Of a DNA stretch of 64,000 nucleotides, positions 1 through 64,000 are shown one piece after another. The stretch comes from Trichoplax adhaerens (Eukaryota; Animalia; Placozoa). The notes beneath the pieces are model-generated. The model was not told where the DNA came from, made no database searches, and worked only from the letters and a program-made list of their open reading frames with translations. Location: assembly GCF_000150275.1 (NCBI RefSeq), contig NW_002060946.1, positions 96,678-160,677 on the forward strand. The letters are read 5' to 3'. Numbering within the stretch: position 1 is the stretch's first letter; the number at the start of each line of letters is the position of its first letter. A program made the translations under genes and the position numbers.

Positions 1-456
1 ACATTCCCTGGTAGTTTCTCTAAAACTGCCTGGCGCAACTACAACAGACAATATAAATGTTCAATTTAGGTATAGATAATTGCTTGATTAGTGCATTCAT
101 TACTATTTACCTCTTCTTGGCGGCGTTCTTCGTCTCGTCGAAATTCTTCTTGCTCAGGAGTTGGTTCTTGCGGTGGCTTCAATAACGGAATCGCGTAAAG
201 TAGACATTAATAACTCTATCTAATTGTTATCTGTCGATCGTGATAGTATTATACTGTATGTAACCTACTACCATTTCACCAATGTCAAACTGAAGTTGTA
301 TTAGCAAATCTCAATTAATTAATCATCATTATTCATCCAATGTTGCTAGTCATAAACCTCCGTAGTATGAATAACGATATAATTATGTCAAATGTTTATC
401 CTTACTTGAAAACTAAGATCCAATAGTTGTTCACCAGTAGTTTCGTCAGTACTCAT
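1..456 (-). CDS. 5' part of an unidentified spliced protein-coding gene (continues beyond window start)
   Basis: Three in-frame phase-0 exons with GT-AG boundaries: 456-406 (MSTDETTGEQLLDLSFQ, donor GTAAG), 176-111 (PPQEPTPEQEEFRRDEERRQEE, donor GTAAAT), 38-<1 (LRQAVLEKLPGN). No family recognised. Confidence 0.7.
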
Positions 457-2319
457 CTTGATATTTTAATGTTGCTATATTCAGAGAAGTTAACAACGAT
501 AATACAACGTCATCAACGATTATCATCGCCATTATTAGAAAGCCATTACAACCAAATTTACTAATAGGTTTAAAATTTGTTGCTTACACTACCAATCAAC
601 TACTACTACTATTGTCTATATTTTAGTCGATTACACAATATCTGTTTGCAAAGCATTTCAACTAACACCAATAGAAAAAAGTACTGTATAGCTTCACATT
701 GTAATGATTTTATTGCTTCGATATTCATATTTTTACTCTGCAATTTAGTCTTGTAGCACAATATATTCAATTTCAAATAGATCTATTGTTCAAGTACATC
801 TACTATAAAAGATCTTCACTGTAATCATAATCAATTTACGTACAGTAGCATCCCAAGGCAACAGCTGATTGTACGTATTATTTCCAGTGACAATAATTAC
901 AAGAAGAGACAAAAGGTGGTCCAAACTAATAGCTGGTTTATATTAGTATTATGTAAAAATGGAATAGAACATGACTTTGCCACTTGATTCAATTTCGATT
1001 TTCATTACATACAATTATGAATATTATTTTTAATTATTACTTTGACTATATTTTACAAATTTAGAGAGGGACCAGTCGCGGGATATTTTATAAGATGGTA
1101 GAGAGGAATTATACTCTAGACAACTCACGAAAGATTTTAATCCGTATTATTAAAGCGCTATTTTTTTTAACCCTTACGCTTTAAGTTGGCACATAACAGG
1201 CGAGTAATAAATAAATAATAACCATAGTTACAGTAATTCTTCGAATAAATAGATAAGGGATAGAAGGATATCAAACAATAAAATTACTTCTGCAATGATA
1301 AAATTATGATGTATACCGCTGTATAGGTATACTTATATCATCATTATATGTGCATCATCGTTATTTCAGTCATTTGCAAACTTACAGCATTCGAATGTAT
1401 GTTTAAACTCGTAGGAAGTAAAAAGATGAAAGCATTTGGCAATAATCACTTCTTCAATGGCAATGATGTATTACACTGTCTATATATCTATATCGTAATG
1501 ATATGTGCATTCCTTGCTATGATTCAGATGAAGCTAATTCATTTATTGCGCAAATGATTCATCCAGTAGTCTTTACTACTGTCACTCTTCTGTGGGGATG
1601 AATATTACGGTACAATCGTATCATGTACTGTTGCATGAAGAAGAGGATCAAGCTCAATTTATCTACGATTCTAGAAAATTGGACAAACAGGATGTTATCA
1701 TCATGTTGTCTTATTAGTATCAGCTTGAACTATATTGCAATCTAAAATAGTATAAGTACCAACATTCTACCTTTATGACACAACGATTGATCATTTTCAA
1801 TTTTTATAATAACTATTCACGAAAGAGGAATTAATTGAATAAATCTAAACAAATAAAAGAGCACAGGTAACTTTCTAGTACAACATTGTCCTTTCAAATG
1901 TATAGAATTTTCTATTCTTATCACGTCATACTCTAAGTTTCAATCATAAGATGCCATCCAATTCCAATGTCAATAAATCAGTGCAATTCTTGCAAAATTG
2001 AAGGGTAAAACTTATAAAATCTGTATTCATCTATTAGTCAATGATAGATAAGACAGGTGGTATACTCAATTCATCTTCTTTCTTCCAATTTTGTCATTAT
2101 CATACTGTCTACTGTATGCAGTATCTTACAAAAGTACCAATAGTCATAAGATGCATATTAGCTGAACAAGCCATAACAACCAGTAAGACTATTGCATCGA
2201 CGAATTGAAGTAACATTGTTGACAGAAATGATGGTGAAGATAGCAACTTACCAAAATGGAGAAGGGCATTGGACGAGTCCAACTTGCAAACAACTTGATT
2301 CAGTGTGGCGCCAAATACA

Positions 2320-2970
2320 CTACTGTACTCTACTGACTACAGTAGTAGACTCGATTGCTCGACGATGGACTAGACTGATGCGAGCAGTCTTGATGAATTT
2401 AATACCAATCCAATCATCGTCTTCAGCCAGACAAGTCTGGCTGGACGATGGCTACAATCTACTGTACTGCACAGTACTGTACACTGTACAGTACTGTAGA
2501 TCACGTGGCCTGACATGACCGTACTGTAGTCTGTCCAGTGTAAGGTACTAGCACCACTCCACTGTACTGTACAGTGTACAGTGTACAGTACAGTACGTCA
2601 TAAAAAGAATAAAAAGAATAGTGTACTGTACAGTACAGGGTGTCTCATAAGTATTTCCCACTGTTTGAAATTATATGACATTATAATTTCAAGTCCTTAT
2701 TAGACAAATTTTGTATCATTTTGTTGCTCAAGATACTGTTTGGTAAGGTATCTTATAGGGAGGAATACAACTACAATATTTGTACGCCATAAAAAGAAAG
2801 AATAGTGTATTCACTGTTGCTCAAGATACTGTTTGGTAAGGTATCTTATAGGAGGAATGCAACTACAGTACATTTGTACGTCATTCCAAGAATAGATTTC
2901 CGTACTGTACTGTACAGTACAGTAATACGATACGGTACTGTGTACTGTACACTACAGTACATTGTACAGT
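2320..2970. repeat. TACAGT/ACTGTA/TGTACAG low-complexity cluster
   Basis: Dense runs such as actgtactgcacagtactgtacactgtacagtactgta (2461-2498) and actgtactgtacagtgtacagtgtacagtacagtac (2561-2596). Confidence 0.8.
2721..2884 (+). repeat. Two imperfect tandem copies (~94-bp period)
   Basis: tgttgctcaagatactgtttggtaaggtatcttatagg...caactaca...tttgtacg occurs at ~2721 and ~2815. Confidence 0.85.
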
Positions 2971-5900
2971 CGCGGGTTTTCGACTCACTTTGCGCCTTTC
3001 TTGGGCAAAATGAGAAAGCAGCGCTCTAGCTCCTTTGCGCCATCTTCCTTGCTGCTCGCTTTTTAGAATCACAATAGTTTAATGACTCCACTTTGTGCTT
3101 CACTGAATTGGGAGTATACAACAGCAACGGTTACCCTACTTATCCTTCGTGATGACTGCCCGGAGTATGCAGAATGAAGAGTGCAACATTTCCTAGATCA
3201 TGTGTTTATCAGTGCAAGTACTGTATCTCCAAAGGAATTGCACGACAGCATCCATTTTCTTTGTTACTTTTACTTTATTATAAGGATTGGTTCTTTTGCC
3301 AAGGACTATCTGCATTTATCTCTCAAGCAAAAATAAAATCATTCCATGACGCACACCGGCCACTTGAATCGGGCTGTGAAGAATTGACAATATCATAATA
3401 TTATTATCCAAGCTTCAAACCATGAACAATTTTGACGTAGAACCACAAAATGCAGTTTTCTCGCGATATGGCATACTAGTTAAATACTGTGTACTACTTA
3501 CTACTAGACTACAACGTAGCCATGGCTGTTAATCCGTCATCACTACCATATGATTCACGTGCACTGATTTCAAAATACCGTAATGTTGTAAGAGTTGAGA
3601 GACCGCTCTGCTACGGCACAGCAGTAATTTTTTGTTATGCATTCGAGAGAAATGAATCAATGACATCAGCCAATTAATATCTAAGCAAGACGTAAAAAAA
3701 TACGTTATCAACTCAAGTATACTGTGTCATGGACTATTTGACCAGGTACACTATATCTTCGACATGTCTGCATTCCGTAAAGTACATAGAAACTTCTTTG
3801 AGAAGTAAACATCCTTAGAACTTCTGTGCAACTCTCCTAACACCTAGTAAATTAGTTGAAATATAAAAATTAGAAATGAACTACAGTATGAATATAAAAC
3901 TCTTTGCATAGATGACTGATTTACTTACATATACCCGTAGCATCTACATTGCATACTACTAGAGAAGCGATGAATTACAGCAGTATCGCGATTATTATTA
4001 CTGTGAACTGAAAGCGCCTTACAGTGCACCTTTTATTGGTGATAAAAGTAGGTGAAATTACTGTCCAGTGTGCAACAGGGCCGTGATGTACTTTTAGAGT
4101 TATGACGATGTTTGAAAGTGCAATATCCAATTAACAAACTTGTATATACTAATACCTGATCTAGGTAAATCCAGTATTGCCTCCAATAATTATTTATCCT
4201 CTCATCTAATTCAAGCGCATTCGAAACTGGATTGCTTGAAAATTATCCTATTACTCCCAAAGTTTCCTACAATGTTGATAAATTCTTATCCTATGAAATG
4301 GATGGAAACTTTTAGAAGTTTCCGTATTGCATTGCTATTTAAAACTATAGTGTAAAGTACTGTACTGCAGTACGTTCGTATATGTGAGAAATACTTGTAT
4401 AGGATAGATATATCGCTAGACCACGATAAGTACAGTAACTACTACCGATATCATATTATTCCATCAATTCATTCAGACATTGGCGTAACGATAAATACAC
4501 ATCATCATATACTCTTATAGGCTTATTATTTGAATTAATACTTTAGCAATCTGAAGTAAATGCAATATGGAAATCAAATATTGCATTGCTATCGAAAGCT
4601 ATAGACTTGTGAATTACAGTATCTACATATACAAATCTATGGTATTGAATCAATACTTTCGCATTCTGGAATAAATGTAGATGTACTTCATAAAATATAG
4701 TCTAGATTATCTGTAAGTAAACAGTAGGTGTATCACAATTAATACTCTGAGACAAGGAAACGTACAGTAAAAGTCTATAAGTAACTACTGACTTCAACGT
4801 TCTTTTACCAAACGTTAAACACACACAGCAAAGTACCGTAAAGATAGAATCTTTATTAGCATAGACACATTTACAACTTTTCACCACACAACCCAACTCC
4901 AATGTTCACGTTTATATAGAAACCGGCTAATCTGTAAACAACATTATTATTATACCTTACTAGGAGAGATATCTCGAACTGAGACGTTCCTTACAGAACT
5001 TTTATATAAGAAAATATTTTTCGTCTCTTACTCATACTAAATTTTGATCTAAGCATGTATGTTGTCTAGTTCAACTATCATTAGCTAGAACTATATTAGA
5101 ACCATAACTAAAGGCATCGAAGAGTAGTATAAATACCCCGGCGCTGCTAATTTAAAGGGAGGGCAGGCGTTACTAGAACCTGAATCATCTCACTACTATC
5201 TACACATAATAACAAATAATATCAAATATGTAATAAGCTATTACAAATAATATCCATGTTAAGGCACTACTTATCGTACCTAGTACTACAAATATGAATA
5301 TTTCCCATATTAGCTATTACCGCACTATTCAACTATCCTAACGGTAAGGTAACACCGCAACAAGATGCAGGGCTACGATATTATGAATATGCATCATCCA
5401 ATTACAAGTAATTATATCATTATTGCAACTTATAACTTTCACCAATGCCAATACATCCAATAACTCAAATCGTCAAAACGTATAAAACTGCTAAGAGAAC
5501 GCTTACAACAAGAGATCAATTTTGCCATCTTCGTGATGAATGATAATAATTATTAGTGACCCTTTGGATTTAAAAAATACTCAAGTACCATCTATTTTTT
5601 ATCATTTTTATAAATTGTCAATGTCACTCTAGCATTAGGAAATAAATCCAGATATAGCGAATGAAAAGCAGAAGTTATCAGTAATAATAGATGCCCCAGT
5701 TTAGCAACATCAATCCTTATAATACAGTTACAGTATTTTATTCATGCAACTTCAACAGCAACAACTTTAACTAGCAACAGCCGACAACCCTTCTAATTTG
5801 TACTTAATATTATAATGAAATTTCTCTTTCATTTCATTTTCGCACGGCAATGGAAAATAAATCCAACTGTAAGCATTGTTCGTGAAATGTTGAAATTATC

Positions 5901-8900
5901 AGTAACTACAGAAATACGAGACAGTAAATTAATCTGTATATCTGATTGTTATAGCTCAATAAATACAATTTTACAGATAATAAGCGACTCTTACTTTGAA
6001 AATTATTCAAATACTGCTTGTTCTCAACCAGTAGTACCCATGAAACGTAAAAATAAGACTAATTTTTCATTTCAAATTGGACAATTGGAAAAGGTTATAG
6101 TACAATATATAATCATTTATGTACATTGCATAGGAAATAATCAACGTATTAATCCATTACATAACCTGTACAAGTATACAGTGCACAGCTATCTCCAGCG
6201 TAATTTTCAGATTTATGAAATATGCTACTCGAGATAGTCGATTCTAATAGATGCAATAAGAAATTAGGCTGGCTCCAGGGCACCATAATTAATGAATAGA
6301 ACAACAAGCGATCATTAGTATGGCCTATAAGTGTTATGATTAGTTAAAGTTTAACGTATTATAAATAACAGTAACCTTTATCGACTCGGGAATTAAAGAA
6401 GTACTGTACAAATGGTAATTTATTGCACCTGCAGAAAGACGATTGCATAGATATTACAGCTAATTATTCTATTTATAAATTATACGAAAACCAGACTACA
6501 AGGCAACTTTATATTTTATCTCTAATGCAAGAAATGTCTAGAAGTTTGCGACAAAATATCTGTAATGGGAATAATTTTTCGTGCTTCATCTTTAATTAAA
6601 ATTAGTAGCAAAGACATCTACGTAAATTGAATTTCTTATTCTCAGGTAGTGACAACAGCAACCCAATATTATCACACTGTGTGACCTATCAGACGATTTA
6701 AAGTATATGATAATGGATCAAAAGGTAACTTTCTTCAATCTTGAATTCAAGAAATATCAGGTTTGTGAAAAAAATTTACGACAATGCAGTATTAAGTTAG
6801 TTATCTTGTTGAGATAGAGCAACCAATAAACAAAGTACGGGTAATTCTATAGTCAAAAATTATATTAATGTCAATAATATCCAGAGTAACTATAGTTGTT
6901 CAATTAGGGCAACATAAAGCTACAGATCTTCAAAAGCAATTCTTTTTCATGAATAAATTGTAACGTCAGTAATGAATATTATCAGAATTATTTCTTAAAT
7001 TAAGGTAAAGCAATAAATATGTTGAGCTTCTTTATCCACAAATTGCGACAAAATCAGTATTATAACATTATTTGAGTTACCCGCTAAACTAGATCAGTAT
7101 TGTAATAATTCAATACTATAATTTGCTATATAACTATAGCATAGCAAAAAAAGATCCTAACGAAACTTTATTCCATCTTAAATCTAATACATAGTCCCCG
7201 ATAACATCTGCACAAGATGTAAGAATAATCATACTATAAATTGTTTATATAATGTTATCACATTATACGAAGTGCTAGTTCGCTCAAAAGTATGAAATAG
7301 ACGACAAAGCAACTTTATTTTATTCTAGATCCCAAAATTTCCGTAATAAATATCGAAAACATAAATTTTATGAGAGACTTTATCTGAATGCATTCTAGTG
7401 TTATAGATTACAAGCAATTCCACACGATAGATTGTGATAGCATCTGTTATATGCCACAATTGCTCTGTAGCATAAGCCAACAAATAAAATTTCTAATAAC
7501 AGACAACAATGCAACTTTATTCACACCGAAATTAAAAAAATCATAGAGCTTTAAACACCAATTGGAGGAAATCTCTACATTTATTTATTCAAAATTTGAA
7601 CAATAGCAATCCACCCTTGAATTCTATCAAGTGCGTAGTACCACTCTAAATAATTCTATCATAATAATTTACATGGATCTGATTACACAATCTTATTCAA
7701 AAAGCAAATTGTTTCATTAAAAATATTATTTACCCAAAAGGTAGATATAAATCTTTCTTTATTTTTAATTATAATTATCAATTGATCCAAACTACATTTA
7801 ACCGGTATTTCATTTAATTACTCATATCCACATTATATCGACTATGGTAATTAATGTAGTCTTAGAGATATTATCAATTATTTGGTGCGCAATTTATTAA
7901 ATATTGCCGATCCTAGATAGCATTGTGTAGCAATAATTGATTATAATACATAATACTGGTTTCTCAATTCTACAGTATTGGATGAACTAAAATTTTTAAC
8001 CAATCCGTCAAAGATATTAACTTTAAAATAATAACATCGGCTGCCCGATGTAAACATTAAAACTAATTGTTCTATACTCAATTAAACGGCTGAAACTATT
8101 TTATAAGCTTACAATTGAAACAAGAATACTAAGAAATAATTATATAAGTATCGATAGCCGTCACGCCCTAAAGATCAAGTACTGTATATTAGGAGCAAAA
8201 TATTCAATAATACCATATAGCCTAGAATTGTAGTGTTAACAATAGTTTTTACAGTAAGAAATGCCCAATTCGTGTTTTGCATTAATTTAATAAACTGAGA
8301 GACAATAATTCATATTAGATAGGTATTACCATTTATGAACACCTTATAAGAATAACTGAATATATTATTTACAGATCGTAATGAAACTTTATTTAAATTT
8401 ATGATATTACCTTTAAAACTTATTTACTTGATTTAAGTCAAGCTAGTTGCCTTATATATGATATTCTATGCTGAAAATTCTCCCTTATTCTACTAATCAT
8501 GTTTATTAATTGAGCATTAGATGATAATGTGATATCATTTTATATGATCAGCTATTTTAGAACTTACTTTCATACGTATGTATAGTAGCAGGTTAACCAA
8601 ACAGAAATTTAATTCAGCAACTTTTACAATTAAAAAAAGTATCAGTAGTTACGAGCATTACATCTCTACCATATCTCTATAAGGGGAATCATATTGATAA
8701 CTAGAAAGATGAAGTTGAAAGATGAATTTAAATAAGGAAACGATTGTATTTCAACACTTAAAAAAATTATTTATTTACAGTATTAGTCATAGATTAGTAT
8801 ATCAGAATTATGTTGTTCATAATCGAGATGCTATTCAATTTTTTTAATAGTATTAATTCATTTCTAGCATAATTGAATGCCTTTCAAGTTTTAAAAATTG

Positions 8901-11900
8901 ATAAAATTAAAACTGGAAGCTTTAAACACTCGAATTTAAGGTATTTCTTACAAGACTATAATACAATTAACAATGTAGCATTGTAGCAAATAGAAGTAAA
9001 CATGTTGTAAAAGATGATAACTGTCATCCTTTGTAATATTATAATTTAATTATAGAAGCCACATCATTTTATATCATTCATTATCCAATTTAATGAAACT
9101 TTAGATTTAATGTTTTAAAATTGAATCACATTGAGCTACTTAATTGACTGACATAGAATGTGTTTACTTTGCCATTTTTATAGACTTTTACTGTATAGTT
9201 TTTGAATAAATTATAGTTAGTAGATAAAAATTATACAGTAATTCAACATTTAATATCCGTAAGTTAACATCAACGTTAAATCGACTACAAGCTACTCCGT
9301 GCTATTAATTCTTACATCTACCCTACCTTAGTTTATATTCTACAACAGCAGCTAGTATATCGGAAAATAATAGCCTAAATTTATTCTAGCATAGCATCGG
9401 TAATATGTGTATCTCTAATTTAATAGCGCAGAGTACCTATAAACAATCACAGTTTAAAAGGCCATACGCGATCAATATTATAAAGCTGCAAGCTTAAAGG
9501 TAATTCTTAAAAGGGCATTATAACATAGCTAATTTGCTTGAATAATTAATGAACGATATAAGAAACAATAAATTTAATCCTTATTATAATAAAATCAAGA
9601 TCATTGTTATACAAAGCTGGCCTAACCTATCATTTAAAGCCTCCATATTCAGTCATTCTAATCCTGATATCATCAAATTTTGAATAGATTACGTCATTAT
9701 CATATTCAGTTCTAATTATTATATTTTTCGTATTGATTCTGGAAGCACTTTCTAATATATACATAGAATTTTCAGTTAAAGTGATCGAGATTTTATTGGG
9801 ATGTCGATATTTCTATTAATGAACTACCACACAAATCATTGTTTATCAGCCGATTTGACTTCAATCCCGATAGTCCGGAATATTAATCAAACAAAATTCT
9901 TTACTGCGTACTATTATCATACTTTTAAAACGTACAGTTATTATAATTAGCTAAAATAACCCCATTAAGTTCTATTCCAATATAATTTCTACAAGCCGGA
10001 AATATTACCGAACGCAAAAAATTTGACAAGATTAGAAGCTGAAGATGAACGAGTTTTTATTCCAGGTATACACTCATATCATCATGGTATAATTTAAATT
10101 TTGGTAACATGCCTATTTGTCGTCGGTACTTTATATTTATTAAATTTTCTACGAATTTAAGTAATAAGAAAAATTCGCAAATAACTAATAAAGAAAAATC
10201 CTGATTTTGATATCCAAGTGTCTATATTAGTTATTACAATTTACTTTGGCCTTGAACTATGTCTCTGTCTTTTGATGTGCGATTATTCCTATGCACAATA
10301 ATATAATAGAGATAATGTAGACAAAGCAAGCAGGTGGCAATTATTGTTTCTATACAATGTTAAGAATCAAATTGCAAGTCCCAAGTCTAAAATTATGAAT
10401 ATTACCATATACGTATATGCATAGTGATTAACATTAACTTTCAACGAGAATGTCAAAAATGATGAGAATAAGTTTTAAATGTACTTTTTAGGCAATTGAA
10501 GTTATCGGAATGTAACCGTACTCAGATAAAGACAATTTAGGTGCGAAACTAACTGTAAATTGTATTAATTCGGCAATACGTATACTCATTGAAAACTCAT
10601 CTATGGTATAGCCCATACGATCAAATAATAGTACCAAAATCGTCAACAATTTAATGCATTACTGAGCCAGTGGAAATGATGTAGCAAATGTAATACTTTA
10701 ACTGAAGAATACGTAAAATTGTGCATATGATCCATAATCTTTTATATAACCCTAAATTAATGCCAGGGCTATAAAAAGACATTAATATTACACATACCCC
10801 TTCCTTCTATATAATTTTAATGATTTCGCATCATTTATGTGTATAATAAATATTATGATAATTTATCATTTATATTGCAAAGAATTAGTCATCAAGCCTC
10901 GAATTCTTTTAGGGACAACAATAATTAATGTGAATACCGTAATTTCTGTCTTGATGACCAAGATTCAGCTAACCTGAATAATAATAATATTTAGCATTAA
11001 AAAACAGGTATTGTGGTATAAAATGAAACAGCACCAAGTAGCAGACCCTATTTTCATTCAGTAAATTGAATGCATATAAGACAATTTCAGTATCAATATC
11101 AATCTTTAATTATATCAAACATTTGTTATGATAACTTTTATTCTTATAAATATCAATCAATACATTAAAATAGCGATGATGTCTAGTCAGTTAATGCATT
11201 ACCTTTAATAGATGCCATCCTCATTTGTAAAGAGTATAGTGGCGACAAAGTCCATATAAGGATTTAAAAAGGATTGTTAGAGTTCAGATGGAGTCATAAT
11301 AGTCAACACAATAATTAAATAAGTCTTCGTATTCCTCAGTTTCAGTTTCATTGTCATCTATTCTTTAATATTATATTTGAATATTCATGATCGCACACCT
11401 TCCCCTTCAAATATTCTTAATCAAATTTTAGCTCTAATTCTCTTCCAACGACATGTCGAAATTTAGGCAAATTTTTGAAGTTATTACAATTCTGCATGAT
11501 TGTATTCATTTTGTTCTTATTGGTATCATATTAGCTATTTCAATATTATCTTTAAAATGCTTATAAAAATTTTCGGGCGAAAAGAACTTTTTATATCTAA
11601 ATTACCCTATATGGCTTAGATAATTTAATCAGACTCAATTTCTTTTTAAATATCAATTTCGATACTGCATATAATGTAGTCAATTGTATCAGGAATAATA
11701 AGTAGAGCACTATTCGTCATTCTCTCCTCAGAATAACTTAACAAAGAATAGGGAATTATTTGTCCTTGAACTCAGCTTCTACCCACGCTACAACAGAAAG
11801 TTTATGCCTTTAATTTTTATAAGAAACAGTACAAATCTTAGATGATACTTTGATAGATCAAATTTTATAAAATTTATGTTGTATGTAAAATTATTGGGTA

Positions 11901-14900
11901 AAAGAGAAGAATCCAATCAACCTCAGATTAATATTCATAAAGTACCACCAAACACCCATTCTTTCAAATATATATGTCGCCATGATTCCGTTTAAGTTCT
12001 TAATCTGAAACTTATTGGTAAGCATTCCTATAATTTCATAATAAGTTAACCGTACTGAGGCAGTCATGTTTAGTATTAAAATATTAATATGGCCATAAAA
12101 GATGAAAATCATTAATAACGAGTAGGTTCGGCGTCAGAAATATCAAGCAAAACTAACTGCTAAAATTCATTCACGTCTATATACCAAACTGAATTGTATA
12201 ATATATTTCGTAATATTAATTACTTCCACAACGTAATATATATTTAAGGGAAGTCAAACTATTTCATTGCTAATGAACTGTACTCACTGCAAAATATGTT
12301 TATACCGTGTTGAATAAAATTTTTCCGATTAACTGCCTGATTAATAGTTTAATTTAAGAAAGACTTAGCAACAATAAGACTTGTTAGTTTGCGCCTTACT
12401 CTGGCACACTATGCCTATGCCGAATAGGTGCTAATTTATATGTCTATAATAAAACGATATAACATCTGTTTCATTAAATGATCTGCAGTGTAATATAAGC
12501 AAAATATATTAGTTAGTGATATTACATAACATCAATTAAGTTGCGTTATTTATATAAAAATAAAACGCAAATAAGAATAAAAAAGTACCTTGCCTTTCCT
12601 CATTAAAATTAATCAACTTTCTACAGTAGCTTTCAATTCCTGTTTAGCTTACGGGCGGTATTTGACTGGATTCCTGCAGGCACACATTGTCATAGATAGT
12701 AAAGTTGGATGCTATGTCAAGATATAGCCCAGTCATTGTTTTAGAAATCTAAAATAAAAAAGGACTAGCAATACTACTGACTGTAACAAGAGTAGATACA
12801 AATCAAACAAAGCAAAACTAAAATAATATTCTATCTTTATCAGCTTCCAATCCATGTAAAAATCTATATAGCTTCGACAATTGGAATAGCAATAAATCGC
12901 AATCTGACGTATGGTATCAAGTACATATTGCTCATCTTCGGTCGTTATTGCTCGAATTGAACAATACGACAGATAACGAAATTGTTGCTTTTCTTGTCCG
13001 ATTTTACATATACATATTCATATTCCCATAATAAAAGCTATGTAGCAATGACTTCAGAATACGTATAAGTTAGAACATTGATAATATGTCATACCACCCA
13101 GAATAAACTAGTAATTTTGTAAGTGTATGCAATATATAATTTTCTAAATCTATCCTTCGTAGATTGTCAATCAAACAGTACACATATGAAATACAAGGCC
13201 TAATAATTGCTTTTTCTGTCAATCAATTATAAATACCTACTAGTCAAATTACCTAGCCCAAGCATAATAATAATTAATTTTTTATATATAATAATATTTC
13301 TTTACTAAATAAACAATATAACATGTTGTTAGCTCTGTTTATCGACGATATGTATACAAGTAATATACTTTACATAGCTATTCATTATTAACAAAAGTTT
13401 AGATATTCCGTAATCAAAGAAAGAATTGATTGCAGAGTCTAAAATGACTCATACTATTGTGCTAGCATGCATACCAGCAATCACAGCTAATAATTAAAAT
13501 TGGTAAGCCCTTACTTTGATTTTTATATAATTTCTATACATAATTTTTATTTTAGCCAGTTAACGACAAGATGAGAGAGTAGTAAAGTAGTAAAAAGGAA
13601 AGTGCAGCTATGGACGTATGAAATGCAGAAATAGTAATAATTCTAGTTGCAATTATTATCAGTTTCATACTTACTGTCTTAATTTACTATCAATTTAAGA
13701 GGTCAATTGTAACAATCATTTAATATCTTTTTAATCGATTTCTACACATGCTTGCCCCCTATCATCAATTCGTGTATCAATACAAAGATCCATATGGTGG
13801 ATGAAAACTTTCTCGATATCAAACAGTAAGATTCTCTAAATATACAAATGAAATTACCATAAAACAGTTTCATACGACAGTATTCGCTCTTTGCATACTT
13901 AGCTATATCAGGGCTTATCCATTTATCACGCTATCTTAATACTGTAAAATATCAAAAAAGTAAAAAGAATCTAAATGGAGAGTGCAGTCTGGTTATATTA
14001 TAAGATTATTAAGTATTTTATGATCAATAGAGAAATCTAAGCATTTTAATATCAACAAAAGACAGCCATTATATTGATTATGATGTATTGCTAATGATTT
14101 CTTCATTATTGAAATGGTCTTCAATACTATTGGAATTAACTTTGATAAATAATATTATATTTTATATGTCGTGTTACAGCAAGTTTGAGATGCATCTAGT
14201 ACAGTAAATTAGCATATGTGCATAAATATTACTACATCCAGATGCGGTAGATGAGAAGTATAAAGACCTATGTATGTATATATACACTACAGCAATTCAA
14301 TTAAACCGCTAACTAAATAGCTCTACTTTTGTTGTTGATTGTTTTTCATTAACAATCACATATCAATCGAGCAAGTTGTGCGTGGTGTTTTATCTAGTAA
14401 AAATGCTAAGATGTCAAGTCTAACTTGAAATGTAAAGTAGAAATAAAGCATTGACATTTTATTGGAAATTATATTTCGTTATAATTAAAATAAATCAACT
14501 TGAAAGCCAGCCCATCTAAGTGACCAACAATAATAAATTCACTTTTTCAACTGACTGTTATCATATTAATTAATGTTATTGATTATCAATTATAATCAAA
14601 TTGTATACGTCAAATAAAGTCTAAAAGATTTGACAATTCCATAGAGTGATTCAGTCTCTATTATAATAGTCTATTTGTCTTATGGCAGTGTATCTTCTCT
14701 TTATTTTTAATTATACAATTACATAATTAAATTGCAATATTTCTTATCGTTCTATTCTATTTACAGATATAAATAATGCAATCTTAAATTAAGTCATCAA
14801 CTGTAGTACTGAATAGAAAGAGCGCACGAATAAGTTCCCGTAGTAAAGCGGAAAACTCTTTAAAAGTAGTTGCTCCGGTTCAAACTTGCTCAATATTCAT

Positions 14901-15041
14901 TAGAACCATTTATGGTAAACATTCTTCCTTTTCTCTTGTTCTATCAATCAGTTCTATTTATTCAAATTAATTCATATTTTATACTACATAATTTTTACAG
15001 TTTTAACTTATTTTAACGAGCGAAAATAATTTAAGGAGAGA

Positions 15042-17146
15042 ATGTTACAGTCTTTATCCACTGCAAATATAGTTTTTGCTTCCATTAACTTAATAGTACT
15101 AACGTTTGGTGTAAGTGGAAACGCTATCCTCATAGGTTACTACCTTTTACGACGAAAGAAGCTACACGTTATCGATATTGAAATACTAAATTTGGTTTTC
15201 TCTGACTTGGGCTACCTTATTTTCAGGTAATAATTAGAGTACATTATATATCGATTTAACATTCGAGCACGCTCAGCTAATTACTTCATGGCTTGATTTC
15301 GTTATTAAATTGCAATTAGTCAACTATTTTCTGGAAAATATGTTATCTTAGTACAATAAAGAGTAAACTAGAAATAAGAGTATCCTACTCTCATATCAGC
15401 CATAATTTATCCTTACTTGGAATAGAATAGTCGGTTATATAGTTGCTTCAGAGTAATTTCAAAGTGTACGCGGAAATATAATAGTCTTTATTGCCCCTCG
15501 GTCTATAGACAATTAATGCCCCTAATTTTAGTTTGATTTTATTTATATACCTATTTCGAATCATAAATGATCAGGTAACCATTAAACACTGTTATAATCA
15601 TCCTAGCAAATGACCAAATTACGATCCATACAGTTTATAAACCAATGGCATCATAGCATAACGTACTATTCGGTCTAGAAGAATTTTCTATCATTTACTA
15701 TAAAAACTTTTAATTATCAGAATATCATAACCGTATATACTGAACAAGTATATTGGTAACTATTAACTGCTGCTATCGATCACATTATTGACTTAATATC
15801 TCCAACAAAAATTTTTTATAACAGTTCTTGCAAGCATACCCTGAATAATGTAGATAATATACTTTATTTTCAACCAAATTAGCCTTATGTGGGTCATTAT
15901 ACTTTATAGGTCATTCCAAATTCATTCTTTAATAGCCTGAATTTTATTACTTTAGATGAATAAATGGAACATGATAACAATACAGTTAATTCCTTCGCGC
16001 TAGATTTTTATTCTTAAAGCATAAGATTTCCTTACAGTCATTGTGAAATTTTACAATTTGAAATAAAAGGCTTATGTATAAAATTAAAATTAATTATCAA
16101 ACCTTATTTTTACAATCACTGATAACATTTTATTTATCAAATTACTGTAGTAAATCAGTATACAGTATGCTAATAACACAGCGAAAGCTTTCTTTACAAT
16201 TTCATTAATGCTATTTTTAAACATACCTAAGTATTTAAATATGGAATAACCTTAACAGGATATCTTCAATTAATTAAATTAAATCTTTTTCTAAACTAAT
16301 AGCTGTATGTACTCTATATTGGGATACTTTTCGAGCGGCCGTCCAATTTTCACTGAATCTTCATCAGGCTGCCGTTACTTCTTTCTGCCGATTGCTATCT
16401 TCAGTCAAACAACATCACTGCTTATGGTCTTAATTGCGCTGACACGTTATGCAAAAATCGTCCATCCTAACTCTTTCCATTCTTTCTTTACCAAGAAGAA
16501 TATCATTGTGATGATGACGTGCATATGGTGTCTTGGAATGATTATGCCTTCGCTTTCAGTCCATGGTAAATGGGGCAATATGGCTTACTTCAATTCAACT
16601 GGACTATGCGCAATTACTTATCAACCTCATCAATCTTTGGCTAATTTATCATTTTTAATTACTACTATATTATGTAATTATTACTTGCCGTTTTTGACTA
16701 TATGCTTTTGCTACGTCAGTATTAGCAAAGCAAATAGTCAAAGTCAGCGTAATATACTTAGTCATAGTCAACCCTCACGCTTAGGTAGTATTTCCAGTAT
16801 AAGCCATTTGCTACGCAAAGCAGACACTTTGCAATTAAATACATCGATATCGATTATTTGCATTATTTATTTACTCTCATATGCGCCTTACTTTATCTGT
16901 CATTCTATCCAGTTAGCTGGATGGATAACTATTAATTCATATCAAAAAAATTTTTTATTCGTTATTATGAGTATTAACAGCTTTAGTAATCCTGTGATAT
17001 TCACAATTATAAAATGTAGAGGTAAAAAACAGCAAAACATTAAATCCAGCACTTTACACAGTTTTAAAACTACTATCACATCGGATAATGCAAAAACTTC
17101 TATCGATATTCGATCAACAACGATGGCTAATACACCAATTGCATAA
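15042..17146 (+). CDS. Class A (rhodopsin-like) orphan GPCR, 2 exons, ~342 aa
   Basis: Exon 1 15042-15226 (TM1 GVSGN, TM2 ILNLVFSD; phase-2 donor AG|GTAA); exon 2 16303-17146 (TM3 ending IALTRY, ECL2 Cys TGLC, TM5 YYLPF, TM6 SYAPY, TM7 NSFSNPVIF). Joined length 1029 nt, in frame. Confidence 0.9.
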
Positions 17147-20100
17147 TTCAACGTAATACTAATAAAAAATTTACTTTTATGGCCTTTTATTGTCATATTT
17201 GATATAATTGTTTGACTATCAAATTGATAAATTTCCTTTCTGAGAAGAGGTTAAATATTATTGTAACTCCTTTGATAACATATTGATTTTTATAGGAAGT
17301 CCAATAAAAGAAGTGTTTATAATCAAACGCAGTTCATTATTTGTGTCAATTTGGAATAGATAATAAGTAAGAACCAATTGATTGATGCTATGGCAATCTA
17401 GGATTTAATTAATGCAATAGAATTTGCTGACATTGTGATAGAAACAGAGATATCACTACTAAATATGTAAAATCCATCTCAAACGAACTATACAACGGAT
17501 GCGGATCATCATTTATAAATTTTAAAATGATTTACATTGTCAGACAATTCATAGTTTTTTACTATCCTGCTAAGATGTAGTGGTATTCCCAATATTATGA
17601 AATACTTTAATTTAGCTATCATTGAGAGGATTTTTCTTATTGTATTCTCATAATCATATTTTCGTATTGATAGTATTTATAAAAAGTATCAGCATAAAGC
17701 TCTTACGTTGTTACCATGTATAAGCGTACACGGTAAATAGACTAGAATCAACCATTGAGTAGTTAAAACAAATTTCTAGGTCACAACTTCTTAACGTCGA
17801 AATTTTGTAATATTTTTGAATCGTTTGGTTTACGAATCTAATTATTTTAGTTTTTCCCGTAGTTATACTTAGTCGGAGTGGGGTTACAGAACACTACTGT
17901 ACCAGCTAATACCATTAATGCGATATTATAGCTCACATTGAAAATGGGTTCTATTTTACATATCAAACCTACGAAAGACTGTATAAGCTACATTCTGTTC
18001 ATCATCCTAGTACGATAAGTTATTATCAAAGTTTATCAACCACGCCTCTTCTTTGTAAAATTTCTTTCTTATTCTTTTCTGTATAGAAATTTAAAGCGAC
18101 TTGACATACGACGAAAGCGCCCATTTCTGGGAGCTACTATCGCATCCAAAATGAAAGAAGTCTATTTTATTTCGATATTTTTTCTGGTAATACGGTATTT
18201 AATAATTATGAAATTATGCCTTACTGGCTAACCAAGTTAAATATTATAGTAATATTAATCTGCAATAGCTAATTTTATAGTCTTATGTTGTAATTATTGT
18301 TTAGATCTCCTCGTCTGTTATGTTTTTGCATTTTGAAATATAATTTACAATGATGCTATTGCATAATAAGATTAAAGTGAAAGTAAAAACGAGATTGATA
18401 AACACCATCCAGTTCCAAATGTCAGCATGATAGTAAATTTAATATTTTACCAGGGCAATTAAAGCAAGATAAGGATAAACGGTGCAGATATTTGTCATAG
18501 ATTATGAAAGCATCTATGGTAAGATTATTTGAATTTTTAAAACTTTTGTATTATAAGGAGTAAATTTCTATATTGAACAGTTTCTTTCACTTCCTAGTCA
18601 ATTTCTAGATGAAAGGAAAATAAACTATTTACTTAAAATGATTTACCCTTGGCATGTGTACGCTTGAAACTATGAGTACCCAGTCATTATATAAATTGAA
18701 ACTCCGTAGTTAGATAAAATAGATAATCATTTTGCTTATGTAACTGTCCAACGTTATCCTTGCTATTATCAATTTATCACTGTATAAGAAACTATACAAG
18801 TAGTAACCTTAATTTGCTATTAAACGACCCATATATTTATTCCACAAATAGATTTATCATTTAATTAGTTTATTCCATCTAGCATTCAGGTTATTCCTAT
18901 AGATCGTCTCTCTTGGAATGTCGAAGATAACAATACAGCGAATAGAGCTCAATTAAATAAAATTTCATTAAAGTAAGGGTGCCAATAAATTCCACCGAAC
19001 AATTGTATGCTGTAATTTTAATTTACCTTGTTACAAAAACTCAATAAACAATAGCCAGCACGAAAATAATTAGTATGGAAATTTCTCCACTAAACCAAGT
19101 AATATTTAGTAATGACCTTTATTATCATGAATTTAAATTATAATCTATTTTATAAAAGACAATTATCTTGTCAAGCCATATCATAAATGAATCACTGACA
19201 AGGTTTAGTCATGAACAAAGCATTTTAAATGCACTTTGATCATTCCAATGAATTTCCAACTCGTACATCATAGAGGTATTGCAATAAATTCAATCTGACA
19301 AAACTACCATAACGTAAATTGCCTCAACCATCAATTTGGCATGAAGTGAACAATTTCAAATTATTTTATTAAAAAACTGCTTGACCATTGGATTGGTATT
19401 GTTCAATTATCTTATCAACTTCAAAACAGTTTTCATATTATAGAATATGCAGATGTTTCGGTAGACATGGCAATTAATTACCCATATGAATAATTCAGTT
19501 ATGTTAATAATTTATTATTTTGGACAGGCTGATGCAACGTTAAGGTTACTGAATTATAAGATGAAAAGTTGAAACTGACTTAATTTTGTTTGATATGCTC
19601 CAATACATAATATAAATAAAAGGCATAGTAGACTGATATAATTGTGATATTCTAGTAGATGATTATCAAGTATCTCAAGAGAGTACTAACAAACATCCCC
19701 ATTCTAGAAATTAGACGGAAATTTGATTTTCTACCAAATGAAATAATTTCTAGACGGTCAAAAATAATATCATATTGTATCGCTAGCTATTATGACTGTA
19801 AAATCAAAATGCTCCCATATATATAAAATATAGGAATTCAATATTAAAACGAGATGATCTTCTCTGGTAAACATTATGAAATTTGAATAACTTAATGTGG
19901 AAGAAATGATAGAAACAGTAAATTTACTTTTTTTTGTATGATTTTCTTTCGTATACATTTTATGCATATACCAAGACTATAATAATTACTCCTGAAAGCT
20001 TAGCTTTAGGGAGCACTTCTTATCGAAAACTTAAAATAAGCCTGTAACTTACTATGTTCAGTCACCAGTATTACTTTTAAAGCGCAACATTTTAGATTAT

Positions 20101-22457
20101 TTCGTAACGCTTATAAATCAGAGAAATTGTTCAGAAATAGTAATTCCTTGATGAGTCTTAGGTAAAATTGTATTTTAACAGTTTATGCTTCAATAATTAC
20201 AAACAAAACAATGTTAGATCATCAATACAAGTTAAATAGCATAATGAATGCGTAAACTGCCTTAAATTGCGGATTCCATAAGTAATAGACGTCGATCCTG
20301 AAACTACGTGATCACAATGGAAGACTTGACTAGACTATTTTAGAGCATCTTTCAATTATTTATGTTCAAATATAAACAAACTTATAAGCATGCGATACAT
20401 AATCAATAGCCGCATTATTGAATTTACTAGCTTAATTCGTACACACGACGTGAGAATGATGTTTTTTATATCAGTCGATGACAGCTATCTAAAATGTGTT
20501 ATTGCAAGTAAATGCATATATTTCGAGTTTATGGACAATTACTGATTAATTAATTAGCGACAGTATAGCACTTCTAATTAAATGTCATCAAATATCTTAT
20601 TAGACCTACTATACTTATAGCATCGAATAAAATAGCAAATAATAATCACCAAGAAGTAATAAATAGCTATAGCATACCAGCAGATTATTCCTGCATAATT
20701 AATTATATATAACTAACTGGTATACATGAATTAAAAAGAGGGTGGATTTACTACAAGTAACATTGCAATATCAAGTAAACAAAAACAGAAAGGGTATGAC
20801 TTGTTGTAGTTACGTAAGTTTAGCTCTGAAGCTGAATTCTTAATTAGTGGCGAAACTAGCTTAACATCTTGTCGCTTCGCTGACAGAGGTACAGCACTAC
20901 AGTTAAAAGTTAGCTTTGCTATACTTTTTCTGTACTTTAGATTGACTATCGTCCCCGTGGAATATTTAAGAATCTAATTATTCGATCGTAATTTATATAA
21001 AACTGCAAATGTAGTGTAAAATTTGAGTTTATACGGTTTGGTGTAAGGCTCAAATTGCGATGCTGATGTATTTCTACGGTACTGCAATCGCAAATTTGAA
21101 AATTATTATTCCTATATAATGTAAAACTTTCGTCTCAGTCCAGTAAGAGACACTTAATTAATTCACTTCTCGCTTGTAAATTCGACTACAATAGACACCA
21201 ACCCGTCTCTATGTTGAAACTTTATTTTATTTCATTTCTATGATACTATGATTCACTTCCGGAATTGAGCAGGATGTCGCATATAGTAATATAGCTATAA
21301 ATAGTATGGTATATTTCCTTTTGTGTAACCTGTATTAGTATTAAATATTATATCATCGATAACTAATTATAATATGCTATGAAATATCAATTACAGACAG
21401 AAGTCGTAGCGATAGAGATAGAGTTGCTTGTTATGAGACTAAGGTTAAATATGTGTATTCTCATAGATATTTTTTAGAAGCTGAATTATTCTAACGTGAG
21501 AAAGTTAAACAGATATGTTTATTCCATTGCACAATCGATAAGGCTCCTTTTAGTTAATATAAACTCAAGACTCGCATGAACAGCTTATAAATAAGGAACA
21601 TATAAAACACCGTAAAAACTTCTAACTTTAGCAATGAATTAGTTATTCTGCATTCGCCTCGATAACCGTCGTAACTTAATAGTAGCCTATAAGCGATTGC
21701 AACTAAAACGAGCCCTTATTACAATATAAAATTTTTTAGCCTGCTCTAGCCTAAAAAAATGCTTAAAATGTATGAGGCGAAAGTTAGATTAGTTATCTAC
21801 AGTAATATCAATATCCGATCGATAATTTATAATCGTGGCTAATATAATTTAATAAATAAAATTCTTCTTCACCTACAGACTAATTCAATAACTAATAATT
21901 CTTATATGATTTTTATCAAGTTAATACCTTTCACCTAAAGTATTTCTACTAAACTTTATAAGTATTTTCATCAACTAGCACATTTCTTCTAGTAAATTAC
22001 ATTTCTAATTATTTAAGCTTGATAACTTGACAATTTTAAGCAATTTTACCGCATCAGTCTCACCCAAATTAAGTTAGACCGCTCTATACATAATTTAAAC
22101 TAGCTTGCTAAAATTACGGTTTGGGGAGTGTCTACAGCAAAACAAAGATTTTCATGTCCTCGATATCATTACGCAGATGAACGTTAAGCAGATTCAATCT
22201 AGATCAAATCTAAATCGATTTCATCAAATTTTAGTCTGGTTAATTTATTATTGATTGCAAAATTAATCTTATTTTGTTTCGAAGTTTTAATTAAACAAAA
22301 ACGACAATAATTACAATTATAAAGACACTTTGGCTATTTTACCATTGCTTCAGTTAGCAGTCTTTAATTGAGAAAGCTTACACGAACTCGCTATGTAGTA
22401 TTAATCTTTATGGTTTCTTTGTACGAAATAATCTTTGAGAAAGCCTACATGAATTCG

Positions 22458-25400
22458 TTATGTAGCATTAATCTTTACAGCTTCTTTGCACGGAATAACC
22501 CTATGGTTCCTGCCAAGTCTTGGAAATTGTCTTTTCTTGCTGACCATCTTACGTTTATAATATGTACTAGCAAATATTAGAGGATTGCTGAAACTATTTA
22601 TGCTAATAAGGAGGACGGAAAAATTTTTAACCAGCGAATCGGTAACTTGTGTAGCACCAGCTAATTCCATAATATGGTAAATAGCAAATGGAGCATAGGA
22701 GATTAAGTAAACAATGCAAATGGCGGTAATAGAAGCATTTAGATAGCGGGTATCTGTTCTTCTTGTCATAAGGTTAGATTGAGGATTTAAACTATTGCTA
22801 CTTGATAACTGACAATGTTGTAAGAGACTGCGTTGACTTAGAGAATAGGCTCTGCTAATTCTAATGTAGCAGTAGGACATGATAACAAATGGCAAGTAGT
22901 AACATACCCCAATGGATAAGGCCAGAAAGGAAATGTGAAGCGGATGCTGGCCTGCTCTGTAACTTACGACACAAAGGCCCGTTGAATTATAGTACATCAT
23001 TTGACCCCATGAATTGGTCACAGTAAAAGCCGGAATTGTACATCCCATACACCATATAAGAGTAATCATGATCAAGATCCTTCTTCTGGTACAATATACA
23101 CGGTAAGTATTTTGATGGACAATACTAATATATCTTGTTATTGCAATAAAAACCATGAGAAATGATGTAGTGCGTCCAAAAATTGAAATAGGTAAAAAGA
23201 AAATTCGACACCCTAATGTATTTGTCGGGAATATCCTTCTGCCGTTTGAGAGTATTCCAAGGATGGACAAAGTACAACTATATGAATATATAAAATCAAA
23301 TTTTTTCCGTTATTAAGTGCATGATTAAGTAAAATGCGTATTTAAAATCCTTAGGTTTTAATAAATGTAGAGTAATTTTACAATCATTCCGTTCACTAGT
23401 TGACACATCATCATTTTATTATAAATAGGTATCTGTAAAGTATGATACAGACAGAATTTCAAAATCTGATTGATCGTAAGTGCAAAGAAGCCTCATTACT
23501 GGGCTTTACACAAGTAGATGATTTCAAAACTACTTTTAGTCTATTCACAACATTGTAATGGTATTTTTAATTTACTGTTAGCTAAGTTTGATATATTCCA
23601 GTGTCCTAATGTAGGACACTAAATCAATTAATCATATGCTGTACGTAGCTTAGCATTTACAATAAAATAATTAATAGATTTAAACAGAAAGATAGATTTT
23701 TAACGTCGATGATTTAACTAGATTTAAGTAATATGCATTTACTAAATATTTAATAATTCAACTCTAACATCTGAATTAATATTTTTTAATTAGTCAAGTT
23801 TGATTTAGATTGCATGAGTAAGTATCATAGCTTGGCACTACAACAATAGAGTCAATTAATGCAAACATAAAGACGGATTTCAATAGACCCATAGCTACGG
23901 TGGTAAATTACTAATTATTTAAATTAATACCCAAACTGCTGCTATTCATGACAATTGCAGCCAGTGCCCTTAAAAGTTGACCCGAGAGATCCTGGAGAGC
24001 TTATTAAGCATAATAATGAATTAACTATATGCTACAATTAAACTATTTCTAGTGCTATTTTTTTTTGTAAACAAAATATGTGGATGATCAATACACGGTC
24101 AATTATGCTGCACGTAAATATAGATCATTTCATCTGAACTACGTCTGGATCAATTAAACGGTTGAGAGGAATATTACCGTTATGTCAAACTACGAGTATT
24201 TTTCATTGCAATATTTCCAACCGATTTAATTTGTTGCTAGTGGATTAAATTTTAGCATGTTTATTGATCATATAATTGGACCTTATTTATTGGATTTTTT
24301 CAAGAAGTGCAGTATGCCACTAATGATAAATTTAAAATGAACAATAAAAAGTCTAATTTAAATTATCATAACTAACTCTTTTCAAGATCAGTATTGACAA
24401 TACAAAGTCAGATCAATTTTGAGCCTTATTCCAAGTATCACTTCTCCAATCTCGAGTATTATCCAGAGCAAAATTCTCACTACCAATATTAGGTCTTGAA
24501 AATTTAATGAATAAAAGAAATTAATTAATCTATTTTTTCCTTCATGGCATTTTCCTTTGCACACACTTAATTGGAAAATATGCTCAGTGCAGAAATTAAC
24601 AGCTCTAATATGTATTGATAGCTTATTTTTACTTGCAAAGTTGAATTAATTTAAATTTACTATCGATACCTTCGCAGACTATGCATTAGATACTAACACA
24701 TCATGAGTACAACAAACGGTAATAATGGCCAGTTTTCCGTTCCTTTCATCCTTGTAAGCTAGCAGGTGTTTACTGAAGCCAGGCATAATAATTATTGGAA
24801 TCCTTCTAACCATATAAGGAATGGGCCTACGAGTATATTACCAGACATTGAACTCTTCTTTTCAAAGTCTACAATTTGTATTCCTTTTCACTTAAAGTAT
24901 TATTATGCGCCATTGCAAGCTATCTCGTAAATACTTTATAGTAATTTTACCATCTACATGATTTGAAATGATTATGGTAATCGATTATAACATTAGCTGT
25001 TAACGAAGAAACAGTCCCGTTGAAATTGTATGCAGGTTTTTATTTTTGCCATCTGATAAGTTACCGTATATATTATCTACAGTATAAACTATACGAAATA
25101 GAGTTATTGCTACGATTTCTTACCTATGAAAGACTACTTTTACAGTATCCAGTAGTCTGAATAAACCTCATTTTAAAAGTTGTAGTTACACACTATTAAA
25201 GCGGTCAGCTTTTAATTGCGAGAATCGAGGTGAAAACTGTCTCCTTGAATGGACACCAATCAATTATAAATAGTAGACTTCAATAAACCAATTTTTGTCT
25301 ATAACAATTTTACAGTGCAGAAATATTACCGTAGCCGAGAGCTTTGTTCTTCATTTGTATTATTCTTGCGGATCACCTTGACATGGTGATCAACAGAATT

Positions 25401-28316
25401 TTTAGCATTATTATCGTCATTATTAAGACATCATCTTTGAAATTCTTGGGCATTGTACATCTACCCAGTTGTAAATATTACTGGATGAATAATTATGGTG
25501 GAATCTCGGCCAATTCATGCATGAAATTTATGCCACTAAAACAACACTGTCACATGCTAGTATGCAGTCAGTGAAGTTATTTGGGCTGATCGAGAATATA
25601 ATTTTTATAATTTAGTCGACATCGTTGGAAATTAGTCGTGCAACCTCGACAAATACTGCTGATAAATAATCAATCCGATATAGATGGAAGTGTACTTATC
25701 TTCTTGGTAGGGTAGTTATTAGTTATTACTTCATTTCATAAATGACATTTTGATAGTTGTNNNNNNNNNNNNNNNNNNNNNNNNNNNNNNNNNNNNNNNN
25801 NNNNNNNNNNTACTGTCAATAAAATTATAATATTACTAGATGGGCAACCACACTTTGGCGATTTGAAACTTATTCTAGATTTTTGTTTAAAAATATAAAA
25901 AAATTTTGTATATAATTATAAATATGGCGCATGAAATTAGCTATCTTATCTGAGTTTAAGATTAACATTTTTTATCCTCCTCTTGTCTGCATAAACTGTA
26001 TGCATCAAGTAAGAGCATTGATTCCTATTATTTAGTTCGAATCTTATAATAGATTTAAGAAGTAATTTTCGGCCTTCAAAAGGAAACTAAATCAAATTCC
26101 TACCTAATGATTTGTAAAATTTGTATACTTAAATATCTATTTATTAGAACTGCTCAGAGTAATCTACCATACGGGTTAATTACATCCTATGGTCTGTAAA
26201 ACAAAGCTGAAATAAAAAATGCTAAAATTACAGAATGGTATATATAAGTATTGCAATTTATCACTGATTTTTATAAGTTTTACATAGGTATTGTCTCATT
26301 CAGATATAACTCTTTTTTTAAATTTGTGGTCATAGCTTACTAAATATCAGCAATAGCTGCTGAAACCAGTTGTCTAAGTAAACTATAGTTTTAGATGCTA
26401 GATGAAATTTTGATCCTCAAATTCATATAAATTCGACTTTACTGACTTTTAAATGTAATAATTTCCTATACTTTTCATTTACAATCCTTGACAATTTTTA
26501 AAATGTCATTAATACGATCATGATATTAAATTATTTGAGGAGATAGTTTCATGATTCTTAAACTGCTGGATAGTACAGTATTTAGAACTATTGACTTCAA
26601 CCGACACCACACAAGGACCATAGTTCAAAATATTCCGGTAGCCTGCAAATACGACTTGAAAGGTGCGTTTTCTTTAACTTTGTCGACTACGTGTATCTGA
26701 GATCTTATAATAAAGTTATTTACAACAAAGAAGCTTATAATATCTCATTATACTTTCATTTAAGAAATTTTATAACGGCTACTCCAGATTATGATGCAAT
26801 ATTTAGTTGGAACTGATTAACAACTTCTTTGCTTATGATTTCACGGAATCGAAATCATTACGAGATCGCTGAACATGAAAGATAGTATAACTAATTAAGT
26901 ATTTACTTGGGCAAGGTACAATGGCAGCAAAATGTTATGAACTGACGACTTTCAAATTATTTATCTGTGAGGGATTATGGTACTATGACGAATTTTTACT
27001 TAATTTTAGATCAAGGAATCACGTCTAAAGGAATTTGAATTGCTGCTGTTGACCGATCTATTACTAAATTCCAATTTTTTTCGATTTTAAACTACGAATT
27101 AGTCTAGATTTAATCCCACCCATAGATATCCTTTACTTATAACAATTTCATTTCTAAAATATATACAGTGATATATATTTAGATAATTAAACGAATTTAT
27201 CGGAAAAGTAATTCTATATTCTTAAATACACAATGTTCGATATTGAATTCTTTGCACATCTAAGATAAAATAAATATGAAAGTGTCAATGTATTTTATGC
27301 GCCTATAATTTGTTATTAATTCTATATTGCTGAACAACTACGTAATTGAGAATGTAATTAATACAAGGCAAAAGGTGATAATTACGATATTGGAAAATGA
27401 AAATCCAAATGGACTATTTTAAATGATCATAAATTATTGCATAGAAGAAAATATGCCTTGACACAGAGTACGTTAAATATATATACTGTATCGGTTACTT
27501 AAAATTATCAAGTGTTCAGTGATATATAGTTGACAAAATCCCACAAAATATCACTATATGATTACTATGCAAATAAAATGAGACGTTTCACCAACTCGAT
27601 ATTTTATGTGGTGTATCGTAACGATAACTACCTTACAAACTAATCAAAGTTAAAGATGGTGTCCTAAACTACAGCTACGAAAGCCATCAAATGTGAAGTA
27701 AACAAGTTTTTCCACTTGTTACGGTGGAAAATGTTCTTATTTGCATTAGAGCTTGCACTATGTCATAGGCTCTGATTGATATGATTATTCACATTTTATA
27801 ATATTAGCTACAAACAACGTCGAATGAAGTTATCGCTAAGACTACATGAAAATCTTTTCTGCACATTCATCGGTTGCAACATGATTTATAATTTTGGTGA
27901 AAATTTCTCGCCTCAGCATAATACTCATTTTCAATTATTAAAATTATATACTGGTACTTATGCTAAACTATGTTTCAAAAAGTCATTGAGTCTTTACTTT
28001 TCCGGTATAGACCTAATTCTGAGGTAAGAATGGCAACTTCACCATATCAACTTTAAAATTACGCGGAGATACAATTCAATTACTTCTACTTCGTTTACCT
28101 AGAAATAACGAAGCCAAGATCTGATATAGCCAAGTTTAATATTTCTAAATGCAAAATTTTTCGTTCTTTTAGTCGCAATAAAATGCATACAAGACAAGTA
28201 TTACCAACAACGCCAATTATTAAAAAACTTGTATTAGTTATTACAGAAATGATAACCATGATAGTCGAGTTGGCGCCATGTGGCACTTTGAAGTTCGAAT
28301 TAGTAAAATTGCCCAT
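22458..28316 (-). CDS. Class A orphan GPCR, paralogue of 15042-17146, 2 exons, ~345 aa
   Basis: Exon 1 28316-28099 (GVVGN, ILNLAISD; phase-2 donor); exon 2 23277-22458 (IAITRY, NSTGLC, YYLPF, SYAPF, NSFSNPLIF). Same intron position as the paralogue; 1038 nt in frame. The 4.8-kb intron spans an assembly gap. Confidence 0.85.
23986..25760 (+). repeat. Copy 1 of ~1.78-kb direct duplication
   Basis: From gagatcctggagagc... to ...ttttgatagtt, near-identical to 29220-30996; truncated by the N gap. Duplicated ORF calls 25344-25574 and 30582-30812 agree. Confidence 0.95.
25761..25810. other. Assembly gap (50 N)
   Basis: Run of n characters. Confidence 1.
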
Positions 28317-29219
28317 TCGTAATACTTTCCAACGTATAGTTGACGGATTATTTCTATATCAAAATTATTTGCTGGATTGTCTGTTATGTCATATTCCAAG
28401 GTATGTGGTTGATGCTACCCTTAAATTCATTACCTTTAGAGGAAAAAATATTGATAAATCAAGCTGGACGGAAGTGAAAGTTTGCAACCATCATATATGA
28501 ATACCTTAAATATTGCAAATATATAATCAGAATAGTTCTGGTTATCCAAATATTAACTTTTTTACTATGTACCGAAAAGCATACGTGAATTGAGCAAATA
28601 TGACAATTAATAAATATAATAGGTAGTGAGAATTTCAAGAAATGTACCGAGAGTTATACTGTACTGCTAGGCTAGAGTAGATAAGCAGTTATCTGTCATT
28701 AAAATTTCATTAATTTAAAATCTATTACAAAATAACAATATATTATATTAAACTACAGTATGGTGTTGTATTTATGCTATTTTTTCGGAAAAAAGGAACG
28801 ATAATAATAGTGTTAAATTTTTTCTTTTAGTCTTGATGAAAAGACTTTGTGTGTTGAGCTGTCATTTTACTTTACTTGAGAGTTTGTCATCTAAACCTGC
28901 TAAATTATACTAACATCCACATGGTGGCACTGATTCCATTTGTTTTCCTATTAGACACTTTAAAGGATATTGGACAATGTGGCAATAGAAACTTCATTAT
29001 AGAAATTACTTTAGCAAATCAATGAACTAGTAAACAAATATCGGTCCTATAATAATAGCATCGACCGGATGTTTCGAAGTACATTTGTAAATTTTAACTG
29101 CTGCAATGAATTAAATAAATTCAACTTTTTTCAGACTAATACTTTGCTCTCTTATTATATTCTACTTTCCGTTCTTTGTCGGCCTGGTCATTAATATTCA
29201 AATAGATAGTGGAGCCAGT

Positions 29220-30996
29220 GAGATCCTGGAGAGCTTATTAAGCATAATAATGAATTAACTATATGCTACGATTAAACTATTTCTAGTGCTATTTTTTTTG
29301 TAAACAAAATATGTGGATGACCAATACACGGTCAATTATGCTGCGCGTAAATATAGATCATTTCATCTGAACTACGTCTGGATCAATTAAACGGTTGAGA
29401 GGAATATTACCGTTATGTCAAACTACGAGCATTTTTCATTGCAATATTTCCAACCGATTTAATTTGTTGCTAGTGGATTAAATTTTAGCGTGTTTATTGA
29501 TCATATAATTGGACCTTATTTATTGGATTTTTTCAAGAAGTGCAGTATGCCACTAATGATAAATTTAAAATGAACAATAAAAAGTCTAATTTAAATTATC
29601 ATAACTAACTCTTTTCAAGATCAGTATTGACAATACAAAGTCAGATCAATTTTGAGCCTTATTCCAAGTATCAGTTCTCCAATCTCGAGTATTATCCAGA
29701 GCAAAATTCTCACTACCAATATTAGGTCTTGAAAATTTAATCAACAAAAGAAATTAATTAATCTATTTTTCCTTCATGACATTTTCCTTTGCACACACTT
29801 AATTGGAAAATATGCTCAGTGCAGAAATTAACAGCTCTAATATGTATTGATAGCATATTTTCACTTGCAAAGTTGAATTAATTTAAATTTACTATCGATG
29901 CCTTCGCAGACTATGCATTAGATACTAACACATCATGAGTACAACAAACGGTAATAATGGCCAGTTTTCCGTTCCTTTCATCCTTGTAAGCTAGCAGGTG
30001 TTTACTGAAGCCAGGCATAATAATTATTGGAATCCTTCTAACCATATAAGGAATGGGCCTACGAGTATATTACCAGACATTGAACTCTTCTTTTCAAAGT
30101 CTACAATTTGTATTCCTCTTCACTTAAAGTATTATTATGCGCCATTGCAAGCTATCTCGTAAATACAAAAATACATTGCATAAATATATATAGAAAATTT
30201 CAGAGTCGAAACGATATATATATTTCTTTGCGCTCGCGCGGCGTATATATCCGATTTTTAGTGTTTCATTTTTTATTTCCTTTTATTATCTTTTTGTTAT
30301 TATTTTTCGCGGGGGTCCAGGTCTTCTCTATCTGAAATAGAGTTACTGCTATGATTTCTTACCTATGAAAGACTACTTTTACAGTATTCAGTAGTCTGAA
30401 TAAACCTCATTTTAAAAGTTGTAGTTACACACTATTAAAGCGGTCAGCTTTTAATTGCGAGAATCGAGGTGAAAACTGTCTCCTTGAATGGACACCAATC
30501 AATTATAAATAGTAGACTTCAATAAACCAATTTTGTCTATAACAATTTTACAGTGCAGAAATATTACCGTAGCAGAGAGCTTTGTTCTTCATTTGTATTA
30601 TTCTTGCGGATCACCTTGACATGGTGATCAACAGAATTTTTAGCATTATTATCGTCTTTATTAAGACATCATCTTTGAAATTCTTGGGCATTGTACATCT
30701 ACCCTCTTGTAAATATTACTGGATGAATAATTATGGTGGAATCTCGGCCAATTCATGCATGAAATTTATGCCACTAAAACAACACTGTCACATGCTAGTA
30801 TGCTGTCAGTGAAGTTATTTGGGCTGATCGAGAATATAATTTTTATATTTTAGTCGACATCGTTGGAAATTAGTCGTGCAACCTCGACAAATACTGCTGA
30901 TAAATAATCAATCCGATATAGATGGAAGTGTACTTATCTTCTTGGTAGGGTAGTTATTAGTTATTACTTCATTTCATAAATAACATTTTGATAGTT
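29220..30996 (+). repeat. Copy 2 of ~1.78-kb direct duplication
   Basis: Near-identical to 23986-25760 apart from scattered substitutions and a non-homologous core at 30167-30333. Confidence 0.95.
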
Positions 30997-32432
30997 TGTT
31001 TTCTAGTGATAATTGAAGCGTTTTTTTTGGGTCAATGTCATGATCGCATGTCACGTCGAATACTATAGTTGTCAAAGAGAAGTATAAAATTGATATTTGA
31101 TAATTTTATTTCAGCGTGCAGCTGTAATATGGTTTCTATTTTGTCATCTATTCTGTTTTGTTTACAACAGCTACAATGGACATTACGAAGAGCCTATTTA
31201 TTTTAGTGAGTTTGGGAGGTTCCCTTTCTGGTGTATTGTACTAGGTCAATAAATCAATCCATTTTTTAGACAGTACGTAAGTGAAAGAATTTGCAATAGT
31301 GCATGGAATGCACAACTGCCTTGCAATGTAGAGGCATTAACGTTCTATTCTGGAATTCTGCATTCATACACAAATCATTGCTCTCTTGCAGTAAACTGCA
31401 TCACAAGTGTTCATCTTTTCTATTTGTTTAGCATTCTTCAAGTGCTCAATTTTATCGACGGTTGTGGTTGGTAAATATGGCAGGAAAATTCATCGTGTAA
31501 TCATTTTAAATCATGAAGTATTTTCAGTCTAGGTAGAGTATAATAATTTCAGCTGATTACACGAGTGATCGACGTTAGGAATGCGTTGTAAATCTGTGCG
31601 TCTTCAATAAAGGAAGTATTGATTGTGGCTAGCGGGATGGAAAGGCTCACTTGTACTTATACACTGTACAGTGCTACATATGTGTTCTCTCTGGCTGGTT
31701 TTTGCTGTCTATTCACAGCTCTCAGCATATTTGTGATTGCTGTTTCTCTGATCTGTAACTGTCATATTGCAGCTGTCTGATTGTTATTTATTTAAGTTTC
31801 TATCATCATAAACAACTCATTTTTTTGGACGTACTTTGAAGTCTTCGTGCTAACTGTCTGCATAGCCTGTAGTCTTATCGTATAGCATTTTATGAAAGTC
31901 AAGCGGCACTGTCAAGCCCATACGACTGTACTTCAATAATAGAGAATCTAATTTAATGCATGGCAGAACGTAGGCTTCTACCTGCACAGTATGTCGCGAA
32001 ATTGAATTTTACGAAGATGTTGAAACAGAGTCATTAATGCAAATTTGTAATCCATAGGATGGCATCATTCGCTATCGAGTAACAACCTTCCAAGCTGTAT
32101 GTGAAGAACTATTTGAGCTTAAAGCCGCTCGGTTGGAAGCGAGCGTCGACAGTCCTTCACTGAAAATAGCGCCTGCAAGTAAGGTGCAGCTGCAATAACA
32201 CAATAATACGCGTACTCTATCTCTCTTCATAGACGAGTACGTATATTATTATAATTATGGTGTAGTTGCACTTTGAGTAGCGCAAGGTAGTCGGGTTGGA
32301 GGTCCATCAGTAGTCCTCCAGGAACGACTAAATCCTCGTCCACATCTGCAACTGATTCTAACCATGTTCTAACCGTCTACATTGCTTACACCATCGACAT
32401 TTTTCTCTCACTTCCATCATTTGGACCTGTTG

Positions 32433-32511
32433 GACTAGTTGGGACCATTGAACGCTACGTCCCGTACTATTAGACTAGTTGGGACTAGTGAACGTCACCT
32501 CCCGTGCTACT
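32433..32511 (+). repeat. Two imperfect ~40-bp tandem copies
   Basis: gactagttgggaccattgaacgctacgtcccgtact followed by gactagttgggactagtgaacgtcacctcccgtgct. Confidence 0.7.
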
Positions 32512-32612
32512 GTCCTCAGAGTCGTTGGTTTCAGAGACGAAATCATAATAAGTACAGTACTTAGTACAGTACTATACAGTGTATTGTACGCTGGTCACGA
32601 CTGCCCTGTCGA

Positions 32613-33160
32613 GACATGCGCGATGGAGCATGAATGTGTGACAGATAGACAGGCGGTCGTACGAGAGCGACTGCTGGTCGATTCCACTGTACTTTTGACT
32701 ATTGACTACTTTCATACTCGACGTCGCGGTATGGTTTGAAACCGTTTATTACGTGCCCTTGAATGAACCAGAGCGGGACATGCGCAATGGAGCATGAATG
32801 TGCGACAGACAGACAGGCAGCCGTACGACAGCGACTGCTGGTCGACTCCACTGTACAGTGTACAGTGTACAGTACCGTAGGGCACACTATACTTTTGACT
32901 ATTGACTACTTTCATACTCGACGTCGCGGTATGGTTTGAAACCGTTCATTACGTGCCCTTGAATGAACCAGAGCGGGACATGCGCAATGGAGCATGAATG
33001 TGCGACAGACAGACAGGCAGCCGTACGACAGCGACTGCTGGTCGACTCCACTGTACAGTGTACAGTACCGTAGGGCACACTATACTTTTGAATATTGACT
33101 ACTTTAGTACTCGACGTCGCGGTATGGTTTGAAAGCGTTTTATTACGTGCCCTTGAATGG
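32613..33160 (+). repeat. ~200-bp tandem repeat, ~2.8 copies, upstream of DPP8/9
   Basis: Units start ttttgactattgactactttcatactcgacg at 32693 and 32893 (variant at 33086); unit lengths 200 and 193 (one TGTACAG heptamer fewer); partial diverged copies at both ends. Confidence 0.95.
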
Positions 33161-33487
33161 ACCGGATCGGACCGGAGAGTCAGTACTGTCTGCACTATGC
33201 TGTGCTCGAGGTAACTTACTCGTTGAGTAACTTTCGAAAGCCTTCGCCAGCCGATTGCGTCGCTTGGAAACTACAATCTGATTGATCTCCAAGTTGGTAA
33301 AATCTCCATCGTATCTTAAGTTGATCCTGATTTTCTTCAGTTGTACTCGCGTAGATCAATTTTATTGCCATCGAAGGCAAATAGACGCAAATCACAAATC
33401 TCCAAGACTGCGTAACAGTGTATGATTGTAGTGTTGCACGCCATTGCTACAATTCAGAAGAATTGAGAGAGCGATCGATCATTGCTA

Positions 33488-39549
<6,062 letters not shown>

Positions 39550-41911
39550 TGCCGGAGAATTTCGACTAATTTGATTTCCGCAAGATTTCTCGTGCAATTA
39601 TTGCATAAGATGATATCAAACTATCCTGAAAAAGTGCACGTTATGGTGATCCATGTTTAATGGTAAGCTGTTTACGAGCTTTCGTGATCACTCTTAAGTA
39701 ACTAAGAAAAAATTTATTTTGAATGTTAGATGAGTCTAGTTTGTGAATTTAAAGTCATAAGTTAGTTTAAGTCGAGCCAAATTTATGGCAATAAATCAAG
39801 TATGCATATGGAGCATGTCATATCAAACAATTTAACTACAGTACAATGATAAATATTTTAACTGAACTTTAGATCTTTTACTATCCTGTAAGAATTTTAT
39901 CCTCTAAGCTGTTTTTACTTGTTATAAGGCGTTATTTCAAACGTTGTAGATAGAGCTATAATTTCATGTTAATGTTTATCACCTTAATGGAATGGTATCT
40001 ATTGTACAGTGTACAATCTACGATAATTGGACACGTTACCAGGTATTCATTAGTCTATATATACAATTAAAAATTGTTCTCAATTGTAGTAATAAGAATT
40101 CGTTTTACAGTTTCAATGATTCCTTTTAGACGAGAAGTTACAATATTTTATTTAGAGTTAAATAGTCTCTGTTTTATTGTTATTTCTTAAACTCTAAAAC
40201 TGCATCGATAGTATCTTTAAGTCCAATTAGAATGAATTTAGAGTATTTATATGCAATTCTATCTTTGCAAATACATTTAGCGCGATTACATCCGTGATTG
40301 CGTTCGCGTGAACTATTTTTATCACTGCAAGCGTTTCATTGAAATAAACATTTTATAAAATTGTTTGGTGATGAACTATATCTGGAAATTGATATCAAAG
40401 ATGCATATTTAGCTTGTTACGAGTTGTTGAAACTGATATATTCTGCTCTATCACTACTAAAATACGCCTAACGATATTGAGGCAAGCATATTTAACTAAA
40501 ATTGGACTCACGCTGATATCATGAAAGGAACTTTCGATCAAAATTGCAAGTGTAGTTGTATTTACAGTTAAAATAAGCAAGATGTCATAGTTTTTGTCCA
40601 TGATCTATGAGATACCAAACTTCGATTAAATTTTGGCATATGTACGCGATTCTGTACAAATATGTAGACTTTTCACAGCTTGTAAGCAATTTAAGGCACG
40701 ATATTGAGCCTATTGACTGACATGAGCCCAGTTCTGCATAAATCTTACTGTATTACTAACTAATCTCGCATACTGATGAAAGTGTGCATTGCCAATAATC
40801 AATTTATTTTGTATATTTTCGTTATATGACCGTATACCTGATTGATTCAGTTTTTATTCTTTCATTACGTTGACGGAAAATTAAAACATTACGATTAGAC
40901 AGATAAAAGTTCACTAAATAATATGAATAAGTGTACTATTTACCTTGGCACAATGGTGTACAAATTATATTATAGTCTATAAACTACGTATGTATGATAT
41001 GAATATTAAATCGTTCCGCATACATTATGCATTAAAATGCAAATTGACTATAGGATATTAGTTATAAGAAATCTTACATCCGTAAACACTATCGCACTAA
41101 TTAGGAAACTATCTAGAATATCATGGCATACGTTGTATAATTTGTAAATCGCTCACCTGCTGTAAATGCGGTTTAAAACAACTGCGAAATTTACTTAATT
41201 TAAACTGAGGGAAAAATTGTAAAAATAATTCCAATCTTTCCTGGATGACCTAATGTGCAGATTACCTAGTGGTACGTAAAATTATAGAGGAAGACTACAG
41301 GTACTTCGCGAAGGCAACTAGTGTAAAGGCTCAGAAAGATTCGGGATAGAAACTAGGAATAGCAGTAGTGCGCTCTTAAAACTCAAGTTAAACTATGACA
41401 AGATCATAAAATCTGTTTCGTGATAGTTTCAAGTTTGCTCTGTCCAATCCTTATCTAAATTGCGTCGCTAATCATAATTTTTATTGTATAAATATCTAGA
41501 TAGAAATTAAAGATCAAGAAAGCGATAAACTTGATATCAAGGCATTCGCATTCTATTTCTACTGTTGTAGTTCAGACTTCTGTTATAGTAATTGCTATAG
41601 AAGGAATTATACCAAAGTGTATCAACATCAAGTTCTGATACAGTATAGTATACTGTACTTATGATAGTCTATGAATTAATAGATGTTTTATTCATGAGTT
41701 AGACCGAAAAATAAACAAATTATAGCCCATGTATATTAATGCAAAGTGGTATCCAAGGTTCAGGCACTAAAGGTCAATCTAAAGAACGAAGCTTTTGAAT
41801 ATCTCTAATGCATGTAAATTACTCGTATTTTAGCTGTTGCAACTTTAAGTAGCATATAACTGTGCAAAAGAAGACCAATTTCACAAATTCATTTATCTAA
41901 GTTGAATCCAA

Positions 41912-44900
41912 ATGGATACCTTTCAGGATGTCGTAGGCTCTATACAACATAGAATCCACGCATTCAATCATCAAATTTCCCAAATATATCAAAAGATTGA
42001 TCATCTACGCCAAATTAATAATCCAGTTATCGAAAACTTGTTCAGTATTGATCAAGAATACCTTCATGGCCACTCGAAGTGTAATGACGTTCAAATCATC
42101 ATCACAGGTAAAATGTTTAAAAATATATTGATATTTTTACTTCAATTTCATAGCAATGATGATAGCGTAAATAAATAATCTATAGGCAAATTTAATATTG
42201 ATAATTGCATATGGTGGGGTATTTCAGAAGGAAATTAGAGACGAGCAATAGGCCAGTATTATGTGGTCAAAAATAATACCTCAATATTCTTCATGTTAAA
42301 CTCTGGTTTTGCCTTACTTAGGTACTCCTGGCGTGGGTAAAAGTAGCTACATCAATCAATTAATCGACTATCCTTTACTTCCAACAAATTTTTCTTTATC
42401 CAATTCTTGCATATGGAAAATTTATTACAGTCAAGAGCCAAGAGTTATAATTCAAAATTATCCTGTGAACGCTGACAAGGGCGACAACAGTAATTGCCTG
42501 TCTCAAGTAGTTCAGATAGAGATCAATGATTACCAAGAACTGCAAGCTATCTATAAAAGCTCAATTTTCACTAAGAAAAGTGACTTCAATTGCTACAAGA
42601 TAATAACTCTATATTGGCCGCTAGCAGCTTTAAAGGTACCTCATATTCTATAACACGGCATGTTTATATACCACCTCTTATATTTGAAAGAAATCTCTTC
42701 GGTGAGAATGTCACAATACGCCAAGATTGTCAGTAGTAAAGTACTATACCACTAGGTTTGCATAGATTAACAAGTCCATAGATAATTATTGAAAAAATGA
42801 TATAATAACTTGATATAAGACTAATTTGTATCGCTATGTCCTAAACAGAAATAGAACCCTTAAACCAATATAATAATTTATTTTACTACTATTAGTGAAT
42901 CAATGGAAATTTTATATTTGCTATGCAAGACTTTGCTTGAGACCTTAGAATAGTTCAATGCTATGCATTAGTACTAAGTGATCATAACTCTATCATCGAG
43001 CATTTTGCATAAAGAAGTATTGATTCTCGTACTCTAAAGCTAGTAGCTACTAGCGCAAATAATTATATTTACAAAATTAAACAATACCAAACTTTATATA
43101 TGAGCAGAAAATCTATGCAGGGCAATGCTGTATCGATGCCCATATTTGTGATTAGCTCTTTCATATAGAAGTATTATTATATTCTTATTTCATCTACCAG
43201 CACTGTAATATTTTAACGCGGAAATAGTAACACCCACACAGAGCTACATAGAGTAACTCTATATTCATATACGCGTACAATTCATATTATATATGTACAG
43301 TTGAATGGTAAGTCCTATTTTTGCATGCTGTTTTATACTCCTAACATACAATATAGCGCGGATATATTTCACTAGTAGCTGACACTAACTGCTTCTCAAA
43401 TAAATTACTTCAATTTGCATTAGTAACGTCGAAATATGATATTAATTATAATTATCTACTAGGAGAACATATCTGTCATTGAAATAACTTCATCTTTATG
43501 GCATCTGCTAGCTGATAAAATATCTTCTGTCATATCATCGTCTTATCTGGCTCTCATCTATATATTAGATGCTACGCTTCTGATTGATCAAACAATAAAA
43601 CAGGTAATATAATGTCAGCCAAATTTATTCCCTCATTTTTATGTTAAAAGACCTGGAAAAATCCAATCATAATATAATGTAGATAAATTTCTCAATTTAC
43701 ATCGTTATCTACTATGCCTTATAAGATTTAAATATGTGCTCCTTACCTATTTACTGTATTTATCGTTATTAGAATGTTACTCGCTATTTCCAACCTTGTA
43801 TTTATGAACTCTTTATTTTGTAGTAGAATTTATAGTTAGGCCAGCTAGCCTTAATAAAATTAATATCCCTACCTAAGTTTATTTTCTCTAAATAGATCAA
43901 TGATTTTAGAGACAGTATTCAGCAACTCAATAATGGTATTAAAAGTCATCACATCATGAAATCAATGCTATTCGCGTGCAATAAGATGGATTTAATTAAC
44001 GCTGATCGTAATCCAATGTCATTATCAACATATGCTACTTTACACGATTTCCTATCTAAAAGCTGGATTGGCTCTCGAAAGCAGCGCTGCTACAATTGCA
44101 TCTCCATCACCACTACAGATATTGCCATGGCCGCGTTCTGTAAAAGCAGCATACAAGAAAGACTACTCCATATTAATGATATTTTTAACTATCAGATTAG
44201 CCGTGAGAATAACGTAAAAATAAGGTTGATTAAAACTTAAATTAACCTATTTAGTATGCATAGCGCTATCTACAAATGCATTGGTTATATTGTAATTAGT
44301 TATAGAATACTCGTATACAGCAGCTTATAAGTAGATCGTGATCTTAGAATATAGATCTCGGTAAAAATCATCTTTAAGACAGTTAAAATACGCTTCCATT
44401 TTGTTCTCAATTAGCTCTACGCTTACGATATGAATTCTTAAATTAAACGTCTATTTTTCGTTTCTATTAGAAATCTGAAAGAATATATAAATAGCTTAAG
44501 TCAAAACATTCAGTTTTTGCAAGAAATGGTCAATTTGAAGATGAATCATGATCCAACTTACGAGATAAATTCAGAAAATTTTCGACTTCGACTTTGCGAA
44601 TTAGAAAGCAAATTGAAAAAGCCTACTAGGAAGCTCTTAAATGAACTAATGTCAAGCAGTAACCAAATTCAGCGCATGGAAATGATTATTTTGGATTATT
44701 GTCGGAAAGATCAAGTTCATGCCGATTTATTCCATTGGCAAGAATGTGATTTCCATGATTTCTGTTGGTTTCAAGATATGTACTCCTATGCTCAAAATAA
44801 AGTAGCGACAAAATTATTAAAAAAAATTAATGAAAGCGAAAATATTGACCAACTTCTGATGCAATGGAGGCATGATGTTTTGGATGATATACGACTTTAT

Positions 44901-47752
44901 TTTAATCCATTCTCTGCAGTAAAAGATCAATACAAGCAACAGCAAGATGATCATCAAAATTTATCAGAATGGATGAAAGATCAAATACATCACTGGAAAG
45001 ACGAGCTGCCTACATTGTTCCAAGCAATGACTATTCCAGCCATGCTATCTTTTGATTGTGGTTATTTGGGATTAGCAACAGTGACTGTTTATTTCATCTA
45101 TAATGCTTATAATATCAAGCCAAGACTAATGCAAGTTTTACAAGCAACAAGTCATAAAATGTTTCATGACTTAGTTTCATCACCAATTATACATCTAGTA
45201 CGCAGAGAACAGGATAAACTATTACAACAACAATTAGATAGTCATTTAATATCGCATATTGAGGCTACTTTAAAAGCCTATGAACAAATCTATCGTGATA
45301 TCAGCGATGATGACATGAGTCACTCTATAATTTCGTCATTTAAATCTATTCTGCCTCAAATTCAATTAATTCATCAAAATCTTAAAGTGCTGGATATTCT
45401 TTATATTGAAAAATTTGAATTTTCATCTCTCGATGTCATGGATTATCAAACCTTTCCGGATCATTTTGTGCGTGATTCAGACCCACGACTGCTTAAATGC
45501 CGCATTCAACACCAACACTATCGACAACTTGATGTGCATTTGCGCCATTATAACTATCAAATCGAGGAGTCTAATGTTGATGAAATTCTGACACTTAGCC
45601 AATCGTTAAGGTAACTTAATTTATTAACCATTAGTCTCTTCATAGGCTTCGTCATGCAGATTCAATTCTAATTTAACACATCAGCGATTTCTAAGCAATT
45701 TATTGATTTCGGCACTAATCATCGGATAGGTTATCAAATTATTAATTCAATACACGATGATCGGTATTGATATATAATTCCATCACTGCTTAACCATTCA
45801 TTCCAAATTTCCGTCGGTTTTTACTTTTAACTTTGCTTGTTATTCTTTTAAACGGGAATAGTAGTAAATCAATGCTAATCAATCTCATGATAGACAAGCC
45901 CACAGAATAAATACAGAAATTTACTTGCATGCTATAATGTCAATATCTTGTAAAGCAATCCGTTTAAATTCTTCACTATGAATGCCAAGGATAGTGAATG
46001 ATACATTGAACTTTTAAAATTAATTATGAAACTATTACAAGTTTAGTACCTTTAATTATATACATAGGAGTGGAATTTCTACCTCTAAGAGTGATGCCAA
46101 TAGTATAACTCTGACTATAATGTAGGTAGCCATAGAGATCAGAACAGTTCTCCGCTAGTACAGTATTTGCTATTCAGTATGATCAAAGTCTGAACCACAA
46201 TTCCTAGTCGGCGTTTTCATAAAGATCATGAAATCTTTAACATGATGTGAAGAATAACCGAAATACAAGCAAAAGTATTTATTACCGTACTATATGTAAT
46301 CGTTAGCCCAAATTGGTAGATATTATTTTATCCATATATTCATGGTGGCTGTATATTTTATTATGTTCTATTATAGAAAGTGCCATCACGTTGAAGACAT
46401 ATAGTTAGAACTGCATCTTGTCTTTGTCTAGAAATCGTAACTAGTGCAATTATTTAGTTAAATATTAAGAATTTAAAACATTTAACGCCTAAATTAACCT
46501 TTTTTACCGTGTCGAGAAAATATAACTTGCCATCAACGGTCCATAATCTGCATACAATTCAATTAACCCTAAATTCCAAAATTGAATCTAAGTATTTACC
46601 GAATATACTCTTTTCTCGGTGATATAGTAGTACTTGTGTCAACCTATTTACTCCTGTACAAAATAGTCGGATTGTTTCTCGGTCGTAAGTAAATTCTAAA
46701 TTATGTCTAAATGCATACTACTAACAAAATAGGAAAATGGATCATCAAAACGTAGGAAAATTACAAGGAATTCTCAAACATATCCATCTAACTCATTGTC
46801 ACCTTTACTTTACTTATCCAAGCACGGCATGTACATTAAGAGAATTTTTAAATGGATCATCTGATTGCATTCCAGCTCATTATTCTTCCGATTTTACTAA
46901 ACAACTATCAGCTTATCAATCCATGTTATCCTTAGCTACCGATATCTGCCAAGGCTTAGCATATATTCATGAACGAGGATTCATACATTGTCATTTAACA
47001 TTAGACTATGTTCTGGTAAGATGAGGAAATTACAGTGTATTTGATATTTGTTGTGAAATGTACCAATCAGTTTTATACAGATATCGATGTTGCTTACCTG
47101 CAACTAAGAATGCCATAGTATATTAGTCTTGTAGCCTGTTAATATTATCTCTTATTAAATGATTTACTTTTAGAACTAGTAACTTAAGTATAAAGTCATA
47201 TAATCTCATTTAGCTATATAAATGCTTCTATCTTTAATTTTTCTAATGTTACAAAACCAATTACAAGAACTTTATCAAAGTTTTAAAATCGATTTTACTT
47301 TTTTTAATGCAATCTAGCTAACGTCGACATGCACAGCAGTCATTTGCGATATTGGCTCACCAAAAGTAGAGAACTGGATCTTTGATATCGAAACATTATC
47401 ACATTATCAACTAAAATTAATGCAGTATATGGCTCCTGAAATTCTGCACAGGCAGATTCACAATGGCCGATCAGACATTTATTCCTTTGGTCTATTACTA
47501 TGGGAAATGTGGTATGGCCTAAGCATAGATTGCCATATTGAAAATCAATCACAAACCAGTAGAAGTAATATCATTGAAATGATTCTTCAGCAACCACCTC
47601 CATCTTTAGATATAACTCCAATCCCCGAAGAAACGTTCAGGATCTTTGTTGCTCAGTGCCTATATGCTCAACCTGAACTGAGACCAAGTATACAAGTTTG
47701 TCAGCAAATTTTGTACGAACTACGTCGTCGTGCCTGTACTTCTGATTCTTAA
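41912..47752 (+). CDS. DSTYK-like protein: dynamin-like G domain + helical region + degenerate protein kinase domain, 7 exons, ~945 aa
   Basis: Exons 41912-42107, 42322-42635, 43463-43603, 43896-44224, 44471-45610, 46733-47015, 47318-47752 (2838 nt, all GT-AG, in frame). P-loop ITGTPGVGKSSYINQL..LLP, G4 FACNKMD; kinase landmarks LRKMDHQNV, DICQGLAYIHERGFIH, ICDIG, YMAPE, SDIYSFGLLLWEM, CL...PELRP. Confidence 0.85.
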
Positions 47753-50700
47753 AATAAATAACATGCACAATTGGATAGATAACTATGAAATACCATGATT
47801 ACTTTTCTCCAGAGCTAATAATATATAATTAAATCATTGCGCAATCTATCGTACTTCATCTATTTTAACGTAATACTTCAACATAGTTTGTAATTGCAAT
47901 ATCTGTAATTATTTTGATAGGTTTTAAATTATGATAAGAAATCTTAAGTCACTTTCTATTTACTGCATTCCTTCTTGTACATAATTTTATATTAACTTCA
48001 ATGATATTTCACCAGCTCATCTAAATCAAAACACAGCATACAGTATAGCGAAACCTGCTTTATATCGCATCAACATACAGCAAGAAATCATAATTAAATA
48101 ATTGACCATATTCATATCTGACTATAATCTAAGAAACATTGCCGCTAAAATTCTGAGAAATTGCTGTAAATCAATGTCTTAACTGGAAATTCTTTATTAA
48201 TACACAATAGTTGATTTCTTAATATAAAGTTATCGCTCATTACTAAATAGCCAAATACAACTTAAAAATAAATGCTAAAACACTTTCAGACTGATAAACA
48301 ATAAACTTTAAAATTAATAATTAGATACGACTTTTCCGTCGATATCAATCAGCTTGACGAGTAAAAATTAGACATAGTTCACTAGAATGGTTCTATAGAG
48401 GCTGCGGCAATTAAACCTGCTGCATACAGTCTCTAATAGGATACCATTACAAGAGCTACAGAGATCAGTATGTAAGATTAATGTGCTGTTTTCATGCATT
48501 AACACAATATAATGTATTATACTACCACTGTATTATCAACACTATTGCTAGATTTTCATTCAATACCATAACCAATCCAGTCGTACAGTATATATGATTA
48601 TAATTCTGATGCAACACTTTTTATACATTTATACTGTAACTACAAGCATTTCTAACCTGAAGTCCCTAATATTAGAATAGGTGAATTATTAACTAGAATT
48701 ATAGTTAATGCGCTATTCTTCAGTTTATTAGCAAATAAGTAACTTTTAATTATCAATTTCCTGAATGGCCTAAATTTATAATGGTAACGAAATAACAAAG
48801 TCCATAGTAACCCAATCTTTCTCATGTAATTTCACAGAACTTTGTCATGATGATTAGAACAATTACAGAATACTTTATCATTTGGCGAACACATGGCTAG
48901 GCGTATGAGCAACGCTAACAAAATAATAGCATCCTACAGTAACATATATATATATATATACGAGTAATATATATTTTGAAAGCTATCTGTTTGTCAATTG
49001 CATAATCAGCACTATCAATTTATAGCTTTTGCTATTCATATGTGCGCATTTCTACCATACTGAAGCGCATATATTGTTATGCATCGAAATGAAATGTGCT
49101 CATATCTATTACTGTGCATTTCATTAATTTCTTCGTCAACGCTATTCAGCAATATAGTATCGTTTATCACTCATTTACGAGTATACTGAAGATTCGACTG
49201 CTGATTCGTAGATATCTTTAACATCCGCTATACACGAACGACGATATGTGAGCACTGTATATGTTAGATTTTACACATTCTGATGTGTTTATTAATCTGT
49301 CTTTAATGTTTTTTAGGAAGCCATCTGTCTGCCAGATTCACAGTTCCAAAAAGTCATCAACTGTTGCATGCTACTCTTTTCGCCCAATGCTATAAGACAT
49401 GCAACATATCCTTGTGTATATAGAAGTCAGCTGCAAGATTTACAAATGCTTGCTACAAAATATTTCCATAGCTACTTCATCAATATTATTTCATAGTGGT
49501 GTTAATCCATATATTTGCACGTAGTTCTACATATACACATTGTAAGACGTTGTACTGTGTTCCAAAAAGTATTCAAAAATTTATTCGGAAAAGCTCTTAC
49601 AATAACTATTAAGTTAATAAATCGAATCAGGCTGCTCAAATCTAATTACGGTTAAAGCTGGTTTATAATAATTAAAACAATTTCGTTGGCATTAGTCAAT
49701 TATAATGTGTCCACGCAAAATGTACGTCATTAATTACGGTAATTATTTATCTACTGTCTTTTATTTATAATAAGTAATTCGTTCTGAGTAACAGTTATGA
49801 CGAAAAGGTAGAAATATAAAATAAATAAAATTTTAGGACTACGATGCCTTTTTTCAATATTGATTCATTATTATATAGGCGAAAGCCATCGTAAGATTAC
49901 TCGTTTAAAGCAAATCAAACCAACTACAATAAATAATTTCATAAGCATCTGGCCTTAATCCTCTATAATTAATTAGTTAAATTTGATCAGCTACAATTCA
50001 TAAATTGAAAAATCCTGACTACATCGAGACTAATTTAGTAAAAAGTTATTGGTTAACTTTTTGATAATATAATAAATAAATAGTAAACAATCTTCATTAA
50101 TTACGATAGCGCAGCACATATGGTACATCCATTCTTAAATTTAGTAAATAGCTATAGAATTAACGGCCTGACGTAGTTTCAGATGTTGAGGGATTTCATT
50201 CTTTTGTTGGATACCAAATCATTACTTGTATCGCTAAGTAGCCGTAAGCGAAAATTGATTTATTGACTAATCTCCCATTTACCTATTCATTAAGTCGTAA
50301 AGGATATCATTCAAAAGCTTTTACCTTAATAATACCAATACGGGCCTACCATGTATCAGTGCATATAATATATACAGGATAACGCGAAAATTTGGCGATA
50401 TATTTGTGTGGAAGTCCTGTTTGTATGGCTAAGATCAAATATTTTTGCATTACAATTTTAAATAAATTTATGAATCTAGTAATTGTAGCATGATAATTTG
50501 AAAAAAGCCGAAATAAGTAACCCTGTTTATACAAATTAATTACTTAGATAAATGCTATTAAATTTTAAAGTAAGATGTTCGTATTACTGAAATATTTGTT
50601 AGAATTATTAACAAATGTTTCATAAACTCAGAAAGAGACAACCCTTTCAGCATTACAAGTATTCCAGTCTTTATTACAAATTTTGGATGATTTATAAAGT

Positions 50701-53700
50701 AATCTTATAGATAATATCGTAAAATAATATTCGTAATGATCTTCAAACGAGAAATACTTAAGATATCGGCACCGCATCTCTAGTGAAATCAAGGATATTT
50801 CGTTTTCACTCCAATGGTGATAATTTACTTAATAGCCTCTCCTCTTGTCTATATAGACCACGCTGCAGTACTCATAGTGCTGTTTTCCAAATTACTACCA
50901 TTACAAACTGAATCCTAGGTATATCTTCAGAAAAATGTAATAGCAAAGATTTTTTTGATACTTCTATCATAAATTTCAGCATCATAGTAATAAAATTCTA
51001 CTGGAAAGTACTGTACACCAAAATAAGATAGTTTATCTTACGGTATACGTGTACCTTACGACATGTTACTATCACCGTACTGACATTGCATAAATTGTTA
51101 CTGATTTATGATATTATATGATCTATTCCAACTAATAATTGCTATGGGCTGTGTAATTCAATATCATTCTAAAATGCCCAATATGCTTTTCTATAATATA
51201 TCTAGTAACTAACAATACCTTAATATCGTTTATAATTTTGTAATCTTAACTATCAACGAATTTCTAATAAGTTGCTAGTTCTCATTCCTCGCCATGAAAT
51301 TTAATTTAACCTATATGATGAGAACAGAAAGATCACTTTATTACTGAATTTAATTCCTTTCCTATAGTTAGCTAATTTAGGCAAAGCAGGTCATTAATCA
51401 ACAACCACTTTTAATAAAGCGCACCTCAGGATAATATGCAGCAATCTGCTACACTGCATATACATACAAATGCTAATACACAGAGAAACCAGTCCATAGG
51501 AATTGAAAATGAATGTACGCAAATTTCAAGTAGAAACTTTTTGTTTGTTCTGACTACAATAAGGTAAAACTACTGTACGTTATAATGCAAATTGAAAACC
51601 TAAGGACAGATCTAGTAATAAAATTTAAATTTGATAGTATAATGGTGTATATTAGTGAGTAAATATTTGAGTCGCCTCAACTGATACTGTGTTCAATAGA
51701 ACAGTAGCCTCAAAACAATTTCACTCTTTAACTACTCTTGTGACCTATTGAATATCGTTAACCATTAAATACATTTATGCCCGCTTGGATAACGTTAGAA
51801 CACATTCCGTCACATTAGCGTGGTAATTACTTAAACTATTACGAATAGCCGTAAAGACAATAAATATCAAGATTAAGGATTATTCACAGTTTTTAAAATT
51901 AGAATTATCAATAAAAAGATATTTGGCGAATGATCGAGCATTCGAATGAGATATCCGGTATCATAGATGCTTATTGCTTGATAGCTTGCTGCAACTATTC
52001 AATAGCATTCTTTTACGTTAATATTGGTTCTCGACACTAAATTTTGGCACTACTACTGACAGTTATGATAGTTGTTTTCTACCCTTTCTATAGGAAACAA
52101 AATTTAAAAGGCATCTGATGCGTGTAACAGTTTTAAGATAAAAATAGTACAACAATCCACAGAGAATTTCTCTTAGCTATGCGATAAACTAAATTCAAAG
52201 TATCGTTCTTTATTCAATCAGCTGGATACAGTTGTTATCGAATAATCAATAACATCAAAAATTTTGTAATACGAAATTCATTAATTACACGTTATACAGG
52301 TTCAAGATATTTGGTTCCAACAAGGCATGAAATGCCTGCGGCACTGTATAGCAGTAGTTAATAGATGACTACCATTTTACTTTGGCGGTTACGAAATTTT
52401 ATGGAAATTGTAATTGATTTAAAGTTCTGTAAAATGAATAGGAATTTCAATTTACAAAGCACGAAAGCACTTGGTATAAATATTAACCGTAGCTGTAGCT
52501 CAGCTAATTCAGTTCCGAAAGTATGAAATCATTAAAGTTTGTTAGCCGTGATGCAAATTTTACAGCAAATACTATTGCAAGAATTATGCATCAATTTTCT
52601 TGCGCGACAATTCGACTACGTAGAAGAATTTCCTCTATAGTAATTTTTTGCGTAGCAAATATTATCAGAGCAATAGGTGTAATTCTATTAATCATTGCTC
52701 TATTTAGAATAGGCTTATAATGCCAGGATTCACAATGGTGCCAGCACTGCCTGATATAATCGTCAATAAATTGTTACGAGCCCATATAAAGTAAACTTTT
52801 TCAGATTATGATGAATTATATAATATACAAATTTATTATATGTTTTTGATGCCACTGTACTATCGTTTCTATTTACAGATATAGTGGACTGCAACACTGC
52901 AAAAATTTAATATTAATATACACAATTGCTTGGTATATCTAAGAATGTAGGCTAAATATATATGCAATTAAAAAAGAGCTCTAGTAAGACAATAATATTG
53001 ACAGTGAATCTGTTTGATGTAAATAAATGAAACCTGGATTATTATATTTAAGTATCCATAGACACCAAGGTCAGCCAGTAGTTCTACAGTAAAACAGCTT
53101 TGAAGTTGTATATGAGATATTAGGTGAAAAGGTTACATTTTATTGTCATAAACGCAACCTTACCAATTCAAGACAGTAAATTAATGAGTATCGTAATTAA
53201 TTTAAAGGCAGAATACATCTTAGATATTAGCGGGATTGTATTAACTCTTGCTTTCAAGCTTTATGTCGCTTTGATGATAGACATACATGGTCATTGATAC
53301 TTGAATGGCTTGCAAAGAATAAAATTACAACTAATCTTACTTTTAAGATGAGAAACGACTAAGTAAATATTATCAATCCAGCGACAAGATAGTCTGCGTC
53401 ATAAGCAGTTATGATTTCATTACATAAGGAAAGTTGTTCATTCTGTATTTAGCATCAGCCAAAAGCTTGATCGTCCTTACTGTTATTAGGAAAGTGTCTA
53501 TTACTTTCGAATCGCTATATTTACTGAAATCAAGATAAAATTATAACCTTGACTCGATATAGTTTTTTTACACCATAATTACAAATTAATATCATCTTAA
53601 CATTGATGCTCTATGGTAATAAATCCATCCAAATATCTTAATAATCCACTTTCTTTGAAGAATCAATTCAAGCCGTTGTTTTCCGTACATTTATGGTCAT

Positions 53701-53994
53701 GGTAGCTTTTTCCATTTTGCCCTTGGTTCTGAACAGTATCCCATACTATAATTACAGCATTTCATGATCACTGGTATTAATAAACTAAACGAAACTGTGG
53801 TGAGGTTTGGTAAAATACAATTGAATTAATGTTGGCTAAATCGCAATTTCTTAAATTCGAAATTGATTCGTAGTATTCTACAAATGCTGTTTGTCCACTA
53901 TCTAAATACCGATTTGTAAGTTCTTCAACAGCATTGTTTACCATGTATGCCATGATGTAATATCATGACAATGCGGACCAATTCAGTAATTCAT

Positions 53995-55020
53995 TCAAGA
54001 ATTTATTAGTATATTATTGACGTTACTAATCGGCGAAGAATAAATAAAGGGATGAATTGCCATATTCACTTTTTGAAGTAGAATAACAGAAATAGAAACA
54101 TATTTCAACGAAGCTACTGTCTGATTAATTTCCATTGGTTGTAATAAAATTGCTAGAGATAAAGGTAACCAAGTTGTTGCATCAGTGATTGCAATTGCGA
54201 TGGCAAAAAATATCAGCCACGGTCTAATTTCATTTCTGACTAATATCGCATCGTTGCGACTGTGATGTTGTCGTGACGGAATTGATTGTTGACACCAGCC
54301 AAGTGTAAATATTATATGAGCATAGATAATAATAACTAAGCAGTAGGAGATAAAGCAATAGGCCAAGTAACATGTTGCTGAATAAAATAAGATCTCAGGT
54401 GAAGTATTCAAATAAATACATAAACCATTGACATCATAAGTATCATCGAATGGTATTCTTGTTAAGGTACGGGATAAAATTGTAACAATGCTGGCAGTTA
54501 TAATGGCTATCATCCATATGATAGATGTGATTACTAGTATCGTGATGCGATAGTCTTGCCAACTCAAGGCACGATAGTGTAAAATTAATTTCGATCTCTC
54601 AATAGCTATTAGAACTGCAAATGATGATGATGCAATCGTAGAAACACAGTTAAGAAATCGTAAGACAGCACAAAATGAACTATTTGGCCATTGATAGTAC
54701 TGTGATCTATCATTTGATGGATACGATTGACGATCCAAGTAAACGTCAACGGCAGCAATAGCAGTCATATAAAATGTACCGATTAAATCAGCAAAAGCAA
54801 GATGTGCTAGTAAATATGACGGTGTAGCATGTAATCGATTACCATTATTGTGATGTATAGAAGATACACGTTGCACAGTATTGGTATTCTTACGGAATCG
54901 CTTACAGTGAACTATAATGGCAGCAATATTGGCTAAACTACCTAGAACGCCTGGTATCCAAGTCACAAATGGTGCGAAAACCCTATGTCCAGTAATTGCG
55001 GATGATCGATTCGAAGCCAT
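53995..55020 (-). CDS. Intronless class A GPCR with LGR/relaxin-receptor/GRL101-type 7TM core, no LRR ectodomain, 341 aa
   Basis: Single ORF with 7 hydrophobic segments; LAHLAFADLIGTFY..IAAVD, Y....W..S.FC..L.FL, IAIER, NGLC, TDATTWLP and HPFIY resemble the LGR-family transmembrane signature. Confidence 0.85.
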   Translation of the reverse strand: MASNRSSAITGHRVFAPFVTWIPGVLGSLANIAAIIVHCKRFRKNTNTVQRVSSIHHNNGNRLHATPSYLLAHLAFADLIGTFYMTAIAAVDVYLDRQSYPSNDRSQYYQWPNSSFCAVLRFLNCVSTIASSSFAVLIAIERSKLILHYRALSWQDYRITILVITSIIWMIAIITASIVTILSRTLTRIPFDDTYDVNGLCIYLNTSPEILFYSATCYLAYCFISYCLVIIIYAHIIFTLGWCQQSIPSRQHHSRNDAILVRNEIRPWLIFFAIAIAITDATTWLPLSLAILLQPMEINQTVASLKYVSISVILLQKVNMAIHPFIYSSPISNVNNILINS

Positions 55021-58000
55021 GACGTGGATGCCACCTTAACTAGTAATCTTGGTAACTAAAGTGAAGATCAATTCCCAGAAATGTCTCTGCAATTATGCTG
55101 GTATATTTCTATCGGTACTAAATTTACTAGATCTAAAGGCTTATGTAACTTCGTATTTACTTTTGATGGTATTACTGAGTTGAAACTCTAAAATGGAAAT
55201 TAAGTACGGTAATATTTATGAGATGAATTATTACCCTTATACCCCAAACACTGAGTATTAACAAATGATGTTGATGACATCTAACGTCGAATAGTATCAT
55301 GGCAAATATTTAGTGTATATTAGAAATTCAAAGTTGCGTAATCATAATTCACTTAATTAATTAACGATCATATTTAAGTTTATGATCTTAATATTCTGAG
55401 ACAAAAACTAACAGTTATTGTATTTTTATTAATAATCCGTGCTGAAAGCATTCATATATATAAGGAATTAATTAATTAATATAGGAAGAATAGCTTCAGA
55501 CGTTTAGGTTGATCTACCGGTCATTAACATATAGCTAATATAACCAATAAAAAATTTACAACAAAGTCCCCCTAAAATAATAGCAGCTTATTGTATTCGG
55601 TTTACCAATCTGCTCATAACGTCATCATTATTACAGTCATTACCATTTGTATTATACCTCATTTTTATCTACTAAGGTAGCCTATAAATTTAATGTATGA
55701 TCGATGTTAGTATACGAACTAGAGAGGTACTGTATCCTATTGAGTTGAGGGTTTAATAAATATTGATGAAATTAAAATCCAATACGAGAATATAAAAGTA
55801 ATAACTTCTTCTGTGATTTCGAATTTTATTTCTTTTGAGGTTTACTGTACTATTTGTTACAGAGGTCAATTTCTGCCTTGATGCTACTTCCATAATTATG
55901 AATCTTTCATAGCTACAGATAGAGATATAAGCCAATTTTTAGTTCTTACCTTTGATAATATCAATCTATAAAATGTTGTCTGAGAGTTTTTAGTAAAATG
56001 GGGTAAGTTTATAAAGAAACATCTGTGTTACGCTGTCAACAGGAAGCCAACCATTTCTTAACATTCGATTGTATTTCCAGTTAGCGAGGTGATTAAAATA
56101 ACAATCCAATACAAGTACAATGCTAAAATCGATTGAACGTCATGCTATTATATTAACGTCTGAGCTCAAGGCAACCATAGTTAAATAAGTTTACTTTAAA
56201 TTTTAAAAATAGGAAATTTAATAAGAAGTGCTACTAGATGTTCAATTTTAGTCCATAAATGGTATTGTACGAGAACTCTTAATTAAAATATAGAACTTAA
56301 CTATATTTTTCCTGATATTAAAATCTCCAGATTTTAAATTACTTCTTATGTATGTAATGAAGGATGTAAGATTAAAACTAACAATTGGCAATGAAAGCCA
56401 TTATAATCTATCATTTTAGAATAACCTATGATGTTTAAAGAAATAATATTTTATTTGTTTTATTATTAAGAATTGAATTATTAGCTAAAATTAATTAAAA
56501 TAAATGCCTATAATTTGATTTATGAAATTAAAGGTGGCATGATAAGCTAGTAAAAATCTGCAATATACTTGTATATATTGACACATATACTAATCCATGA
56601 TACATCGAAAGCAAATTTTAAAACTATGGAACAAGGAGATACACGCGCGATATCGTTTGTGCTGACTATACAGATATCTACGAGTATAAAGAAAATGTCA
56701 AGAAGATACTGTCCCTTTCAAATCTATCACCATTATGTTAGTAACCTTCTGTTTAAGTTTCATTTTAGTGGTACCAATTAAATGGAGATAGACAGAAATA
56801 TTGAATATTAATATTTTTGCTACGGAAATAAACTTACGCTAAACTTCAATTTTATGATAATTTTACGTAATTATTTCACGCATTGTACTGTATATATATA
56901 TATATCATATTAAAATCTGCTTGCAAAAAAATATGTGTGCAAATATTCGGTGTAAATTAATTACGTCTCGTATACGGTATTGTACTTCATAAAATTGTTC
57001 GTTAATTGAGGGAAGATAACTAAAATACTACGTGATTATTATGAAGAATCGAAGATTAAATTATATTCCGCGTTTATTATACGAGCAATAACCTTTATCT
57101 CCTGTAATTTGGATTCTAGAGTAAGAAAATCCATGTATAATGCAATATATCATTGGTACATATGTACCAATAATCTATTCATTTAGGCCTTAGATTAGTA
57201 ATTTATCAATGATAAAGTCGCGCCCTTATGGGCTAATTTACCTTATATTTACAGATGTGATTATACAGTGCAAGTGCAATCGAATTCTAATTACACTTTC
57301 AGTATTTAATTAGCGCTTTTCTCACTTAGAAAAGAAGTAGGGAAATACAAACTAATTACACTAATAGATCTGAATAATATACTCCCTAACAGATTTTGCT
57401 CAAAATGAGATCGTCTGATCGCCAGATAAAAGCAAAAGTTAAAATATTTATGGCATTGCGTAATAAATACTGTAAATGTTCATGAAAATCTTTTAATACG
57501 AATACATTGTACAGTACTGTATAGTATTGTAAAAGTCATCTCACTACAGCATGGTATCCGATGGCAAATCAATCTGTAAACGATAGCATTTACATTTAAC
57601 TAAATAGTCCAAAATTATACTGTTTTGCTAGCTAGTATCCAATGGTGTGTAATTTGTTGTGCGTAGTACACTATGTAGTAGTAGATAATTTCCGATTTCT
57701 AACATGACTATCAGGTATGAACTTTTTCTTCACCATACCAAAAGTACGAGTATGCAATGAGAAATGTCTTACCCAAAGGTGTTTGTTTTTGTCAATATCT
57801 ATTCCATATTATAAACCTAGTCGTAATTTATTTTAAGAACGATAATGTCTTATTAAGAGTCACATTTTTTCGCCATTGCTCGTACAATTTCAAGAAATTA
57901 GAATTTGTTAGTTAGGAGATCCAATAGCATCGTGTATTGAATGCGTCGTTGTATTGGCCAAAATAGGTACATGACAGATACCAGCTCAATAAAATTTAAT

Positions 58001-58185
58001 TTTTAAAAATATTATGTAACAACGTCCCATAAACAAATAGTATTAATATGCAGACTTTTTATTACAAGAAACAATTATGATAGCGATATAAAACATTGAA
58101 TGCAGAATGCAGTCATCTTCAATCGTATAGTTACTAAGGCAATAGATAATGTGAGGATTCGATGCTTCGGCTTGGAGTAGATTGA

Positions 58186-59556
58186 TTACCCGTTGACCAG
58201 GACTGACAAAGCTTTGACAACATCGCCACCGTTTTCTCGTAAATTTTTCTCAGCTACAGCTTTGGAGATTTCCATTTCATTTGCCTAGTTACAGCAGATA
58301 ACAGTATGATCGTAACTATGTTATGCAATGATAGGAAGGCAAACTGATCGTAATTATTAATTAATTCTATAATTTGTGTTTAATTTATCCTCTGTTATCC
58401 TAATACGAATGGATTTGACTTACAATTAACTCAATGTCTTCCTTATTCACTTTAACTTTAGCTAATTCCAGCTCTCTATGAAGAAAATAGCAAATATTGT
58501 TCTCATTAAAGACGCGACGTATTATTGAGAAAATTCAATTCAGCACAGCGTAGCTAATAAACTATAAATAAGCAATCTACAATACACTCAATCCATCGAT
58601 ATGAATACTAATGACTGTATGATCGTTCGCACCGTCAATAGCATCTTGTATGATGAAAATCGAACGTAACATCGACACGTATTTCGTGCTAATTCAACAT
58701 TGCTATCGATCGACTGAGCAAGGTATAGACCAGCTATTCGTTTGCAACTTGTATTACATACCTACGCGCTTTTTTATTTAATTCTTGTTGACGTTTCTCT
58801 CCGATGAGTTGGAAAGCCTTAACATATGAAAAATAATAGAAAAGTAACAAGGTAAAATTTCAAGTTGAGAAGAGGAATCGACACTAACATGAATGCAAAT
58901 CTCCTGGCAGAGGAGAATATCAAATTATAGCTTTCCATCCTGCTAAGAACAGTTCATGGTATACAACTGATACGAAAGCTCACTACTGGTGCCTGATTTA
59001 TTTCATTCCCTGCATCATTACCAAGCAGGCATAAAACAAGCACTATGTACCTTGACAGTTTGTTTTATCATAACGACTTGTCTAGCCTGTAACAAACTGG
59101 AAATGAAGGCTTAGCAGGTGAACATGATCGTAGACTACATTATATCCATTCTTCCAATGAAAAAGGTACGCAAAAGTTTCAGATTGCTACAAACTATATT
59201 AAATACCCACTTTACATTGCATCAATCAGAATAGAGATGTGTGGATATCGGTGATGAACATTATGGTGGGTATGAGTTAACGGCCACCTTGCAAGTCGTC
59301 GCCTCAACAACAAACGTAGGATTGATCAATAATTGTATAATAATTGTATTCTTGAACTAAGTCAATTTCATACTGCACTCATCGATATCATCATGTTACA
59401 AAACTGGCTGTTACTACTACTGCTACTACTGACATTTTCAATATCCAATTTAATTTCTTGTTCTTCAGCATAATCAGTGACACGTTCTAAATCTGCAGCA
59501 GTTTCACTATCGTGTTTCTTGCCAGTATTAGGGACGCCAGCATTCTCTTCCTCCAT
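58186..59556 (-). CDS. HYPK: Huntingtin-interacting protein K (NatA/NAC-associated), 4 exons, 109 aa
   Basis: Exons 59556-59434, 58817-58762, 58475-58424, 58284-58186; protein contains KHDSETAADLERVTDYAEEQEI, ELAKVKVNKEDIELI and the UBA-like EMEISKAVAEKNLRENGGDVVKALSVL typical of HYPK. Confidence 0.93.
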
Positions 59557-60618
59557 TTTGCGTTGTAGTTGGCCGTGACCGAGGACTGGTGTCCGTCCTG
59601 TCTCTGACAATATCCAGTATGATGAAAAGCCCTTGGCTATCTAGTGTCTATTGTACACCGTGCAGATTATAGTCTGCTATAGTGAATATATTTCAAGATC
59701 AATTTTTATTGCCTTTTTCTTGCGCAGGAGCACATGTACCATACGTACAATGCATTGTACTGTACATAGAGGAGGTTTTCCTTGACCACTTGACCTCCCC
59801 TGTGCTGTACACTGTAGAGTACAGCATGTCAGTAAGGAATCACTAGGACTACTGAAAGATGCGAGCAGCTTGATACAGATCGGATTAATGATGGCGCAAG
59901 GTTGGATTCACTATGAAAAATGATTGAGTGACTGCTCGCTCATGCGCTAAAACCGGTCTCCTACACTCGTGATACTTTAGTATCGTCACGGAATGGTGGT
60001 ATCACGTGTACATCATCACGAGTCAGACGCATCGAGTTCATAAAAGGAACTCTACTGTAATGTACTGTACATTACACTGAGTGTACAGTGTACAGTACTG
60101 TACTGTACAGTAAGTTGATAACCAGTGTTGAATGACCAGACTGTAAGACTTTAGTCGTCTTGTACTGTAGGTGTATCGTGCATAGATTCAGCTACAGTCA
60201 AGCCTGTGTGGGCGATACATATCATAGTTTGCCGTGTTTACTACCCAGCAGCAGCCCCATCCAAATAATACAGTAGTGTGTTCCATCCAACTTGATATTG
60301 TCCCTCCAGCTACCTTGAACCTGACTCAAACAACCAAGGCCCAATTAGCTCTTCTCTTCCTTTTCCAGACTATTCTTGCTACTCATGAGAGCCATTCCAT
60401 TCCTCTCTATCTTTAAATTAGCCTTATTTGCCATGGACCTGAGCAATTGAGCATGGAATAGTGGATAGTGAAACAAAGTACTTGTCAACCTCCTTCATTC
60501 AGGAGTGGATCGTGCTACAACATTGTTAAAACGTTTATCATTGTTGTTGATTTCCATTGATAAATAGTTATCCTACCGTCTATTAGACTGGTTGTTTTCA
60601 AGCTTCGAAAGGGCCAAG
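59557..60618. promoter_or_regulatory. Putative bidirectional promoter between HYPK and the SBP2-like gene, with a TACAGT/ACTGTA cluster
   Basis: Divergent start codons ~1.06 kb apart; locally higher GC; gtgtacagtgtacagtactgtactgtacagt at 60081-60111. Confidence 0.6.
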
Positions 60619-63600
60619 ATGGATGCAACCAAGTCAGAAGATGAAGATAAACGAGAACCCTCCAAGGTGCAAGTAAGCCTCCAGTTTTTTTATTTATCGT
60701 ACAGTTAGTACTGTCCATAGGACTATTTCTCTCAGATTAACATGTTGAGTGTTGCACAATAAAAACAGTCAGACGAGTGCTGATAAAATTAGACCAATAA
60801 ATCGATGCTGATAAGAATTAATTTTACTATATTATCATTGATAATTAATGAATGAATGGATGAATAGATGGCATGTTTGTCCAACTGCTGAACTGAATGC
60901 CATCTACATGGATTCAGCTAGTATGGAGCTATTATTAACTCTTTCACTTCGATTGATTATATTATACGCGTATATTGTTTAATTATCAATGTAGCTACGG
61001 TTCGACAACTTGCATACCTTGATGACAGCTTCAGTTAAAATACTTGTTCACGTCGGATAGTAGCATAGCTAATCCTTGGTCCAATGGCATATTATAAATC
61101 GTACTGAACTAAGTGGATTGCTTGAAATTCGTAATTTGAAGTCTTGGGAAAGATTGCTTACTGTTCAGTAGAATTACTTTCGATTCTGTCACTTCAAATT
61201 TTCATTAACAACAATGATAAATTAGAATTATTCGTGCTGAGAAGTCAGATAGATGTGTGCTGAAATTGTACACTTCCACAATAGTGCATGAGTGATTAAC
61301 TTGCTTTCAAATGTTGATTAGAGACGCTTGCAACATATTAGCAGCACTGTTGACTTGCAAATGTTTACTGTAATGCGCCATACGATAAGCTGAAACAAAT
61401 ATCGCTCGGTTATACGGTTTACGGACAAGTTCAGTCATGAAATCATTCAAAGTAGTCGATCATCAAGGCTCTGCTTTGCTTTCAATTGATTTTCCGCTAT
61501 TAGGATACCTCAGGGGTGCCCGTATATCTGCATTCAATGTTGTCATTCTTACTAGTCGGATATATTTTCCTAGGATAGTAGGATGCCTTGTATTCGATCA
61601 CTTACGAAAGCGAAGATTATTTTTAATAATTTCTATTTGCATTAGCTTCATGAAATACCATCTTAATTGTACGTGAACTGGAAAAGTATTTATCATGTTG
61701 ATCTACTCTTTCATGGCAGTCATTGGCCAATTCTTATTCACTATTTTGCAAGCATGTCATTAAAATATCGTTTATCAGCATAAAACAAGCTTAGAATAGA
61801 CGAGTAGTAAGCCAGCCGACCGCTTGCTAACTAACCTCTAGTACTTTACTGCTCTGCAATACTCAGCGTTAGTCCGGTACAAACTCCATTTTTGTTAGGA
61901 AAAGGAAATACTTGCGTATTGCTACTAAATAAAGCCAATATTAATAATAATGATTGACTTTTTTGAATTAATATAATTGATTTGAATTCAATCTAGGTTC
62001 TGTCAGCTGGAGCTGTTCCTTTTGTTCCATCCTATTTTTTAAATAAACAAGAAGATAACCTAGTTGCAGATAAATTGACATCATCTAGCAAGCATGCCCA
62101 ATTGCAGAACAAAAAAAACATTCATCGCAGAAATAAGGCATCAGGCTATGCTGCCAATTACTATCCTAACATGCCATCTCCAGTGCGGACCAATAATAGT
62201 TTGCCACTACCCGGAATGCCGGGTAGTAGTAATAACTTGACGCCTTGCGATCAATATCTTCCGATAGATTATTGCCCTTTTATTCCGATACCTTATCAAT
62301 ACCCACCTAATACAATTTCTGATAATTACCTTATGAATCACAGAGGATATTATCCCATACCCGGAAATTATAACCAAAAGAAGAAACCTTTTCAGCGTCA
62401 CAGTAATCCTGATGTGAAACATGATACCCATGAAAAAGATACTAAAGTTCAATCCAATGAAAAGGAAGTCAGCCAAGTTAACAATGATACTAATACTGTT
62501 GACACCACTAGCAACCGTAATAACAATAATGCTAATCAAAATGAGAAAAAGATTACTCCATTAGCTGGTAACTCTGCTGATTTATTACAAGAAACGAAAA
62601 AGTCGAAAAGGAAGAAAAAGAAAAAAAACACACCTGCTAATGACAAAGTTTTGTCTACCGCCACCGCATCCGATAACTCCCATCAAGGTAAATTTAGTCA
62701 TAAATGATAGCTAAAACTATCGCTTCATTTTGCAATTTGATATCTCTGTATTTAATTCTTGATAGCTTCTGCTCTAATTAAGGCTTGCACTTTAATTGCA
62801 ATCAAATTACGTAAGGGTCCGATATTGACATTCATAGATTAATTTTTTTACTTAGAAATTCCAATATCAAATGACAAAAATCAGCAGACACAAGATGCAA
62901 TTTCAGTACAAACACCCAGCTCGATACTAGACGTAGTTTCAATGAAAACACTAAATCCGTCAAGTTTAGAACAATCTGAAATAGAAGATTTTCCTCAACT
63001 TAAAATCAATTCAGAATCCAATGTAAATACATCAACAGTAAAATCCTATAGTCAAGTTCTACAGATGCCTCCTTCGAAACAGGTAAAATTCTAAAGTCAC
63101 CATTTTGTAGAATCAGAATATGTGAAATTAATTATTTCGATGGCAATAGCAAAACTGATCTTACTACTTATGTGTTGATATAAAAGTTTTTTACGTATCT
63201 GCATTAACTACGTTAGAGTGATACGAAAACTATCCCCCAAGATAATGACAATGATATAAACCGGAAGGATCTAAATAGCTCTAGTACTAGTGATAACGAT
63301 CACAAAGATGATTCCAATCAAGATCAGGAAACAAAATCAAAAAAGAAAAAAAAGAAAAAGAAGAAGAAAGCTAACCAAGGTGCTAAAGCAATTGACCGAA
63401 AGACAACCTTTAACATAGGTGAAATAATATCTCAATCTCAACAACGCCAGGTAACAAATTACTTTAAAAATAAGTTATATAGATATTTATGACGTATGCA
63501 TATATTAGTAACTGATAGAGACGATAATTCGATAACGTGGTTTATCAATAGTTGAATACTCGCAATATTGTATGTGTAGGTATGTAAATAATGTAATTTT

Positions 63601-63780
63601 AATGCGGTTGATTTTCATTTAATATTTAAGACTACTAGTAATAACAAAGAAAAAGTGAAGAATACAAAGAAAGGTATAACTATCAGCATCGGCATTAGTA
63701 ATCCAGGTATATACGTCCACAAAAAAAATGAAGATAGTCAGCGATCGCTATTGCCTAGCCAATCTGATAAGAAAGTTAAG
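60619..63780 (+). CDS. SECISBP2: Probable SECIS-binding protein 2 / SBP2-like, N-terminal part (gene continues past window end)
   Basis: Exons 60619-60672 (context gccaagATGG; donor GTAAG), 61997-62687, 62856-63082, 63217-63450, 63631-63780. N-terminal LSAGAVPFVP resembles the SBP2/SBP2L LSAxVxPFxP motif; EDFPQL, SYSQVL, Lys tracts and TFNIGEII resemble the SBP2 N-terminal region. The diagnostic SID/L7Ae domains are not in the window, so the name is tentative. Confidence 0.55.
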
Positions 63781-64000
63781 GTATAAACTACGTAAAAATC
63801 GTTGTTTTACAAGGCCCCATAACATGATGCCAACTACAGTAGCTGCTATGTGCTCTTTCGAATTGATAGTAATTATAACATAATTGTATGTATTACAACT
63901 TAGATAATCAAATTAGCGTAGCATTAATCAATAAAAGAATTATACCTTCCTCATTGTGATTAACAACAGTAAAAGTGATAAAAGGACTAAACGGCTTGTA

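Follow-up and report, generated by a model that had tools for sequence, protein, structure and literature searches.

A Trichoplax adhaerens gene encoding a dynamin-like G domain and a kinase-like domain with degenerate motifs in both

Proteins that fuse a GTPase to a kinase, such as LRRK2, and pseudokinase switches, such as MLKL, play key roles in membrane traffic, immunity and cell death. A further group relevant to the present study comprises the bacterial dynamin-like proteins, Fzo and the mitofusins, including Nostoc BDLP (2j68), Campylobacter DLP1/2 (5owv), SynDLP (9em9), LeoBC of the Eleos defence system and mitofusin-1. In G domains, the switch-I Thr (G2) and the Asp and Gly of G3 sense the gamma-phosphate and Mg. 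The dual serine/threonine and tyrosine kinase DSTYK has been located at late endosomes and reported as an active kinase (PMC11933320), and its conserved catalytic residues have been counted (PMC9573974); a description of its N-terminal domain was found in none of the papers searched. The literature searched on placozoa and Trichoplax, dynamin, pseudokinases, pseudo-GTPases and DSTYK did not describe the architecture reported herein: none of these papers contained a fusion of a dynamin-type GTPase with a kinase-like domain, or an example of a dynamin-type pseudo-GTPase and a pseudokinase in one protein. With respect to that literature, the dynamin-like/kinase fusion family presented below is new.

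The gene lies on the + strand at 41912-47752 of a 64,000-nucleotide window of the Trichoplax adhaerens genome, the window being the whole stretch of DNA that was analysed. Its seven exons form an uninterrupted spliced frame of 945 codons (2838 nt with the stop) in a genome of 31% G+C, all six introns have GT..AG borders, and an in-frame TGA is located 9 nt 5' of the ATG. The features are as follows.

41777..41911, + strand: 5' UTR (minimum extent); an X7 contig continues 73 nt upstream of 41850; in-frame TGA at 41903-41905
41912..42107, + strand: exon 1; ATG, N-terminal helical region and first nucleotide of the codon for Gly66, where the P-loop starts
42322..42635, + strand: exon 2; P-loop GTPGVGKS (42322-42344), switch-I region with Asn93, family motif YWP..LK at the end
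43463..43603, + strand: exon 3; G3-equivalent strand VIEITSS, with EITS (43481-43492) instead of DxxG
43896..44224, + strand: exon 4; NKMD (G4) at 43980-43991; the G domain ends here
44471..45610, + strand: exon 5; predicted helical stalk/middle region, then kinase N-lobe; Arg685 (45543-45545) at the beta3 Lys position
45030..45110, + strand: hydrophobic segment (codons 514-540) within exon 5, a candidate membrane-inserting paddle
46733..47015, + strand: exon 6; kinase alphaC to catalytic loop; HCH (46986-46994) for HRD, Tyr799 for the catalytic Asn
47318..47752, + strand: exon 7; DIG (47348-47356) for DFG, APE (codons 840-842), C-lobe and stop
47753..48088, + strand: 3' UTR (minimum extent); an X5 contig continues 288 nt past 47800

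The gene is intact, spliced and expressed as a single mRNA. Introns 1, 2, 3, 5 and 6 are precisely spliced out in RNA-derived contigs of X5, X7 and X11, which come from three studies, and both the exon 1/2 junction (42107/42322) and the exon 6/7 junction (47015/47318) were seen in contigs of X5 and X7. One X5 contig links exons 1-4 and another links exons 5-7; the latter carries GTAAAAATA ahead of 44469, and with the two bases that follow, this reproduces the final 11 bases of exon 4, a string that occurs a single time within the gene. Thus, five junctions were observed directly and the sixth through the 11-base match, indicating that the G-domain and kinase exons share one mRNA. The initial annotation had considered the gene to be intact and had named transcripts assigning the two domains to separate genes as evidence against the fusion; the spliced contigs join them instead.

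The gene is also, as judged from sequence divergence, evolving under purifying selection. Orthologues were present on two contigs from other samples, which are taken to come from other placozoan lineages; neither cluster members nor other contigs of the orthologues gave a longer contig, and the orthologous exons 1, 2 and 7 were not recovered. The dN/dS ratio is approximately 0.1 (0.09 in exon 6 and 0.25 in exon 3; for exon 5, the two other presumed placozoan lineages compared with each other give 0.13) and not near the value of 1 that had been put forward as counter-evidence. Exon 6 is 77% identical to its orthologue, and the orthologous exon 5 sequences P0001 and P0003 are 54-55% identical. 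The degenerate G3 and HRD positions are shared by the orthologues, with the L018 orthologue reading IIEIPPS (EIPP at G3), NKVD at G4 and HRH..H at HRD. Among the runs, 9 synonymous and 8 non-synonymous differences were observed, none of the latter in the kinase exons, and in X1, the sole DNA-like run, the exons carry 6 SNPs in 2838 nt versus 13 in 3003 nt of introns, approximately half the density.

Several features distinguish this protein. First, the N-terminal region contains a G domain of the dynamin superfamily, as the initial annotation had proposed, and the motifs have now been located by coordinate. G1 (GxxxxGK[ST]) is present as GTPGVGKS at codons 66-73 (42107/42322-42344), where the P-loop is interrupted by intron 1; in paralogue A, too, an intron interrupts the P-loop at this point. 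G4 ((N/T)KxD) is present as NKMD. The DxxG of G3 is absent, EITS standing in place of the DTPG or DSPG of the paralogues (IIDTPG in paralogue A, VVDSPG in others). Beyond the earlier description, the switch-I Thr of G2 is lost as well: Asn93 occupies the position that is a Thr in paralogue A and the C1412 genes, and the Thr of the paralogues aligns with Thr103 of Nostoc BDLP. Ser92 and Ser94 adjoin this position, and Glu177 stands at the position of the G3 Asp, so that some GTPase activity may persist. In Pfam, PADLOC and NCBIfam searches, which were performed with individual exons (the G domain spans four of them), exon 2 scored 23.1 bits against Dynamin_N (E 8e-5), a fragment below the 27-bit cut-off, and two exons of paralogue A scored 39 and 25 bits. 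The only PDB entries matched by a family profile of the G1 exon were bacterial dynamin-like proteins (2j68 with E 6e-4, then 5owv and 9em9), and the best matches of paralogue A were mitofusin-1 and 5owv; in the same database, exon 2 alone gave no match and a G4-exon profile nothing meaningful. These matches place the G domain with the bacterial-dynamin/mitofusin type and not with classical dynamins, Mx or GBP proteins.

Second, the C-terminal domain, which is TKL-like in sequence, is predicted to be a pseudokinase. Exon 6 passed the Pfam model PK_Tyr_Ser-Thr (26.5 bits, cut-off 23.1) and exon 7 passed Pkinase (41.9 bits, cut-off 31.7), the nearest solved kinases to exon 7 being IRAK4, NEK7 and PKR. 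The Gly loop (GxGxxG) is absent from the N-lobe, and three of the five core kinase residues are missing, namely the beta3 Lys (Arg685), the HRD Asp (His794, in HCH) and the catalytic Asn (Tyr799), all of which are intact in paralogue B. The domain retains APE and SDIYSFG..WEM, as described initially, and also the DFG Asp, in the form of DIG; the earlier statement that the catalytic residues are lacking is correct for the other positions and not for this one. Through the surviving Asp, the pseudokinase could possibly bind a nucleotide or a metal, or catalyse in an atypical manner.

Third, the region between the two domains contains a candidate membrane-inserting paddle at codons 514-540. On the Kyte-Doolittle scale, this segment reaches 1.42, the maximum for any window in exon 5 but less than is usually required of a transmembrane segment; it sits in the best conserved exon 5 block of three orthologues and is collinear with the hydrophobic SP(I/V)WV segment of the paralogues. 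Exon 5 matches the middle region of paralogue A (BLASTP 4e-7), the middle regions of the paralogues being 12-16% identical, and the middle region of the L019 family member has a match in the stalk of LeoBC, as modelled in PADLOC (E 5e-6). The PADLOC and NCBIfam searches found nothing with the exons of the window itself. Because the direct comparison of the middle region of this gene with that of the C1412 genes by hhalign was not significant, the stalk homology relies on a chain through paralogue A. An AlphaFold2 model of exon 5, built from a nine-sequence alignment, predicted an all-helical stalk followed by two strands, with low confidence (pLDDT 44.7), and was unusable.

Fourth, the gene belongs to a family. 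About nine dynamin-like/kinase fusion genes, this one included, are found in two tandem clusters of the Trichoplax genome, together with at least five membrane-anchored relatives that have no kinase. The paralogues are highly divergent, and their catalytic motifs were tabulated. Five of the eight other fusion genes combine an intact G domain with a dead kinase; paralogues B and C show the reverse, a degenerate G domain (with a P-loop-like version, GxDC..K, in paralogue C) and a nearly complete kinase catalytic set. Each of the other members retains either the GTPase motifs or most of the kinase catalytic residues, and motifs have been lost in both domains only in the gene studied here. The description of the paralogues as active DSTYK-like genes, given at first, is thus too simple.

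Herein, we propose that the product of this gene binds nucleotide but does not hydrolyse it and acts at membranes as a scaffold or regulator of its paralogues, which we regard as the best explanation and as probably correct. The protein would be held on an endomembrane by the hydrophobic paddle. It might bind guanine nucleotide without hydrolysing it and would thus be fixed in one conformational state, in which the G domain, stalk and pseudokinase could offer interaction surfaces. In this state, it may regulate, cap or scaffold the competent paralogues, that is, the members with an intact GTPase and a dead kinase and those with a degenerate GTPase and a competent kinase. A non-catalytic, membrane-associated regulator had been suggested by the initial annotation and is the most reasonable reading; the DSTYK-like part of that suggestion is tentative. 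Because the family has expanded in tandem clusters and diverged fast, one might speculate that the process served is cell-autonomous defence or the handling of symbiont or organelle membranes.

A second explanation, which is possible but which we hold only tentatively, is that the family represents the placozoan branch of DSTYK and that this gene is a degenerate paralogue acting in the DSTYK pathway at endolysosomal membranes. The length of 945 residues and the C-terminal TKL-like kinase fit DSTYK, which has approximately 930-945 residues and in which a long N-terminal part outside the kinase precedes the TKL-like kinase at the C terminus, and the GxDC..K of paralogue C resembles the presumed degenerate P-loop-like segment of human DSTYK, which would precede LP(T) at a similar place near the N terminus. 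However, when exon 5 was compared with 1.84 billion representative proteins irrespective of length, no animal relative was returned beyond the placozoan-like exon fragment P0001, the other match being the unrelated P0002. Nor did a link to DSTYK emerge from the word-indexed searches, for which exon 5, exon 7 and a profile of six sequences served as queries, in which proteins of approximately 900 residues fall outside the length limits and which returned only P0001/P0003 or nothing, or from the ESM Atlas, where neither exon 5 nor the paralogue B middle region found a usable match. A scan of JGI metagenomes with the orthologue profile likewise detected no relative, and the sequence searches performed found none outside placozoan-like contigs. 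Moreover, a dynamin-like domain in DSTYK is described in no paper searched, and DSTYK is reported to be an active kinase, whereas the present protein has neither the Lys, the HRD Asp nor the Asn. If the link is true, the uncharacterised N-terminal two thirds of DSTYK would be a decayed dynamin-like GTPase and stalk, and the N-terminal part of this human disease gene, which lacks annotation, would be explained both in its structure and in its evolution; otherwise, the family is a placozoan innovation. A joint reading, in which an undescribed placozoan dynamin-GTPase/TKL-kinase family, split into live and dead members, forms a hetero-oligomeric membrane switch (for example in defence or towards intracellular symbionts) and is the source of animal DSTYK, appears rather doubtful to us.

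It is less likely again that the protein is a divergent active enzyme, with GTP hydrolysis carried out through Ser92/Ser94 and Glu177 and/or phosphorylation by an atypical mechanism, such as that of WNK-type kinases or another non-canonical one. The protein does retain G1 and G4 as well as the DFG Asp and APE, and the dN/dS of 0.09 in the catalytic-loop exon indicates that this region matters. However, the Lys, HRD Asp, Asn, Gly loop, G3 Gly and G2 Thr are all absent, the orthologue shows the same losses, and the paralogues that retain the motifs show what the intact version looks like. Finally, a decaying or drifting duplicate, an incipient pseudogene or two misjoined genes would agree with the many lost motifs and with the low identity among the middle regions of the paralogues, but this is highly improbable and was rejected in view of 945 open codons at 31% G+C, canonical splicing, contigs from three studies that join both domains, dN/dS of approximately 0.1-0.25 and the halved SNP density of the exons in X1.

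The proposed non-hydrolysing membrane scaffold can be compared with several known systems. The family resembles the BDLP/mitofusin/Fzo group in the pattern LLG..LLP....T....Y after G1, in D(T/S)PG at G3 and NKWD or NKMD at G4, and in what is predicted to be a long helical stalk with a candidate hydrophobic membrane segment. This gene differs from that group in the loss of the G2 Thr and of G3 and in its C-terminal kinase-like domain, which is found in none of those proteins, and in having introns and a host-like base composition. The ROCO proteins (LRRK1/2) likewise carry a G domain and a kinase in one chain, which suggests intramolecular cross-talk; identification as a ROCO protein was nevertheless rejected, since exon-by-exon Pfam searches gave Dynamin_N and neither Roc nor COR, the G domain thus not being the Ras-like Roc, LRR and ankyrin repeats were also absent in Pfam, and the kinase is dead. 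One genome here offers a natural series, with the GTPase kept, the kinase kept or both degenerate, which allows the division of catalytic and regulatory roles to be tested. MLKL, RNase L, KSR and the GMS-type IRG proteins are related to it in sequence no more closely than at the superfamily level; the likeness lies in a degenerate nucleotide-binding fold that is maintained by selection, probably as a switch or docking module, and, for the GMS-type IRG proteins and pseudokinases, in regulatory members that stand next to intact paralogues in expanded, clustered families.

First, the window gene, as read from its sequence, joins a dynamin-like protein to a pseudokinase within a single predicted chain. 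Seven open exon segments on the forward strand form a frame of 945 codons that ends in TAA, with a TGA in frame three codons 5' of the ATG.

Window gene, 41912-47752, forward strand
Exons 1 to 7: 41912-42107, 42322-42635, 43463-43603, 43896-44224, 44471-45610, 46733-47015, 47318-47752

The introns measure 214, 827, 292, 246, 1122 and 302 nt, and all six have GT..AG ends when exon 4 is closed at 44224 instead of at a preceding GT at 44214. Exon 5 alone contributes 379 open codons, and long open frames are rarely expected by chance at the G+C of about 31% in the window. The seven-exon frame with canonical splice sites and no stops, as described in the initial annotation, thus stands. For transcript evidence, contigs from public sequencing runs were aligned to 41850-47800. 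Run X1 contained the entire stretch unspliced and behaved like DNA, and contigs of runs X5, X7 and X11, from three studies, covered the exons and precisely skipped introns 1, 2, 3, 5 and 6. One X5 contig joined exons 1-2-3-4, and a second joined exons 5-6-7, extending 288 nt beyond 47800. The second contig starts with nine letters, GTAAAAATA, that are absent from 44460-44468 and that, together with the next two bases, equal the final 11 bases of exon 4 (44214-44224), a string unique within the gene. These joins and the 11-base match across the exon 4/5 joint show that the G-domain and kinase exons share one mRNA, contradicting an assignment of the two domains to separate genes. Within intron 5, X7 contigs (45636-46426) carry a joint from 46202 to 46285 with ends CT..AC, which is GT..AG on the minus strand, and may mark an intronic antisense transcript that is spliced. 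A 33-bp element in the same intron (45717-45749) also occurs in unrelated X1, X5 and X11 contigs, where both of its flanks are loose ends, and resembles a short repeat of the dispersed kind.

Second, motifs have been lost in both the G domain and the kinase, consistent with the proposed double pseudoenzyme. Pfam and all other searches and folds of this gene were run exon by exon, and single codons spanning splice sites were read across the junctions for SNP classification only. Of the two expected domains, the kinase was recovered above the cut-offs (exon 6 against PK_Tyr_Ser-Thr, 26.5 bits; exon 7 against Pkinase, 41.9 bits), whereas exon 2 alone matched Dynamin_N positions 10-80 (E 8e-5) at 23.1 bits, under the 27-bit cut-off for the fragment. 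The P-loop GTPGVGKS (G1), interrupted by intron 1 after the first glycine, and the G4 motif NKMD (43980-43991) are present. The G3 strand reads V-I-E-I-T-S-S in place of I-I-D-T-P-G or V-V-D-S-P-G in relatives, so that Glu177 takes the place of the G3 Asp and Ser180 that of the G3 Gly; a G domain with G1 and G4 but no DxxG was therefore observed, as initially reported, with EITS at the G3 position. Moreover, Asn93 aligns with the switch-I Thr (G2) of relatives, which corresponds to Thr103 of Nostoc BDLP. The kinase lacks a glycine-rich loop and has Arg685 at the beta3 Lys position, HCH for HRD and Tyr799 for the catalytic-loop Asn, and the APE motif and the SDIYSFG..WEMWYG helix are intact. 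DFG is replaced by DIG, in which the Asp is retained; thus, the kinase fold and the loss of Lys, HRD Asp and Asn were borne out, but the claim that all catalytic residues are missing was not.

Third, this gene belongs to a family, for which 105.6 Mb of the genome in 1414 contigs was searched. Relatives were found with exons 2 and 7, and no second copy of exon 5 was observed in the assembly. The contig of the window gene itself holds three fusion relatives 70-90 kb further downstream, termed paralogues A, B and C (G000:C1411:210300-233000, L013-L016), and a second contig carries a tandem cluster of about 10 dynamin-like genes on alternating strands (G000:C1412:8208000-8288100, L019-L028).

Window gene: G domain with G1 and G4 but without G2 and G3; kinase dead (Lys, HRD Asp and Asn missing, DFG Asp and APE present)
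Paralogue A (C1411, about 210-217 kb): G1 GESGAGKS, G2 Thr and G3 DTPG intact; kinase dead (Asn for beta3 Lys, YKN for HRD, EFG for DFG)
Paralogue B: no GK[ST] P-loop; kinase GxGxxG, Lys, Glu and HRDLKLDN kept, DFG Asp to Glu the only change
Paralogue C (opposite strand, head to tail): GDDCQGKK, DxxG absent; kinase retains Lys, Glu, HPD, Asn and Asp (DPS) but not the Gly loop
Four C1412 forward-strand genes (8214k, 8225k, 8259k, 8283k): G domain intact (GETSAGKS, DSPG, NKWD); kinase dead (HAH/HGH for HRD; HLM/HAT for DFG in the three with the exon found; APE kept)
At least five C1412 reverse-strand genes (8208k, 8237k, 8246k, 8268k, 8275k): G domain intact

These motif states reveal a reciprocal pattern, in which either the GTPase motifs or most of the kinase catalytic residues are kept, and the window gene is the sole member seen with motif losses in both domains. 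The relatives are not simply the active DSTYK-like paralogues supposed in the initial annotation: paralogues B and C pair a degenerate G domain with a near-complete kinase set, and paralogue A and the four C1412 forward-strand genes pair an intact G domain with a dead kinase. In the two reverse-strand genes that were read through, a strongly hydrophobic transmembrane stretch is present and a kinase domain is absent, and the alternating arrangement suggests, by analogy with the bacterial DLP1/DLP2 pair, that the C1412 genes form partner pairs. The P-loop intron position is common to the window gene, paralogue A and apparently paralogue B; the last residues of the family G1 exon are (Y/E/H)WP..LK, and those of the middle exon, immediately before the kinase alphaC exon, are ..LR or ..IIR. 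This common gene structure supports common descent. In one member of the C1412 cluster (L021:3189-3992; C1412:8214188-8214991), about 160 acidic, Ser-rich residues are inserted in the G1 exon, after the switch-I region and before WP..LK.

The dynamin type of the family was assessed through these relatives. Paralogue A exceeds the Dynamin_N cut-off (39 bits), and its best solved relatives are the Campylobacter DLP (5owv, E 0.007) and mitofusin-1. When a profile of six G1 exons, including that of the window gene, was compared with the PDB, all hits were bacterial dynamin-like proteins, namely Nostoc BDLP (2j68, E 6e-4), 5owv and SynDLP (9em9). For the C1412 gene in L019, the middle region matched the PADLOC LeoBC model over its stalk (positions 325-590 of 601, E 5e-6). 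The window gene is tied to this match only through a chain, its middle region being collinear with that of paralogue A (BLASTP 4e-7), which in turn matches L019 at an SP(I/V)WV hydrophobic motif (1e-3); direct profile comparison of its middle region with those of the C1412 members was not significant. No block is better conserved among the orthologues than its own corresponding hydrophobic segment (45030-45110, codons 514-540), whose Kyte-Doolittle value of 1.42 suggests a paddle inserting into the membrane rather more than a helix that spans it.

The DSTYK-like label fared less well. The C-lobe of the window gene is nearest to the solved structures of IRAK4, NEK7 and PKR, and that of paralogue B to MAP3K12, TAK1 and RIPK2, which indicates a TKL-like kinase. 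The N-terminal part of human DSTYK presumably contains a P-loop-like segment with ..LPT after it, resembling paralogue C and the window gene. The sole search without a length filter found no animal protein relatives of exon 5, and word-indexed searches with exon-sized queries are blind to proteins of about 900 aa. A relationship between this family and DSTYK is possible but rather doubtful. The premise that DSTYK-type proteins combine a dynamin-like region with a kinase was stated in none of the papers searched for DSTYK with dynamin, GTPase or N-terminal. In these papers DSTYK is an active kinase, separate from RIPK1-7 (PMC9573974), that acts on STING at late endosomes (PMC11933320).

Orthologous exons with identical exon ends were observed in a metagenome contig (L017) and a Logan assembly contig (L018), which we infer to come from other placozoan lineages. 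Exon 5 identity is 54-55% between these contigs and the window and 79% between the two, and exon 6 shares 77% identity with that of the window. L018 keeps G4 as NKVD, with IIEIPPS at G3 and HRHLTLDH as the catalytic loop, so that retention of G4 and loss of G3 and HRD are old and stable. By the Nei-Gojobori method, exon 6 has a dN/dS of 0.09 and exon 3 one of 0.25; in comparisons with the window, exons 4 and 5 have saturated dS, and exon 5 gives 0.13 between L017 and L018. Among the aligned runs, 9 of 17 exonic differences are synonymous and 8 non-synonymous (roughly 0.27 per site), none of the latter in the kinase exons, and X1 differs at 6 positions in 2838 nt of exon and 13 in 3003 nt of intron. 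With dN/dS of 0.09-0.25, not near 1, the gene is, on these comparisons, maintained by selection.

The window gene is surrounded by rhodopsin-family GPCR genes (7tm_1, E 1e-11 to 1e-24), seen as three single-exon-sized open reading frames.

16307-17146, forward strand, 7tm_1
22458-23270, reverse strand, 7tm_1
53995-55020, reverse strand, 7tm_1

The local G+C increases to 0.445 at 32001-34051, and an open reading frame at 33482-34051 weakly matches the dipeptidyl peptidase 8/9 N-terminal domain (25.6 bits, just below the cut-off).

Architecture, motif states, expression, constraint and family context are established for the window gene; the initial observation is confirmed, and its interpretation is partly supported; no description of this placozoan family was found in the searched literature. 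Bacterial dynamin-like proteins and mitofusins form nucleotide-dependent G-domain dimers and rearrange their stalks on membranes. With G1 and G4, the window gene protein might still be able to bind guanine nucleotide, but the G2 Thr, G3 Asp and G3 Gly, through which the gamma-phosphate is coupled to the switches and hydrolysis, are lost, so that it would hold one state without cycling. Such a non-hydrolysing protein could serve as a partner or cap for active paralogues, or hold them. Exon 6, which carries the catalytic loop, is the most constrained part examined, and the pseudokinase probably acts in docking or allostery, by analogy with KSR, MLKL and RNase L. A role of the family in defence or symbiont handling is speculation; the family resembles the immunity-related GTPase families in having expanded in tandem and diverged to an extreme degree (the middle regions of the paralogues are 12-16% identical).
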